Source of the DNA: Dehalococcoidia bacterium
GTDB lineage: Bacteria; Chloroflexota; Dehalococcoidia; Plut-88900
NCBI GenBank assembly: GCA_965197585.1
Contig: OZ240215.1
Coordinates: 32,001-96,000 of the forward strand
Length of the DNA: 64,000 nt
Reading direction: 5' to 3'
Shown here: one piece after another, positions 1-64,000 of the stretch
Numbering within the stretch: the first letter of the stretch is position 1
How the letters are laid out: each line of letters starts with the position of its first letter
The notes under the pieces: model-generated
What the model was told of the DNA's origin: nothing
The model's input: the letters and a program-made list of their open reading frames with translations, nothing else
Database searches by the model: none
Translations under genes and position numbers: made by a program

Positions 1-970
1 ACATCTTGGAAAGCATGCCTACCATGGGGATGTCGAGGAAGTCGGGGTCTGCGACATAGGCCTCGCGGTCGGCGAAGGCGAGTTTCTTGGCCTCGACCAT
101 CACGTGTATGGCCTCCGGGGTGTTGCACCCGAGCCCCTGAATGTCGAACTGCTCGATGATGTTCAACTCCTGGAGTAAAACGTGGCCGCTGGAGTTTGGC
201 GGCGCCTCAAAGACGGTATGACCGCGATATGTGGTGGATATGGGGTCCTGCCACTCACCGTGGAACCGACCAAGGTCTTCAAGGGAGAGTAGGCCTCCGT
301 TCACACGGTGATAGCGGGCAATAGCTGCGGCAATCTCGCCGCGGTAGAAGACTTCTGCGCCTCCGACGGCGATTTGTTCAAAGGTGTCGGCGAGGTCGCG
401 CTGGCACAGGATTTCCCCGGGGCCCAGGGCCCGGCCCCCCGGTGCGAATATCGGCCCCGAGGCCGGGTGGTTGCACAGGAAAGTGTCGGCGGCGATATCC
501 CCCGACAGCTTCCGGCTCACCGGAAAACCGTCCCGAGCGAGCCCAATCGCCGGAGCTAGGACCTTAGCAAGGGGTAGGTTGCCGTACTTCTCGTGGGCCG
601 AGAGCCATGCGTCCAGGAGACCTGGGACCGAGACGGATAGTAGGCCCTTTTCGGGGATGCCGGTGTCGGCGTAGCGTTCCCGGGTCGCCGCAAGGGGCGC
701 GGGGCCCGTGCCATTGGCAACCTCGATCTTGCCGAGGTCCCGCCGGTAGACCATGATGAACCCATCGCCCCCTATACCGGACATCTGGGGTTCCACAACG
801 TTGACGGCGGCGGCCACGGCTATGGCAGCGTCGATTGCGTTGCCGCCCTGCTGAAGAATTGAGATGCCTGCTTGGGAACCCAGCGGATGTCCGGAGGCGA
901 CCATGCCGTTGCGGCCCATGATATCGGGCCTGTGGGACGTAAACTGAACGCCGTGAGGTGAGCTGGGCAT
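1..970 (-). CDS. ggt: Gamma-glutamyltransferase (runs off the window edge; 3' part missing)
   Basis: Translated by hand from ATG at 970: MPSSPHGVQFTSHRPDIMGRNGMVASGHPLGSQAGISILQQGGNAIDAAIAVAAAVNVVEPQMSGIGGDGF, the classic GGT N-terminus. Absent from the ORF track because there is no stop in the window. Confidence 0.92.
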   Translation of the reverse strand, partial: MPSSPHGVQFTSHRPDIMGRNGMVASGHPLGSQAGISILQQGGNAIDAAIAVAAAVNVVEPQMSGIGGDGFIMVYRRDLGKIEVANGTGPAPLAATRERYADTGIPEKGLLSVSVPGLLDAWLSAHEKYGNLPLAKVLAPAIGLARDGFPVSRKLSGDIAADTFLCNHPASGPIFAPGGRALGPGEILCQRDLADTFEQIAVGGAEVFYRGEIAAAIARYHRVNGGLLSLEDLGRFHGEWQDPISTTYRGHTVFEAPPNSSGHVLLQELNIIEQFDIQGLGCNTPEAIHVMVEAKKLAFADREAYVADPDFLDIPMVGMLSKM

Positions 971-1098
971 GGGGGCCTCCGAGAGGGCAGAGATTGAGAG
1001 GATTATAGCGGATGCACGGGCTCGGATTGCGTAGCATCCATGTCGGGGATAGACTGTTTGGGTCTCGGGGCAGCTTTCAGTAATTTTGGAGGATATCC

Positions 1099-2163
1099 AT
1101 GCAACTTCCATTCGGGGTGATAGACGCGGACGGACACATCATTGAAGACCAGGCCCGGATCAGGGAGTACATGACTCCCCCGTACAACGAGTTCCTGATG
1201 GACAACCTCCCCGACGCCCAGGGCAGGGTCGGGCACGGGAGTGCGATCACCAACCGGGCATTTGCGGACTCGACCCTTGGGGGGAGGATGGGGGGTCTCG
1301 GGCCTGCGGGCTATCCGTTTCCCAAGGACTGGCTCGACGCCCTTGAATGGGGCGGCATGGAGATGACCTTCCTCTTCCCGACGACGCTGCTGACCTACGG
1401 GACCATCTGGGACCCGGACTATCTGAAGGCCGTTACCAGCGCCTACAACCGTTGGATGGCCGACGAGTGGATGAGCGTTAGCCCTAAACTGAAGGCCGTG
1501 TCCCTGGTCCCGCTAACCGACGTGGACGCCGGAACGAAGGAGATGCGCAGGACGGTGACGGAGGCGGGCTTCTCGGGGGTGATGCTGCCGGCGGTTGGGT
1601 TTGGCGGTTTCGGGGAGCGGAAATTCGACCCGTTCTTCGAAGAAGCGCAGTCCCTCGGATGCCTGGTGGCGGTACACGGCGGCACCTCCGAATACATGAA
1701 GTACACCAAGTTCATCCAGCGCCACACGACCGCATTTCCGATATCCAACATGCTGCAGTCGGTGCACATGGTTTACGGCGGTGTCTTCGAAAGGTTCCCG
1801 GACTTGAAAGTCGGATACCTGGAGACGGGGTGCACGTGGGTGCCCTTCTTCCTGGATAGGATGGACGAGGAATGGGAGAAGCGGGGCTGGCTCGAAACAC
1901 CGGACTGCACTCGCAAGCCCAGCGAGTACCTGAAGGGCGACAAGGTATGGTTCCACGCCGAGCCAAGCGAGACCCTGGTTCCCCAGGTGATCGACATCCT
2001 TGGCGAGGATTCCCTGTTCTACGCCTCGGACTGGCCGCACTGGGACAACGAATACCCGGAGAGCGTCGGGAACTTTTGGAATCGGGAGGATCTCTCGGAA
2101 GACGTGAAGAAGAAGATCCTGCGCGACAACTGCCTGGCTATGTACGGGGTAAACGGGGCATAG
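1099..2163 (+). CDS. Amidohydrolase_2 family metallo-hydrolase/decarboxylase
   Basis: IDADGH N-terminal metal motif, VAVHG, GGVFERFPDLKVGYLETG, YASDWPHWD; GGAGG RBS upstream. Confidence 0.9.
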   Translation: MQLPFGVIDADGHIIEDQARIREYMTPPYNEFLMDNLPDAQGRVGHGSAITNRAFADSTLGGRMGGLGPAGYPFPKDWLDALEWGGMEMTFLFPTTLLTYGTIWDPDYLKAVTSAYNRWMADEWMSVSPKLKAVSLVPLTDVDAGTKEMRRTVTEAGFSGVMLPAVGFGGFGERKFDPFFEEAQSLGCLVAVHGGTSEYMKYTKFIQRHTTAFPISNMLQSVHMVYGGVFERFPDLKVGYLETGCTWVPFFLDRMDEEWEKRGWLETPDCTRKPSEYLKGDKVWFHAEPSETLVPQVIDILGEDSLFYASDWPHWDNEYPESVGNFWNREDLSEDVKKKILRDNCLAMYGVNGA

Positions 2164-2172
2164 CCCGCCCAG

Positions 2173-3282
2173 TTATTCGTCCGACCCCAGCCTCTCCAGT
2201 ATCCACTGGTTGAACTTGTGTGGCAGGTGTTCCTGGGCGGAGTAGACCCCCTGCCGGTGCGCCCGAGACCTGAGCGCCTTCTGCACTTCTTCGCAGATGT
2301 CATAGTCCTGCTTTAAGACCCGGTCTAGGAAACCGACAGTGTCTGATGGGTCGAAGTCCGGGGACTCGATCACCGATTTCTCGAAAAGCCAGTCGACTGT
2401 GAGGCGGCAAGTGGTTGAAGAGACGGGCCACTTGTAGAAGACGAAGACTTGGTCCGGGAGCAGGCCGAAGAAAAGGTTGGGGTAGATGGTGACACTGCGG
2501 AACTTGGCTACGTCTTCCTGTGAGAGGGTGCTGATGATGGGCCGGGGCCCGAAACCCGTTTCCGAATAGGTCGTCGCTCCGTTGATAAGAGGTGCACCGT
2601 CCAGGGCCTCCTGGCCTATTGCGCCGTCCCTGAATGTAGGGTGGATTTCACAGAGCTCGGGGTGGACGCCGGGGCAATGATAGCACTCGACGTTGTTTTC
2701 CAGTACCAGCTTCCAGTTGGCTTTAATGTCGTAGACGTTCCGATGGCCGATTCGGAGATTGGCCAGGTTGTACTTGGGAAGCTTATCCGCAAGGACGCCG
2801 AGCTCCGGGACGAATGTTTCAGGATCACGAGACAAGTTCAAGAATATAAAACCTTCCCACAGTTGCACGACGACGGGATACAGGGAGAGTGGATCGCCAT
2901 TCAGGGAGGGCCGTGCGGTCATGTTGGGCGTGGCGACGAGGTCGCCGTCCAGGTTGTAGGTCCAGCCGTGGTAGCCGCAAACGAAGGCCTTGCCCCTGGC
3001 CTTCCCCGACTCGGTGGAGCAGAGACGGTTGCCGCGGTGTCGGCAGACGTTGTAGAAGGCCTTGATCTCACCGCTCTTAGACCTGACGACGATAATGCTT
3101 TCGTCGGCAATCTCACGGCGTAGGTAGTCACCCTCGCTGGGGAGTTCCTCGACTCGCGCGGCGCAGATCCAGGAGCGGTAAAAGATGCGCTCTTTCTCCT
3201 GCTCGTAGATGCCGGGATCGTAGTAGTAGGGGCTCGGGAGGGTGCGATTGAGGGCCGAGACCGCGGTGAGCTCTGCAACCAT
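2173..3282 (-). CDS. Rieske ring-hydroxylating oxygenase alpha subunit (choline monooxygenase/GbcA/CntA-like)
   Basis: Rieske CRHRG...CGYHGW motif; mononuclear Fe site ENNVECYHCPGVH...QDYDICE; start placed at MVAELT (ORF track starts at 3363). Confidence 0.9.
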   Translation of the reverse strand: MVAELTAVSALNRTLPSPYYYDPGIYEQEKERIFYRSWICAARVEELPSEGDYLRREIADESIIVVRSKSGEIKAFYNVCRHRGNRLCSTESGKARGKAFVCGYHGWTYNLDGDLVATPNMTARPSLNGDPLSLYPVVVQLWEGFIFLNLSRDPETFVPELGVLADKLPKYNLANLRIGHRNVYDIKANWKLVLENNVECYHCPGVHPELCEIHPTFRDGAIGQEALDGAPLINGATTYSETGFGPRPIISTLSQEDVAKFRSVTIYPNLFFGLLPDQVFVFYKWPVSSTTCRLTVDWLFEKSVIESPDFDPSDTVGFLDRVLKQDYDICEEVQKALRSRAHRQGVYSAQEHLPHKFNQWILERLGSDE

Positions 3283-3651
3283 GGCGACGCTCCTATCTCC
3301 AATGGGACCTGTGCTGTTCAGGAACCCCCGAATTTCTCCCCTTATGGCATGCACCCAAGCCATTCAGTTTGAGCCAATTCAAGGCCCTGGAAACGGCTTG
3401 GGTGCTTCAATGCGCCCAACTGAGCGTACCTCGTATTTGCCTACGTTACGGTCACTGTGTTCCGATGTGTTTGATTCGTGCGTCTGGTATGCGGGAGTCC
3501 ACGCTTGGCTGTCTTTGCGGGTGGGATTCGGGGTGCAGTAGTTCTCGATCGGTTCCCTTGGCGAACCGGCACGGATGCTTGCTGCAATTTCGCACTTTAT
3601 CAACCGAGCGGGACCGGGACCCTCGTCGCGCGTATGCCTCGGGAGCTAGCC

Positions 3652-3882
3652 CTACTTCTCCCAGGGAAAGGGCAAGTTGCGAAGGGTTAAGGTTCCGAAG
3701 AGTCCAATGGCTCCGAAGAGGACGAGCAGGAAGCTCAACTCGTTACCGAAGCCGGGTTCGCCGGCCAGTAGAGATCCGCGATCCGGATCGGAGTCTACCA
3801 TCCATCCACTGAATGATATGACGGCCCCGGCGATTATCATGCCGACGAACAAGACTTTAAGCGCCTGTCCAAGCACATTCAT
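3652..3882 (-). CDS. Small two-TM membrane protein, function unknown
   Basis: 76 aa with two hydrophobic stretches; strong RBS (AAGGAGAGG) and its own consensus-like promoter. Confidence 0.7.
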   Translation of the reverse strand: MNVLGQALKVLFVGMIIAGAVISFSGWMVDSDPDRGSLLAGEPGFGNELSFLLVLFGAIGLFGTLTLRNLPFPWEK

Positions 3883-3924
3883 GGTTACCTCTCCTTGTCT
3901 ATGCTGTAGTCACATTTGTAGAGG

Positions 3925-3953
3925 ATGGTAAGGCTACCGGTAACCAGTGTCAA
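3925..3953 (-). promoter_or_regulatory. Sigma70-type promoter with a palindromic operator in the spacer
   Basis: Minus strand TTGACA-17 nt-TACCAT; the spacer holds the near-perfect palindrome GGTTACCGGTAGCC (3932-3945). Confidence 0.65.
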
Positions 3954-3982
3954 ATCCTCTCGGTGAATGATGGAGGGTTATG

Positions 3983-5398
3983 CTATTGCGGGTTGGCGAT
4001 GGCGGGACGACGCCGGTCCGTCTGGCAACCTTCCAGGGCCTTTGCGGCCCTGAGCAGGGTGTGCTCGTCGAAGTGCCGGGCCACGAGCTGCACGCCAATG
4101 GGCAGGCCCTCTTCGCTCCAGCCGAAGGGAACGTTCATGGCGGGGGAGCCAGTAAGGTCCCAGGGGACGGTGGCCCGGAGGCTGTGCCTTGCGCCCATGG
4201 TCTTGCCGTCAATAACGAACTCTTCCCGACCTGCCTCGTAGGCGGGCATGGGTACTGTGGGGCAGAGGAAGATGTCGTAGCGGGTGAAGTACTCGCCGAC
4301 CTCCCACTTCAGCGACTCCCAGTTGAAGCTCGCCTCTAAGTACTCGTCGAACGTCTTGGCCGGGGCGTCGATGTAGCGCTTACGCAGCAACGGTGTCAGC
4401 TCCGACTCCCGTCCCCTGATTACGTCCATTAGAAACGCTTTTCCTTCCACCGTGTAAACCGCTGATGAGATCACTTGCGCATCATTTGTCCCCAGCCCTG
4501 GTATTTCCACCGGATCCACCTCCATCCCCAGCCCCGAGAGCGCGTCTGCCGCCTTTGCCACCACCTTCTGCACTTCCTCTTCTACCGGCGTCCCGCCCGT
4601 CGGGCTCCACCCGATCCGTAGCTTGGGCAAAGGACCATCCAGGTCGGTGTAATCGGGGACGGGGACGGGTGGGGCGTAGATGTCCTCGCCGTCGGCGCCG
4701 GCCATTATGGACAGGGCCAGGGCCACGTCCTGGACGTTTCGAGCCATGGGCCCGACGTGAATGGCCCGAAATAGTGTCTGTGGCACGACCCGCGTGTAGG
4801 GAACCCGGCCCAGAGTGGGCTTGAGGCCCGCCAAACCGCAGAAGCTGGACGGCTGCCGTATGGACCCCCCGAGGTCGGTCCCAACTCCCAGGGGTGACAT
4901 TCCGGTCGCCAGGGACGCACCCTCCCCACCGCTGGAACCACCGGGGGTGTAGCCGAGTTTCCAAGGGTTTTGGGTCGCCCCGAAGAGGAGGTTGTTGGTC
5001 TCCCACCAGAGGGCAAACTCGGGAAGATTGGTCTTGCCGAGGAGGATTCCACCCGCGCCCTTCAGCCGACTGTAAACGGTGGAATCGCCAGTGGAGATGT
5101 TGTCCGCAAGAATCTTGGAGCCCTGCGTGGCCAGCAGTCCAGCTACTTCAACGCAGTCCTTTAGGGTGAACGGCACTCCGTGCAAGGGCCCGAGCTCATC
5201 GCCGCGGGCGATTGCGGCGTCGGCTTCCTTGGCTAAGGTCAGGGGGTCTGGCGCGAACGTGACGATGGCGTTGAGAGTCGGGTTGAGGGCCGCAATGCGG
5301 TCCAGGTGCGCCTGCACGACCTCCTGCGAAGAGAACTTCTTGCCTCGAATGCCTTCAGCCAACTCCGTCGCCGAGAGCCAGCAGATGTCTTGGGTCAT
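3983..5398 (-). CDS. Amidase signature family protein
   Basis: GPLHGVPFTLKD, GGSSGGEGA, GTDLGGSIRQP (Ser-cisSer-Lys triad motifs). Confidence 0.93.
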   Translation of the reverse strand: MTQDICWLSATELAEGIRGKKFSSQEVVQAHLDRIAALNPTLNAIVTFAPDPLTLAKEADAAIARGDELGPLHGVPFTLKDCVEVAGLLATQGSKILADNISTGDSTVYSRLKGAGGILLGKTNLPEFALWWETNNLLFGATQNPWKLGYTPGGSSGGEGASLATGMSPLGVGTDLGGSIRQPSSFCGLAGLKPTLGRVPYTRVVPQTLFRAIHVGPMARNVQDVALALSIMAGADGEDIYAPPVPVPDYTDLDGPLPKLRIGWSPTGGTPVEEEVQKVVAKAADALSGLGMEVDPVEIPGLGTNDAQVISSAVYTVEGKAFLMDVIRGRESELTPLLRKRYIDAPAKTFDEYLEASFNWESLKWEVGEYFTRYDIFLCPTVPMPAYEAGREEFVIDGKTMGARHSLRATVPWDLTGSPAMNVPFGWSEEGLPIGVQLVARHFDEHTLLRAAKALEGCQTDRRRPAIANPQ

Positions 5399-5552
5399 GG
5401 TCGGGCCTCCTGGGTAAGTCTTGTTGTTATACTCTGCACAGAATATGTTACCAATGGCAATCCGGCAATCCGGCGGGCCTTAGGCGGCACACTGAATTCC
5501 CGGGGCAAGCTCTTTTGCTGGCATTGGTAGTTCCGCGTCGTGGGGAGGCACC

Positions 5553-7091
5553 GTGTTATCGAAGAAAGCTTGGTTGGTATTAGGGCTCTTGGCTTTAGGC
5601 ATCGTACTAGCTGCATGTGCCTCTGACCTGGAAGCCCCTCCCCCCACCCAGGACGTTGATGCTGCGGTGCGTACCGCCATAGCGGAAGCGCTTCCGACCC
5701 CCACCCCAACTCCAGTCCCAGATATCAGCGCCACCGTACAGGCGGAAGGTGAGGCGACTATAGCCGCCCAACCCACCCCGACTCCCATACCCGCGCCAAC
5801 TCCCATACCCGCGCCAACTCCCGCTCCCACTCCTACACCACTCCCCACTCCAACACCTACCCCCACTCCCACCCCACTGGCCACTCCAACACCTGCTCCC
5901 ACCCCTACTCCCACCGCGACACCCACTCCAACCCCGACTCCGTTTCCCACTCCGACTCCCATCCCCACCCCTGAACCCTCCACACCGCGCCCCCGTTCCC
6001 AGTGGACTCCCGATAACCCTGCCACCAGAGAAGAGATAGAGATCGAGCTGCAGAAATACCGGGGCGAAAGCCTTGTGTTCAGCTCCTGGGGCGGTGCATA
6101 TCAGCTAGCTCAGCGACAGGCTTACGCAATTCCATTCGAGGACCAATTTGGAATACAGATTGTCGACGTTTCTTCACCAACTCTCGGTAAGGTCAGGTCC
6201 ATACAGGAGTCCGGGAATGTCACATGGCACATTATCGATACAAGGGCTGGCTCTCTCCGCGACCTCGGCAGGAGCGGTCATCTCGAAAGCCTGAACTTCG
6301 GCATTATTGATAATCGAGACTTCCTGGACGTATTGAAGTCACCATACATAGGGGGTGGTGGGGTCACCTGGTCCGAGGTCTGGGCCTACAACACCGACCT
6401 GTTTCCAGAAGCTCGGAGACCACGCTCGATGGCCGACATATACAACACAGCTAAGTTCCCGGGAAGCCGGGGTTGGGCCCATTACCCTGATGCTGAGATG
6501 ATATTCGTACTCCTGTCGGAGAATCCCAGCCTCTTGAACACGGAGGAAGGACGGGCGAGTCTGTCTGCCTTAACTCCTGCTCAGGCGGATCGCGCATTCG
6601 AACTATTTGATGAGTATCGGGACCAGGTATCCATGATTTGGCAAAACAACACAGACTGTCCTTGGCGTCTCTCTAGGGGAGATTTGGCCTTGTGCAGTGG
6701 GTTCAATGACAGCATCTACGATGACGCCATTGAAGGGAACCCTATCCGGATTTGCTGGGAGTGTGGTCACGTCGTAAACACTGACGGTTGGAGCATCATA
6801 AGGGGTCTCAGGCGCCAGGACCCCCAAACCTTCGAGCTTGCCCAGCTCTATATGGCCTGGACAGGCCTACCCGAGAACAACGCCCGAGTGGCTCAATTCA
6901 TCGCCTACGGCCCCGTGAACCTGAGGTCACTGCCGCATCTGAATGGACCTGAATACAACGCAGTGCGCAATGACCTGCCTACCTCGCCTTCCAACCTGCC
7001 TTATGCCATCTTCAAGGATGAGGTCCACGTAGGGCGGTATACCGATACATGGCGTGAGCGCTGGATTTCATTCCAGCAGTCTATTCAGTAG
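5553..7091 (+). CDS. ABC-type polyamine-family substrate-binding lipoprotein with a long Pro/Thr linker
   Basis: Lipobox LAAC, long PTPT region, then [18 protein letters not shown] and YGPVN motifs of PotD/PotF-like SBPs; no permease genes nearby. Confidence 0.8.
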
Positions 7092-7179
7092 GGCCACCAG
7101 CACTTTTCGTGCCCGGTGTCAAGGAGATGGGCCTGTACAGTGCCTTCTCCCGATCTTGATAAGAAGTAGTTCCCTAGCC

Positions 7180-8397
7180 CTAATGCAGCGCCGCCGACGA
7201 AGCCGCACCCTTCTCATTTACCAGCCTGCCGTCCTTGAAGCGGTCTAACGAGAACGGCTTTATCAGGTCCGGCGTGTCCCCGGTGTCGATTAGCTCCGCC
7301 ATCATCTTCCCGGAAATGGGCGCGGCCTTGAATCCGTAGGTGCCCCAGCCGCAGTCGAGCAGGAATCCGTCCAGCCCCGAGACCGGCCCCATGATGGGCG
7401 CGTAGTCGGGGGTCATGTCACATATGCCGGTCCACTGCCGGAGGATGTTCACGTCTTTCAGGAAGGGGAACATTCTCAGCGCCCCGGCGGAAAGCTCCTC
7501 CATCATCGGGAAAGTCGACTTCTGAGAGTAGCTGGTGTAATGGTCGACGGCACCGCCCATGACGAGCTCACCGCGGTCGGTCTGGTAGACGTAGACGTGG
7601 AAATTGGTTGACGAGACACCGAGCTTTAGGATCGGTTTGAGGGGCTCGGTGACCATGGCCTGCAAGGGGTGAGTGATCATCGGAAGGTCAAGCCCGACCA
7701 TCGCGGCGATGGTCGAACTCCAAGCGGCGGTGCAGTTGATGACCAGGTCGGTCTGGATGGGGCCCCGGTTGGTCTCGACCCCCGTGACCCGGCCATTGCT
7801 CTGGTTTATGGCGGTTATCTCGGTGAAGGGGTGAATCTCTGCGCCCCGGCGGTCGGCGGCACGGGCGTAGGCCCAGATCACGGCGTCATGGCGGATGACA
7901 CCGGCGGGCGGATGGTAGAGCCCCGCCAGAACTGGGAGATCGTTACCCTCGCGCATGTCGAGAACGGGTACGAGCTCGCGGATATCGTCGGTGCCGATAA
8001 TCTTGCTGTCGACACCCAGGGCGGCGTTGGCCTCCGCGCGGAGGCGGAGGGCATAGACCGAGGACTCGGTGTGGGCAAGCTCAAGTCGGCCCGTCTGGCT
8101 GAAGAGCAGGTTGTATCCCAGGTCCTGCGAGAGGTCTTCGTAGAGCTTGACGCTTTCGTAGAAGAATGGGATGCCCTCGGGCGTCACGTAGTTGGCCCTG
8201 ATGATGGCCGTAGAGCGGGCACTGGCCCCACCCCCCAGATACCCCTTGTCCAGGACGGCGACGTTGGTAATACCCCGCTGCCCGAGGTAATAGGCGATTG
8301 CAAGGCCGTGCACCCCGGCCCCGGCTATGACAATGTCATACTGGGGCTTGAGGTGCGGGTCCCGCCACATCCGCTCCTTTTTGAATAGCTGGAACAT
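7180..8397 (-). CDS. soxB: Sarcosine oxidase beta / N-methylglutamate dehydrogenase FAD subunit (SoxB/MgdA-like)
   Basis: GAGVHG FAD motif, GASARSTAIIRANY, CGWGTYGFKAAP, C-terminal EKGAASSAALH; start at MFQLFK (8397), abutting the upstream stop. Confidence 0.88.
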   Translation of the reverse strand: MFQLFKKERMWRDPHLKPQYDIVIAGAGVHGLAIAYYLGQRGITNVAVLDKGYLGGGASARSTAIIRANYVTPEGIPFFYESVKLYEDLSQDLGYNLLFSQTGRLELAHTESSVYALRLRAEANAALGVDSKIIGTDDIRELVPVLDMREGNDLPVLAGLYHPPAGVIRHDAVIWAYARAADRRGAEIHPFTEITAINQSNGRVTGVETNRGPIQTDLVINCTAAWSSTIAAMVGLDLPMITHPLQAMVTEPLKPILKLGVSSTNFHVYVYQTDRGELVMGGAVDHYTSYSQKSTFPMMEELSAGALRMFPFLKDVNILRQWTGICDMTPDYAPIMGPVSGLDGFLLDCGWGTYGFKAAPISGKMMAELIDTGDTPDLIKPFSLDRFKDGRLVNEKGAASSAALH

Positions 8398-9590
8398 CAG
8401 AGGGGCACCACCCGCAGAGACCTCTCCTGGGCAGTCAGTGACTCCCAACCGGTCTCGGTGACAAGGACGGTCTCGCTGAAGCCGACACCCCGCTTCCCTG
8501 GCACATGGATTGTGAGGGGCGTGTGGAAGGTCATGCCCGGCAGTAAGGGCTCGTCCACACCCTCTGCGATGAAGATCAGGTCCTCTCCCCAGATCGAGGG
8601 CACGCCTATGCCCACGGAATAGCCGAAGTTCTCTATGAAAAACGCCTCCTCGGCGACGGACCCGACAGCCTTCTTCGCCTCCATCGCAACGTCGTGGCAT
8701 GTGCGGCCTGGCCTGATGTTGGAGGTCAGCACGTCGAATGTGCGAAGCATGGCGTCGGTCATTCTTAGGGTGAGGTCGTCTGGCGGGCCGAGCGATGCGG
8801 AGCGCATCATCAGGGCGTCGTAGCGCTTGTAGGACGCTCCGAGCTCCATGTATACCAGGTCACCGGGTGCAATGGGGAACCGTGCATGGAAGGAGTGGTG
8901 AAAGCCGGTGCGATGCCCGGTCATGATGTTCTGCCACTTGGTGAAATACTCGCTTCCGGCGCGGATCATGGCCTCGTGGCAGGCGGCAGAGAGGTCGTTG
9001 TCCGTTTTGCCGGGGGCGATCTCGGCCATCGCCGCCTCGATGCCCAGGACGGTTAGCCGCCCAGCCTCCCGCATGTACTCTATCTCCGCCGCAGACTTTG
9101 TCTTGCGGACCTGGTAGACGAGCCGGGAGGCGTCGATGAAAGAGGCGTTGGGAAGGGTCTCGGTCAGGCGTCGGTGTTGGTTGACGTGCAGCCCCGACAC
9201 CCCAGTCTCGACGCCGATGGCCTTGGAATCGAGGCCCTTCTCCTTGAGAATTCCACCAAGCAGGTCCATGGCCCATGCGGCGTCGTAATAGTGATATAGC
9301 TCGACGTCCCGGATCCAGCCGGTGGCGAACACTGCGCCAAGCTCGACGTCTGCAATGTGAATCGTCGGCGAGCCCTCGATGGGAAGGATGAGACAGGCGT
9401 AGCGGTTGGGGATGATGGTGTTATAGCCGGTGAGATAGTAGAGGTTGGGGAGATGGGTGATGAGAAGAACCTCGACGCCCGCGTCGGCCATTAGAGAACG
9501 CACCTTGGCAATGCGGCCCTGGAACTCGGCCTCGGGGAAGGGGGTCTCTGAGGGCGTCGGATTTTCCTGTAAAAATTTTAGTGGGTCCAT
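8397..9590 (-). CDS. M24 Xaa-Pro peptidase/creatinase-family hydrolase
   Basis: PFPEAEFQGRIAKVR, NLYYLTGY, KSAAEIEYMREAG, GYSVGIG, GFSETVLVTETG; start at MDPLKF (9590). Confidence 0.85.
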   Translation of the reverse strand: MDPLKFLQENPTPSETPFPEAEFQGRIAKVRSLMADAGVEVLLITHLPNLYYLTGYNTIIPNRYACLILPIEGSPTIHIADVELGAVFATGWIRDVELYHYYDAAWAMDLLGGILKEKGLDSKAIGVETGVSGLHVNQHRRLTETLPNASFIDASRLVYQVRKTKSAAEIEYMREAGRLTVLGIEAAMAEIAPGKTDNDLSAACHEAMIRAGSEYFTKWQNIMTGHRTGFHHSFHARFPIAPGDLVYMELGASYKRYDALMMRSASLGPPDDLTLRMTDAMLRTFDVLTSNIRPGRTCHDVAMEAKKAVGSVAEEAFFIENFGYSVGIGVPSIWGEDLIFIAEGVDEPLLPGMTFHTPLTIHVPGKRGVGFSETVLVTETGWESLTAQERSLRVVPL

Positions 9591-9603
9591 ATTCTCAATT
9601 CCG

Positions 9604-10347
9604 TTACCAGGGTATTCCTGGGTTGTCCGAGGAAATCTGTTCAAAGGCCCCGATTCCGATGGGTGACACGCCGACACCCTTACCCGCATGGACCAGGGCG
9701 TCCCACACGTATTCTCCATAGTCGCGGGTAACGTACAGTTGGCAGGCGTAGTGCCCCGAGACGTCGCCGCGAACAAGGAGAGAGTGGACCTCGGCTGTCT
9801 TGGCTTGCGCACATGCGCCATCGAGGAACCTGTCGGGGTCCAAGTCCAGCTCGACGAGCTTTGCAAGGGCTTCCCGGCTGCGAGGCCCCATGATCCCGAT
9901 ACCCGCCCACGCAGAGGTCAGGTCGATCATGTGGGCGCAGCCTGAAAGCGCCTCTTCAAGGGCCTCGGCGATGGAGTCCCGTGACCCGGGAGAAGTCAGC
10001 ACCAGCGCCTCATCATAGGTGAGAGCCGCTACCGTGACCGACTCTCGGCTGTCCTCGCTGGCCGTCGGGCTCGGGCATCTTATGGCTCTGCCAACGGTGA
10101 GGGACTCCGGGAAGGCAAGGGCGCGCGGCAGTTCAGTCAACACGTCTGCGCCCTGAAAAGATAGCTTGCCAATCGGACTGATATCGAATATCCCGCCGCC
10201 GTTGATGGCCCGGGACACCTCATCGTCGCTGGAGGAGTAGTGAGAGGGCAGCTTCCATCCGTCTCGATATAGGAACTCGGCGCCCAACACCTGGTGGGCC
10301 CCGTGCATCGCGGTGAGCTTGGCTAGCGCTGCCGTAGTTGAATCCAT
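9604..10347 (-). CDS. soxG: Sarcosine oxidase gamma-like / GcvT-fold subunit
   Basis: FDISPIGKLSFQG, GPRSREALAKL, RDYGEYVWDAL; lies directly after the alpha subunit. Confidence 0.75.
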   Translation of the reverse strand: MDSTTAALAKLTAMHGAHQVLGAEFLYRDGWKLPSHYSSSDDEVSRAINGGGIFDISPIGKLSFQGADVLTELPRALAFPESLTVGRAIRCPSPTASEDSRESVTVAALTYDEALVLTSPGSRDSIAEALEEALSGCAHMIDLTSAWAGIGIMGPRSREALAKLVELDLDPDRFLDGACAQAKTAEVHSLLVRGDVSGHYACQLYVTRDYGEYVWDALVHAGKGVGVSPIGIGAFEQISSDNPGIPW

Positions 10348-10357
10348 AAAAGTCGCC

Positions 10358-13300
10358 TTACTCCCTCAGGCGTACGCCTTCAGGATCGTAGACGGGTGCA
10401 TGGCGGACTCGGGCGTAGGCGACCCCGCCTGGCACCCGAATCTCGATTCGCTGACCCTCAGCGGCGAGCCGGTCGGGGACCCAGGCCAGCCCGAATCCCT
10501 TGCCGATGGACGGGCTGAACCGCGAGCTTGTTACCTTGCCCACCGGCCACCCGTGCTCCAGGACTGGGCTCCCGTCTTCGGCCACCGCTCCGTTTTCCAT
10601 TACGAACCCGACCATCCGGTTGCGGTAACCGCGTTCGGAGACCTGCTTGAGGGCCTCTCGGCCTATGAAATCGTCCTTTTCGAACTTGACGGCCCACGCC
10701 ATGTCGGCTTCAAGTGGGTTGGACATGACGTCGGTGTCCTGACCGGGTATCAGGTGCTTCTTCTCCAGCCGGAGGACACGCTGGGCCTCCACCCCGAAGG
10801 GCAAGATGCCAAACTCCTCCCCGGCTTCCAGCAGGGCCTCCCAGACGTGCTCACCGGCCTCGGCGGGGAAGTGAAGCTCCCAACCCGCCTCCCCGACGAA
10901 CCCGACGCGAAGGAGAAGGGTCGGTACTCCGGCAACCTGGCCCTTGGCGCTGCGCATGTATCTAAACTTGTCCTTGGACAGATCAACATCGGTGAGCTTC
11001 TGAAGGGTGTCTCGGGCCCGGGGCCCGGCGACGTTCACTGCGGCGAACCCGGGGGTCACGTTGGCGATGTGGGCACACATATCCGTGCCGACCAACCACC
11101 ACCTGAACCACTCCTCGATAAGGTCTATGTTGCCGGTCCCGGTGGTGACATAATAACGGTCGTCGGCGAGCCGCGTGACAGTGCCGTCGTCCATGATGAT
11201 TCCGCTGTCCGAGCAGATAATCCCATACCGGATCCACCCGACTCTCAGGTTGGAGAAATAGTGAGTGTAGATATGGTCAAGTAGCGCCGGTGCGTCCTTC
11301 CCGACTACGTCCAGCTTGCCAAGGGTGCTCACGTCGATGATGCCGACGCGGTTTCGGACTGCCTCGATCTCCTCCATGGGATCCCGGTAGGAGTGGGGTC
11401 TCTTCCATTGCCCGACCTCGGCGATCTTTCCACCGGCCCTTACGTGAGCGTAGTGGATGGGGGTCATCCTGAAGGGCATGTGCCCCGGCCCGGCTATTGC
11501 GCCGAGGGGTGTGGGTCGGAAGGGAGGCCGGGAGGTCGTCCCACCCACAGCGTCAAGGCTCCGCCCCGTGGCTTGCGAGATGACCTTCGTGTAGCTCTTG
11601 TGGCACATCTTCCCCTGGCAGGGCCCCATTGAGACAGTGCTATAACGCTTGAGCGACTGGACATCGGCGAAGCCCTCGTCTATGGCTTGCCGGACGTCCT
11701 TCTCGGTTACGTCTTCACATATACATACAAATTTCTTGGCACGGGCGGCCTTCTTGCCGGAGATTCCTCCCGTGATGCGGGGTGGGGTGGAGGATAGCTC
11801 GTCCCGGTAGGCCTTTTCACGGCGGTCAAGCTCGGCCTTCAGACTCGAAAGAGCCTCCGAGTCTGCGTTGCCTGCGCCCGATGCCTCCGCAGCCTCGAGG
11901 CCCGCAACCCGACCCTGCACCATATTGATTTCGGAGTCATGGATGCCTGTTACGTCACCGGCGGCATATATGGAGTCAGGCAGACTCACAGGAACGGACG
12001 CGACTAGGGTTTCGTCGTAGGTCAGCTTTGCGTCGGCGTGGGAAAGGAGGGCGGTGACGGGGTCGGGGTTGGGGGCCAGGCAGAGGAAACCGCACTCAAG
12101 ACGATGTTCGCCGCTCCCAGCGTTGCTTTCGAGAAGCACTGCTTCTATCTTCCTTACGCCCTCCGCCTTTACCACTCTCCATCCATTGAGCAGACCGACT
12201 CCTCGCCCCCGGAGGTCCCTAGCTAAGGGGGTATCGCGGTGGGGCCGGTAATCTACTACGGCGCTTACGTTTACGCCCGCGTCCGTCAATTGAACGGCAG
12301 CTTTTAGGCCTTCGTCGCTGTCCGTTACTATCACGCCCCGGCCCCCGGGGCTCACGCCGTACAGATTGGCCAGCCGCAGTGCGCCACTGCTGAGCATGAT
12401 TCCGGGAAGGTCGTTGTTGGGGAATACGGCAGGCGATTCCTGGGCTCCGGCGGCTACCACAACTTGACCCGCTCTCAGCTTAACTATGCGCTCGCTCTGG
12501 TGGACGGTAACCATGTTGCCTTGGTAGACGGCCATTGCGGAGGCGTCAGATAGGACTTGGATTCGGCTATTTGCGTGGACGGATTCGGCGAGGCGTCTGG
12601 CGAGTTCATAACCGAGAACAGGAGAATTACCCTGCCTTTCTCCCGTCTGGGGAGAGGGGAGGATGTTGTAACGCAGATGTCCCCCGAGGGAGGGTTGGTC
12701 ATCTACGAGTGTGACCCGCACTCCGGCCTCCGCGGTCGCAAGTGCTGCGCTCAAACCGGCGGGCCCGCCACCGATTACCGCTACGTCGGTATAGGCGTTG
12801 ACGTGCTCATACTCGGTGTCCGGGATTCGACTCGTATCCACGGTGCCGAGCCCGGCGACCCGCCTGATTACCGGCTCGGCGAGATGCCAAGCGACCTTGG
12901 GCCGGATCAGGGTCTTGTAGTAGAAACCGACCGGCATCAGCCGGTCGAAGTACTGCAAGGCGGAAAGGGCGTCGTTCTCGACGGAAGGCCAGGCGTTCTG
13001 CCCCGCTACATCCATGCCGTCGGCCGCGGCGCAAGCGCAGGCACGGACGTTAGGAGCGCCGTCCACGTTCATCATGCAGTTCGGGCATCGGCCCGACACG
13101 CAAAGGAGCCCCCTCGGCCGGTGGTATTTGAAACTGCGGCCGAAGATATCTATGCCGGACGCGTAGAGCGCCGAGGCAACAGTGTCACCGGGATAGGCGA
13201 GTATGCGCTTGCCTTCGTGGTTGAAATAGACGTTGCGTGACCGGTCTATGATCTGGGATGGGTGGGCTGGGAGCCTGCGTTGCCTCAACTCAACCCTCAT
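10358..13300 (-). CDS. soxA: Sarcosine oxidase alpha / NMG dehydrogenase large subunit
   Basis: GDTVASAL...RSFKYHRPRG, GGGPAGL, CICEDV...MGPCQGKMC, C-terminal GcvT domain (DVSTLGK, GFVGEAGWELH). Confidence 0.92.
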   Translation of the reverse strand: MRVELRQRRLPAHPSQIIDRSRNVYFNHEGKRILAYPGDTVASALYASGIDIFGRSFKYHRPRGLLCVSGRCPNCMMNVDGAPNVRACACAAADGMDVAGQNAWPSVENDALSALQYFDRLMPVGFYYKTLIRPKVAWHLAEPVIRRVAGLGTVDTSRIPDTEYEHVNAYTDVAVIGGGPAGLSAALATAEAGVRVTLVDDQPSLGGHLRYNILPSPQTGERQGNSPVLGYELARRLAESVHANSRIQVLSDASAMAVYQGNMVTVHQSERIVKLRAGQVVVAAGAQESPAVFPNNDLPGIMLSSGALRLANLYGVSPGGRGVIVTDSDEGLKAAVQLTDAGVNVSAVVDYRPHRDTPLARDLRGRGVGLLNGWRVVKAEGVRKIEAVLLESNAGSGEHRLECGFLCLAPNPDPVTALLSHADAKLTYDETLVASVPVSLPDSIYAAGDVTGIHDSEINMVQGRVAGLEAAEASGAGNADSEALSSLKAELDRREKAYRDELSSTPPRITGGISGKKAARAKKFVCICEDVTEKDVRQAIDEGFADVQSLKRYSTVSMGPCQGKMCHKSYTKVISQATGRSLDAVGGTTSRPPFRPTPLGAIAGPGHMPFRMTPIHYAHVRAGGKIAEVGQWKRPHSYRDPMEEIEAVRNRVGIIDVSTLGKLDVVGKDAPALLDHIYTHYFSNLRVGWIRYGIICSDSGIIMDDGTVTRLADDRYYVTTGTGNIDLIEEWFRWWLVGTDMCAHIANVTPGFAAVNVAGPRARDTLQKLTDVDLSKDKFRYMRSAKGQVAGVPTLLLRVGFVGEAGWELHFPAEAGEHVWEALLEAGEEFGILPFGVEAQRVLRLEKKHLIPGQDTDVMSNPLEADMAWAVKFEKDDFIGREALKQVSERGYRNRMVGFVMENGAVAEDGSPVLEHGWPVGKVTSSRFSPSIGKGFGLAWVPDRLAAEGQRIEIRVPGGVAYARVRHAPVYDPEGVRLRE

Positions 13301-13574
13301 TCCCGGCAGGTAAACTCGGGCCCTGCCCCGGCCAGTAGGTGGCCGATACCCGGTTGTTCAGTGTATTGCGCTGGGCATGAAACCAGCGTCGGCAGCCGTA
13401 CTTGTGATACCACCACTCCTGCTGAAGACCGGCAACATTCTTGCTCAGGTAAAAATAGGCTGACCATGTCTCCTCTGGGTCGCCGGGGGAGGGGCGGGCT
13501 GAGACCTCGCCGCCGAAACGGAAGTCGTTGACAGACCTGGGGCCGCAGTTCGGGCAGCTTAAAAGGAAGGACAT
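13290..13574 (-). CDS. soxD: Sarcosine oxidase delta subunit
   Basis: CPNCGPR...FRFGGE...EWWYHKYGCRRWF Zn-binding signature. Confidence 0.92.
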   Translation of the reverse strand: MSFLLSCPNCGPRSVNDFRFGGEVSARPSPGDPEETWSAYFYLSKNVAGLQQEWWYHKYGCRRWFHAQRNTLNNRVSATYWPGQGPSLPAGNEG

Positions 13575-13669
13575 GGCGCTATGACGGGAGGCGCGGGCTC
13601 ATGTGGCGGGGGTTGCAGAGCTTGAGTTTGATTGCCTTGGAACGCAAGAGTACAGATTGACCGGGGCCT

Positions 13670-15040
13670 CTAGAACATGGTGAGGTACCGGTCCACCTCC
13701 CATTGACTCACCTGCCGGTGATAGTCGACCCACTCTGCCTCTTTCACCTTCATAAACTCGTCGTAGATAGGCCCAAGGGCCTCCCGCACGACCTGATCGT
13801 TTTTCAGCTCGTTTAGGGCCTCGGGGAGGCTCTGTGGGAGGACCCGGATGCCGCGCCTGTTGATCTCCTCCATACCGAGGGCGTAGGTGTTTTCGAAGTT
13901 CGCCGCGCCGGGATCCATCTCGTTCTTGACGCCGTCCATTCCGGCCAGGACGTATGCTGAGAAGGCGAGATAGGGGTTGCACCCCGAGGACATCGTCCGG
14001 TCCTCCAGGTGTCCGGGCCCCGCGGTACGGATCATCTGCGTTCGGTTGTTGTCGCCGTAAGAGATAAAGGCGGGCGTCCATGTAAAGCCCGACCGCGAAC
14101 CGGTGAGAGCAGAACCCATCTGGAGCCGCTTGTAGCAGTTCACCGTCGGCGAGTTGATGGCGCAGAGGGCCGGCGCGTGTTTCAGAATACCGCCGATGAA
14201 GTGGTACGCCATCTTGGACAGCCCGAGACCCTGGGGGTCGGAATTGTCTATCAAGACGTTCTCCCCCGTCTTGGCGTCGGCTACGTGGAAGTGGATGTGG
14301 CCGGCGCTGCCGGTCCTGTCTCCGAAGGGCTTGGCCATGTGGGTGGCGATTGCACCATGCTTTCGGGCTACCTGGCTGGTCATCATCTTGAAGAAGGTGT
14401 AGCGGTCGGCGGTGGTGAGGGCGTCGGAATAATCGAAGTTGATCTCGTACTGGCCGCTGCCGTCCTCATGGTCGGACTGGTAGACGCCCCACCCGAGGCC
14501 GTTCAGGCCGTCGGTCATCTCCTTCAGATAGCCGAGGACGCCGGATATGCCCTTGTAGTCGTAACAGGGCTTTTCGAGGTTGTCGACGTCAGCCGGGTCG
14601 AAGATCTTAATCTTGCCTTTCCTTTTGCCTTTCTTTTTGCGTTTTACAAGAAAGTGCTCGGGTTCAATCCCGACGTTAAATACGAAACCCTGGTCCCGCA
14701 GCTCTCCCAGCACCTTCTTCATGTGCTGCCGGGGGCAGTAGGGGTGAGGCTCGCCGTCTACGAACAGATCGGAAGCGAAGCGCGCGGTATCGGGGTCCCA
14801 GGGGAGGGGAGTGTAGGAGTCGATGTCGATACGGGCGGCCATGTCGTGGGCGTTGGGGCCCTGGCCCATGCCGTGGAGCGAACCCCCGGCGAAGCCCGCG
14901 CCATCGTCGACAACGTTATCAAATGTGGAAGCGGGGACAAGCTTGACCTTGGCGGCCCCATGAATGTCGACGAACTGGGTGAGGATGTACTTGATCCCGT
15001 CCCGGGTCATCCGCTCCCGTATCTGCTCTCTGTTGGCCAT
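13670..15040 (-). CDS. gmaS: Gamma-glutamylmethylamide synthetase (GlnT-like glutamine synthetase)
   Basis: QFVDIHGAAKVKLVP, GAGFAG, KPCYD, YQSDHED, GDNNRTQMIR; adjacent to mgsABC. Confidence 0.85.
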   Translation of the reverse strand: MANREQIRERMTRDGIKYILTQFVDIHGAAKVKLVPASTFDNVVDDGAGFAGGSLHGMGQGPNAHDMAARIDIDSYTPLPWDPDTARFASDLFVDGEPHPYCPRQHMKKVLGELRDQGFVFNVGIEPEHFLVKRKKKGKRKGKIKIFDPADVDNLEKPCYDYKGISGVLGYLKEMTDGLNGLGWGVYQSDHEDGSGQYEINFDYSDALTTADRYTFFKMMTSQVARKHGAIATHMAKPFGDRTGSAGHIHFHVADAKTGENVLIDNSDPQGLGLSKMAYHFIGGILKHAPALCAINSPTVNCYKRLQMGSALTGSRSGFTWTPAFISYGDNNRTQMIRTAGPGHLEDRTMSSGCNPYLAFSAYVLAGMDGVKNEMDPGAANFENTYALGMEEINRRGIRVLPQSLPEALNELKNDQVVREALGPIYDEFMKVKEAEWVDYHRQVSQWEVDRYLTMF

Positions 15041-15088
15041 GCTCTGCTCCGGTTGAGGCTCTAGCCTGTTCGAGATGCGTTCGGGCGG

Positions 15089-16393
15089 CTAGTCAAACCC
15101 GAACACCTTGTCGGTGCCTACCAGCGGGATGCGGGCCATGGCGGAGGCTTCGATTGTCAGGGCCGCCAGGTCCTCGGGCTCGAGACTGTGAACGTCGCTC
15201 TTGCCGAGGGACCGGGTGATGAGTGCCAGCTCCATCGTCATGGCGTTGAGGAAGTTAGCGACGCGTGCGCCGCCCTCTTCGGGGTCGAGCCTCTTCTCAA
15301 GCTCCGGGTCCTGCGTGGCGATGCCCACTGGGCACTTGCCCGTCTGACAGTGGTGACACATCCCTGCAGGAACTCCGACCTCTTCTTCGAAGTTGGCTTC
15401 CGGGATGTCCCGGTTGCAGTTGAGTGCGATGAGAGCGGAGATGCCAATGGCTACTGCGTCGGCGCCGAGGGCCAGGGCCTTGGCCACGTCCACCCCGCTC
15501 CTGATTCCTCCCGAGGCTATGAGGGTCACCTTCCCGTACATCCCGATCTCCCGCAGCGCCTCGCGGGCAAGGACAATGGCTGGTACGGTGGGAATGCCTG
15601 AGTGATCGAGGAGGATTTCGGAGGAAGCGCCCGTGCCAGCTAACATGCTGTCAATGACTATGGCGTCAGCGCCGGCCTTGGCGGCCAGCTTAACGTCGTC
15701 CTTGACTCGGCAGGCCCCCAGCTTGATGCTGATGGGAACGCGCCAGTCCGTGGCTTCCCTCAGCTGTTCTATCTTGATGGGAAGGTCGTCCGGCCCGAGC
15801 CAGTCGGGGTGTCGAGTGGGACTGCGCTGGTCGATACCCGTGGGCAGGTCCCGCATCTCGGCGATGTGGTCCAGCACCTTGACGCCCATGAGCATGCCAC
15901 CGGTGCCGGGCTTCGCGCCCTGCCCGACGCAGATTTCAATGGCGTCGGCCATCATGATGTGGTGAGGATTGACGCCGTAGCGGCTGGGCAGAATCTGATA
16001 TATGAGCTTGTCGGAGGCTTCCCGCTCGGCCATGAGCATTCCGCCGTCGCCGGTGCAGGTGGCGGTGCCCACCTCCGAGGCCCCCTTCCCGAGGGATACC
16101 TTGGCATTGCGGGACAGAGCGCCGTAGCTCATCCCCGTGATGTATATGGGTGTTTCCAGCACCAGGGGGTTCTTGGCGTTTCCTTCTCCAATCACCGTGC
16201 GGGTGCTGCACTTCTCCTTGTAGCCTTCCAGTGGGATTCGGGTGAGGCCCGTGGAGAGGAAGGTCAGATCGTCGAAGTGGGTTACCTTCTGAAAGGTAGA
16301 GAAGCCGCGGATGCGGTAACGGCCAAGGTCGGCCTTGGCGTGGATGTCTTCCATGACCCAGGGGGAGTAGATCTGGCTGCTGTTCATTACCAT
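15089..16393 (-). CDS. mgsC: N-methylglutamate synthase FMN subunit (GlxD)
   Basis: GMSYGALS, GQGAKPGTGG, QRSPTRHPDWLGPDDL, CHHCQTGKCPVGIATQDP; start at MVMNSS after an AAGGA RBS. Confidence 0.88.
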   Translation of the reverse strand: MVMNSSQIYSPWVMEDIHAKADLGRYRIRGFSTFQKVTHFDDLTFLSTGLTRIPLEGYKEKCSTRTVIGEGNAKNPLVLETPIYITGMSYGALSRNAKVSLGKGASEVGTATCTGDGGMLMAEREASDKLIYQILPSRYGVNPHHIMMADAIEICVGQGAKPGTGGMLMGVKVLDHIAEMRDLPTGIDQRSPTRHPDWLGPDDLPIKIEQLREATDWRVPISIKLGACRVKDDVKLAAKAGADAIVIDSMLAGTGASSEILLDHSGIPTVPAIVLAREALREIGMYGKVTLIASGGIRSGVDVAKALALGADAVAIGISALIALNCNRDIPEANFEEEVGVPAGMCHHCQTGKCPVGIATQDPELEKRLDPEEGGARVANFLNAMTMELALITRSLGKSDVHSLEPEDLAALTIEASAMARIPLVGTDKVFGFD

Positions 16394-16403
16394 GGCAGAA
16401 TCC

Positions 16404-17087
16404 TTAGACGACCCTTTTCTCGAAGCGCTCAAGCGCGTCGAAGTGGTAGAGCTTCTTGGCGGAGACCACCTTCTTGAACTGGAAGCGTTCGCTTATACCG
16501 AAGCTCTGGAGCGTTTCCCAAATTTCCAGTAGTTCGTCCTCGGAGGCAGTCTCCTCCTTGGCGTCGCTCCCGAGCGAGCCAATGTTACCGGCGACGTATA
16601 TCTCGCCCTCGTACATAGAGTCCCCGACCGCGTCTCCGACATCGCCGCAGATGATAATGCGGCCTTTCTGCATCATATAGCCGGTTAGGAATCCGGCGTT
16701 GCCCCGGATGATTAGGTCTCCGCCCTTCATGGAGATGCCTGCCCGTGCCCCGGCGTCCCCCCCAACGAACATTTGTCCACCCCTGAGGGTCGCGGCAACT
16801 GATGCGCCCGCGCTGCGGGTCAGGGTTATGCGGCCACTCATCATGTTCTCGCCCAGGGCCCATCCGGCGTTGCCGTTGATAGTAACCTCAGGGCCGTCCA
16901 GGAGGCTGGCACACAGGTACCCAACGCTTCCCTCGACTGTTATCTTGCATTCCTTCAGCACCCCGATAACCAGGTTGTGCCGCGCCTGGGGGTCGATAAT
17001 GTGAACCTCTTCCCCTGCGTTCACCAGCTCCTTGACCCGGGTGTTGATCTCCCGGATGGTCATGTCTCTGGCGTTTATATCAACCAA
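16404..17087 (-). CDS. mgsB: N-methylglutamate synthase GXGXG subunit (GlxC)
   Basis: Gly-rich beta-helix, ENMMSG, GARAGISMKGG, GDSMYEG, KKLYHF. Confidence 0.88.
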   Translation of the reverse strand: MVDINARDMTIREINTRVKELVNAGEEVHIIDPQARHNLVIGVLKECKITVEGSVGYLCASLLDGPEVTINGNAGWALGENMMSGRITLTRSAGASVAATLRGGQMFVGGDAGARAGISMKGGDLIIRGNAGFLTGYMMQKGRIIICGDVGDAVGDSMYEGEIYVAGNIGSLGSDAKEETASEDELLEIWETLQSFGISERFQFKKVVSAKKLYHFDALERFEKRVV

Positions 17088-17989
17088 GTCATGACCTCGT
17101 TCTGCTGGGGCTCGACCCGCTCTATCTCCTCGTCGAACACGGAGCGGAGGGCGACTTCCTCGGAGGCGAGGGCTACCACGTCGTCGGTCTCCATGAGGAC
17201 CAGGGGCTTGAGGGCGAGGGAGTCCTTGGCGGATCCCATGCCCTGGTCGGTAGAGACCAGGTAGGTGAATGAACCGTCCAGATCATCCAGTGAGGCGTAG
17301 AGGGCGTCTTCGAGGGCCGCGCCGCGGGCAAGCTTCTCGGCCAGGTAGACGGCGATAAGCTCGGAGTCATTCCCGGTCTGGAAGCGATGACCTTCGTCCT
17401 CGTACTTGCGCTTCATCTTGTGATAGTTGGTCAGCTGGCCGTTGTGTACGACGGTAACGTCAGGGAAGGGGTAGGCCCAGAAGGGGTGGGAGTGGGTGAT
17501 GTCGACCCGGCTCTCGGTGGCTAGGCGCACGTGCCCGATGCCGTGCGTCCCTTTCATAGTGCCAATGCCGTGCTTGTCGTCGAGTTCCACGCCCGTGCCC
17601 ACGTCCTTCACGACCTCGGAGTTCTGGCCGATGCTGTGGATAGTCACGCCGGGCAGCTCGTATAACGAGGCCGCGAGGGAGTTGAGGTCACCTTCATAGT
17701 TGACGTTGAGGCGTAGAAATTCGTCCGTCGACTGCCGGTTTCTTACAACCCCGCCTTTGGCAACCACCGCCTCTTCGACCGCTCTGAAGCGGCCCCGGTA
17801 GTCGGCGTCGGGATCGGACCAGACCCTGACAATGAAGTCGGAATTGGAGTCTTCCCCGGCCACGGTGATGCCCGTGGAGTCGATTCCCCGGTGCTTCATG
17901 GCATCCAGCATACGGACGAGCTCTTCGCCTATGGGAGCCAGGGCGGAGGCTCCCGCATGCTTATGCATTATTCCGCTAATACCACACAT
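17075..17989 (-). CDS. mgsA: N-methylglutamate synthase class II amidotransferase subunit (GlxB)
   Basis: N-terminal MCGI, GHVRLATES, VHNGQLTN, NDSE, DGSFTY. Confidence 0.88.
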   Translation of the reverse strand: MCGISGIMHKHAGASALAPIGEELVRMLDAMKHRGIDSTGITVAGEDSNSDFIVRVWSDPDADYRGRFRAVEEAVVAKGGVVRNRQSTDEFLRLNVNYEGDLNSLAASLYELPGVTIHSIGQNSEVVKDVGTGVELDDKHGIGTMKGTHGIGHVRLATESRVDITHSHPFWAYPFPDVTVVHNGQLTNYHKMKRKYEDEGHRFQTGNDSELIAVYLAEKLARGAALEDALYASLDDLDGSFTYLVSTDQGMGSAKDSLALKPLVLMETDDVVALASEEVALRSVFDEEIERVEPQQNEVMTWLI

Positions 17990-18067
17990 CTCTTTACTCC
18001 CTAGAGATCATGTCAAAGGAATTTGGGCCTGCATAACTGTCAGCATCCCAGCCTAGACAACCGCACC

Positions 18068-18096
18068 ATTATATATGTGGGTGTATGAGTGGGCAA
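18068..18096 (-). promoter_or_regulatory. Promoter of the mgs-gma-sox operon
   Basis: Minus strand TTGCCC-17 nt-TATAAT about 80 nt upstream of mgsA. Confidence 0.55.
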
Positions 18097-18113
18097 GGAA
18101 GAACGGGCCTCCC

Positions 18114-18644
18114 TCAGGGGCGTAAGGCCCTTCTGGGAGGCCTTTCGAAGACGCGGAACTCAACGTCTATGGAGGTCGGGTAAAGGGTCAGCATGGCCAC
18201 TGACCCCGGCATCATGAAGTCCGGGTAACCGGGGCCAGGATTCACGATAAGCGTATCGCCGACGTAGTGTTCGACACGTTCGTGCGTGTGCCCGTAGAGG
18301 ATGACGTCCTGGGCGCCCAGCTCTTGCAGAATGCGGTCCTCTATCCCGTCGGGTTCCATGCCCCACCAGGGATGAATGATTCCGAACCTCCACTGCCCGA
18401 TTGCGAAGAACTGCTTGTCGGGTAGGATGCGCCGGGTCTCGTCCTTATCGGTGTTCCCGAATACTCCTACAAACTTGGGGTGGTCCTCTATCAGCTGATG
18501 GACCAGGGTGGGGCCTGTAAAGTCGCCGGTGTGGACGACCCAGTCGGCCTCTTTGAGCGCTTCCTTCACGACGGGGTGAAGCTCATCCTTTTCCCGAACG
18601 TGGGTGTCGGAGAAGTGAAGGAGTTTGATGGGTGCGTGACGCAT
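18114..18644 (-). CDS. YfcE-type metallophosphoesterase
   Basis: SDTH, HTGD, GNTD, GHTH, NPG motifs. Confidence 0.9.
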   Translation of the reverse strand: MRHAPIKLLHFSDTHVREKDELHPVVKEALKEADWVVHTGDFTGPTLVHQLIEDHPKFVGVFGNTDKDETRRILPDKQFFAIGQWRFGIIHPWWGMEPDGIEDRILQELGAQDVILYGHTHERVEHYVGDTLIVNPGPGYPDFMMPGSVAMLTLYPTSIDVEFRVFERPPRRALRP

Positions 18645-18701
18645 GAAGGTAGTATAGCCTAGCGGGTCTCGTGTGAGTACAATGAATATGGAGGTGGGTA
18701 A

Positions 18702-19076
18702 ATGGGTCTTTTTCGCACGGCATTAGAAGTAGGCAATCCGACGGATGGAATATTCGTTGAAATAGAGCCGATTGTCGATACTGGCGCTACCTACTCTATG
18801 CTGCCGACCTCCTTGTTGAAGGAAAAGCTAGGTCTGTCTCCGTTGGAGGAGATGACGTTCACTCTGGCCGACGGAAGTCGGCAGGCTTACGGCCTGGGAG
18901 AGGCCCGGTTCAAGCATGAAGGCCGGGAGCGGACTAGCCCTGTGATATTCGGGCCCGAAGACTTGTACCTTCTCGGGGCGGTGTCCCTTCAGAGTCTCGG
19001 CCTGATCGCCGACACAACGCACCACCAACTCATCCCATCTCCTGAACTCTATCTGGTAGGCATTCAGCAGGGCTAA
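18702..19076 (+). CDS. Clan AA aspartic protease (AF_0612-like)
   Basis: IVDTGATYSMLP, LADG, LLGAVSLQSLGL; GGAGG RBS. Confidence 0.82.
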   Translation: MGLFRTALEVGNPTDGIFVEIEPIVDTGATYSMLPTSLLKEKLGLSPLEEMTFTLADGSRQAYGLGEARFKHEGRERTSPVIFGPEDLYLLGAVSLQSLGLIADTTHHQLIPSPELYLVGIQQG

Positions 19077-19292
19077 GGCGTATCTGGCTTAGCCGCAGAA
19101 TTAAGAAATTAACCTCGTTCCTTTGGCTCTGCTAGTTGGACGAGGTTTTGTTTAGGATGCGAGGAAGCAAGCGCCGACGCCAGCACCCGTTCCAGGAATG
19201 CCATCTGTGCAGGCGTGAAGGGCACGAGTCTTGGTGAGGGGCACGCGTCGAGAGCCTCTTTCATGGCCAGGCTGACCCGGGCCTGGATTTCG

Positions 19293-19856
19293 TTATTCTC
19301 GGGTTGAGCGGTCAAGAGCGGCCTCCTTGGACGGGTCTCTGCATTCTTCGATTGAAACCTCGATTTGGCGGTCCCGATACATGGGGATAGCTGAAATGTA
19401 GTCTTCGTCATCACCGGCCCTCTGCATACCCGGAGGCAGGTCGCCGACCACCGCACCCGGAACCCCCATCACCACCTTTCGCGCCGCCACCTCTGCCTTT
19501 GGGGCCACTACCGAGCCCGCTGCCACCACCACCCCATCCCCGAGACGCACCCCGTCTAGGACTACGGCGTTCATCGCCACCAGGACCCCCTCTCCCAGGA
19601 CTGAGCCGTGGACTACCGCCCCGTGTCCCATGCGGCACTTGGGCCCGAGCACCGTCTTGCCGTGGATCACGCAGTTGTCCTGCACATCCGACCCGTCCTC
19701 GATTCTGATGCTGTGGTCGTCACCTCGTATCGTGGCGTTGGGCCCTATCCAGCAGTTCTCGCCAATCGTCACGTCGCCGATGATTACGGCGGTCGGGTGG
19801 ATGTAAGCGGATCGGGCAATGGTCGGACGTTTGCCGTCCAGTTCGTAGATGGGCAT
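19293..19856 (-). CDS. Gamma carbonic anhydrase-like hexapeptide protein (PaaY/CaiE/YrdA)
   Basis: AVIIGDV, IRGD, VQDNCVIH, GHGAVVHG. Confidence 0.9.
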   Translation of the reverse strand: MPIYELDGKRPTIARSAYIHPTAVIIGDVTIGENCWIGPNATIRGDDHSIRIEDGSDVQDNCVIHGKTVLGPKCRMGHGAVVHGSVLGEGVLVAMNAVVLDGVRLGDGVVVAAGSVVAPKAEVAARKVVMGVPGAVVGDLPPGMQRAGDDEDYISAIPMYRDRQIEVSIEECRDPSKEAALDRSTRE

Positions 19857-19965
19857 GGTCTGTGCATCCTGCCTTCTGGGTTTAGCGTTCGGGCATTGTA
19901 TAACAGTAAGGCGGCGGAGGGGATGTATAATAATCTAAAGAATATTTTTAGGTTAGGGTGGGACT

Positions 19966-21159
19966 ATGAAATGGGCTTCAGCCATATCAGAGCAGCATAC
20001 CTTGAAGGCCGCGGTGCAGGAGGCGGCCGAGCGCGTTAAGGCGGACCTCGGCGGGGGTACGCCTGACCTCCTTATGGTCTTCGTATCCAACACACACCGC
20101 GCTGAATACGACCAAGTCCCGGACATAATTTCCGAAATCAGCCCCGTCGAGAACCTGATCGGCTGCTCGGGCGGAGGCGTCATCGGGGAGGGTAAGGAGG
20201 TCGAGAACCGGCCGGCGGTCTCCATCACCGGCGCTATCCTCCCGGATGTTCACCTGAACTTCTTCCACGTTGATGATGCCGACTTGCCGACACCCGATGA
20301 TGGACCCGCGTCTTGGGAGCAAATTGTAGGCGTCAATGCCGACCAAAAGCCTCACTTCGTAGTCCTGCCGGACCCGTTCACCATCCACGCCGATAGCCTG
20401 GTCGCCGGACTGGACTTTGCGTTCAATGAAGGTGTGAAGATTGGTGGGTTGGCCAGCGGGGGAATGAGCGCCGGGGCCAATGCCCTCTTCCTTGGCAAGG
20501 ACGTCTATCACTCGGGAGCGGTGGGGATGGCGATGTACGGGAACGTGAAGGTGGACACGATTGTCGCGCAGGGGTGCCGACCCATCGGGCAGTCGGGCGT
20601 GATTACCAAGTGCCAGGGGAACCTGCTGGTGGAGTTGGACGGACAGAGCCCGATGGAAGCCCTTCGCAAGGTCTTCAATGAGTCGGACAGCCACGACAGG
20701 AGACTCATAAATTCAGCGCTGCACCTGGGCGTCGTGATGGACCCCCTCAAAGACCAGTTCAGGCCCGGCGATTTCCTGATCCGCAACGTGATGGGCCTCC
20801 ACCAGGAAACCGGGGCCCTGGTCATAGGGGAAATGCTGAGCGAAGGTCAGGTCGTGCAGTTCCACGTTCGGGACGCCGAGACGGCCAGGCAGGACCTGGA
20901 GGCCGTGATGGACCGCTACGTGGAGGACAACGACTATTCAGGCACGTCCGGGGCGCTGCTCTTCTCCTGCCTCGGCAGAGGCGAGCACCTCTTCGGGCGT
21001 CCCAACCATGACAGCGACATTTTCCTGAATCGCATTTCCCGTGCGCCGCTGGCCGGGTTCTTCTGCAACGGAGAGATCGGGCAGGTGGGCGGATCGACCT
21101 TCCTGCACGGTTTCACAAGCTCCTTTGCGATGTTCAGCGAAGGGCCGGGTACCGGGTGA
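19966..21159 (+). CDS. FIST N/C domain protein
   Basis: LIGCSGGGVIG, GGLASG, AQGCRPIG, FSCLGRG, GFFCNGEIG. Confidence 0.92.
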   Translation: MKWASAISEQHTLKAAVQEAAERVKADLGGGTPDLLMVFVSNTHRAEYDQVPDIISEISPVENLIGCSGGGVIGEGKEVENRPAVSITGAILPDVHLNFFHVDDADLPTPDDGPASWEQIVGVNADQKPHFVVLPDPFTIHADSLVAGLDFAFNEGVKIGGLASGGMSAGANALFLGKDVYHSGAVGMAMYGNVKVDTIVAQGCRPIGQSGVITKCQGNLLVELDGQSPMEALRKVFNESDSHDRRLINSALHLGVVMDPLKDQFRPGDFLIRNVMGLHQETGALVIGEMLSEGQVVQFHVRDAETARQDLEAVMDRYVEDNDYSGTSGALLFSCLGRGEHLFGRPNHDSDIFLNRISRAPLAGFFCNGEIGQVGGSTFLHGFTSSFAMFSEGPGTG

Positions 21160-21230
21160 CGGGTCCCGCAATCTGATATATTGCTTCTGAGGCCGTTTCA
21201 CCGACCCTTATAAGCGAAAGAGGTGGGTAT

Positions 21231-21881
21231 ATGGCAATGGCACAAGCCCAGGATATGGCAGGGGAACCCTCGGCCCCGATAGTAGTCAGCGTACAACACC
21301 CCGAGAAGCTGTCCCGGCTGCACCTTCTACTGAAGACGTTCTTTGGCTTTATTTACGTGGGCATCCCTCATGGGATCATCTTGTGGGCCTTGAGCATCGC
21401 GGCCTGGGTGGTCTCCCTGGCTGCCTTCGTGGTTATCCTATTCACGGGTCGATACCCGAAGAGCCTATTCGACTTCGCCGTCGCGTATCAACGGTGGAAC
21501 CTGAGGGTTCTGGCGTACGCAGGCCCTTTCTTGGGCAACTTCATGGTGGACAAGTACCCGCCCTTCTCCTTCGAGGAGGACCCCGACGACCCGGTGATCC
21601 TCAGGGTGGAGTACCCGGAGACCCTGTCCAGGCCCCACGCCGTACTCAAGCTGCTGTTGGGCTGGCTCTATGTGGGCATACCCCACGGGTTCATCCTCCT
21701 CTTCTACGGCATCGCGTTGATGATTGCCCTTTTCTTTGTGTGGTTCATAATACTGTTCACCGGCAAGTTCCCCGAGGCGGTTTTCAGGTTCGCGGAGGGG
21801 TACATGCGCTGGGGCACGAGAGTGAACCTCTACCTGGCCTTCGCCACGGACAAATACCCCAAGTTCAGCCCCAGCCCCTAG
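21231..21881 (+). CDS. DUF4389 membrane protein (two tandem repeats)
   Basis: Repeated LSR...IPH...ILFTG(R/K)(Y/F)P...RW..RV..Y...DKYP motif. Confidence 0.85.
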   Translation: MAMAQAQDMAGEPSAPIVVSVQHPEKLSRLHLLLKTFFGFIYVGIPHGIILWALSIAAWVVSLAAFVVILFTGRYPKSLFDFAVAYQRWNLRVLAYAGPFLGNFMVDKYPPFSFEEDPDDPVILRVEYPETLSRPHAVLKLLLGWLYVGIPHGFILLFYGIALMIALFFVWFIILFTGKFPEAVFRFAEGYMRWGTRVNLYLAFATDKYPKFSPSP

Positions 21882-21909
21882 ACCCTAGTCAAGAAACAGA
21901 TGGTAAAGA

Positions 21910-21938
21910 AAAGCGTCGGCGCACCGCGCCGACGCTTT
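21910..21938. terminator. Intrinsic, probably bidirectional terminator
   Basis: 13-bp inverted repeat AAAGCGTCGGCGC-ACC-GCGCCGACGCTTT between convergent genes. Confidence 0.7.
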
Positions 21939-21959
21939 ACATTCCCCAGTTACCCGGCC

Positions 21960-23174
21960 CTAGATCACCACGCCCGCCTCTTTGAACCCGACAATCTCCT
22001 CCCAGGTGTACCCCAGTTCCAGCAGCACGTTCCTGGTGGACCCGCCGAACTCAGGAGCCGAGACCTTTGAAGCAAAGCTCTCGTTGCCGATGCGGAATGG
22101 GGAGGCCAGCTCTTTGAGGGAACCGTGCTGCGGATGTTCCACCTCTACAATCGAGCCCGTAGCCTCCAGTTGAGGACTCAGCCCAACTTCATCGACGCTG
22201 GAAATAGGCTCCCACGGCAAGCCCGCTTCGTCCAGCCGTGCAGCCCAGTAGTCCCGAGGCTGTGTTTGGAAGTGCGCCTCCAGGATGGCCGTGAGCTCCT
22301 CGCTGTGAACCGCCCTGTCTTGGAGCGACCCATATTTAGGCTCTTCCGCTAGGTCGGGCCTTGCAATGGCTGCACAGAAGGGGAGCCACGCTCGGTCGCT
22401 CTGGAGCAGGCACAGTTGGGCCCATTTGCCGTCGCCGCACTGGTAGTACTTGACCAGTGGGTTGATGCTAATGAATTCGGCAAGGGACTTAAGAGGCCTG
22501 CCGGAGATCAGCGTAGACCAGATTGATTCGGCGCTGCCCCAGATGCCAGCGTTGTATAGGGAGGTATCAACCACGGCGCCTTTGCCCGTCCGCTCCCGCG
22601 TATAAAGCGCCATCATTATGGCCCCGAAAAGGAAAGTTCCGGTGTTTACGTCTCCTAGCGAACACGGTAGGTCGACAGGCGGCCCGTCCACCGGACTGAT
22701 CGCCGACATCAAGCCGGAACGCGCCCAATAGCTCAGCATGTCGTAACCGGGACGGTCTTTGTCAGGCCCATCTATTCCATAGGCGGTGAGCCTCCCGTAA
22801 ACGAGGGCAGGATTGATCGCACTTAAACTCTCATAGTCGATACCAAGCGCCGCCGCCGTCCCAACCCGCAAGTTGGTAACCATTACGTCCGAGTACTTGA
22901 TAAGCCTTGCGAATATCTCCTTCCCCTTTTCGGAACCGAGATTCAGCGCCAGGCTGCGCTTACCTCGGTTGATCTGCTCGAAGACGTAGTTGACCAGGTC
23001 GGGCGTAGGGTCGATGTTGGGTATCCAGCCCCTTGTCGGGTCGCCACCCGACTTCAGATGTTCAACCTTGATTACCTCGGCCCCGTAATCGGCCAGCATA
23101 ACGCCGCAGGTCGGGCCCGACACCCAGTTGGATACCTCTACGACTTTGACACCCTCTAACGGCTTGAGACTCAA
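21960..23174 (-). CDS. CaiB/BaiF class III CoA-transferase
   Basis: PLEGVKVVE, LADYGAEVIKVE, NRGKRSLALNL, PGYD, APEFGG. Confidence 0.93.
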   Translation of the reverse strand: MSLKPLEGVKVVEVSNWVSGPTCGVMLADYGAEVIKVEHLKSGGDPTRGWIPNIDPTPDLVNYVFEQINRGKRSLALNLGSEKGKEIFARLIKYSDVMVTNLRVGTAAALGIDYESLSAINPALVYGRLTAYGIDGPDKDRPGYDMLSYWARSGLMSAISPVDGPPVDLPCSLGDVNTGTFLFGAIMMALYTRERTGKGAVVDTSLYNAGIWGSAESIWSTLISGRPLKSLAEFISINPLVKYYQCGDGKWAQLCLLQSDRAWLPFCAAIARPDLAEEPKYGSLQDRAVHSEELTAILEAHFQTQPRDYWAARLDEAGLPWEPISSVDEVGLSPQLEATGSIVEVEHPQHGSLKELASPFRIGNESFASKVSAPEFGGSTRNVLLELGYTWEEIVGFKEAGVVI

Positions 23175-23303
23175 GACTTAAACCTCCTATAGGAGACCTT
23201 TGCAAATCTTTGACGAAGAAGGGCTGAAGGCGAGGGTCAGCCCCTCTCCCTCGACGAGACCTTGTCGTAACCTTAGCGGAGAGGGCAAGCCGTGGTGTCC
23301 TAC

Positions 23304-23344
23304 CCCCTCTCCCTCGATGGGAGAGGGTTGGGGTGAGGGTGAAA
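23304..23344. repeat. REP-like palindromic intergenic repeat, copy 1
   Basis: CCCCTCTCCCTCGATGGGAGAGGGTTGGGGTGAGGGTGAAA matches 34485-34525 at 38 of 41 nt; a partial copy starts at 23241. Confidence 0.75.
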
Positions 23345-23449
23345 CGCATACCCGCAATGCACCTATGTACAGACCTCCCCACCTAATTCCAGCCAACCCG
23401 TCATTCCGAGGCTCCGCGAGGAATCTGGGGCGGGGTTTCGGCATCCACC

Positions 23450-24787
23450 CTACATCATCCCCATTTTGCGTACATCTTTTAGCGACTCCTTCATCGCATC
23501 CACTATCGTGTCCACGTCCTCATCACTGTGCGCTGTAGACGTGAATCCCAAGTGTATCCCCGGCACGATAACCCCGCGGTCTAGCAGATGGAGGTAGAAC
23601 TGTATCTCCGCGTCATGCAGTGATGAATCGATGTCCCGAGAGCTGTTTATCGGGGCACGCTGGAAGCGCAAGTAGAACAACGACTGGGCGCTCATCATCT
23701 GGACGGGCAGCTCCTCGGCCATGCAGAAGGAGTTGATCTCCTCTGAGAGCCGAGCCCCGCGCTCCTCAAGCTGTGAATACAGCTCCGGGTGATTCTTCAG
23801 GTGGTTAACCGCCGCGTGACCTGCGATCATGCTGATGGGGTTGCCGCTGAACGTCCCTCCGGAGAAGATCCGCCGAGGCCCGGACTTGTCCCCTTCCCGG
23901 GACCCCGAGAACACCCCCATGATGTCTTCCGACCCTGCCAATGCCCCGATCGGCGTCCCACCCCCGATTATCTTTCCGTAGGCCGCCAGGTCCGGCACGA
24001 CGTCGAAATACTCCTGAGCGCCTCCGTACCCAAGCCTGAATCCGGTAATGACCTCATCAATGAGGAACAGGACTTCGCATTCGCGGCAGACCTGCTGCAA
24101 TTGCCTGAGGAAGTCTCCGTGGTCCAGCCTCGGGTTGGAGCTTTGCACCCCTTCGATCATTACGACTGCAAGCTCGTCCTTGTGCTCACGGATAATCTCG
24201 AATGCCTCATCCTCCCGGTAGGGAAGCAGGATGACGTTCTCCGTGGTCTGTAGAGTTATTCCCCCGCCCAACCCCCGGGCTATGGGCCGATTGCGAGGGC
24301 TTTCACGCCGGGCCCCGGCCAGTACCTGGTCATGCGCACCGTGATAGCCGCCGTCGAACATGCCAATCTTGTTCTTGCCTGTATAGGATCTCGCGACGCG
24401 GACGCCGTACATGGTGGCCTCAGTGCCGGAGTTTGCGAAGACGACCTTGTCGGCGCAGGGCGCACCCTCTACCATTAGTGCTGCCAGTGGCTCCTGGTAC
24501 GGGTTGTGAAGCCCGAACTGCAGCCCCCGAGACACGGCCTCGGTCACCGCTTCCACTACGACGTCGGGGGCGTGGCCCAGGATGTGAGGCCCGAACCCCA
24601 TCGTCATGTCGATATACTCGTTACCGTCTACGTCGGTGATCCGGGATCCCTTTGCCTCCTTGATATAAAGGGGATAGGGCATGTCGACGGTTCCCACCAC
24701 CTCCTGCGCCACGACCTCCCGGGTGCGCTTGAACACCTCCTGGGATTTACGCGTCCTGCTCTCCAACCGCTCGAGTACGCTCACCAT
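23450..24787 (-). CDS. Class III PLP aminotransferase (GSA aminomutase-like)
   Basis: DVDGNEYID, NSGTEAT, GGYHG, DEVITGFR, YGKIIGGG, GTFSGNP. Confidence 0.9.
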   Translation of the reverse strand: MVSVLERLESRTRKSQEVFKRTREVVAQEVVGTVDMPYPLYIKEAKGSRITDVDGNEYIDMTMGFGPHILGHAPDVVVEAVTEAVSRGLQFGLHNPYQEPLAALMVEGAPCADKVVFANSGTEATMYGVRVARSYTGKNKIGMFDGGYHGAHDQVLAGARRESPRNRPIARGLGGGITLQTTENVILLPYREDEAFEIIREHKDELAVVMIEGVQSSNPRLDHGDFLRQLQQVCRECEVLFLIDEVITGFRLGYGGAQEYFDVVPDLAAYGKIIGGGTPIGALAGSEDIMGVFSGSREGDKSGPRRIFSGGTFSGNPISMIAGHAAVNHLKNHPELYSQLEERGARLSEEINSFCMAEELPVQMMSAQSLFYLRFQRAPINSSRDIDSSLHDAEIQFYLHLLDRGVIVPGIHLGFTSTAHSDEDVDTIVDAMKESLKDVRKMGMM

Positions 24788-25020
24788 GGACTGCCTCCCA
24801 TATCCCGAAACTGCGTGACCTTAACCCCGGCCCCGATTGCCCAATGGTATGGCGCGGCGCATGACTAGTCAACGAAATGTCCATCACTGATGCCCTGCTC
24901 TTTAGGACTGTCAGACAATAACTGGACTAATTCCTCTACTGTGACTATGTTGTGGCGTGATGATACTGTGGCACTGTCTGGTCGGCGGTGTTTCAATGAT
25001 TTCGGGGAGGTTTGTCTAAC

Positions 25021-26079
25021 ATGTTCAACATAGCGCTGTCCTGGCCCGTTAACCAAGACGAACTGCGAAAACTCCAGGGTTATGTTTCCGATGTTTGCCG
25101 GATACTTTCGCCCAGGTCCTACCATATCCAGGACCTGCTGACCGTGGCCCCCGACGCCCATGCCATCGTAGGCGGATACATACCGGAGCAGATGATCGAA
25201 CGAGCCCCTAATGTGCAGCTGGTACAGGTACTCCACTCCGGCGTAACCCACCGCTCGATAGTCGGTGCGGACCTCGGTTTCTCATTCAACACCCTGAGAG
25301 TACGGAACATATTGCTCGGCAACATAGCCGGGGCCAACGCTGTCGCCGTGGCGGAGATGGCTTTCGCACAGACAATGGCCCTGGCCAAGCGGGTCCTCCC
25401 CGCCCACCGAGCCATAGCCCAAGGCTCCTGGTACCCCTACACCCGAGATACCATGGGCTGCGAGCTGGCTGGCAAGACTATGGGAATCGTTGGCCTGGGC
25501 GCTATCGGGGTGGAACTCGCGAAGAGGGCCGGCGCCTTCGGGATGCGGATTCTGGCTACCAAGCGGACCCCGGCCCCCGACCTCGTTGAAGAGTTGGGGC
25601 TCGACTTCCTGGGCGGCCCCGAAGACCTCTCCCGCGTCCTGGAAGAATCGGACTTCGTCGAGCTTTGCATCCCTTGGATGCCCACCACAGACAAGCTCAT
25701 CGGCGATGCCGCCCTGAAATCCATGAAACCAACGGCTTATCTCGTCAACATCGCCCGGGCCCGCATCGTCGACGAAGAGGCCCTCTACAGGGCCCTGACC
25801 GAGAACTGGATCGCAGGCTTCGGAACAGACGTGTGGTGGGACTACGATATGATGCCCGGCCCCTCGGATGCCGTACCTTTCATCCATTGGGGTGTTGCAA
25901 ATCCCATTGTCTCCCGCATGGGCATCCACAAGCTGGACAACGTTGTCATGACCGGTGACCGTGCCGCCTACAACCCCGAGACCCTTGAAAACTTCCTCAA
26001 AGTGGGTATGGAGAACGTAGACATGCTCGCCCGAGGCCAAACACCCCTCCACCTCGTCGACCTCGGGACTCAGGGGTGA
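25021..26079 (+). CDS. D-2-hydroxyacid dehydrogenase family protein
   Basis: AVAEMA, GIVGLGAIG, LVNIARARIVDEEAL, DVW; the usual catalytic TPH His is replaced (MTGDRA). Confidence 0.85.
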   Translation: MFNIALSWPVNQDELRKLQGYVSDVCRILSPRSYHIQDLLTVAPDAHAIVGGYIPEQMIERAPNVQLVQVLHSGVTHRSIVGADLGFSFNTLRVRNILLGNIAGANAVAVAEMAFAQTMALAKRVLPAHRAIAQGSWYPYTRDTMGCELAGKTMGIVGLGAIGVELAKRAGAFGMRILATKRTPAPDLVEELGLDFLGGPEDLSRVLEESDFVELCIPWMPTTDKLIGDAALKSMKPTAYLVNIARARIVDEEALYRALTENWIAGFGTDVWWDYDMMPGPSDAVPFIHWGVANPIVSRMGIHKLDNVVMTGDRAAYNPETLENFLKVGMENVDMLARGQTPLHLVDLGTQG

Positions 26080-26101
26080 ATGGCGCCAGCAGGTTTAACC
26101 C

Positions 26102-28357
26102 CTAAGGCACAGCCTCCTCCGAAGAAAACCGCTTCAGCACGTTACCCGTGACCCGAGAAACCGTGTTGTCGTATTCGTTGTAAGAGAGGCTTCCGCACCA
26201 GCTGATCGAGCCCACGGAGAACACCGCGCCGTTCCTCGGATAGCGCAGGTACACCATGTCCGCCTTCACCAGCGGGTTTGTGGTCCCGCCCTGCTTTGAG
26301 GTTGATTGATCGACCTCCTCCACGACATGCTGGTAGGAGTCGGAGAAGCCCGTGGCTGTGGCAAGGTGGATGGTGTGGGGCGGCGTCCCGAACCGGGGCT
26401 CCATCCTGTCGAGCTCAAAACCCGCGGCCCCATAGTCCATCACGAGAGATGGGAAGTCCCCGATAAGCTCGTCATCCCCGACGCCCTCGAATATAAAGGC
26501 GGTCCGCGGGTCCCGGCTGCCGGGTTCCCGGCGGTACGGCGCGTTGACGTCGTTGCCCTGGGAGGTGAACCCGATGCCGAGCATCCGCTGGGGCGCGCGG
26601 CCCCTGTCCCGCCAGATGCCCCCGGGCTCACCCGTAAAGCTGATACGTGCCTCGCCCGCGTCGGCTCGCCAGGTCTGGGTGCCGCCCCAGCGCCGGATCT
26701 CGATCGTGTGCCCCGACTCTGGGTCGAGAGCCGTCACCCAGTAAAAGCCGTTGCCGCCCAGGTACATGAGCCTGCCGCCGTCCCGCAGGTAGGTCTCCAT
26801 CGCGTCGAGCATGGCGGCGGACCAGTACTCGGGGTGTGAGCCGGTGACTATCACCTTATAGGACTTCAGAAGGGCGAGCCCATCCTTGTGCAGGTCGTGG
26901 TCGGTTATGACATCGTAGGGGTGCTCCTCGGCTTCCAGCCAGTCGACGAGATGGAGGTCGGCGCTGAGCTGATGTGGGCTGCCTTTGCCGGAGGCCAGCC
27001 CGACCGAATAGTACCCGGGACGCATGTTGACTATTGGCCTGAGCCACGACGAATGGCAACCCCCCGAGCCGTCGGTGTGAGAGTTGTAGAGGCTGACCAG
27101 CCCGTTATCGACGATGTAGTGGTCTTCCGGTTTGACCGGATACTTGAAGCCGGGAACGAAATAGTCGGAGAAGTTGCCGGCGGTATCCTCGGTATGCTGG
27201 CCGTTGCCGTAGGCCATGTAGCTGAAGGTGGGTACGAGGAAGGCGGTGGGGGCGGTGGGAGCGCCGGTCTCGGGGCGGACGAAGAATGGTACGTGGTCGA
27301 CAGCGTCCCCGGCCTGGAGCCGAGCAGCGTAGACCCCGCTCTTCATCCCCTCTGGTACGGTGAACTCGAAATCCACGTCCCAACCGGCGTTGTCCAGATC
27401 GTCGTCGTGGAAGTGGATCGCGCCGTATTCCTCGGGACGCAGAGGAAAGGCGTTGTCCCGACCCGTCCAGTTGTGGCCGGTCATGCCCCTGGCCGGTCTA
27501 TTGACCGTGCGGCCATGAAGCGCATGCACCGAGTTATCCGTGGCCCGAGTCGAGCCGATGTCCTTCGAAAAGTCCCAATCCCCGATCAGGCTCCCCCCGA
27601 AGGACGAGGGTTGCGCCCCCCGCTTGAGCGATGATAAATCGGCGGCGTACAAGCCGGAATCGAAGAGCCTCGGGCCGTCGATCTTGCCATTGTAATAACC
27701 AGCTATTTGCAGTTTGCCATCGACGGTCCCGTTGGAATAGGCGGCCATGATCAGAGGGGCGTTGGTCGGCCCGGGCCCCGAGGCCACACTTATCCAACGG
27801 GTGACGTTATGCAGGCCTTGGTCGGGCCAGGGAGGGACGGGTTCCTGGGATAGGACTACCGTCTTGGAGTCCGCGTCGAAACTGGCCGCCACGAAATACC
27901 ATACCCAGCGATGGAGGGGAACTTCGGAGCTCACCTCGACAATCGAGCCCTCCCCATCCCCGAGCTTGAAACTTAAACAACCTTCTTCGTCGATGAAGAG
28001 CCCGTACCCCCGTGACTCGGCCCCCGACCACTTGGTCACGATGCCCTGCAATCCCTTGTCGGGGGTGGTGGGCCAAATCCAGGCCTGAATGCACACCGAC
28101 TTTGGATTGCGTATCAGGGGATTGTCGGGAACAACGACGTAGGAGCCCTTCGTTATTACCTGCTCCCGACCCTCGTATTCCCTGTTCACATCTGCCTCGA
28201 ATACCTCTTCCCTGAGCCCCGGCCCGGTGGGGTTGGGGTCCCCATGTATCAGCCTGACAATATCCGCCCGGTACGTCCCCCTCCGAGAGCTCACCATGAA
28301 CTTCACGGTCTCCCCAACCTTCACACTCGGCCTATCCGTATAACCAACTACGTCCAT
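26102..28357 (-). CDS. N,N-dimethylformamidase beta subunit family protein
   Basis: GYTDRPSV, LamG-like domain, IHFHDDDL, PTFSYMAYGN, TGSHPEYWS, YLGGNGFYW, GAVFSVGSISW. Confidence 0.9.
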   Translation of the reverse strand: MDVVGYTDRPSVKVGETVKFMVSSRRGTYRADIVRLIHGDPNPTGPGLREEVFEADVNREYEGREQVITKGSYVVVPDNPLIRNPKSVCIQAWIWPTTPDKGLQGIVTKWSGAESRGYGLFIDEEGCLSFKLGDGEGSIVEVSSEVPLHRWVWYFVAASFDADSKTVVLSQEPVPPWPDQGLHNVTRWISVASGPGPTNAPLIMAAYSNGTVDGKLQIAGYYNGKIDGPRLFDSGLYAADLSSLKRGAQPSSFGGSLIGDWDFSKDIGSTRATDNSVHALHGRTVNRPARGMTGHNWTGRDNAFPLRPEEYGAIHFHDDDLDNAGWDVDFEFTVPEGMKSGVYAARLQAGDAVDHVPFFVRPETGAPTAPTAFLVPTFSYMAYGNGQHTEDTAGNFSDYFVPGFKYPVKPEDHYIVDNGLVSLYNSHTDGSGGCHSSWLRPIVNMRPGYYSVGLASGKGSPHQLSADLHLVDWLEAEEHPYDVITDHDLHKDGLALLKSYKVIVTGSHPEYWSAAMLDAMETYLRDGGRLMYLGGNGFYWVTALDPESGHTIEIRRWGGTQTWRADAGEARISFTGEPGGIWRDRGRAPQRMLGIGFTSQGNDVNAPYRREPGSRDPRTAFIFEGVGDDELIGDFPSLVMDYGAAGFELDRMEPRFGTPPHTIHLATATGFSDSYQHVVEEVDQSTSKQGGTTNPLVKADMVYLRYPRNGAVFSVGSISWCGSLSYNEYDNTVSRVTGNVLKRFSSEEAVP

Positions 28358-28388
28358 GTTATTACCCCCGCCGGACTGATGAGCCTGT

Positions 28389-28886
28389 TTACCCGAGGGC
28401 TATCGCTTCTTTAGTCTTCGACGTTTGTTTCGACGAGGGGAGGGAGGGTGGCCACGGGGTTTCCTCTACGACTAGATTGCGGCCAAGGAGACGCAGTGCT
28501 CTCTCTATAGTGCTAAGGTGGGAGTACGTGTCGGGGTTGCAGAGCTTTTGGACTGCAGGCGTAGTCAACCCCATTTTCTCGGCAAGATTCTCGATAGTAA
28601 CGCCTTGCCTTCTCATGGCTGTGTTCAAAGCTACTTTGGCAGCGGCGATGGGAGGAAGTGGAATCGGGACCTGCCCGTCGGCAATGGGGCTGGGCAGAGG
28701 AATGTCCTCCTGCTGACGATAGTAGGCGCCTAGTGCGGCAACCAGGGCATCCTCGGCATTGCCCAAGGCCTCTTCCCACGACCATCCTCCCGTCGAGGCC
28801 CCGTATACATCGGGGAATGTGACCACGTAGGCTTCCCAGTCCGCCTCCTCATCAAGGACTATGTTGCAGGGATAGACATACTTCAC
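28389..28886 (-). CDS. hicB: HicB antitoxin with C-terminal HTH
   Basis: YVVTFPDV...EEALGNAEDAL...IPLPS plus HTH region; downstream of hicA. Confidence 0.85.
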   Translation of the reverse strand: MKYVYPCNIVLDEEADWEAYVVTFPDVYGASTGGWSWEEALGNAEDALVAALGAYYRQQEDIPLPSPIADGQVPIPLPPIAAAKVALNTAMRRQGVTIENLAEKMGLTTPAVQKLCNPDTYSHLSTIERALRLLGRNLVVEETPWPPSLPSSKQTSKTKEAIALG

Positions 28887-28888
28887 AA

Positions 28889-29095
28889 TTAGAAGTCCTC
28901 TCGCCTGATTCTCAGGTCCCTCAGCATGGAAAGGAAAGTCCCAGGGCCGATCTCGCCGTATTGTACCGGCGTTCTGCGCGCTCCGATATAGATGAGTTGG
29001 TGGCTCCCCTTCCCTCGACGGCTATCGAGATAAAAGTCCAAGCCATTCCTCCGGGCATACCGTCTCGCGCGCCTCACAAACTCCCTGCCGTTCAC
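28889..29095 (-). CDS. hicA: HicA mRNA interferase toxin
   Basis: 68 aa basic protein with GKGSH and EIGPGTF..ML..L motifs. Confidence 0.85.
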   Translation of the reverse strand: MNGREFVRRARRYARRNGLDFYLDSRRGKGSHQLIYIGARRTPVQYGEIGPGTFLSMLRDLRIRREDF

Positions 29096-29300
29096 TCACC
29101 TATGTTCGCACGCGATACGGCTATTATAAAGCCCTGTAGCTGGAGTGTGTGCCGTTCACCCATCTCGGCATCCGGCATTGTCACGGTAGTTGATTCGTCT
29201 TGAAGTTACATGAATAACCTGAGTTAGTAACCGCTGCAGGGTCAGGTAGACATTGCAGCACTTGGGGCGGCATTGTCGATCGTGTTTCAACTCCCACCCC

Positions 29301-29454
29301 TTGACAGACTTGTGATTCTAAATTAGCGTAGTAATTGAACGGCTCCTCCTTAGCGCTCCTGAGGACACCCTTGGTTCATCTCCAAGCTTCTCCCAGCGGC
29401 ATTGAGGACACCCCGTTGCAACGGCCCCCAGAGGATGACTGGGGGCCGTTTTTT
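29301..29454 (+). ncRNA. Candidate small RNA (promoter, about 120-nt transcript, terminator)
   Basis: TTGACA(29301)-17 nt-TAGCGT(29324); perfect 12-bp hairpin 29420-29450 followed by a T-tract; no credible ORF in between. Confidence 0.5.
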
Positions 29455-29536
29455 GCACCTTGTATCACCTGTGGCTTGAAGAGGAGGGGAGTAGACGTAG
29501 GTAGATGTTTCAGTCAGTTTGGTTGGCAAATGGTTG

Positions 29537-30109
29537 TTAAGATGGGTCCCATTCCTCTACCTCTGAGTCGGAAAAGGCTTTGAAGAAAACTACTCTTTTG
29601 CCTCTCACGGTCTGTGTTGCAGAACGCCAATCCACCTCGATGTCAGGTCGCTGCCCGTCTCCCATTGATCTCTGCACATTCACACCCGATATGCGATCCT
29701 TCCAAGAGTTGCCGCTGTGGCAAAAGCCCACTCTCCCCGACCACCTACCAAGTTCGGCATAAGACCACATATTGCCGTCATAGAGAAAGCCGAGAACACT
29801 GGTTTGATATCCTCTTTGGTTCTTTATGTTCCTTGGAGATTCAGGAATCAAGAGAACCTCAAATGAGGAGTCTCTCACCGCATCTTCATATTTCGTTAAC
29901 TCAGAGAAATCCTGAACCTCTTCCCATTGCAATGACCCTTTACACTCAACGTAGACAGAGGTCTCCCCTTTCAGAAGAAAGTCTGGCAGCCATCCTCCCA
30001 AGGGATGTCTCGGTCTTTCCCATCTCCACCCATATCTTTCAAAAAGGGCCGAGCAGGTAGCTTCATGTTCACTGTCGAACTCATTGTTGTTGAAAGTCGT
30101 TTTTGGCAT
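29537..30109 (-). CDS. PD-(D/E)xK nuclease-like protein
   Basis: FDSEHEA...WLPDFLL...YVECKG motif; lower GC than the flanks. Confidence 0.7.
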   Translation of the reverse strand: MPKTTFNNNEFDSEHEATCSALFERYGWRWERPRHPLGGWLPDFLLKGETSVYVECKGSLQWEEVQDFSELTKYEDAVRDSSFEVLLIPESPRNIKNQRGYQTSVLGFLYDGNMWSYAELGRWSGRVGFCHSGNSWKDRISGVNVQRSMGDGQRPDIEVDWRSATQTVRGKRVVFFKAFSDSEVEEWDPS

Positions 30110-30211
30110 AACTGTCCTCGTTTACTTCTCTCTATCCGGACCCAAGCTCTTGTACGGTTGCTTGTTCCAACTAAATAGCGTACTGAAAGACTGTACCATA
30201 AGCTTTGAGAT

Positions 30212-30299
30212 TGGTGCCCAACTCCACCCTCCAAACCGGGACAGGGTTTCCCCCATCGGCTTTTGAGACCACCGTCTCTGCCTATTCCCCCACTTCGGC
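30212..30299 (-). pseudogene. Degenerate full-length copy of tRNA-Leu(CAA)
   Basis: GCCGAAGTGGGGGAATAGGCAGAGACGGTGGTCTCAAAAGCCGATGGGGGAAACCCTGTCCCGGTTTGGAGGGTGGAGTTGGGCACCA aligns with the tRNA at 30614-30700; the anticodon stem and T-arm are disrupted. Confidence 0.8.
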
Positions 30300-30300
30300 C

Positions 30301-30591
30301 CTAACTCTCCGTTGCGCGGGCTAAGAAGTTGGAGGCGCGGCGGGCGCGGGCGAAGTCCTCGTCCGTCCATTCCCAAGTATCGGGGTCCCTGGCGATGCCG
30401 GAGTTGATTGCAGTCTCCTCACCGTACTCGGCCTCAATCTGGGCAAAGGTCATATCGCTAGCGACGATTTCCTGGAAGGAGAGCTTGGGCTTGTTCGGGT
30501 CTCCGAATTCGGCGGCGCCCCGCTCGCCCATGACCTGCGCGTATTCCTCAAAGGGAAGGCTGTCTATATCGGCCTCTTCGTAATGGTTCAT
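30301..30591 (-). CDS. Small acidic hypothetical protein with a BrnA-antitoxin-like motif
   Basis: 96 aa, MNHYEEAD...GIARDPDTWEWTDEDFARARRA; lies between the tRNA and its decayed copy. Confidence 0.5.
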   Translation of the reverse strand: MNHYEEADIDSLPFEEYAQVMGERGAAEFGDPNKPKLSFQEIVASDMTFAQIEAEYGEETAINSGIARDPDTWEWTDEDFARARRASNFLARATES

Positions 30592-30613
30592 AGTTGGTCC
30601 CAAAAGGATACGC

Positions 30614-30700
30614 TGGTGCCGAAGCCCGGACTCGAACCGGGACAGGGTTTCCCCCAGTGGTTTTTGAGACCACCGCGTCTGCCTATTCCGCCACTTCGGC
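30614..30700 (-). tRNA. tRNA-Leu(CAA)
   Basis: 87-nt cloverleaf with long variable arm, CT-CAA-AA loop, GGTTCGAGTCC, CCA end. Confidence 0.96.
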
Positions 30701-30727
30701 CCTGGATCGCTCGGTGGGGGTGGGTAG

Positions 30728-30803
<76 letters not shown>

Positions 30804-31006
30804 GTCAGCGATATATGTTAACACACCCCTTTTCACCGTCAATCGAGCCCAATCCTAATGTGACACGAACCCCTTGACTCACGCAAAACATATGTACTAT
30901 ATTACCCCCACAGGCCCCGACCTTGTACGTCGGCCCTAATCAAGGAAAGGTGGAACATCCGCCCAGCTGAAAGTCCGCCTTTGGCGGAGCGGAACCAAGG
31001 AGTCCC

Positions 31007-31924
31007 ATGAGTCGCACCAGCCTAATCAGGCCCCGTCGACCCCGAGCGGTATGCCGCCGCCCGGCCAACGGCACGCGCCTCCTCCCTAGTCCTCCGCACC
31101 TCAACACCCACTACAAGCGCTGCCCAAAGGCCCTACGCCTACGCCTTCGCAGCGATCAATCAACGTCCCTCCCGGTCTACGTGACCGGCTATGGAAGGTC
31201 CCCGGACAAAAACTGGCTTGCCCTCTCCAGGGGCCACTGCCAAGTGCGCGCCCCACTCACCCGGCGCATCCCTTTCGCCGCCTCAGGCGACGCCCCGGAG
31301 CACGGCGTCATAGTGCTCCCCTGGGCCATAGCGCCCTTCTCGGACTCCGCCGTCGCAGCCCTTGCCGGCGAGTCCGAACAGTCGGATGAGCGCCGACTCA
31401 AAACCAACGCACCATTTAAGGATTCCGCCGTCGCAGCCCTTGCCGGCCAGTCCGAACAGTCGGAAGAGCGCCGACTCAAAACCAACGCACCCTTTACGGA
31501 TTCCACCGTCGTCACCATCGGACAACTCCGGTCTACGAACGCCGGTCACGGGTCCACGCTCCCATCCCTCAGGGTGGTCGAGCACTTCCGGTGGTTCAGG
31601 CTGCCCCACACCGAGATTTCCTCGCGTCTCCTCCACGTCCTCTCAGAAGCACGGGGCTGTCGCAGAGCCGTCGCCGATGTGGAACATCCGCCTCGGAGGA
31701 TAGAACATCCGCTGTGGCGGACAATATGCATCCGTACAGGCGTCGACGCCTTCCTGCGCAACCGTCCGGGACCTTCCATCCCCTCCCACATGCCCCCACC
31801 ACCCTCCCCCTCTTCACCGGCTCACGCTGCTGAGAGTCCGCCTCAGGTGGGAGCAGCGTCGAAGGATCGAGCGCATCGAAGCGCGCACAAAACCCCCCCA
31901 CCCGCGAAAGGGACCGCCTATTAG
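31007..31924 (+). CDS. Hypothetical low-complexity protein (doubtful)
   Basis: AAGGAG RBS before ATG, open for 305 codons, in-frame 78-bp repeat; no recognisable domain. Confidence 0.3.
   Translation: MSRTSLIRPRRPRAVCRRPANGTRLLPSPPHLNTHYKRCPKALRLRLRSDQSTSLPVYVTGYGRSPDKNWLALSRGHCQVRAPLTRRIPFAASGDAPEHGVIVLPWAIAPFSDSAVAALAGESEQSDERRLKTNAPFKDSAVAALAGQSEQSEERRLKTNAPFTDSTVVTIGQLRSTNAGHGSTLPSLRVVEHFRWFRLPHTEISSRLLHVLSEARGCRRAVADVEHPPRRIEHPLWRTICIRTGVDAFLRNRPGPSIPSHMPPPPSPSSPAHAAESPPQVGAASKDRAHRSAHKTPPPAKGTAY
31342..31512 (+). repeat. 78-bp tandem repeat (about 2.2 copies)
   Basis: Units start at 31342, 31420 and 31498 (GGA(C/T)TCC(G/A)CCGTCG...CAAAACCAACGCACC). Confidence 0.85.
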
Positions 31925-32186
31925 CCCACGCCTCCCTAAAGTCCCATCCCTTCCCCATCACCTGCGCCGCCATCCCAAGGATATGGCGGAAAATTTTCCC
32001 GCAGAACAATCATACAGGCACGGATTCAATCAGAAACAACCAAAGCCCCCCATGAGACCTTTCGGCAAACCATGCGCCATGAAGTGGGGCAGAGGTGTAT
32101 CAAACCCCCTGTGCTATAATCCTCACGCCTAAAACCACGTTAAATTCCAGGCGCTTTGCCGCCTTCCTCAAGCCTAGGAGGAGCGA

Positions 32187-33032
32187 GTGTCCAAGTACTT
32201 AAACGTTGTCTCTCTGTCCCCCGGAGACGGTAAGTCCTCCCTGATCGCCGCCCTCGCTCACCGATGGCAGGGAATGGGCAAGACGGTCGAATCCGGTTCG
32301 GCCCCAGCAGAGACGGATGCCGACATAGTCCTTATTGAAGGAACGACAGGACAATCCGCCGACCCCTCGGTGCTGATCGTCGCCTTCTCCCGAGACTTGG
32401 ACCCCGGCTCCGTCAAATCCGCCGCCGAGTCACTGGGCGACTCCCTCGTAGGTGTGATCGTCAACCGGGTTCCGACGCTTGGCAACCGTGTAGCGGAGCG
32501 AGAACTGAAGCCCGCCCTCGAAGCGGCTGGCCTCCGGGTCCTGGGCCTCGTTCCCGAAGGCCGAGCCCTGTACGGCATCACCGTCGACGACCTCGTGGCC
32601 CGGCTCGAAGGCCGGTACGCCCTCGAGGCAGAGGGTCGGGACCTGCTGGTCGAGCACGTGATGGTCGGGGCAAACCTCCTGGACGCCGAGGACTTCCCCG
32701 CAGGCCCCGAATACTTCGGTCAGCGGGACAAGAAGGCGGTTATCGCCAAAGGTGACCGCCCCGACTTCCAGTGGGCCGCCATGAACACACCGACCCAGTG
32801 TCTCATCCTGACCGGTGACTTCGAGCCGATTCCCTACGTCCTGGAGCGGGCCAAGGAGCTGCAAGTAACCATCGCCGTCGTCGAGAAGGATACCCTCGAC
32901 ACCCTGGACGCCATCGAGGAGATCCTCTCGGGACCCGGGCTGGACGGTGATGCCAAGCTCCAGCAGTTCACCGCTCTCGTCGAAAGCTCCATCGACACCG
33001 CAGCCCTGGACCAGGCTCTGGGCGTCGGATAG
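32187..33032 (+). CDS. DRTGG-domain protein (phosphotransacetylase N-terminal/BioD-like)
   Basis: GDGKS P-loop, VLIEG, KGDRPDFQWAA, LILTG; extended -10 TGCTATAAT upstream. Confidence 0.82.
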   Translation: MSKYLNVVSLSPGDGKSSLIAALAHRWQGMGKTVESGSAPAETDADIVLIEGTTGQSADPSVLIVAFSRDLDPGSVKSAAESLGDSLVGVIVNRVPTLGNRVAERELKPALEAAGLRVLGLVPEGRALYGITVDDLVARLEGRYALEAEGRDLLVEHVMVGANLLDAEDFPAGPEYFGQRDKKAVIAKGDRPDFQWAAMNTPTQCLILTGDFEPIPYVLERAKELQVTIAVVEKDTLDTLDAIEEILSGPGLDGDAKLQQFTALVESSIDTAALDQALGVG

Positions 33033-33111
33033 CCTCCACGGTTGTCAGAACCCGCCGCGATTTATATAATTCGTGGTCTGCGCGAGCAAATCCAAAATGG
33101 GGGGCGGGTGA

Positions 33112-33486
33112 TTGAATGTCCTGGGTAACCACTTACTGCTGGAGTTGAAGAATTGTGACAGCGTCCTCCTGGACGATCTGTCTTTCGTAAGAGAAGCCCT
33201 TATGTCCGCGGCGCAGGAGATGGGGGCCCGAATCCTCGGAGAGTCCTTCCACAAGTTCCATCCCCAGGGCGTGACCGGCGTTGTGCCCATCTCCGAGTCC
33301 CACCTTTGCGTTCACACCTGGCCCGAGCACCGATACGCCGCCGTAGATGTTTTCACCTGCGGCCAGAGTTTCGACCCCAACAGGGTCGCCGAGCTTCTGA
33401 TAGAGAAGTTCAGGTGCGAAGACCCGTCCCTGATGGTAGTCAAGAGGGGCATCCTTACCCGCAGCCCCGTATCTGTCGGCTCCTAG
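33112..33486 (+). CDS. speD: S-adenosylmethionine decarboxylase proenzyme
   Basis: LGNHLLLE, FHKFHPQGVTG, SESHLCVHTWPE, DVFTCG. Confidence 0.94.
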   Translation: MNVLGNHLLLELKNCDSVLLDDLSFVREALMSAAQEMGARILGESFHKFHPQGVTGVVPISESHLCVHTWPEHRYAAVDVFTCGQSFDPNRVAELLIEKFRCEDPSLMVVKRGILTRSPVSVGS

Positions 33487-33519
33487 CCGCGTTGACTTCA
33501 GGCTAAGGCGGACGTAATC

Positions 33520-34434
33520 ATGACCCGGGACCCCAGCACCTGGTTCAGGGAGTCGGTCTCCGAGAACCTCTACCAGGAATGCAAAATCTCCGGTGTGGTC
33601 TACTCGGGGCAGAGCGGGTACCAGACCATCGAGATAGTCGACACCCTTGCCTTTGGTCGCGTCCTGGTCCTCGACGGCAAGACCCAGTCCGCCGAGTCGG
33701 ACGAGTTCATTTACCACGAGATGCTCGTCCATCCTGCCATAGTCACACACCCGGCCCCCGAGCGTGTGTTCATCGCCGGCGGCGGCGAAGGCGCCACCCT
33801 CAGGGAAGTCCTGTATCACAAGAGCGTTAAGCAAGCCGTAATGGTCGATATCGACCGTGACGTAATTGAAGCATCTCGCCGCTATCTCCCCGCCTGGCAC
33901 GACGGCGCATTCGATGATCCGCGCACTACCCTCCTCCACCAGGACGCAAAGGACTACCTGGAAAATACCGACGACACGTTCGACGTTATCTTCATCGATC
34001 TCTCCGACCCCGTGGAAGGCAACCCGTCCGCTCTTCTCTTCACCGAGCGCTTCTATAAGGTGGTGCGGGACAGACTGGCTCCCGGTGGCATCATGGCAAT
34101 CCAGGCCGAGACCGTAGACTTTCGCCGGAGCGCAGCATTCACGGCCATCTGCCACACATTGTCCGAGGTATTCGACAAGGTGGTGCCCTACCACGCCGTC
34201 GTACCGAGCTTCAGCGGCGATTGGGGCTTCGCCACCGCCAGCTCTGGCCTCGACCCCTCAACTCTCTCAATAGCCGACGTGGACTCTGCTATTGCCACCC
34301 GCATTTCCAAACCCTGCCGCGCCTACGATGGCCTCACGCACCAGGGCCTCTTCCTCCTCCCCCGCCTCCTCCGCGAAGAACTCGCCGCCGAGACTCACAT
34401 CCTCACCGAAGACAACCTATTGGTCGTGCCCTAG
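33520..34434 (+). CDS. speE: Polyamine aminopropyltransferase (spermidine synthase)
   Basis: LDGKTQS...DEFIYHEMLVHP, GGGEGATLRE, FDVIFID. Confidence 0.94.
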   Translation: MTRDPSTWFRESVSENLYQECKISGVVYSGQSGYQTIEIVDTLAFGRVLVLDGKTQSAESDEFIYHEMLVHPAIVTHPAPERVFIAGGGEGATLREVLYHKSVKQAVMVDIDRDVIEASRRYLPAWHDGAFDDPRTTLLHQDAKDYLENTDDTFDVIFIDLSDPVEGNPSALLFTERFYKVVRDRLAPGGIMAIQAETVDFRRSAAFTAICHTLSEVFDKVVPYHAVVPSFSGDWGFATASSGLDPSTLSIADVDSAIATRISKPCRAYDGLTHQGLFLLPRLLREELAAETHILTEDNLLVVP

Positions 34435-34484
34435 CCAAGTCGCCATACAGTCGCTGTCCTAAAGGGGTGGTGGGAGGGTTCAGT

Positions 34485-34525
34485 CCCCTCTTCCTCGATG
34501 GGAGAGGGCTAGGGTGAGGGTGAAA
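34485..34525. repeat. REP-like palindromic intergenic repeat, copy 2
   Basis: CCCCTCTTCCTCGATGGGAGAGGGCTAGGGTGAGGGTGAAA between convergent genes. Confidence 0.75.
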
Positions 34526-34575
34526 GTGATCCCACAATCACGCAGGGAGGATGTCCTGCTCACGGTAGGCTCCCC

Positions 34576-35358
34576 CTAGATCCCCACCCCAAAATACCGC
34601 TCGCTCCTCGCCCGTATGTACCTCTCACTTAAATGATTGAGAGCGCGCCGAGCCAGCGTGAAGTTCTCCGATAGCGTAGCCATCACATCCCCGAGTTCCG
34701 GCACGTCTAACTCCCTGGCGGCGAGACCGTAGAAGGTGCTGCCCTCCCGTTCGTAATCGGCGAGGGTTCGCCGATGGGCGAAGCGCCGACGCCGCGGGCT
34801 TCGGATGGCTTGGTGAGGATATACCCCGGTCATGAACAGCGCTATGTCCGCAATGCGGCGGTAGTAGTCGGGGCGCTCTGCGGGGTCGGCGTGGCGGGCG
34901 GCGTATATCATGTCGTCCATGTCCATGCTGCTGAAGCGGCGTTTTCTCAGCCGACCACGCTCCAGGGAGTAGACCACGGTGGACTGGGTCTTGGAGAAGG
35001 AAGACATCATGTCCGCGAGATAGTCTCGAGGCGGCTCCTCGTCGAGAAGATCGGCCACTTTGGAAGACTCGAATACGGGTATGACCTCGCCCCGATCGCC
35101 TATCTCGTTGATGTAGGGCTGGTTGTCCAGGTCCCGACGCGTCTGGCGTAGCAGTATTGTGAACAACAGCCGGGGCGAAATATGCACGACCGCCTCCTCG
35201 TCGTCCAGCACCCTCTCAACGAGGCGCGCATCCCCGATCATGGCGTCCAGGATGTCGGGCTTATCGCGTACGGATTCAGATACCCTGGCACGGTCTCGCA
35301 TGTCCGGGTAGAGGGTCTCGACGATGAATTTTAGATCGGCGTCTGAGAGTATGAACAT
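34576..35358 (-). CDS. Hypothetical protein
   Basis: 260-aa ORF with protein-like composition (ISPRLLF, YLADMMSSF, RIADIALFMTGVYP); function not recognised. Confidence 0.75.
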   Translation of the reverse strand: MFILSDADLKFIVETLYPDMRDRARVSESVRDKPDILDAMIGDARLVERVLDDEEAVVHISPRLLFTILLRQTRRDLDNQPYINEIGDRGEVIPVFESSKVADLLDEEPPRDYLADMMSSFSKTQSTVVYSLERGRLRKRRFSSMDMDDMIYAARHADPAERPDYYRRIADIALFMTGVYPHQAIRSPRRRRFAHRRTLADYEREGSTFYGLAARELDVPELGDVMATLSENFTLARRALNHLSERYIRARSERYFGVGI

Positions 35359-35370
35359 GGGGGTGGGGGG

Positions 35371-35445
35371 TGGAGCGGGCGAAGGGATTCGAACCCTCGA
35401 CCTCCTGCTTGGGAAGCAGACACTCTACCACTGAGTTACGCCCGC
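35371..35445 (-). tRNA. tRNA-Gly(CCC)
   Basis: GCGGGCGTAACTCAGTGGTAGAGTGTCTGCTTCCCAAGCAGGAGGTCGAGGGTTCGAATCCCTTCGCCCGCTCCA. Confidence 0.97.
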
Positions 35446-35499
35446 GCCTGACTTAACTTTACGATGATGGGGCGGAAGGCGTCAAATTGGCCTCTGGTA

Positions 35500-36006
35500 C
35501 TACCGCAACCGCCCGATCGCGTAGAACACCCCCACCCCCAGGAACAGCAGCAGATACACGTCCACCGATATCACATACCGAGCAAAAGTCTGCCCCGATA
35601 GGTCATAGAAGAACGCCGCCTGGATAGCCTTACCGACAAAGCTGCTCGCTATCACACTCACTGCGGCGATAACCTGCAGCCCGAGGCCCCGCTTCCTGTT
35701 CGCAACCCTCGAAATCCCCTCCCCTATCGCCAGCCCCACTACTATCGAGGTGATGATGGAGGCAAACGGCACCCCGCGCAGCAGGGCCCACACGACTCCC
35801 CCGGCCAACGCCAACCCGAGCCCCGCGCCCGCGGCCTTAACGTAGAAGAGGGCGCTAACCTCGTAGATAGGGGAACGGCGGACGTTGGCGCACTCCTTGC
35901 ACCGCGCCCCGACAGGCGTGTGGACCAGACACCTGGGGCATATGGGCTTATCGCACTTGCCGCAGGAAAGAAGTGTCTCCGTATTAGGGTGAGTAGCGCA
36001 CTGCAT
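35500..36006 (-). CDS. B-box zinc finger membrane protein
   Basis: CATHP...CGKCDKPICPRC...PVGARCKEC plus TM helices. Confidence 0.85.
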   Translation of the reverse strand: MQCATHPNTETLLSCGKCDKPICPRCLVHTPVGARCKECANVRRSPIYEVSALFYVKAAGAGLGLALAGGVVWALLRGVPFASIITSIVVGLAIGEGISRVANRKRGLGLQVIAAVSVIASSFVGKAIQAAFFYDLSGQTFARYVISVDVYLLLFLGVGVFYAIGRLR

Positions 36007-36038
36007 GTGAGATTAATGAGCAGGGCCAGGTGTCGAGC

Positions 36039-36482
36039 CTACCCCAAATCGCCGAGAGCAAATGTGAGCTCTCCGGCCGCCACAGTCTTCCCGTCTACCT
36101 CGGCCTTCGCCTTCGCCTTGCCCACCGGCCCCCGCATCCGCTCCAGGGACACCTCCATGCGGAGTACGTCACCGGGCTGTACAGGCTTGCGGAACCGAAA
36201 CGAGTCGATCCCTGCGAAATAGCCAACCTTGCCCCGGTTCTCCTCCAAGCTTAGTAGCGCCACGGACCCGACCTGCGCCAGGGCCTCCACGATGAGGACT
36301 CCGGGCATGATGGGGTAACCGGGAAAGTGGCCCTGGAAGAATGGCTCGTTGATGCTGACGTTCTTCAGTCCCACGGCTCGGGACCCTGGTTCCAGCTCTA
36401 TAATCCGGTCGACCATCAGGAAGGGCCACCGGTGAGGCAGAAGTTCCTGGATCTGTTGGGCCGACAGCACCGTTTCGCTCAT
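36039..36482 (-). CDS. fabZ: 3-hydroxyacyl-ACP dehydratase
   Basis: [22 protein letters not shown]...[12 protein letters not shown]. Confidence 0.96.
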
Positions 36483-36483
36483 G

Positions 36484-37317
36484 CTATCCGCCTTTCGAAT
36501 CCCCGATTCCCAAAAGCCTGACAACCGAGGACTCGGGAACGTCCACGTCTCCCAGGTCTACGTCGGGCCCGAGACCCGGCCCGTGGTAGTCGCTGCCACC
36601 GCAGGGGACTAATTCGTGCATGTCGGCTAGGCGTTTGAGTCGTGCGACCTGGTCGGGTGTATACCTGGCGTAGTACACCTCCATCCCGGCGAGCCCGTCG
36701 GCCTTCATGCTAGGTAGCAGGGACTCGACGTTCCGGGTGAAGCTCGGGTGCGCCAGCACCGCCCGCCCCCCGACTGACTGGATCAGCTTGATCGCGTCGG
36801 CGGGAGTTAACTTCACCCTGCCGACGTACGCGGGCCCGTCTCGGCCTATATACATATCAAAGGCTTCTTGCACCGACTTAACGTGACCCCGTTCAACCAT
36901 AGCTTGGGCAACGTGGGGCCTGCCAATCGCTCCGTCTCCCGCGATCTCCTTGACCCTCTCCCAGTCGATCTCCAGCCCAATCTCACTCAGCTTTTTGACC
37001 ATGCTCTCGGCCCGACCCACGCGTCCCTCACGGAATCTCTCCATCTCGCTCTGAAAGGCCGGGGCCTCGTAAGAATCGAGATAGCCCAGTATGTGGACTT
37101 CGCCCTCGGGCACGTCTGCGCTGAGCTCGACGCCCGGGATGATGGTGAGGGATGGGTGCCTCTCAGCGCGTTCGAAGGCGCGGGCGAGGCCGCCAGTTGT
37201 GTCGTGGTCGGTAATGGCCAGGAAGCGGACACCTTTACTAGCGGCGTGGTCGACAAGCTCTTCCGGAGATAGGACGCCGTCGGAGATAGTGGTGTGAGTG
37301 TGGAGGTCTACGTGCAC
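36484..37317 (-). CDS. PHP domain phosphoesterase (TrpH/YciV-like)
   Basis: [34 protein letters not shown]. Confidence 0.92.
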
Positions 37318-37320
37318 GGG

Positions 37321-38088
37321 TCAGTCCAGAAACCTGTCTACGCGTTGTATGGCCGTGGCCTTCCCGGTGGAGGCGTCGATATCGATTAGCGCCGAGCTGA
37401 AGCGCACAGGGCCCTTGGCCACCGACATTCGGTGGTTCATCTGGGTAAGGAAGCGCTCGATAATTGGCTCGGGATCATCGCCGATAATGGACTGCGACGG
37501 GCCGACCATGCCGAGGTCGGTGACGTAGGCCGTTCCCCCGGGTAGTACCATGGTGTCGATGGTGCCGACGTGGGTGTGAGTCCCAACTACGGCGCTGACC
37601 CGGCCGTTCAAGTACCAGCCCATAGCGCCCTTTTCGGAAGTGGCCTCGCCGTGGAAGTCGACCAAAGTGACCCGGGGCCGGTCTCGAGTGCCTTTCAGCA
37701 GACCGTCCATGGCCCTGAATGGACAATCATAGTCCTTCATGAACACGCGCCCGATGATATTGACTACCAGGACGTCCTGGAAAATGAGGTAGCCGCGGCC
37801 CGGCAGGCCGGGTGGGAAGTTGAGGGGCCGCAGGACGGGAGCCTCCGAGTCCAGATACTCAATGATCTCCTGCTGGTCCCAGACGTGGTTCCCGGTGGTG
37901 ATCACGTCCACTCCCGCATCCAGAAGCTCATCCGATGTGCTGGGAGTAAGCCCGAATCCCCCGGCACTGTTCTCGGCGTTGGCGACAACCAGGTCAACCC
38001 CGAACTCGTTTTTGATGCCCGGAAGAAGGGTGCGCACGGCGCGCCTGCCCGGCTTGCCGACTATGTCGCCGATCATCAGTACTCGCAC
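37321..38088 (-). CDS. ymdB: YmdB/TIGR00282 metallophosphoesterase
   Basis: GDIVGKPGR, TGNHVWD, DFHGEATSEK, GTHTHV. Confidence 0.93.
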   Translation of the reverse strand: MRVLMIGDIVGKPGRRAVRTLLPGIKNEFGVDLVVANAENSAGGFGLTPSTSDELLDAGVDVITTGNHVWDQQEIIEYLDSEAPVLRPLNFPPGLPGRGYLIFQDVLVVNIIGRVFMKDYDCPFRAMDGLLKGTRDRPRVTLVDFHGEATSEKGAMGWYLNGRVSAVVGTHTHVGTIDTMVLPGGTAYVTDLGMVGPSQSIIGDDPEPIIERFLTQMNHRMSVAKGPVRFSSALIDIDASTGKATAIQRVDRFLD

Positions 38089-38192
38089 TTAGGCGCTCCC
38101 ACAATCGTCCGTGACCGAACGTCCGGCAAGGTTATGCGCCCAAGTTTCCGAGCTGGGCCGGGAAGAGAGATGGGTACGTGCGGTAATGGAAA

Positions 38193-39719
38193 TCAGCGCG
38201 CGGTCCCCAGGGCCCTGGTCTCCCGGATGATGGTTACCTTGATCTCGCCGGGATAGACCAGCTCAGCCTCGATCTTCTTCGAGACCTCTCGGGCCAGCCG
38301 GGATGCCCCGATGTCGTCGATAATTTCGGGCTTGACCATGATGCGGATCTCACGGCCTGCCTGAATGGCGAAGGACTTCTGCACACCGTTGAAGCTGTTT
38401 GCCACCTCTTCAAGGGCGCGAAGGCGTTTGATGTAGTGCTCTACGCTATCGCGCCGGGCCCCGGGCCTGGCGCCACTTATGGCGTCGGCTGCAGCGACTA
38501 TGAAAGCCTCGACGTTGACCCGGTCCTCTTCGTGGTGCTCCTCGACGGCCTTAACAACCTCGGCGCGGATGTGGTACTTGCGAGCAATGTCCGCCCCGAT
38601 CTCGGCGTGGCCGCCCTGCACCTCGTGAGTCAGGGCCTTGCCGATGTCATGGAGGAGACCGGCCTTCTTGGCGATGTCCACGTTGGCGCCGATCTCGGCG
38701 GCTATCATACCCGCCAGATGGGCCACTTCCACAGAGTGTTTCAGGATGTTGTGGCCGTAGCTGTACCTGAACTTGAGCTGGCCGACCAGCTTGACGAGAT
38801 CCGGGTGGAAGCCGGTGATGCCCAGCTCGTACAGGGCTTCCTTGCCTGAGGTCCTCATGCCTTCTTCGACCTCTGCCTGGGTCTTCTGGACTATGTCCTC
38901 GATCCGGGCGGGGTGAATTCGGCCGTCGCCGACAAGCTTGGTCACGGCGACCTTTGCAACCTCGCGGCGCACGGGATCGAATGTGGAGACGGTGACGGCC
39001 TCGGGGGTGTCGTCGATTATGAGGTCGACGCCCGTGGCCCTTTCGAGGGCCCTGATGTTGCGGCCCTCACGCCCGATTAGCCTCCCCTTCATGTCATCGC
39101 TGGGGAGAGGTATGACGGCGGATGTAGTCTCGGAAACTACGTCGGAGGTCAGGCGTTGAATGGAAAGTGCGATGGCCTTGCGGGCCTTCATGTCCGCATC
39201 TTCCTTCATCCGAAGCTCAAGCTCGTATGTGCGGCGGTCAATCTCGCCTTGCGCGGCTTCTATGGCCTCACCAATGACCTTGTCGCGGGCCTCCTCTACG
39301 GTGAGGCTGGAGATGGTCTCCAGCTTCTGGAGCTGGAGCTCCTTCAGTTCTTCTGCTTCGGCTACCTTTCGCTCTAACGCCTCCTCTTTGTCACTAAGGT
39401 TCTGGAGCCTGCGGTCAACGGATTCCACCTTGCGGTCGAGAGTTTCCTCTTTTTGGGTTAAGCGTTTTTCCTGACGTCTGACTTCGTTTCTTCTTTCTTT
39501 GTACTCGTTCTCTGCCGACCTGCGAATCTGGAGCACTTCCTCTCTAGCTTCGAGAAGTAGCGCCTTCTGCTTGCCTTCGGCTTCAGTAAGAAGAGCTGCC
39601 GCTTGTGCCTCTGCCTGTCTCTTTTGCTTGGCCAGTATCAAGTGACGAGAGAAGAAACCTATTAACCCACCTAGAAGAATGCCCCCAACGGCGCACAAGA
39701 TGGCTACTAGAATAGCCAT
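38193..39719 (-). CDS. rny: Ribonuclease Y
   Basis: N-terminal TM and coiled coil, KH domain (KGRLIGREGRNIR), HD domain (LLHDIGK), GARPGAR. Confidence 0.97.
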   Translation of the reverse strand: MAILVAILCAVGGILLGGLIGFFSRHLILAKQKRQAEAQAAALLTEAEGKQKALLLEAREEVLQIRRSAENEYKERRNEVRRQEKRLTQKEETLDRKVESVDRRLQNLSDKEEALERKVAEAEELKELQLQKLETISSLTVEEARDKVIGEAIEAAQGEIDRRTYELELRMKEDADMKARKAIALSIQRLTSDVVSETTSAVIPLPSDDMKGRLIGREGRNIRALERATGVDLIIDDTPEAVTVSTFDPVRREVAKVAVTKLVGDGRIHPARIEDIVQKTQAEVEEGMRTSGKEALYELGITGFHPDLVKLVGQLKFRYSYGHNILKHSVEVAHLAGMIAAEIGANVDIAKKAGLLHDIGKALTHEVQGGHAEIGADIARKYHIRAEVVKAVEEHHEEDRVNVEAFIVAAADAISGARPGARRDSVEHYIKRLRALEEVANSFNGVQKSFAIQAGREIRIMVKPEIIDDIGASRLAREVSKKIEAELVYPGEIKVTIIRETRALGTAR

Positions 39720-39787
39720 CCGTACCTCACTTTCATTGTGCTTATGTGTTAAGTGCCCTTAAGAAATGGGGGGCCATTTAACAATTT

Positions 39788-39816
39788 ATGATAGGGAGTC
39801 GGCGCGATGGTGTCAA
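39788..39816 (-). promoter_or_regulatory. Sigma70 promoter of the rny operon
   Basis: Minus strand TTGACA-17 nt-TATCAT. Confidence 0.65.
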
Positions 39817-39926
39817 GAAAAAGCAGGTTCATGGGACGGCACCCCACCCCACCCACTCCCCCACAAGGGCACGGCATCGAGGTGGTATTAAACGGGTGTC
39901 TAAATTCTGTTTTGGGCTCGAAAGCC

Positions 39927-41168
39927 CTACCCGCAGACGTCCAGCGCGATGAGAGCCATCACCTTGGCGCAGGTCTCCATCTCGCTGATGGAGGTCCAGA
40001 AGTTGTCCTCTCCCTCGGCGGAGTTGAACCCGCCTGAAGGACCGTATTCCAGGCAGGGGATCCCAGCTTTCCAAAGCCATGTGACGTCGCCCGCGGAGTA
40101 AGAGAAGGGATATATGGGGCCCACGGCCTGAGGCGGCGTCCCAGTCACGGTCTCGTGGCTCCGGGTCACGATATCGACGATCTCCTGACCGTCGGGCAGG
40201 TCGAAGGGCTCCATCACGAGCCTCCGCCGTCCCTCGAAAGAGGCGGGCGGTGGCACTTCTATCTCGTATCTCAGTTCCGAGTCTTGCGCGGCCAGGGGGT
40301 CGAGGACGTTGCGGATGTCGGCGATTATCGTGTCCAGGGTCTGGCCTGGGACAAAGTGGACGTCGATGAGAATCGTGCAGAGGTCGGGGACGTAGGGGGG
40401 CTCTATCAGGACGTAGCTCTCACCCCGCCCCCCGATAATGCTCCCCACGTTGATGCGGGGCATTGCCGGCAGCTTCGCGCTCGGGGTGTGGGTGAACTTC
40501 ATGCTCTCCAGCACGTTGATGACCTTGGTCATCTTGCTAACTGCGTTAATCGTATGTTCCTGGACGCTTATGTGGCCCGTGACGCCGTAGGTGTGAATGG
40601 CTAGGTGGGCGATGCCCGCGTGTACCGTGGCTATGTTGCCGACCCCCGTCGGCTCCGGGGAAACGGCCACGTCCGTTCTCAGGCCGCTTTCCATAAGAAA
40701 GTTGGTGCCCTCGCCGCCTTGCGTCTCCCCGACCACGCAGGCAAGTACCAGGTCGCCTCTAAGCTCTACGGACGAGAGTCGCACCGCCTCGGCAGCGGCG
40801 ATCATGCTGGCGAGACCGCCCTTCATGTTCTCGACGCCCTGCCCGTATAACCGGTCTCCCTCAACGATGGGGACCGTCGGGTCCCGTTTCGCGCCTCGGC
40901 GCAGGGAGTTGATGTCGGTGTGGCCGTTGAGCATCAGGCTCTTGCCGCCGCCGCTGCCCTTGAGCGTGGCGATGGCCTGGAGCCGACCCGGCTCAACCTC
41001 CTGAAGCTCGACCTCGTAGCCCCTTTCCCGGAAGTAGTCGTCGAGGAAGCGGGCTACGGGAGTTTCGTTGGGCTTGAAGCTGGGTATGCTGATCAGCCGC
41101 TTGGCCAGGTCGAGCATCGCGGCCCGGTCAACGTGAGCGAGGACTTGGTCCTTCTGAGTATCGTCCAC
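39927..41168 (-). CDS. M20 family metallopeptidase (ArgE/DapE-like)
   Basis: SLMLNGHTD, LYGQGVENMKGG, VGETQGG; several canonical metal ligands are substituted. Confidence 0.85.
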   Translation of the reverse strand: MDDTQKDQVLAHVDRAAMLDLAKRLISIPSFKPNETPVARFLDDYFRERGYEVELQEVEPGRLQAIATLKGSGGGKSLMLNGHTDINSLRRGAKRDPTVPIVEGDRLYGQGVENMKGGLASMIAAAEAVRLSSVELRGDLVLACVVGETQGGEGTNFLMESGLRTDVAVSPEPTGVGNIATVHAGIAHLAIHTYGVTGHISVQEHTINAVSKMTKVINVLESMKFTHTPSAKLPAMPRINVGSIIGGRGESYVLIEPPYVPDLCTILIDVHFVPGQTLDTIIADIRNVLDPLAAQDSELRYEIEVPPPASFEGRRRLVMEPFDLPDGQEIVDIVTRSHETVTGTPPQAVGPIYPFSYSAGDVTWLWKAGIPCLEYGPSGGFNSAEGEDNFWTSISEMETCAKVMALIALDVCG

Positions 41169-41190
41169 GGGAGAATGCCTCCTCTAAGGC

Positions 41191-41862
41191 CTAGGGCCCC
41201 GTGAGGTGAGGGGCGGCGACGTCGGGGTTGATGGCCCTGTCCATGAAATCGTTCATCTGCGGTTCATAAAGTCCCCAGAGCCGACGCAGTTCCGTAATGG
41301 GCGCATCATGCCAGTCGACCCTGAGGTCGATGATGGGGAACGGGTACCTATCATGTACGACGAGGGCCGCTGAGTGCTCGTTCTTACCCACCTCTCCACC
41401 CGCGGCCTTGCCGGCCTCCAACGCCCTCACCAGCCGTTCCGCCAGGTGGAGGTCCGGATCGGCCTCAAATCCCTGCCCGATGGCAACCGCGACAGCCTCC
41501 GAGAAAAGCAGGTTCCCGACTGCAACCACGCCGTCCCCCAGGTATTCGTTGTTCTCCATATAGACTTGACTTCCCGTGTGAGCCGCCGTGCCCCCGACGA
41601 TGTCCACAACACCGATCTGCCGGTACTGGGGATAGGCTCCAGCCTTGACCAGCTCGTCCACAACGGCTTTGGCCGAGTAGCCTCGGCGGAGCAGGTCCAG
41701 ACCCAGCTTGCCGAGCCGCGGGTCGGTGAGGTTCTGCGAGGCCACCGCCCCAACTCCCGTCTCAACCCAGACACAGCGTGCCCCGACACAGATGCTGCTG
41801 GTGGATACGGCCATCCCGACCATACCGGTCCTCTTGCAGTGTCCAACCAATGAGAAAGTCAT
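41191..41862 (-). CDS. DUF1028 Ntn-hydrolase-like protein
   Basis: MTFSLVG, GVGAVASQ, RQIGVVD, DLRVDWH. Confidence 0.9.
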   Translation of the reverse strand: MTFSLVGHCKRTGMVGMAVSTSSICVGARCVWVETGVGAVASQNLTDPRLGKLGLDLLRRGYSAKAVVDELVKAGAYPQYRQIGVVDIVGGTAAHTGSQVYMENNEYLGDGVVAVGNLLFSEAVAVAIGQGFEADPDLHLAERLVRALEAGKAAGGEVGKNEHSAALVVHDRYPFPIIDLRVDWHDAPITELRRLWGLYEPQMNDFMDRAINPDVAAPHLTGP

Positions 41863-41896
41863 CGTATTCTCCTTTTGTCGCTGTAAGGGTCCGGGC

Positions 41897-43345
41897 CTAC
41901 TTCTCCTTCATTACCTCATGGGAGAGGTCGGCGGCCTTCCTGACCAGGTTTTTCATAGGCGCAGGATCGAAGTTGAAATACAGGGCCAGGAGGTTGGCAT
42001 AGGGAGGGCTCTGCGCGAACAGCTGGAAGGCCAGCTTGTGCCCCGCCATTGAGGAGTCGACCATGTCACGGGTAAAGTGGAGCAGCTTTATGCGGTCCTC
42101 CATGCTCCAGTCCCCGACAGCATAGTATTTTTCGAGGTATTTGCGGATCTCGGGGTTCTTCCATGCGGCGGTGTCGGGGGTGAGCTCTAGCTGACCTCCT
42201 GCCAGCTCCCTTACTATACCCACCATGGCCGGCAGGTTGCTGGATGCGTAGATACGGCCTGCGTAGATGATGGCCTGGTTGGGCATGGTCAGGCCACCGG
42301 GGCTCGGTTCTGCGCAGTGGACGGCAGCGTGAAGGTGGGCGTTGATGGTCTCCCGGTAGCACATCAGTTGCGTCAGCTTCTCCCGAACCTGTGGCACATT
42401 TTGAAGACCGGTCTGCTCGATGTTGAGAAAGGCTGTTCCCAGCAGGTAGTCGGCCCTGAACAGCGTCCTCAGAACGAAGGGAAAAACAACGTACCGGTGT
42501 AACGTGCCCCGGATGTAGGCAGCGGCCTGGGGTTCCCGGCAAAACAGCACGTTCTCCCAGGGCACGAGAACGTTGTCGAAAATTAGCAGCGTGTCGATCT
42601 CGTCGAAGCGGGTTGCTATCGGATAGTCCTTGGGGTCTTTGCCGACCGCGAACCCCGTACGGCATATCAGCTTGAGCCCCGGGCTGTTCATATCCGTGAT
42701 GAAACCGACAGCGTAGTCCTTCAGCCCTTCCCCCCATTGAGCGATGGTCGGCTTTACAAAACCCTGGTTCGCATAACAGGCAGCGGTCTCGTACTTGGCG
42801 CCCCGGACGATTATCCCCTTGTCGGTCTCATCGACGACGTGCAGGAGCATGTCGGGGTCCTGTTCCTGCGGTGGGCGGCTGCGGTCTCCCTTGGGGTCAG
42901 TGTTGCCGCTCACGTGGAACAGGTCCAGTTCCTGGAGCCGGTTAACGTGCCGCTCAACGTTCTCTGCGAACATGGGGTTGAACTTGCGCAGCGTCTCCCG
43001 GGCATCGTACATCGACCAAAGCTCACCCGCAGTGTCGTCCCCGACTCGCTCGACTATCCCGCCAATCTCGGTGAGGACAGTCTCTACGTAGCGTCTCTGG
43101 GCGGCGAGATCGTCGACGGAAGTGGGTGGTTTCAAGGAACGTGCCGCCGGCTCGCCGTTGAAATCAAAAGTGGTGGCGTCCTGGAAGACCGCCTCGTTCT
43201 GCATGTCGTACATGCGGGATCGGACGTCGATGATTGGCTTGAAGGCGGGGTGCGTGGTGATGTCCTTAACCAGCTCACCGTCGTAGTAAACCTCGCGTCC
43301 GTCCCTAATCGATTCCCGGTATTCTTCACCTGTACGTAGTCCCAT
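41897..43345 (-). CDS. 4-hydroxyphenylacetate 3-hydroxylase family flavin monooxygenase
   Basis: LRTGEEYRESIRDGREVY, TDPKGDRS, GIIVRGAK, RFDEIDTLLIFDNVLVPWE. Confidence 0.9.
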   Translation of the reverse strand: MGLRTGEEYRESIRDGREVYYDGELVKDITTHPAFKPIIDVRSRMYDMQNEAVFQDATTFDFNGEPAARSLKPPTSVDDLAAQRRYVETVLTEIGGIVERVGDDTAGELWSMYDARETLRKFNPMFAENVERHVNRLQELDLFHVSGNTDPKGDRSRPPQEQDPDMLLHVVDETDKGIIVRGAKYETAACYANQGFVKPTIAQWGEGLKDYAVGFITDMNSPGLKLICRTGFAVGKDPKDYPIATRFDEIDTLLIFDNVLVPWENVLFCREPQAAAYIRGTLHRYVVFPFVLRTLFRADYLLGTAFLNIEQTGLQNVPQVREKLTQLMCYRETINAHLHAAVHCAEPSPGGLTMPNQAIIYAGRIYASSNLPAMVGIVRELAGGQLELTPDTAAWKNPEIRKYLEKYYAVGDWSMEDRIKLLHFTRDMVDSSMAGHKLAFQLFAQSPPYANLLALYFNFDPAPMKNLVRKAADLSHEVMKEK

Positions 43346-43508
43346 TTGCTACCTCGGTTGTGTGGGCCGGATACACCGGGCCCAAGAGTGCGCTTCGGAG
43401 CCCGACGAGTCAAAGAGTGGTCGCCTTATCCCCCAAAGGCAATGATTATCCTAACTTAGCGCTTTCACCTTTGGCAACTTGGCGCGGTTGCCCAGTGGAT
43501 TGAGTCGG

Positions 43509-44213
43509 CTAGCAACCGTACCGCCCGTCAATCGACCCTGCGAATGCCACCGATTGGCCGGGCTCCAGACCTAGTTCGGCGGCCTCGCCGGCGTTGATTT
43601 CCAGCACGTATTGCATGTCGTCTTGAGGGCTTATGCGCGCAAGGTCTGAGTCCTCGGTGCCAGGGGGAGGGGGCGGGACGTCTCGGGTGATTTCACCTAT
43701 CGTGCAATCTGCCCCTATCCACACGAAATCCAGCGGGAATTGCATTCGCTTCATCCAGAATTGCAGTGGCATCGGCGATTCGAAGATGAAGAGCATCCCT
43801 GCGCCCGAGGCAAGGGATGGCCTACCCGAGAGCCCCTGCTGACGCTGCTCAGCAGTCACTGCCACTTCAACCGGGAACGCCACGATACCAATGACCACGG
43901 TAGGACTTGTGTAGAGAGGAGTTGGGGTTGGGGCCGGCTGTGTAGGGGTTGGTTCAGGCGTGACAGTCGGGACTTTGGTGGGCATAGGTGGAGGAGTTGG
44001 GTGAGATGTCGCCGTTAGTATGGGTCTGGCCGTGGCGGGCGGAAGTGTGGGCGCTGGCTGGAGTAGTGCGGTTGGCGTAGGGGAGGCGGGAAGATGTGTG
44101 GGCTCAGGAGTTGGGACCGAGGAAGGCGTCAGTGGTGGGGATGAGGTTGATGTGCAGGCCGACACCGAGGCAAGGAAGACCGCTGCTAGTGTCAGGACAA
44201 CTGCTATCTTCAA
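43509..44213 (-). CDS. DUF192 lipoprotein with a Pro/Thr linker
   Basis: Lipobox VSAC; VEVA...QGLSGR...GMLFIF...FWMKRM.FPLD...YVLEINAG. Confidence 0.88.
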   Translation of the reverse strand: MKIAVVLTLAAVFLASVSACTSTSSPPLTPSSVPTPEPTHLPASPTPTALLQPAPTLPPATARPILTATSHPTPPPMPTKVPTVTPEPTPTQPAPTPTPLYTSPTVVIGIVAFPVEVAVTAEQRQQGLSGRPSLASGAGMLFIFESPMPLQFWMKRMQFPLDFVWIGADCTIGEITRDVPPPPPGTEDSDLARISPQDDMQYVLEINAGEAAELGLEPGQSVAFAGSIDGRYGC

Positions 44214-44312
44214 GGGTTGCTCCCGTCAAGTCGGGGCAAATAGTATCCCGAGCTCTTTGCTCGACACAACAGGAGAAGGCTCCCGCTGTGGGAACTTTGA
44301 GCTGTTCGGGGG

Positions 44313-45134
44313 CTAACCTGTAACGTGGGCCCGCCACGCCGAGCCTTCAGTCCGTTCCAGAAACTCGGCATGGATTTGAGCGTTGGTGGCGATGATGCTC
44401 GGCTTATGAAATTCTGCATGCCCACCTGATCCCGAGGTTATGACTCCCCCAGCCTCCCGTACCAGGAGCAGGCCGCACATTACGTCCCAGGGGGCCAGGG
44501 AGTGATGAAAGTACAGGTCCACCCTGCCGCAGGCGGCCCAAGCCAGGCCCAGCGCCGCCGACCCCATGATCCGTATGGTCTGCATACCGGGCCAGAGATT
44601 GGCGAGCAATTCCAGGCCTAGGCGGGCCATCTCCTCGTCGTAGCCCATTTCGGTGGCGAGTACTGAGGCGGCTATGGTCTCCTGTTGAGACACCGATATA
44701 GGCGCCCCGTTAAGGAATGCGCCGGCCCCCTTGATGGCGTGAAAAAGCTCCTTACGCAGTGGATCTAACGTGAGGGCGAGGAGCATGTCACCCTCGTAGG
44801 CCAGGCCGAGATTCACGGCAAAGTGTGGGTTCTCCGAGGCGAAGTTACGGCTGCCGTCCAGCGGATCTATTATCCAGGTGTAGCCTGCAGAGCCCTCGAT
44901 AGCGCCCTTTTCTTCGGATAGGATGGAGAAGTCGGGGAACTCCCGATGGAGGTGGTCTATAACGCGGGCCTCGGCGCGGTAGTCGGTGTCGGTTACCACA
45001 TTGCCGCGACCCTTGAAGTAGACCTGCTTCTGTCTTCGGAATCCCCTGACCAGGGTGCGGCCTGCGAGGGCGACCGCTTCTCGAGCTACCTGTTCGGCGG
45101 TCTTGCCGGTTGCGGATAAGGGGACTTCGCTCAC
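44313..45134 (-). CDS. suhB: Inositol monophosphatase family protein
   Basis: SEE, WIIDPLDGSRNF, GSAAL, PWDV...VREAGG. Confidence 0.9.
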   Translation of the reverse strand: MSEVPLSATGKTAEQVAREAVALAGRTLVRGFRRQKQVYFKGRGNVVTDTDYRAEARVIDHLHREFPDFSILSEEKGAIEGSAGYTWIIDPLDGSRNFASENPHFAVNLGLAYEGDMLLALTLDPLRKELFHAIKGAGAFLNGAPISVSQQETIAASVLATEMGYDEEMARLGLELLANLWPGMQTIRIMGSAALGLAWAACGRVDLYFHHSLAPWDVMCGLLLVREAGGVITSGSGGHAEFHKPSIIATNAQIHAEFLERTEGSAWRAHVTG

Positions 45135-46129
45135 CAGTCCTTGGCCTTGAGGCCCATCTTCTCCCTGACCTCTTCCAAGGTCTCGCGGGCAATGACGCTC
45201 GCCCTGCGGGCCCCATCGTCGAGGACCTCTCTGAGGTAGGCGGGCTTCTCAGCGAGCTGACGTCTGCGTTCCCGGAACGGCTCCAGGTCATCGTTGATGC
45301 CATCGGACAGCATACGCTTGCAGTCGACACACCCTCGCTGGGCGGTGCGGCACTGCTCGGCGATATCTTCTATTTTGTCGGGGTTGAACTGCTTGTGCAG
45401 AGAGAAGACGTTGCAGACCTCCGGGCGTCCGGGGTCACTGCGCCGCTGGCGCTGAGGGTCTGTTACCGCTCCCATTACTTTTTTCCGCGTTTCATCCGGC
45501 GAGGCTGCTAGTTCGACGTGGTTGTCGAGGCTCTTGCTCATCTTGTGACTACCGTCCAGCCCGACAATGAGGGGGGCCTCGGTGAACTTTGGCTGGGGTT
45601 CCGGGAAGGTGGGCCCAAAGATATTGTTGAACCGCCTCACTATCTCGCGGGCGAGCTCCAGGTGAGCGACCTGGTCCTCCCCGACGGGCACGGTGTCGGC
45701 CTTGTACATCACGATGTCAGCGGTCATCAGGACGGGATAGCCGACAAGCCCGTAGTTAATGTTGTCCGGCTGATTGCGGGCCATCTCCTTGAAGGTAGGG
45801 ACTCGGGTCAGCCACCCGTGGGGCGTGACCATGCTGAGGAGGGTGTGCAGGGTGAGGACTTCTGGGACATGGGACTGGACGAAGAGGATGGACTTGTCGG
45901 GGTCGAGGCCCGCGGCTAGCCAGTCGAGGAGCATCTCCTTGATATTGTCCTGCATCTGGGAGGTGTTCTCCAGGGTGGTCAGGGCATGAATGTCGACGGC
46001 GCAGTAAATACAGTCGTAGTCGTCCTGAAGGGCGACGTAGTTCTGGATTGCGCCGAGGTAGTTGCCGAGGTGCTGCCGGCCCGTGGGCCGTGCCCCGGAG
46101 AACACCCTGCCTTTTTTGCCGCTGGTCAT
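45131..46129 (-). CDS. trpS: Tryptophan--tRNA ligase
   Basis: FSGARPTG..HLGNY, YPVLMTADI, VPVGEDQ, KMSKS. Confidence 0.97.
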   Translation of the reverse strand: MTSGKKGRVFSGARPTGRQHLGNYLGAIQNYVALQDDYDCIYCAVDIHALTTLENTSQMQDNIKEMLLDWLAAGLDPDKSILFVQSHVPEVLTLHTLLSMVTPHGWLTRVPTFKEMARNQPDNINYGLVGYPVLMTADIVMYKADTVPVGEDQVAHLELAREIVRRFNNIFGPTFPEPQPKFTEAPLIVGLDGSHKMSKSLDNHVELAASPDETRKKVMGAVTDPQRQRRSDPGRPEVCNVFSLHKQFNPDKIEDIAEQCRTAQRGCVDCKRMLSDGINDDLEPFRERRRQLAEKPAYLREVLDDGARRASVIARETLEEVREKMGLKAKDW

Positions 46130-46255
46130 GCGTTTCGTGGGTGGGGTCGGGGGGGTTGGGATCGGTTGCAGTTTAGCATACCTGTGGTAAATTTCACACG
46201 GTCGTCACCTGGCCGCCAACTCATCCCCGTTCCGCATCTTTAGGAGTGAAACAAG

Positions 46256-46759
46256 ATGTCAATCCGCTCATTCGAGGGCAAGACTCCCCGCATCCACCCC
46301 TCCGCCTACGTTGACCAGGATGCGGTGCTCATTGGGGACGTGGAGGTCGGGGAGGAGTGCATGATCCTGCCCGGAGCAGTCATCCGCGCCGACCACGGCA
46401 CAACCAGGATAGGCAACCGCAGCAACGTGCAGGATAACGTGGTCATCCACACCGGGGGAGTCGATATCGGGGAGGACGTAACCATCGGGCACGCGGCAGT
46501 TGTGGAAGCGAGAAAGATCGGCCACCATTCCCTGATAGGCATCAACGCCACCCTTCTCGCCGACTCCGAGATCGGAGAGTTCTGTCTGGTGGCCGCGGGT
46601 GCGGTAGTGAAAGAAGGCGCCCGTGTCCCGCCCTACTCCTTCGTCGCTGGAGTCCCGGCCCAGGTAAGGCCTCTCAAGAAAGAGCTGGCCGACCACCTAA
46701 AAACCGCCAGCGAACTCTACACCTGCATGATCCCAAGATATAAGGTGGGTTTGGGGTAG
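46256..46759 (+). CDS. Gamma carbonic anhydrase-like protein
   Basis: LIGDV, IRAD, NVQDNVVIH, TIGH. Confidence 0.9.
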   Translation: MSIRSFEGKTPRIHPSAYVDQDAVLIGDVEVGEECMILPGAVIRADHGTTRIGNRSNVQDNVVIHTGGVDIGEDVTIGHAAVVEARKIGHHSLIGINATLLADSEIGEFCLVAAGAVVKEGARVPPYSFVAGVPAQVRPLKKELADHLKTASELYTCMIPRYKVGLG

Positions 46760-46781
46760 GGGATTACGGAGAATGCCTGGT

Positions 46782-48287
46782 CTAGCTGTCCGACTGCGCG
46801 GTGCCGGCCGAGGCTAGATCAGAGATAGCCTCCTCGAAGCCTTGCTGGTCTCGGTTGGTGCGTAATAACTCCGCTAACCGGTCTACAATGGTCTCCTCCT
46901 CAGGCCCGACGGAATCCATGAACGGCAACCGTAGTATGCGTATCGCCCCCTCCGGATCTCGATAATGGATGTCTTGTAGATCGAAGAAAATCTGTACGTC
47001 CGGGTTGGTGAGATCATCCAACATCCACGGTTTCCTCGTCAGTTCCAGGAGGAAATCAGGGGCGCGATCGGCAAGGGTGAGCATATCCAGGATGATTGAC
47101 CTCTCGAATTCTTCTGGGTCCGGGTTGATGCTTCCAGAGTTTCGCGGGGGAACATAGGTTAAGCCGTCTTGGACCCAGGCCATCGCATTAATGGCAGCGG
47201 CGATGTCGGGCGCGGTCTCTTCCAGATCGAGAATTAGGACGTAGATGGCCTGCTCGTTTGTTATGCCACCCCCGCCAGAGTGATTGTCCAGGATGTAGTT
47301 AAGGGTGTCGGGGTCGTTCTTGGCGAGATCGAGGAACCGGGTCAGAGTCTGGTGGTCGACCCACTCAATTGTATCCATGAAGGGCATGTCGGCAATTAGG
47401 ATCACGGCATCCTCATTAATGGCAGCAATTTCGACGAGCCGCTCAAGAGCCGAGTCGTCCATGTCCGTCTGCGGCGGCAACCAGGCCCGGTCTGAGTCCA
47501 GGAAGTGTCTGAAAGTTCTCTTGGAAACCCTTGCCAGCTTTTGAAGCAGGGTGAGCCCCTCATGTTCGTGAAGGTATAGGCCGTCTTCTACCCAGTCTAA
47601 GGATGACGGTTCCGCAGCCGCGCCCGGGTCAACCGATTGCAGATAGACGAGGGGAATATGCGTTTCTTGATTAACTCCAGTGACTGATTCATGGCCGAGC
47701 AGGGAGGCAAGGCCTTCGGGATCAGACCAGGTTAGATCAACCATGAACTGTACAATGTCCGAGTCCCCCCACTCTATGGCATCCAGAAACGGCAACTGGA
47801 TGGCTTTGTACGCTGCGGCCTTGTCCCGAAAGGCTAAGGTATTCAGAAATCTCAGGACAAGCGGTTCAACGTGATGCGGATCGTTGTCGGGATCCCTTAG
47901 CCAGGGTTTCTTCACTATCTCGCAATAGACCTCTGGATGAAACTCTGCCAGGCTTCTGAGAGCATCCCCCTTGTACGGGTCGGTCATTGAAGCTTCGTCC
48001 ACGGCGCAGGGGAGGGCAAGGGCAGGGTAAGTGGGAGCAGTGGTCGCCGAGGGCGCTATCACGACGGCAGTAGCCTGGGTCGGCGCTTGCGCAATTTCGA
48101 GTTCCGGCGGCACAGTCGGTATCGGGGTGCCGGTGGGTACGGGCGACAGTCCTACATTGGCTGGCGTTGGGTCAGGAATAGGGGTTACTGGTGCCAGCCC
48201 ACAGGCCCAAACCAAGGATAGAGTTGCCACGGACAAAACGGCTAACCTTAGCCGTCTGCCTACTAGTCTCGGCCCCTCGCTCTCCAA
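46782..48287 (-). CDS. Hypothetical lipoprotein with internal W-x-x-DG / PF(L/M)D repeats
   Basis: Signal peptide ending VWAC, Pro/Thr linker, three PF(L/M)D repeat units; paralog of the upstream gene. Confidence 0.75.
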   Translation of the reverse strand: MESEGPRLVGRRLRLAVLSVATLSLVWACGLAPVTPIPDPTPANVGLSPVPTGTPIPTVPPELEIAQAPTQATAVVIAPSATTAPTYPALALPCAVDEASMTDPYKGDALRSLAEFHPEVYCEIVKKPWLRDPDNDPHHVEPLVLRFLNTLAFRDKAAAYKAIQLPFLDAIEWGDSDIVQFMVDLTWSDPEGLASLLGHESVTGVNQETHIPLVYLQSVDPGAAAEPSSLDWVEDGLYLHEHEGLTLLQKLARVSKRTFRHFLDSDRAWLPPQTDMDDSALERLVEIAAINEDAVILIADMPFMDTIEWVDHQTLTRFLDLAKNDPDTLNYILDNHSGGGGITNEQAIYVLILDLEETAPDIAAAINAMAWVQDGLTYVPPRNSGSINPDPEEFERSIILDMLTLADRAPDFLLELTRKPWMLDDLTNPDVQIFFDLQDIHYRDPEGAIRILRLPFMDSVGPEEETIVDRLAELLRTNRDQQGFEEAISDLASAGTAQSDS

Positions 48288-48408
48288 CGACCAACCTTTC
48301 CGGTAATTGCCTATCGCCTAAGTTTCTATTCAATTCTTCGTAAATGCCAACTAGCCAAAGGTCGCAGAGACGGAGAGAGAACACAAGTGTTTGGGTATGG
48401 GGATGGGG

Positions 48409-51216
48409 TCATTGCGACTCCCCGTAGTACCACCGGTCTATAATCCCTCCGGCGGTATCGGCAAACCCGGGTGAGGCATCCTCAACGAAGGCCTTTCGCG
48501 CATAGCAAAGACCTCTTTCGACTCCGAAGCACTCATCATTGTGTTCTTCATTCCGCATCTTTAGGTACAGCCCGCCGAATCCTCTCCGGAACTCTTCGCC
48601 GCCCAGGCTGTTGTACAAGTCCGCATACAACCCCAGTCCCATCGTGTAACTGCACCGCGACCACCAAACCGTATCTTCATCAAGGCCTGGTCCGTACGTT
48701 AATTGGTCTAGTTCTCCCAGAGTCTTGGCCAGGCTACATCCCGTCTCACTCAGCGAATTCGCTGCTTGGTCAAGCTCGCCAATCACTATTTTAGCCATCA
48801 GCTCGGCTGCACCTTCTCGAATCCATGGAGGATAAAAGTTCCAATAGGTATGGCCAGCCTCATGGGCGATAAGCTCCGTGTCCTCCACGTATTCAGGATG
48901 GACATAGATGATCCCGCTGGGACCTCCCCCTCCCCTCGGCCCCTGCCCTTCTATCGCAACTATGGCTGCCACGTTACTGGGGTAGGCCACTTTCATAAAG
49001 GTCTCGTATTGGCGGACGACATCCTCCAGTATGGCTAGGGTGCGGAAAGTACCGGGCATACTGCGGAGTGTCGCTACCGTCATTTCACCGGCAAGCGGGA
49101 GCGTTATATTGCGTTCTTCCCGGTAAATTTGTTCTGGGTCCAGCAGTGAAGTCAACTTTTCTGGTGCCTTTTCTGCCACCGTAGCCAGTACCGCAATGAC
49201 TAGGGCGTCCTCATCAACAATGCCTTCGCTCAGAGATGGGTGGTTCAATACCTGTTGCAAGTGACCCCCGTCTCCGTCATGGTGCAGACTCGCCAACGCG
49301 GATACTGCTGCTGCATCCAGTGGATCAAACGCATCCAAAAACGGCATAGCCACTATTCTCAAAGTTGTGTCTACGTCCCGCTGGCTCCATGACTGTCCGG
49401 ATATGGATATCAGTCTGGAAATCGCATGTGCTTCTCCTTGGGTAATTCCATCCCATACCCAACGCTTTTCTATTATTGCCATAAAGACGGCATCGGTTTC
49501 TAAGGCCAGTTCAGTCAATGCCCAAACGGCATTGCCCTCAGATGCACCAAGCCCATCCTGGATCCAGGGCAGGGCCTCTATCGCTTTGTATTCTTCAGGT
49601 TGTCGTACCTTTACCTCCAGTAGTTGCACTGCTGAAATATTGTCATTTGAAATTCCTCCCGCCAGTGCCGGATCTGACAAAAATTCACGAAGCGATACTC
49701 CACTGTATTGTTCCAACTCGGCCAGTGTCCAAAGAACTTCTGAGTCATATGGGTCAATCTTGTCCAGGAACGGCATGTTCAGAAGTTGGACAGTCACTTG
49801 CGGATAGCTGCTGGTGAGGTTAAATAATGGGCCCATTGCGCTCAATTCCACGCTGCTCACGCCGTCTCGTACCCAGGACTTGGCTGTTAGTGCCAAAATA
49901 ACCTCCGGGGCCCGAGTGCCCATTTCGATCAAGCTATCCACAATGCTTGTCTCATGTTCTGTCGGGTCTGGATTGGCGCTTCCCCAATCCCTTGGTGGCA
50001 CGTAAGTAATCCCGTCCTGTACCCATGGCAGGCCGCTAATGGCAGTGCCTATCTCAGGGTTGGTCTGCTCAAGCTATAGAAGCGATACCTGGATAACAAG
50101 TTGATCTGTGATCCCATCCGCTAGAGTCGGGTGTGAGAGGACTTTTTGTAAGCTCTCTGGATTGTTTTGGGCCAATTCCTGTAAACGGCGCACGGTCTCC
50201 AGGTCTCCAAATTCAATGGTCTCCATGAATGGCATCGAGACCAAACAAATGACCGTGTTTTCATCGGACTTACTCCAGTCGACCAATCTCTCAAGCGTTG
50301 CGTTGTCGGCCCCTGTCTGCAAAGGTATCCAGGCGAGTTCACTGTCCATTAGGTGCCTGAATAATCCGTTTGAAGCAATGGCTGCTTGTACAAGAAGCCG
50401 CACGGTACCGTGCTCAAACTGATGGAGCCCATCCATGACCCAAGCTTGGGCAGCAATTTCGCTGGCCGCAGCTGGATTATTGAGTTCAAGGTAGATCAGT
50501 GGTATCGGCTTACTGTCTCCGGATTGCACCGAATCGTGAGTGAGGAATTCCACGAAACTCACCGGGTCCGACTGGGATAAGCCCGCCATGAATTGCATAG
50601 CGTCCTGGTCACTCCACTCAATGGTATCCAGGAACGGCAGACTCACCACTTTAATCGCTGCTGCCTCGTCCGGGATAATCATCCGATCCAGGTAAAGCAA
50701 TACTACGGGCTCAATGCCGCCTCGGTCGTCCCCTCCTTCCGTTATCCATGGCCGCTTCACCAGTTCACAATATGCCCAGGGGAACCGATGCCATAGCGTA
50801 GCGAGGACGCCCTCTTTATAGGGATGCGGGTCTGCTATTGCTACCTGTGCCGGGTTGCAAGGTGGGACAGGTGTAGGTATGGCGGTTGGTGTAGGTATTT
50901 GCGTCGGAGTAGCTGTCGGGGCAGGAATAGGTGTTGAAGTAGGAACAGCGGTGCTTGTGGGAATCGGCACAGGCGTAACCTCCGACACCGGAGATGCCTC
51001 AGGTGTCAGGCCGGCTTCCAATGTCGGCGTTGGGTCTTCGGTCGATGGCACTCTCTCAGTAGGTGACGGTGCTGTCGTAGTCGCTGTCGTAGTCGAGTCC
51101 GGGGTTGGAGTGCCTCGCGATGGAGCGCAAGCCCATATCAAAGCCAAGACAAGCAAAACTACCGATCCACTCCACACAATGCGGGGCCAGAATCCCGCCC
51201 TTCCACTCCCCTTCAT
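48409..51216 (-). pseudogene. Repeat lipoprotein with C-terminal HExxH metallopeptidase-like domain, interrupted by one in-frame TAG (50074-50076)
   Basis: ORFs 50074..51216 and 48409..50001 share a frame; the bridge LL*LEQTNPEIGTAISGLPWVQDGITYVPPR matches paralog ILDLEETAPDIAAAINAMAWVQDGLTYVPPR; HEAGH...WIREGAAE motif. Confidence 0.7.
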
Positions 51217-51308
51217 CTCGTCTCCCCGGCAATCGCCTGCCTGCCTACGCGTCTATCCAAATCTTGCCACCAATCCCTAACCATCCAAAGCCCCCAACCC
51301 CCCCTGCC

Positions 51309-52970
51309 TTACATCTGCTCGGGCGCCGACATGCCCATCAGCCTCAGGCACCGAGCCAGGACGGTTCGGGAGGCGGAGACCAGCTTGAGCCGAGCCTTGG
51401 AAAGCGGCAGGTCATCGCTGAGGACGCGGCACTTTTCGTAGAAGGAATGGAACAGGGCGGCCAGCTCCTGGGAATAGTGGGGCAGGTGCTGGGGCTCCAG
51501 TGTCTTGGCTATTAACTCCACCGTTTCGGGGAGCTTGAGCATCTGCCTGATTAGCATCATCTCCGACTCTTCGCCCAGCAAAGTGACATCCGCTTCCGAG
51601 AAGTCGATGCCCCGCTCATCGGCAATGCGTAGAATGCTGCACATGCGGGCGTGGGCGTACTGAAGGTAGTAGGCAGGATTATCGAGCGACTGGCTTTTCG
51701 CAAGCTCCAGGTCGAACTCCATCTGGCTGTCGGGGGAGCGTGAGAGGAAGAAGAAGCGGCACGGGTCTGCACCGACCTCCTCCACCACCTCTCGCAGCGT
51801 TACGATTGTCCCCCCGCGCTTGGACACCTTGTCGACTTGGCCGCCCCGTTTGAGGGAGACCATCTGGGATAGGAGGATGTCCAGATGGGAAGGATCGACA
51901 CCCAGGGCCCCGACCGCCGCCTTCATCCGGGAGACGTGACCCTGGTGGTCGGCGCCCCAGATGTTTATCACCCGGTCGAAACCCCTGGTGACGAACTTGT
52001 CGTAGTGATAGGCGATGTCGGAGGCGAAATAGGTCGGGTTGCCGCTTCCCCGGACGAGAACGTTGTCCTTGTCCTCGCCGAGAGCGGTGGAGACGAACCA
52101 CGTTGCGCCATCCTTGTCCCGGGTGTGGCCCTCGGAGGCGAGTCTTGCCATCGTCTCTCCGTACCGGCCTGAGTCGAAGAGGCTCTGCTCGCTGAACCAG
52201 ACGTCGTGGTGTACACCCACCTCTTCAAGATCCGTCCGTATGGAGTCCAGCATCTTTCGCAGGCCCAGGGCTCCCAACTCCCGTAAGGCGTCCTCCTCGA
52301 CCATGTCCCGGAACTTGTCGCCTTCTTCGGAAATCAATTCCTTGGCGAGATCTATGACGTATGCACCCACGTATCCGCCCGAGGGCATTTCGGCTTCTAT
52401 GCCGAACTCCTGGAGGTAGCGGGCATAGAGGGAGCGGTAGAAGAGGGTCATCTGGGTGCCGGCGTCGTTGATGTAGTATTCTTGCTCGACAGAGCTGCCG
52501 GCGGCCTGCAGTATTCGGGCAAGCGCACTTCCGAGCACCGCCCCCCGCCCGTGCCCCACGTGGAGCGGTCCGGTGGGATTGACGCTGACGTACTCCACCT
52601 GCACCCGGGCCCCTCGCCCCGCGTCAATGTTCCCGTATGAGTCCCCAGCTTCGACTATGGCGTTGATCTGGGCCTTTAGCCAGTCTGCTTTCAGCAGAAA
52701 GTTGATGAATCCCGGCCGGGCCAGGGTCACGCTCTCTATCTCCTCCGAGGAATCGAGATTGTCGAGGAGGTGCTGTGCGATAACCAGGGGACTCATGCCC
52801 GCACCCCGTGCCAGCTTCAGTGGAGCGGTGACGGCATAGTCGCCGTGCTCTGGCTTTTGGGGTCTTTCAACGACAGTTTCCGGGAGTGTGATCTGGGGCA
52901 GGACACCCTTGTCCTGGGCCTTCTGGGAGGCCTCTCTGATCATCGCGTCTATTTTGTCTCTGATAGTCAT
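51309..52970 (-). CDS. argS: Arginine--tRNA ligase
   Basis: HGDYA, PGFINF, EYVSVNPTGPLHVGHGRG, WGADH, YYLQYAHAR, APEQM; start at MTIRDK (52970). Confidence 0.97.
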   Translation of the reverse strand: MTIRDKIDAMIREASQKAQDKGVLPQITLPETVVERPQKPEHGDYAVTAPLKLARGAGMSPLVIAQHLLDNLDSSEEIESVTLARPGFINFLLKADWLKAQINAIVEAGDSYGNIDAGRGARVQVEYVSVNPTGPLHVGHGRGAVLGSALARILQAAGSSVEQEYYINDAGTQMTLFYRSLYARYLQEFGIEAEMPSGGYVGAYVIDLAKELISEEGDKFRDMVEEDALRELGALGLRKMLDSIRTDLEEVGVHHDVWFSEQSLFDSGRYGETMARLASEGHTRDKDGATWFVSTALGEDKDNVLVRGSGNPTYFASDIAYHYDKFVTRGFDRVINIWGADHQGHVSRMKAAVGALGVDPSHLDILLSQMVSLKRGGQVDKVSKRGGTIVTLREVVEEVGADPCRFFFLSRSPDSQMEFDLELAKSQSLDNPAYYLQYAHARMCSILRIADERGIDFSEADVTLLGEESEMMLIRQMLKLPETVELIAKTLEPQHLPHYSQELAALFHSFYEKCRVLSDDLPLSKARLKLVSASRTVLARCLRLMGMSAPEQM

Positions 52971-53008
52971 TCGAGCCGCCTCTGCTGCTAGGAAACCGAG
53001 ATTATACC

Positions 53009-55444
53009 CTAAGCCTCGGTTCCGCCAATTGCCCACGTGGGCCCGAGCCGCTCCAGTTCGGCCGCCAATGTCTTGTGCTCGGGCAGTTCCAGGTACGGGT
53101 CCCGACCCATAGCCTGCTCGGCTTCCAGCCTCGCCATTTCCAGTAGAGCGGTGTCGCTCAGTCGAGCCATGCGGAGGTCGGGGAGGCCGCTCTGACGCGT
53201 GCCGAAGAACTCGCCGGGGCCCCGCAGCCGAAGGTCCTCCTCGGCAAGCACGAAGCCATCCAGGGTTCGGGTCATAAGATCGAGACGCTCCCGGGCCTCT
53301 TCTGAAGGCTGATCGGACAGGAGCAGGCAATAGCTCTGGTCGGGGCCCCGACCTACGCGGCCCCGGAACTGGTGCAACTGGGACAATCCGAAACGTTCAG
53401 CGCCCTCTATCATCATCACCGAGGCATTCGGCACGTCGATCCCGACCTCTACAACGGCAGTCGAGACAAGTATGTCCAGTTCGCCCCGGCGAAAGGAGTC
53501 CATTACCTCGTCCTTGTCGGCTGGGTTCATGCGGCCGTGAAGCAATCCAAGGCGAAGTTCCCGAAATACGTCCTCGGACAGCCACTCGTACTCCTTGGTA
53601 GCGGCCCGGGTCTGGAGCGCCTCCGACTCCTCGACCAATGGACAAATGACAAACGCCTGCCGTTCCTTCTGCACCTGCTGTCTAACAAAATCGTAAGCTA
53701 GGTTCCTCTGGTGGGGCTTGACCCACTTGGTCTCTATCGGGAGCCTGCCGGGGGGCATCTCGTCTAGGATAGTCAGGTCAAGATCGCCATACAGGGTGAG
53801 AGCGAGTGTACGAGGGATGGGGGTGGCTGTCATGACCAGGAGGTGAGGGCTCGCTCCCTTCTGTCGGAGGGCGGCGCGCTGCATTACGCCGAAGCGGTGC
53901 TGCTCGTCTACGACGATGAGGGCCAGGTCCCTAAACTCGACCCCCTTCTGGATCAGGGCCTGAGTCCCGACCACTATGTCTATGTGGCCCTCCTCTATCA
54001 TCCTGTGCACTTCCCGCTTGGCCCCCTGCCGGATGTCCCCGATGAGAAGCCCAACCCTGATTGGCCTATCGAAAAACGAGTCGAAGGACTGGACCACTTC
54101 GTTTCCCCAGCCGAGACCTGGCTCCTTGCCCAGCAGCCCGCAAATGGTGCGGAAGTGCTGTTCGGCGAGTATCTCCGTGGGGACCATGATCGCACCCTGG
54201 GCCCCGTTAGCAACGGCCTGGAGTAATGCGCCCGTAGCTACAACGGTTTTCCCACTCCCAACATCTCCCTGGAGAAGGCGCGCCATTGGCCGAGGGCCTT
54301 GCATGTCCCCGGTGACCTGCTCCAGGGCGCTTGACTGGGCGTTGGTCAGGGGAAATGGTAAGGAATCGACGAAGCTTTGCGTGAGGGCGGAGTCTATAGG
54401 AATGGGTCTGGCCTCTTGGCCGAGTTGCCAATCTCGCTTTTTTGTGAGTACGCGCAGCTGAATGAGGAAGAGCTCGTCGAAGGCGAGGCGCGTACGCGCT
54501 CTCTCCTTTGACTCTTCGTCGTCCGGGTAGTGGGCCTGGGTGAGCGCCTCTCGGATGCCGAGTAAGTCTCGGCGGCGCATGAGGTCCTCATGCAGGACTT
54601 CGGACACCTTGCTCAGGGATAGATCGAGGGCTCGGCGGACAAGGCTTCGGACGGACCTCTGGTAAAGGCCGTCGGAGAGCGGGTAGATGGGTACCATGCG
54701 GCCCGTATGAGTGCGGTTATTCTCCGAAATTATTTCATGCTCAGGGTTCTCGAAGACCTTCCGGCCTCGGAATACCTTCACCTTGCCCCCGACTGCGATG
54801 CGCTGGTTCGGCTTAAGGGATCGGGCTAACCAGGTGTTGTTGAACCAGACGGCCTTGATGTTGCCGGTGTCGTCCCCGATGATCACCTCGGTTCCCTGCG
54901 CCCGGGGCCCGAGCCTGACCAGAGAAGCCTCCCAAATGAATCCCGTGGCCGTCTGGTCTTCGCCCGGGACCAGGTTGGCAATGGGGCTGGTGGTACGGAA
55001 GTCGAGGTGCCGGTTGGGGAAGTGATAGATAAGGTCCCTCACCGTCGTCACTCCCAGCTTCGCGAACCTCTTGGCGGTCGCGTCCTGGACTCCCTTGAGG
55101 ACGGTTATCGGAGAGCCGAGTTGCGGAGTCTCCTCTTTGGGAGCGGGCTTTGGTTGACTGGACTTCGCTTTGGCTGCAGGAGTTCTAGCCCTAGCCTTGC
55201 TTGGTGGCCGTTCCGGGGACGGTGTGGGCGACCCCGATAATTTTGCCAGGGTGGCCTCAATCCAACGCTTACGCTCCGACTGTTCCAAGCCTTCGTAGCT
55301 GTCGGGTAGAGAGAACTCACACGGACCGTCTCCGCGCCATTTGTCCAGGAAGGCGTCTAGCCCACCGACAACGGCTTTATCGGTGAAGCCGCGTTGGCGC
55401 TCCAATGCCAATACCTTCTTCAGGGTCTCCAGTCCCTGCTGCAT
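53009..55444 (-). CDS. recG: ATP-dependent DNA helicase RecG
   Basis: RLLQGDVGSGKT, DEQHRFGV, MTATPIPRTL, QLHQFRGRVGRG. Confidence 0.97.
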   Translation of the reverse strand: MQQGLETLKKVLALERQRGFTDKAVVGGLDAFLDKWRGDGPCEFSLPDSYEGLEQSERKRWIEATLAKLSGSPTPSPERPPSKARARTPAAKAKSSQPKPAPKEETPQLGSPITVLKGVQDATAKRFAKLGVTTVRDLIYHFPNRHLDFRTTSPIANLVPGEDQTATGFIWEASLVRLGPRAQGTEVIIGDDTGNIKAVWFNNTWLARSLKPNQRIAVGGKVKVFRGRKVFENPEHEIISENNRTHTGRMVPIYPLSDGLYQRSVRSLVRRALDLSLSKVSEVLHEDLMRRRDLLGIREALTQAHYPDDEESKERARTRLAFDELFLIQLRVLTKKRDWQLGQEARPIPIDSALTQSFVDSLPFPLTNAQSSALEQVTGDMQGPRPMARLLQGDVGSGKTVVATGALLQAVANGAQGAIMVPTEILAEQHFRTICGLLGKEPGLGWGNEVVQSFDSFFDRPIRVGLLIGDIRQGAKREVHRMIEEGHIDIVVGTQALIQKGVEFRDLALIVVDEQHRFGVMQRAALRQKGASPHLLVMTATPIPRTLALTLYGDLDLTILDEMPPGRLPIETKWVKPHQRNLAYDFVRQQVQKERQAFVICPLVEESEALQTRAATKEYEWLSEDVFRELRLGLLHGRMNPADKDEVMDSFRRGELDILVSTAVVEVGIDVPNASVMMIEGAERFGLSQLHQFRGRVGRGPDQSYCLLLSDQPSEEARERLDLMTRTLDGFVLAEEDLRLRGPGEFFGTRQSGLPDLRMARLSDTALLEMARLEAEQAMGRDPYLELPEHKTLAAELERLGPTWAIGGTEA

Positions 55445-55474
55445 GGTCCGGCTATTGCGCCGTCAAGGACCTCT

Positions 55475-56329
55475 CTAGCCCGTGGTGAATACCAGGCCCA
55501 GCGCACCGGGCCCAATGTGAGTGCCGAGGACCGGGCCGAATCGGGAGAGAACGAGGTTGTCGGGGCTTACGAGAGGTCGCAGGCTCTCCAATACGGACTC
55601 GGCTTCCTGGCGGTTGGTGCTGTAGGCAACTCCCGCCATTGTAATGTCGGACGCACTACTGGCTTCAGTGATGAGCCGGTCGAGCCCCTTTTGCCGGGTG
55701 CGGACGCGGGTGAGTGGGTGGACCTCTCCGCCTCTGACCTCTACGATGGGAATGACTTTGAAGATGGCGAGGGGTCGGAGAGAGTTTCCGAGATAAGCCT
55801 GTACCTTGCCGATCCTGCCACCCTTCGCCAAGTACTCTAAAGTCTCAAGAAGGGCGAAGGTACGGGTCTCCGGCATCATCTTGGACACCAGTTGCTGCAG
55901 GTCTTCCATGGAAGCGCCGTCCCTCGCGGCCCGGGCGGCTGCCATGGCTATGCATCCCAGGCCCATGGACACCTGTAGAGAGTCCACAACCTGAATATTG
56001 CAACTCCCATCCATCTCAGACGCAGCCAACCGGGCCGAGTTGTAGGTCTGGCTCAGCTTGCCTGAGATATGGATCGAGAGTATCTCATCGGTGTCTTTCG
56101 CCACTTCCTTGTAGGCCTCGGCGAAAGCGCCTGCGGAGGGCTGGGAAGTAGTTGGCAGCTTGTCTGATGCTATGAGCTTTTTGTAGAACTCGTCAGTGCT
56201 CAGGTCGACTCCGTCCCTGTACCCCGTATCGCCGAAATTAACGGTCAGGGGCACGACGGTGATGTCCAAATCCCGGCAGATCTCAGGCGGGAGGTCGGAG
56301 GTGCTGTCGGTAACGATTCTTACGCTCAT
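55475..56329 (-). CDS. DegV family fatty-acid-binding protein (FakB)
   Basis: IVTDSTSDLP, PTTSQPS, YLAKGGRIG, GTHIGPG. Confidence 0.94.
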   Translation of the reverse strand: MSVRIVTDSTSDLPPEICRDLDITVVPLTVNFGDTGYRDGVDLSTDEFYKKLIASDKLPTTSQPSAGAFAEAYKEVAKDTDEILSIHISGKLSQTYNSARLAASEMDGSCNIQVVDSLQVSMGLGCIAMAAARAARDGASMEDLQQLVSKMMPETRTFALLETLEYLAKGGRIGKVQAYLGNSLRPLAIFKVIPIVEVRGGEVHPLTRVRTRQKGLDRLITEASSASDITMAGVAYSTNRQEAESVLESLRPLVSPDNLVLSRFGPVLGTHIGPGALGLVFTTG

Positions 56330-56382
56330 TTTCTACCCTGCCCTTGATTTATTGGAACCAAGGGAAAGCCTCGCTTCCCCTG

Positions 56383-58074
56383 CTATTCCAGCGAAACAAT
56401 GAACTGGTAGTGGGGTTGTCCCCCATACATCATGTCCACTTCCAGGAAAGATGCGGCCTCTTCGAAGGCCATTACTAGCCGGGCCTGCTGGTCTTCCGTA
56501 ACGCCTTCACCGCAGTATACGGTGGCCAGGGAGAGGTCCATCGACTCTAACCTCGTCGCAAGCATGCGGACCACGTCTTCCGGCTCGGGGCACGCTACAG
56601 TCAGTTCCCCGTCAAGAATGCCGATTGCGTCTCCCTTGCGGACGGGGATGCCGTCGACGGAGGTGGACCTTACGGCACGGGAAATCTCCAGCGAGTATAC
56701 ACCGTCCAGCGCCTGCTGCATCGACTCCACGTTGTCATCCAAAGGCTCGGTGACGTTAAACGCGAGGACCCCCGCGACCCCCTGAGGGACGTTGGTTGTG
56801 GGTACTACCTCAACTTGCTTGGAAGACACCTCTGCGGCTTTGCGTGCGGTCAGCACTACATTCTTGTTGTTAGGCAGCACTATGACTGACTCCGCATGTA
56901 GAGACTCGACTGCCTCAAGTATCTGCCCGACACTCGGGTTCATCGATTGCCCACCCGGCACAAAGGCCCCAACGCCCAGGCTGGAAAATACTTCCTCAAT
57001 CCCGGGCCCAGGTACTACGGCAACAATTCCAATGTCCGGTGCTATCTCCTTTGAAGGGGCCCGAAGCCAATCGGCGTGCTGCTCGTCCATGTCCTGAACG
57101 CTTACCTGGGACACCTCCCCGAAGGCCATGCACAGCTCTACCACCTCATCTGGGGCGAAGCTGTGTGTGTGGACGCGGACCAGTTCTCGTTCTCCCACCA
57201 CCACGGTCGACTGGCCTACCCTGCCGACCGCCGCCCTGATTTGCGCCGAGTCCAGCCCCTGACCCCGAATAATGAACTGTGTGCAGTTGCCGTAGACCTG
57301 CTCCGTGGGTGCACTGCTCGCCACTACAGACACCCTGGCTATTGCATCCCCATTCAGGGCGGCGGGCGCTTCCCCCAGGGGTTGGTTGGTGAGGCCTTTC
57401 AATGCTCCTTCCAGGATAAGGAACACTCCCTGGCCGCCGGCATCGACGACACCGGCCTCCTTGAGTACGGGAAGTAGGTCGGGGGTGCGCAGAACGGAAG
57501 CCTCGGCCTCCCGGACTGCGTCGCCGAGCACGTCTTCGAGATTGCTGCCCGCGTTGGCAGCGGTCTCCGCTGCCCGCGCCGTATCCTTGATAACCGTCAA
57601 CATAGTCCCCTCGACCGGGCTCTCGACGCCCTTGTACGCGGACTCGGTTGCCAACGCAAGGCTGCGGGCAAGAGTCTGCCCGTCCAGCTCGCCGGCCCCG
57701 TCGATCCCATCGGCGAAGCCTCGGAGAATCTGGGACAATATAACCCCGCTGTTGCCCCGGGCCTCCATAAGGGCGCCCCAGGCGAGGGCGCGGGCCTGGG
57801 GGCCGAGGGTGGGGTCGGGGCACTCCTCGGCGGCCTTGTAGGCTGCCCGAAGGGTAAAGAGCATGTTAGTGCCTGTGTCGCCGTCGGGGACTGGAAAGAC
57901 GTTCAGAGAGTCGACGTAAGGTGCGTTAGCCGCAAGCCAGCGCGTTGCGGCATCAAACATCCTGAGGAGAGGGGATGCGTCGTCCACGCCTGAGTCTCGG
58001 CGGGCGCTTTTGGTCTTATTGGAGGAGGTCATCTGCGCTTGGGCAAGGGCTTTCAGATTGAAAATCTGGGACAT
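56383..58074 (-). CDS. DAK2 domain protein (fatty acid kinase FakA); true start may be 58032
   Basis: LNVFPVPDGDTGTNM, ARGNSGVILSQ, PVEGTMLTV, VVDAGG, GGQSMNPS, GGQPHY. Confidence 0.93.
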   Translation of the reverse strand: MSQIFNLKALAQAQMTSSNKTKSARRDSGVDDASPLLRMFDAATRWLAANAPYVDSLNVFPVPDGDTGTNMLFTLRAAYKAAEECPDPTLGPQARALAWGALMEARGNSGVILSQILRGFADGIDGAGELDGQTLARSLALATESAYKGVESPVEGTMLTVIKDTARAAETAANAGSNLEDVLGDAVREAEASVLRTPDLLPVLKEAGVVDAGGQGVFLILEGALKGLTNQPLGEAPAALNGDAIARVSVVASSAPTEQVYGNCTQFIIRGQGLDSAQIRAAVGRVGQSTVVVGERELVRVHTHSFAPDEVVELCMAFGEVSQVSVQDMDEQHADWLRAPSKEIAPDIGIVAVVPGPGIEEVFSSLGVGAFVPGGQSMNPSVGQILEAVESLHAESVIVLPNNKNVVLTARKAAEVSSKQVEVVPTTNVPQGVAGVLAFNVTEPLDDNVESMQQALDGVYSLEISRAVRSTSVDGIPVRKGDAIGILDGELTVACPEPEDVVRMLATRLESMDLSLATVYCGEGVTEDQQARLVMAFEEAASFLEVDMMYGGQPHYQFIVSLE

Positions 58075-58120
58075 TTATGCTAACGTGATGGGTACTGATT
58101 CTACACTAAAGGCGATTAAA

Positions 58121-58306
58121 TTGGCGAAGTGCGAAATATGTAACAAGATTCCCCGCTTCGGCAGGAACGTAAGCCACTCCAAAAGGCACACGCCCCGGAT
58201 GTACAGGCCGAACGTTCACCCCGTGCGGCTGATGATAAATGGCAAGCGGCAGCGGATGAAGGTCTGCACCCGTTGCCTCAGGACCCAGTACAAGCAAGCA
58301 TCTTGA
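58121..58306 (+). CDS. rpmB: 50S ribosomal protein L28 (Zn-binding CxxC form)
   Basis: TTG start; KCEICNK..RFGRNVSHSKRHT.R...PN...VCTRCLR. Confidence 0.96.
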   Translation: MAKCEICNKIPRFGRNVSHSKRHTPRMYRPNVHPVRLMINGKRQRMKVCTRCLRTQYKQAS

Positions 58307-59061
58307 CTTTGTCTGCCCTCCTCCGCCGACGCACGGTTGCGCCTGCTGTGGCGTTGTTCTTCTGCGCGCTTGTCGTTGGAGCTGCTTGGGCCTGCGGCGG
58401 ATCAACCGATTCTCCCGACCCCACTGCCACCCAGGCCCCGTCTGCCACCACCGCGCCGGATGCCGACCCTGACCCCACATCCGAGCCCGCTGCCACACCG
58501 ACTGCCTTATCGGTGATCACTCTTGACCCTGATGGCAGGGGATGGAATGTCCTCGGCTCGGCGGACGCGTCAGTCACCGTCCTGGACTATAGTGACTTCC
58601 AATGACCCGGCTGTAGGCGCTGGGCCCTTGGAACGGCCCAGGAGATCAAATCGACCTACGTGGACGACGGCAGGGTCAAGGTGGAATACCGCCATTACGC
58701 CGTCCTGGGTCCCGAATCGCGCCTGATGGCTCAAGGCACCGAGTGTGCGGGTGAGCAGGGTGAATTCTGGAAATATCACGACGCGATATTCCAGGAGCGG
58801 ACCAGGGAGATAGGCGTCCAGGGGCAAATAGCTCGTGCCAATACCATCGGCTTGGACATTCCCAAGTTCACCGCCTGCATGGAAAACGAGACCTATGAGC
58901 ACATTGTCGACGGGGACTTGGCTCAGGCTCGAGAGGATGGCGTAACCACCCAGCCCACCATCTTCATCCTGAGCGGCGACCAGATGACGAAGTTCGTCGG
59001 GGCACGCGCCTTCGACGTGGTTTCCGCAGTCATAGACGAATACCTGGGCTCCGCGTACTAG
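58303..59061 (+). CDS. DsbA/thioredoxin-fold lipoprotein, predicted selenoprotein (UPGC; TGA 58603-58605)
   Basis: Read-through gives LGSADASVTVLDYSDFQ-U-PGCRRW...YVDDGRVKVEYRHY...ECAGEQGEFWKYHD...GVTTQPTIFI, one uninterrupted DsbA domain; TTG start overlaps the rpmB stop (start site inferred). Confidence 0.88.
58620..58641 (+). promoter_or_regulatory. Putative bacterial SECIS element 1
   Basis: CTGGGCC-CTTGGAAC-GGCCCAG, 7-bp stem with a GG-containing loop; TGGGCC starts 15 nt after the TGA. Confidence 0.7.
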
Positions 59062-60629
59062 TGACCCGAGCGCCAATGCTGGGACACGGGTCTTCTCAAA
59101 TGTCCATTCTCCCCCGACGCCTGACATTCACCCGACTTGGCATCCTCCTATTTTGTGTAACCGTCCTTGCTATGGTTTCATGGGCCTGCTCGTCGAGCCC
59201 TGAGATAGTTGATCCTACATCTACCGGCGCGCCGGTCCCCACTAACACCCTCGTCCCTCCATCGACTTCAGCTCCCTCCGACGCTCCTCCCACCGACACC
59301 CCTCCACCCGATTCTACGCCGGGCGCACCTCCAACGACCCGGGACTGGAATGTCCTCGGGTCGCCGGACGCCTCCGTGTCCATCGCCGATTTCGGCGACT
59401 TCCTCTGACCCGGTTGCAAGCATTGGGCCCGTGGTGCGGCCCTCGAAGTGAAGAAAGCCTACATCGAGACTGGGTTGGTGAACCTGAACTACTTCCATTT
59501 CCCTCATATCAACGATGATTCTTACTTGGCGGCCCACGCCACCGAGTGTGCGGGAGAACAGGGCTCTTTCTGGCAGTACCATGACACTCTTTACGAAAAA
59601 CAGGGCGAGGGCGGCAGAGGGGTGGAAAGACTCGAAGGGTTCGCCGAAGACCTTGGCCTCGACACGGGACGCTTCTCGGCTTGCATGGAAGCCAGAACCT
59701 ACGACGGCGTTATTCAAAGAGACATAAATCTGGCCCTGCGGAACGAAGTCTCGGTCACCCCCACCATCTTCGTCCTGTCCACCGACCCCAACCAAACTGG
59801 AACAAAATTCGACGGTTCGCCTTCCTTCGAAACCATTTCCGCAGTAATTGATGAGTTGCTGATGACGCAGCAACCGGCCCCTGCCCCAACACCCACCGTA
59901 ACCCTAGTCCCGACATCCACTTCCGCCCCTGCTCCCGTTGCAAGTTCCACGCCTGCTCCGACGCCTACGGCGGCATCTTTGGCGCCATCCCCAACACCAA
60001 TAGTCAGTCCCGTCCCTACACCTGCCCCGACTCCCTCTCCCACCCCCGTCCCAACTGCAGTCCCGACACCCTCTCCAACTCCCAATCCAACCGCCACGTC
60101 TGTGCCGGAACCCGTCGGCAGAGTATGGAATGTTCTAGGTTCCCTGGATGCGCCCGTCACATTGGAGGAATTCAGCGACTTTCAATGAGGCGTTTGCAGG
60201 AATTGGGCCCTTGGACCGGCCCAGGAGATAAAGCGACAATACATAGACCAAGGTCAGGTAAAGCTGGTGCTCCGCCACCGGACCACTTTCGGTCCCGCCT
60301 CGAGAATCATGTCCTTGGGAACGGAGTGCGCCGGTGAGCAAGATAAGTTTTGGGAGTTTCATGACGCCCGAATTCGAAGCGGCTCCGGGAGCGTCCAAGG
60401 CCAGATCAGCTTGGCACAGACTCTGGGTCTGAACGTGCCCCAATTTACCGCTTGCATGGAAGAGCAGAGGTACCAGAAATTCTTGGAAGAAGACCGAGCC
60501 GCCGCTCAAGCCAACGGCATCTTCACTCAGCCCGCCTTCATCATTAGTAGTGGTGGACAGTCAATCAAGCGGATTGGATCGCTGACCGCTGGACAGCTCG
60601 GGCCGATAATCGACGAATTGCTAAACTAG
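59061..60629 (+). CDS. Tandem two-domain DsbA-like lipoprotein, predicted two-Sec selenoprotein (UPGC TGA 59406-59408; UGVC TGA 60186-60188)
   Basis: ORFs 59061.., 59448.. and 60267.. share a frame; DFGDFL-U-PGCKHW and EFSDFQ-U-GVCRNW each lead into ECAGEQ..FW..HD and a cis-Pro loop; a Pro/Thr linker separates the domains. Start may be ATG 59076 or 59100. Confidence 0.85.
59425..59442 (+). promoter_or_regulatory. Putative bacterial SECIS element 2
   Basis: GGGCC-CGTGGTGC-GGCCC at the same spacing from its TGA. Confidence 0.65.
60204..60223 (+). promoter_or_regulatory. Putative bacterial SECIS element 3
   Basis: TGGGCC-CTTGGACC-GGCCCA at the same spacing from its TGA. Confidence 0.68.
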
Positions 60630-60634
60630 GCAGT

Positions 60635-61312
60635 CTAAGCCTGCCCGAGGCTCTCCCGAATTCTGGCAATTGACCCGGCCACCGTGTCCCGATCGTTAAA
60701 CACCGCCGACCCAGCCACAAGCACCCTCGCCCCGGCCTCCACAGCCTTCGACGCCGTCTCTGCATTGATGCCACCGTCCACCTCCAACTCCGCCCCCGAC
60801 CCCGCCTCATCCAGCATCTGCCGCACCTTTGCTATCTTGCTCGTCACGCTGTGAATGTACTTCTGCCCCCCGAAACCCGGATTCACCGTCATCACCAGTA
60901 CTAGGTCAACATCCCCTATCACTGGCTCGAGCGCGGAAGCAGGAGTCCCGGGGTTGAGCGATATCCCTGCTTTCACGCCCAGGTCCTTGATCTGATAGAT
61001 CACCCTGTGCAGATGGCGGCAAGCCTCCGGGTGGACGGTGAGTATGTTTGCGCCCGCCTTGGCGAAGTCGGGGATCAACCTATCCGGCTCTTCTATCATC
61101 AGGTGAACGTCCAGGGGCAGTTCGGTCCATGGCCGAATCCCCGATACGATGATCGGCCCGATCGTGAGATTGGGCACGAAGTGGCCGTCCATGATGTCGA
61201 CGTGAATGTAGTCGGCCCCCGACTCCGACGCCTCGGCAACCTGCTCGCCTAGGCGCCCAAAGTCTGCAGATAGAATAGAAGGTGAGATTTTTATCTCGGG
61301 GGAATCAGGCAT
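60635..61312 (-). CDS. rpe: Ribulose-phosphate 3-epimerase
   Basis: ISPSILSADF, HVDIMDGHFVPN, DVHLMI, MTVNPGFGGQ, EVDGGI. Confidence 0.97.
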   Translation of the reverse strand: MPDSPEIKISPSILSADFGRLGEQVAEASESGADYIHVDIMDGHFVPNLTIGPIIVSGIRPWTELPLDVHLMIEEPDRLIPDFAKAGANILTVHPEACRHLHRVIYQIKDLGVKAGISLNPGTPASALEPVIGDVDLVLVMTVNPGFGGQKYIHSVTSKIAKVRQMLDEAGSGAELEVDGGINAETASKAVEAGARVLVAGSAVFNDRDTVAGSIARIRESLGQA

Positions 61313-61313
61313 G

Positions 61314-62663
61314 TTAAGACCTCAGTGCCTCGCGGGCCTGCAATAGCGCTTCTTTCACCCTATCGGGTGCCGTGCCACCCTGGCTGGCCCGAGCCGCTAG
61401 GGACGATTCCACGGTAATTGCGAAGGCATCCTCATCGAATAGAGAAGAAAAGCGCCGGTATTCCTCCAGGCTCAGCTCGTTGAGGGCCGTGCTCTTCTCG
61501 GCGGCATAGATGACAAGAGATTTGGTAGCTCCGTGTGCCTCCCGGAAAGGCAGCCCCTTCGCCACGAGGTAGTCCGCGAGGTCCGTGGCTAGTATTCCTG
61601 AATAAACACCGGCCTCCGCAGCCCTCCGCGTCCTCTCTCGGTTGATGGTCATGGTCTCGACCATCCCCGCAAATGCATCCAGTGTCGAGTTCAGGGTGTC
61701 CACGGTGTCGAACAGGCCCTCCTTGTCCTCTTGCATGTCCTTATTGTAGGCGAGTGGCAGGGCCTTTAGGGTAGTGAGCAGGGCCATCAGGTTCCCGTAG
61801 ACCCGACCCGTCTTTCCCCGGCCTAGCTCGGCCACGTCCGGGTTTCGCTTCTGGGGCATTATGCTGCTTCCCGTCGTGTATTCGGGGGTGAGGGAGGCGA
61901 ACCCGAACTCCTCGGAGGTCCAGAGTATCATCTCCTCGGCCAGGCGGGAGAGGTGCATCATGACGATAGCCGCCGCTGCATGGAACTCCACGAGGAAGTC
62001 CCGGTCGGAGACGGCATCCATACTGTTTCGAGCCACGCCATCGAACCCCAGTTCCCTTGCCACGAACTCCCGGTCAATCGGGTAGGTGACGCCCGCCAGC
62101 GCCCCCGCCCCTAGGGGTAATACGTTCACGCGTCGGCGGCAGTCCTTGAATCGTGCAATGTCCCGCTGCGCCATCTCAAAGTAGGCGAGCAGGTGATGTG
62201 CGACAAGAACGGGCTGGGCGCGTTGCAGGTGCGTGTAGCCGGGCATGATCGCGTCGGCGTTGGCCTCGGCTTGCGAGAGAAGAGCGTTCTGAAACGAGCG
62301 AATCCCCGCTATGGCGTCGTCGATGGCTTCCCTCAGGAACAGACGTACATCCAGGGCTACTTGGTCGTTACGGGAACGGGCGGTGTGAAGCCTGCCTGCC
62401 GGTTCCCCGATGAGCTCGGCCAGCCGGGTCTCGACGTTCATGTGAATGTCTTCCAGCTCTTCCCGAAAGGGGAAGAGCCCTGACTCTATCTCGACCTGTA
62501 TCGCATCGAGGCCCTCACAAATAGCCTCGACTTCCGACTCAGGCACAATCCCCTGCCGCCCGAGCATCCGCGCATGCGCCTTTGACCCGGCGATATCGTG
62601 CTTATAAAGCCTCTGATCGAAGGCTATGGATGTGGTGTAGGGGTGGGGGATGGGAGAGGACAT
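61314..62663 (-). CDS. argH: Argininosuccinate lyase
   Basis: EDIHMNVE, HTARSRNDQ, MPGYTHLQRAQP, TGSSIMPQKRNPD. Confidence 0.97.
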   Translation of the reverse strand: MSSPIPHPYTTSIAFDQRLYKHDIAGSKAHARMLGRQGIVPESEVEAICEGLDAIQVEIESGLFPFREELEDIHMNVETRLAELIGEPAGRLHTARSRNDQVALDVRLFLREAIDDAIAGIRSFQNALLSQAEANADAIMPGYTHLQRAQPVLVAHHLLAYFEMAQRDIARFKDCRRRVNVLPLGAGALAGVTYPIDREFVARELGFDGVARNSMDAVSDRDFLVEFHAAAAIVMMHLSRLAEEMILWTSEEFGFASLTPEYTTGSSIMPQKRNPDVAELGRGKTGRVYGNLMALLTTLKALPLAYNKDMQEDKEGLFDTVDTLNSTLDAFAGMVETMTINRERTRRAAEAGVYSGILATDLADYLVAKGLPFREAHGATKSLVIYAAEKSTALNELSLEEYRRFSSLFDEDAFAITVESSLAARASQGGTAPDRVKEALLQAREALRS

Positions 62664-62793
62664 GCCTATCTGCAAAGGTTTGGAAGGTATGTCATTTTCG
62701 TTGTCATCCTACAAATTTTGGGTAGTTTATCCAGACTTTAGGGACTTATATATCTGTGAGCACAAGAAAAGTCTCTAGAGCACGAAAGAATGA

Positions 62794-63609
62794 TTACTCA
62801 CAAGGTGCTTCAGCTAGAAGGTCTAGTAACTGAACGGAAGTCATTTCTAAGTTAGTCAAACTCGGAGTCTCTGCTACAGTCTCAGAATCGAACTTCCTAT
62901 ACTCTCTCACATAGTCTTTCGCTTCGATTAGCTGGTCTGTCCATGAGCTTTTATTAGCACAGATAGCACCAGCTTCGATACCGACTATCTGGCCGTCAGC
63001 TAAAAACCCACCAAGTTCTTTGGCAATCCAATCTACGTGTTCCCAATATTCCCATTGCTGTATCCACATTTGATGCTCAATTTCATTTATCGCTGTAGCT
63101 GTTGGTCTAGGTCTTGCTGTAGCTGTAGCTCTTGTGCGTTGTACAGGTCTCGATGTAGCGGTAGCCATAATACGTTGTGTAGGCGTTGATGTTGAGGTTA
63201 CTGTTGGTCGTCGTGTAGGCTTTTCTTCATCATCCACAACAGCCACACAAACACTTACAACAATAAGCAACGGAATGCCGACTATGATGCCTCTTATAAT
63301 CCACTTACACCAATTATTCCCTTGAGGAACAGTAGGTATATTAGATTGTAGTTGTGGCCTGCCTACTTTTCCATATAACTGTGAGTATTGCTCACTTTCC
63401 GCAACTTGCTTTGTCTCACTTGATGAAAAGTCAGTAGGCTCCGATTTGTGCGTTGTCCTTTTACCCCCACCTTTCTTGCTTTCTGGCACAAACTCAAAAG
63501 GTCCTTTTTTGCATACAAGCTGGGGACTAGGTGTACGAGATGGATACCATGCGTGTCCACAATTCTTGCATCGAACGCGATCACTAGCCGAAGGCGGTGA
63601 GCTCATCAC
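62794..63609 (-). CDS. Hypothetical single-TM protein (N-terminal CxxC, Thr-rich linker), low GC
   Basis: CKNCGHAW, TM segment WIIRGIIVGIPLLIVVSVCVAVV, PTAT-like linker. Confidence 0.65.
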   Translation of the reverse strand: MMSSPPSASDRVRCKNCGHAWYPSRTPSPQLVCKKGPFEFVPESKKGGGKRTTHKSEPTDFSSSETKQVAESEQYSQLYGKVGRPQLQSNIPTVPQGNNWCKWIIRGIIVGIPLLIVVSVCVAVVDDEEKPTRRPTVTSTSTPTQRIMATATSRPVQRTRATATARPRPTATAINEIEHQMWIQQWEYWEHVDWIAKELGGFLADGQIVGIEAGAICANKSSWTDQLIEAKDYVREYRKFDSETVAETPSLTNLEMTSVQLLDLLAEAPCE

Positions 63610-63660
63610 TCCTTCAGATCCACATCGTTGGCACTTTAAGGTGTAAGACTCTTCAGGTAT

Positions 63661-64000
63661 TTAGCTGGGTGTTTCAAAACTCTTTCTTAGGTCGTGTCCA
63701 CATCCCGAGCAAAAGGCGGCCCCTTCAGCAACTTTGCGACCACAATGAGAGCAAAACACTATTGACTTATCGCGATAAACTTTCGAGGCCTGACTCTTTT
63801 TGGAATCTGGTAAAGCTCGGTCCCACTCCTGTCCACAACTACTGCATCGAATACGAGTAATGCCTAATCCGAGGAACCCGAACCCAATTTTGCCTTCATG
63901 TCCACAGCGCTTACATTTGTATGTAGCCGGTGGTGGACGCATTAGAGATGGACGCATTAATGGTATGTCCCGTCCACAATCAGAACAAAGTCCGGCCCCT
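63661..64000 (-). CDS. Zinc-ribbon protein (5' end outside the window)
   Basis: Frame stays open to the edge: GAGLCSDCGRD...CKRCGH...CSSCG...FCSHCG...FCSGCG. Confidence 0.7.
   Translation of the reverse strand, partial: GAGLCSDCGRDIPLMRPSLMRPPPATYKCKRCGHEGKIGFGFLGLGITRIRCSSCGQEWDRALPDSKKSQASKVYRDKSIVFCSHCGRKVAEGAAFCSGCGHDLRKSFETPS

Follow-up and report, generated by a model that had tools for sequence, protein, structure and literature searches.

How is a run of five short open reading frames beside rpmB to be read when the frame stays open past each of three TGA codons between them? The question arose in a window of 64,000 nucleotides, the whole stretch of DNA that was analysed, from a Dehalococcoidia bacterium. 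The preliminary description of this DNA had placed the three TGAs at the first cysteine of CxxC motifs and had proposed that they encode selenocysteine (Sec, U), so that the five fragments would merge into two DsbA-like proteins.

Two reading frames with three in-frame TGA codons

The locus was translated in two ways. With table 11 it was split into five ORF fragments, whereas reading TGA as U joined the fragments into two proteins, here called gene A and gene B (Table 1). Each of the three TGAs occupies the first-Cys position of a DsbA/Thioredoxin_4 CxxC motif, in the contexts SDFQ-U-PGC (UGA-1), GDFL-U-PGC (UGA-2) and SDFQ-U-GVC (UGA-3). The proposed merging was borne out, with 252 residues for the first protein and 509 or 522 for the second. 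The start of gene A was taken as the TTG at 58303, which overlaps the stop codon of rpmB; the alternative TTG at 58273 gives 262 residues. For gene B, the longer form starts at the GTG at 59061.

Besides the UxxC motif, the catalytic domain of gene A has a second Cys pair, which is invariant, and a cis-Pro loop (TTQPT). Gene B has two such domains, B1 and B2, and the motif of B2 reads UGIC, UPTC or UPSC in the other species of the genus. The linker between B1 and B2 differs in length between species, and the distance from Sec to Sec ranges from 199 to 263 residues. One contig (X2) omitted 176 nt within this linker.

Standard gene calling splits the locus, as it should if the TGAs were real stops and the locus consisted of decayed pseudogenes or of five small separate ORFs. 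The public protein collections also yielded fragments only, P0068 (133 aa) and P0079 (144 aa), both 89% identical, and no full-length record was found in them. Standard annotation thus hides the locus. Against real stops, the downstream fragments are without a signal peptide, and stops at these positions would split the thioredoxin fold.

Table 1. Features of the locus, with positions in the window. Signal peptides and lipidation cysteines were read by eye.
Feature	Position	Strand	Remarks
Gene A, predicted single-domain Sec-DsbA-like lipoprotein	58303..59061	+	252 aa + stop, one Sec; kept in 9/9 genomes of the genus
Putative signal peptide of gene A	58303..58395	+	RRR n-region, hydrophobic core, A-W-A-C
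Candidate lipidation Cys codon of gene A	58393-58395	+	invariant
Catalytic DsbA/Thioredoxin_4 domain of gene A (P0058)	58534..59058	+
UGA-1, predicted Sec codon of gene A	58603..58605	+	UPGC
SECIS-like hairpin 1	58620..58641	+	CUGGGCC / loop CUUGGAAC / GGCCCAG; +18 to +39 from the U of UGA
Gene B, predicted tandem two-domain Sec-DsbA-like lipoprotein	59100..60629	+	509 aa from ATG 59100, two Sec
Putative signal peptide of gene B	59100..59189	+	S-W-A-C
Candidate lipidation Cys codon of gene B	59187-59189	+
First catalytic domain of gene B (B1)	59337..59861	+
UGA-2, predicted Sec codon of B1	59406..59408	+	UPGC; invariant in nine species
SECIS-like hairpin 2	59425..59442	+	GGGCC / loop CGUGGUGC / GGCCC
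Pro/Thr/Ala-rich linker between B1 and B2	59862..60116	+
Second catalytic domain of gene B (B2)	60117..60626	+
UGA-3, predicted Sec codon of B2	60186..60188	+	UGVC here
SECIS-like hairpin 3	60203..60224	+	UUGGGCC / loop CUUGGACC / GGCCCAG

Conservation of the TGA codons and selection downstream

Both gene A and the fused gene B were present in all nine genomes, each of a different species, of the genus. The same columns held TGA at 27 of 27 positions in these species, and the three codons are therefore not there by chance. Downstream of the TGAs, dN/dS was 0.044-0.167 for gene A, 0.048-0.128 for B1 and 0.039-0.282 for B2, computed for 10 of the 36 species pairs with dS reaching saturation. These values indicate purifying selection and, like the conservation of the codons, argue against real stops. 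When 174 active sites were collected, the column of the first cysteine held Sec (TGA) at 93 sites and Cys (TGC or TGT) at 81. An orthologue with 74% identity (G184) has TGC at the Sec column.

The sequence at the TGAs was supported by assembled contigs rather than raw reads. Contigs of two independent runs span the whole stretch, and no change at the three TGAs was seen among the differences listed (125 more exist). Contigs from RNA libraries, which may contain DNA, cross the first TGA (X18 record 2, X20 record 14). They cover gene A in part and leave most of gene B uncovered, which is no evidence against its expression.

In a phylogenetic tree, the genes descend from a single Sec gene via duplications within their own lineage, and the tandem form of the genus goes back to a duplication of this kind. 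Changes between Sec and Cys concern the orthologue in G184 and a Cys paralogue that five of the nine species have, and the tree suggests that they went from Sec to Cys. This direction is only hinted at, since the tree was made by a quick method with SH-aLRT support only and a midpoint root.

The Sec machinery of the genome

The genome (G000) is a single contig of 3.43 Mb with an estimated completeness of 91.9%. It contains a tRNA-Sec (65.8 bits, cut-off 47), called SeC(tca) by ARAGORN, and selA (542.7 bits), selB (369.6 bits) and selD (385.4 bits), all above their curated cut-offs. The selD gene itself has an in-frame TGA. At least nine more selenoprotein candidates were found, two of which, UGSC (141.7 bits, cut-off 125) and GrdA (200.9 bits, cut-off 130), scored over curated cut-offs. 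A loose scan of the genome for such candidates gave 76 sites that were mostly noise. Among ten candidates checked with NCBIfam, the hemL-like L212 was a false positive, its TGA lying upstream of the real start.

If the assignment is right, all three strong Thioredoxin_4 matches of this aerobic bacterium would be selenoproteins, and a fourth, weaker, FrnE-like match would be one too. A fifth scored under the cut-off.

The nature of the inserted residue was considered separately. At the level of the protein, sequence does not distinguish Sec from another residue, and the UGAs might be read through a reassigned code (TGA as Trp or Gly), by a near-cognate tRNA or with insertion of Cys. We give such a reading a very small chance: TGA still serves as the stop codon of neighbouring genes (in rpmB, at 58304-58306), in-frame TGAs occur only in redox motifs and at positions where the alignment has Cys, and tRNA-Sec, selA, selB and selD are all present. 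The preliminary description had staked its proposal on a Sec machinery in the genome, on Cys in the TGA column of homologues, on the recurrence of the TGAs in related genomes and on a dN/dS well away from 1 behind them. All four expectations agreed with the results. We conclude that the genes of the locus are, as predicted from these features, selenoprotein genes.

SECIS-like hairpins downstream of the TGA codons

A bacterial SECIS element, in descriptions of the bSECISearch type, is a stem-loop shortly 3' of the UGA with a G in the apical loop. Stem-loops of this form follow all three TGAs, and a G+C-rich hairpin at +18 to +39 after the UGA is found in each copy. The hairpin of B1 is the weakest; it has 5 G-C pairs only and folds no better than shuffled sequences (z = +0.27). 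Codons with an invariant amino acid were compared for synonymous variation, which was found at 5 of 17 codons within the hairpins and at 179 of 226 elsewhere (Fisher p = 3.6e-5). The hairpins are under constraint at the RNA level. Covariation in the stems is nearly nil within the genus because the stem is invariant there.

More distant Sec homologues carry hairpins in the same place with a different sequence. Hairpins defined by a stem of 6 bp or more and a loop that begins at +21 to +34 and contains GG or GU occurred at 61 of the 93 Sec sites and at 3 of the 81 Cys sites; this definition was set after the Sec hairpins had been viewed and was applied to sites that are mutually related. The mean folding z-score was -1.24 at the Sec sites and +0.22 at 21 Cys sites of the same class. 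A search of Rfam over positions 57000-62000 matched no family (best E about 4); this says nothing either way, since Rfam holds no matching bacterial SECIS model for the family.

The constraint on the hairpins, together with a complete Sec machinery, also speaks against real stops, and we regard the pseudogene or five-ORF explanation as having practically no chance of being right. In the mechanism that we propose instead, SelB and Sec-tRNA(Sec) would recode each UGA, directed by the short G+C-rich hairpin beginning some 18 nt 3' of it. As one hairpin would serve each UGA, gene B would have two independent SECIS elements in one frame. It would then need two SECIS-directed recoding events per polypeptide, which is rare in bacteria and uncatalogued for this family. 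The hairpins could also help to build expression cassettes for selenoproteins.

Fold and family assignment

Pfam Thioredoxin_4 (PF13462, threshold 23.2) matched gene A with 89.8 bits (3e-25) and gene B in two stretches with 161.4 bits (2.8e-47). Pfam DSBA (PF01323) was also over its cut-off in both proteins. Among solved structures, the sequences matched BdbD (1.1e-13) and the DsbA of C. diphtheriae (4.8e-13), and U was aligned with the first Cys of CPSC. An AlphaFold2 model reached a pLDDT of 95.2. The best Foldseek matches were TsdA, C. diphtheriae DsbA, BdbD and Wolbachia alpha-DsbA1 (TM 0.85-0.87), and ScsC and the DsbG of M. tuberculosis were among the structural neighbours. As in DsbA, the active site (UxxC) lies at the N-terminus of helix 1, and the cis-Pro loop and the helical insertion are present. 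Across 30 aligned domains UxxC, the second Cys pair and the cis-Pro were kept; the proline, Pro141, is near-invariant, being Ser in gene A of one species (G003).

The closest curated family was NCBIfam NF041057. Gene A scored 146.6 bits against its equivalog cut-off of 190 bits, over HMM positions 32-246 of 247, and gene B exceeded the cut-off (258.8 bits) only when its two domain stretches were added together. By the curated cut-off, the predicted proteins are related to NF041057 and are not members of it. A weak similarity to DsbG was also seen in NCBIfam (E = 0.006 and 0.0002).

Predicted export and probable lipid anchoring

Both proteins begin with putative lipoprotein-type signal peptides and have Pro/Thr tethers. 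In gene A and gene B alike, the Cys that follows the hydrophobic core does not vary within the genus, and the residues -3 to -1 before it read A-W-A, S-W-A, A-I-A or T-V-A by eye. An A-x-A before the Cys is also compatible with signal peptidase I. The genes lgt and lspA are present in the genome. We infer lipidation from the motif as read by eye, and the proteins are probably exported and lipid-anchored. After export, processing by Lgt and LspA would place the catalytic domains on long Pro/Thr tethers outside the membrane.

Taken together, the locus very probably encodes two thiol:disulfide oxidoreductases of the DsbA/BdbD type, exported and probably anchored by a lipid, in which Sec would replace the first (nucleophilic) Cys of CxxC.

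Redox partners and direction of catalysis

Disulfide exchange between the domains and secreted proteins would pass through a mixed selenenylsulfide. For the direction of this exchange, a role as oxidase or oxidase-isomerase in oxidative protein folding is somewhat favoured, because relatives in the protein family adjoin VKOR, the analogue of DsbB. Many genomes of the class have VKOR immediately next to a DsbA homologue, and four Sec forms are among these homologues (G018, G038, G045 and G334). Two relatives (G010 and G011) have the motif UPHC, which contains the same dipeptide as the CPHC of E. coli DsbA. The genome of the locus also encodes COX1.

It is possible, if rather unlikely, that the same selenoproteins work reductively, as extracytoplasmic reductases or isomerases similar to DsbG, DsbC or ScsC. 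They would be kept reduced by a CcdA-like transporter and cytoplasmic thioredoxin, and they might repair sulfenylated or mispaired cysteines or serve to reduce extracellular peroxides or metal(loid)s. This alternative touches the catalytic direction only and leaves the identity of the genes as it is. Searches for VKOR and DsbB gave no match in the genome or in any of the 11 other genomes of its family, and a CcdA/DsbD_TM homologue (33.8 bits), a CcdA-like reductant transporter, adjoins lgt. The weak DsbG similarity and the presence of ScsC and DsbG among the structural neighbours point in the same direction, and Sec is known to lower the redox potential of thioredoxin-fold proteins. On the other side, the best matches by sequence and structure are oxidases (BdbD, C. 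diphtheriae DsbA and TsdA), the relatives, Sec forms too, are paired with VKOR and not with DsbD-type genes, and no dimerisation domain of the DsbC/DsbG type was found within the domain limits of the locus proteins.

An association between the Sec type of DsbA and the absence of both VKOR and DsbB was rejected as a test. Both were absent from 39 of 44 Sec-type genomes, taken from among the matches listed (191 more exist), and from 29 of 112 others. The 39 genomes represent about five lineages, and in five others the Sec type occurs together with VKOR.

One other family (f22), with multi-copy arrays of Sec-DsbA, was also without VKOR and DsbB. Returning to the oxidative role, we consider it unlikely that Sec-DsbA was multiplied here and independently in f22 as an oxidative-folding system that needs neither DsbB nor VKOR. 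The selenenylsulfide would then be regenerated by direct reaction with O2 or a small oxidant, as happens with small-molecule diselenide catalysts. Alternatively, the paralogous domains would regenerate it by a relay, and the fused two-Sec protein would correspond, in a bacterium, to PDI with its two catalytic domains. The multi-copy lineages without VKOR and DsbB raise the testable question of whether Sec-DsbA can turn over without a quinone-linked partner, and behind it the question of what selenium buys a thiol oxidoreductase.

Comparison with known systems

The preliminary description had called the proteins DsbA-like, with lipoprotein-type signals and Pro/Thr tethers, and this is supported by Pfam, the structure matches and the signals read by eye. 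Its suggestion of an undescribed extracytoplasmic selenium redox system stood in part. UxxC selenoproteins described as DsbA-like or DsbG-like were published in 2005-2006 (PMC1088965, PMC1794560), the second paper giving the DsbG-like ones in tabulated form, and the single-domain kind is therefore already known. What seems undescribed is the fused protein with two Sec. The 119 selenoprotein families in the main-text Table 1 of a 2026 review (PMC13188914) do not include it, and among the loci and genomes scanned it was seen only in the nine-species genus. A total of 80 related loci were fetched with the active site back-translated as Cys, so that their taxonomic breadth holds for Cys forms only, and a few neighbouring Sec forms were found when these loci were scanned.

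The nearest catalogued selenoprotein family, NF041057 ('Rcas_1661 family thioredoxin-like (seleno)lipoprotein'), is a homologous thioredoxin-fold lipoprotein with Sec as the first residue of UxxC. It is catalogued with one Sec and one domain, whereas gene B has two of each. The same Table 1 files it as a 'DsbG-like protein' with UxxC and 1 Sec (PMC13188914), a name that would suit a reductive role. The DsbA-like family of the Sargasso Sea (COG2761/PF01323; PMC1088965) shares with the locus the DsbA-superfamily fold, UxxC and the match to PF01323. It is of the FrnE/COG2761 type, of which the genome has a member elsewhere (L203, SDYI-U-PWC), whereas the proteins of the locus are of the Thioredoxin_4/BdbD type and carry a putative signal peptide and a tether.

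B. subtilis BdbD (3eu3), C. diphtheriae DsbA (4pwp), TsdA (7unn) and Wolbachia alpha-DsbA1 (3f4r) are nearest by sequence (E = 1e-13) and by fold. They have in common with the locus the thioredoxin fold with a helical insert, the cis-Pro loop and the CxxC/UxxC site, but they contain Cys and a single domain, unlike gene B. The partner of BdbD is BdbC, which is of the DsbB type, and such a partner was not found in the genome of the locus.

Tandem DsbA proteins with Cys are common. A Myxococcota 'DsbA family protein' of 648 aa (P0008), lipoproteins of Anaerolineae (P0004, P0013, P0015) and L118 have two to six Thioredoxin_4 domains per polypeptide, and some of them have a lipoprotein signal and Pro-rich linkers as gene B does. 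In these proteins every active site is CxxC, and their identity to gene B is 25-32%. In other families of the class, for example in G032, G283 and G175, Sec-DsbA arrays consist of two to five neighbouring UxxC lipoprotein genes with a hairpin each, in genomes without VKOR and DsbB. These are separate genes with their own signal peptides, unlike the fused gene B, and they represent an independent expansion in a separate clade (support 100).

Three UGA codons in two open reading frames

When the plus strand from 58273 to 60629 was translated with table 11, the region was split into five ORF pieces by three in-frame TGA codons. Reading TGA as selenocysteine (Sec, U) gave two continuous frames with the products P0001 and P0002 (see table), in agreement with the preliminary description, which had placed the three codons in DsbA-type motif contexts. 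The gene limits were refined against the eight other species of the genus. Gene A, with one Sec, most likely starts at a TTG that overlaps the stop codon of rpmB (TGA 58304-58306, overlap TTGA). Gene B, with the two domains B1 and B2, most likely starts at an ATG whose homologue in G001, another species of the genus, is the first codon past a stop. Of the sizes proposed earlier, about 252 and 522 aa, the first was kept and the second was shortened. The TTGA overlap suggests that gene A is co-transcribed and translationally coupled with rpmB (ribosomal protein L28), and no promoter-like site was found between rpmB and the gene A start (58303-58306 region). The neighbours are housekeeping genes, with no redox partner gene adjoining the locus in the two flanking stretches of the table.

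Positions of the features (in the window unless a genome or locus is named)
Feature	Position	Strand	Remarks
DAK2/YloV-like protein	56383-58074	-	563 aa; upstream; translation read by eye
Read-through product P0001	58273-59061	+	one U, context SDFQ-U-PGC
Gene A	58303-59061	+	most likely start TTG 58303, 252 aa
TGA of gene A	58603	+
Read-through product P0002	59061-60629	+	two U, contexts GDFL-U-PGC and SDFQ-U-GVC
Gene B	59100-60629	+	most likely start ATG 59100, 509 aa
TGAs of gene B	59406, 60186	+
rpe-like and argH-like ORFs	60635-62675	-	downstream, convergent; translations read by eye
RNA-library contig, X18 record 2	58552-58756		across first TGA
RNA-library contig, X20 record 14	58567-58700		across first TGA
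Linker stretch omitted in one X2 contig	59881-60058		176 nt
TGC orthologue of gene A in G184	L162:1498-2265	-	74% identical, same hairpin
VKOR/DsbA neighbour pair, G035	5627-6130 and 6222-6596
VKOR/DsbA neighbour pair, G013	1574-2008 and 2155-2523
VKOR homologue of G018	L061:2559-3161	+	in-frame TGA at first Cys of CxxC (LQAI-U-PWCVAE)
CcdA/DsbD_TM-like ORF	L070:1426-2241 (G000:C1:891159-891974)	+	TPCVGP motif 5' of SPCILP

Selenocysteine machinery of the genome

The genome holding the window, G000, is a single contig of 3.43 Mb. A tRNA-Sec was detected with Rfam at 65.8 bits (cut-off 47) and called SeC(tca) by ARAGORN, and selA (542.7 bits), selB (369.6 bits) and selD (385.4 bits) are encoded, so that all four components named in the preliminary description are present. 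The selD gene carries one in-frame TGA of its own. In a scan for TGA in coding context, 9 of 10 checked candidates matched families expected of selenoproteins. Only the UGSC family (three sites; 141.7 bits, cut-off 125), glycine/sarcosine/betaine reductase selenoprotein A (GrdA; 200.9 bits, cut-off 130) and a SelW/T/H protein (model TIGR02174) passed curated cut-offs; the other matches were to a peroxiredoxin and to Prx-like UxxC, ArsC/Spx-like, rhodanese, thioredoxin-NHL and FrnE-type DsbA proteins. This rich candidate selenoproteome lies outside the window (L203-L211 on G000:C1), in addition to SelD. A reassigned code, with TGA generally a sense codon, was ruled out because ordinary genes such as rpmB end in TGA.

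Conservation of the TGA codons

The locus is present in all eight other species of the genus, with orthologue identities down to 62%. Each of the nine genomes has one TGA in gene A and two in gene B, i.e. TGA at 27 of 27 positions. Ten of 36 pairwise species comparisons were computed; with dS often above 1, they gave a dN/dS 3' of the TGA of 0.044-0.167 in gene A, 0.048-0.128 in B1 (dS saturated in one pair) and 0.039-0.282 in B2, and not near 1, the value named beforehand as speaking against Sec; the linker of gene B evolves faster (0.18-0.45). Decayed pseudogenes or independent nonsense mutations cannot give such a pattern and were excluded, as had been expected from three stops at one catalytic position.

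Assembled contigs of the sequencing runs X2 and X6 cover 30 of 30 bins of 58200-60700, and no change at any of the three TGAs was found among the differences listed. X2 record 5 spans the first TGA and differs in two other letters; record 11 spans the third and differs in one. The first TGA is also crossed by contigs assembled from two RNA libraries, which may contain DNA. One X2 contig omits part of the Pro/Thr linker of gene B, a length that is not a multiple of three. The Sec-to-Sec distance in gene B varies between the species from 199 to 263 aa.

SECIS-like hairpins

The same hairpin lies 3' of all three TGAs, at +18 to +39 counted from the U of UGA, with a GGGCC/GGCCC core and an 8-nt loop containing UGG; the stem has 7 bp in gene A and B2. 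Single-sequence folding was unremarkable (z = -0.88, +0.27 and -1.25), so evolutionary constraint was examined instead. Where all nine species share the amino acid, 5 of 17 codons within the hairpins vary synonymously vs 179 of 226 codons elsewhere in the domains (Fisher p = 3.6e-5), and the five lie in the loop, at the outermost pair or where a G-U pair is retained. Distant Sec homologues have different peptides there, yet show a hairpin of other sequence at equal distance (e.g. GCGGCUC-AGGCU-GAGCCGC and UCGCCCU-CGGGCC-AGGGCGA).

We compared 174 active sites from 142 loci (93 Sec, 81 Cys). The criterion, chosen after the Sec hairpins were seen and applied to mutually related sites, was a stem of 6 bp or more whose loop begins at +21 to +34 and contains GG or GU. 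Such hairpins were found at 61 of 93 Sec sites, or 46 of 70 when the genus is left out, and at 3 of the 81 Cys sites. The mean folding z was -1.24 at Sec sites; for 21 Cys sites from the same class it was +0.22 (70 vs 21 sites, Mann-Whitney p = 1.2e-5). Taken together, we hold the selenoprotein reading of the locus to be sound with high confidence. Recoding would use SelB with one hairpin per UGA, so that translation of gene B would take two such events.

Fold and export

Pfam Thioredoxin_4 matched once in P0001 (3e-25) and twice in P0002 (2.8e-47), and DSBA was above threshold in both. These three domains are the strong Thioredoxin_4 matches of G000; a fourth, weak match is the FrnE-like Sec protein and a fifth fell under the cut-off. 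Among solved structures, B. subtilis BdbD (1.1e-13) is the closest in sequence, followed by C. diphtheriae DsbA (4.8e-13); the first Cys of CPSC aligns with U, in line with the proposed Cys/TGA pairing. For the gene A domain, an AlphaFold2 model from 30 aligned domains (pLDDT 95.2, pTM 0.90) gave TsdA (7unn), C. diphtheriae DsbA (4pwp), BdbD (3eu3) and Wolbachia alpha-DsbA1 (3f4r) as top Foldseek matches (TM 0.85-0.87). Invariant in the alignment are U/C24, C27, C71, C115, G8, A12, G46, A72, Q75, W79, A102 and F112. C71 and C115 form a second Cys pair in the helical insert, probably a structural disulfide. In the cis-Pro loop, Pro141 is kept almost throughout; gene A of G003 (L052) has Ser at this position (TTQSTIF).

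Both products start with a basic n-region that leads into a hydrophobic core. A small residue then precedes an invariant Cys (AWA-C, SWA-C; AIA-C and TVA-C in relatives). A Pro-, Thr-, Ala- and Asp-rich stretch of 50-60 residues separates this Cys from the catalytic domain. Signal peptidase I may instead cut after A-x-A; with the invariant Cys and with lgt (128.8 bits) and lspA (105.8 bits) encoded in G000, the products are read as putative lipoproteins. Outside the membrane, the domains would exchange disulfides via a selenenylsulfide.

Catalytic role and re-oxidation

In many genomes of the class, VKOR directly adjoins a DsbA homologue, and four of the genes so paired are of the Sec type (G018, G038, G045 and G334). 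Since the nearest solved relatives are also oxidases, we lean towards an oxidase or isomerase, a somewhat probable role, with a re-oxidation route that is unknown or partner-free. Neither VKOR nor DsbB was found in G000, in the 11 other genomes of its family or in the 25 of f22, another family of the class, and this was counted against a classical oxidase pathway. Among the matches listed, 39 of 44 genomes with Sec-type genes lack both VKOR and DsbB vs 29 of 112 others; the association was not taken as independent evidence, since each side amounts to about five lineages. In G018 the VKOR homologue directly 3' of the Sec-DsbA gene is a candidate Sec-containing VKOR; no VKOR entry was seen in Table 1 of PMC13188914.

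A reductive role fed by CcdA is less probable than the oxidase or isomerase reading; G000 has a CcdA-like gene adjoining lgt. A heme-copper oxidase is also encoded in G000. The usual CcdA motif order is the reverse of that in the L070 gene, which may be permuted or mis-delimited.

Distribution and origin of the tandem protein

Homologues (E <= 1e-10) were found in 156 of 401 genomes of the class, and TGA-type copies are frequent. In the family f22, 2-5 separate Sec genes stand in arrays, and every gene encodes a signal peptide of its own. A fused Sec-Sec frame was found in 9 of 142 scanned loci, all 9 from this genus; one fused Cys-Cys form was seen (L118). A quick tree built from 58 domains places A, B1 and B2 in one clade with a Cys paralogue that was seen in five of the nine species but not in G000. 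Adjoining this clade (support 93-97) are the single Sec genes found in the sister genera G010 and G011, and the f22 arrays branch off as an expansion of their own (support 100). The tree thus indicates that the gene B tandem arose by duplication and fusion inside this lineage.

The TGC orthologue in G184, a genome that is assigned to another family and retains selA, nests beside gene A of G001. A recent transfer accompanied by a change from Sec to Cys could explain this, as could a binning problem.

Comparison with known selenoproteins

The UxxC DsbA-type selenoprotein kind is already known. Nine "DsbA-like" sequences of COG2761 type were described from the Sargasso Sea (PMC1088965), and "DsbG-like" and "DsbA-like" families were tabulated (PMC1794560). 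NCBIfam NF041057, "Rcas_1661 family thioredoxin-like (seleno)lipoprotein", scored 146.6 bits with gene A, under its cut-off of 190, and 258.8 bits with gene B, from two stretches. A 2026 review of 119 selenoprotein families enters NF041057 as "DsbG-like protein" (UxxC) and gives it 1 Sec, as it does DsbA-like forms 1 and 2; its Table 1 has no DsbA-type entry with two Sec (PMC13188914).

Literature searches on double selenoproteins, on DsbG-like selenoprotein lipoproteins and on the selenoproteomes of Chloroflexi or sponges, with main texts as their scope, turned up no tandem form. A collection of 5.8 billion clusters contained no full-length gene B record (the best match had 38% identity and covered 48% of the query), and gene A is represented in public records only by fragments (P0068 and P0079, each 89% identical). 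The public P0015 (504 aa), a tandem Cys-Cys DsbA lipoprotein, stops at DFSDFQ right before a would-be third active site; this gene call may be truncated at a Sec codon.

Cys-type tandem DsbA proteins are common, with 2-6 matched stretches in the best-scoring representatives, e.g. Myxococcota proteins of 648 aa and two lipoproteins of Anaerolineae, P0004 and P0013. In contrast to the "DsbG-like" family with one Sec per protein, gene B has two. The possibly undescribed selenium redox system suggested at the outset is therefore narrowed: the new elements appear to be the lack of a known re-oxidant in lineages with multiplied Sec-DsbA genes and the fused two-Sec lipoprotein.
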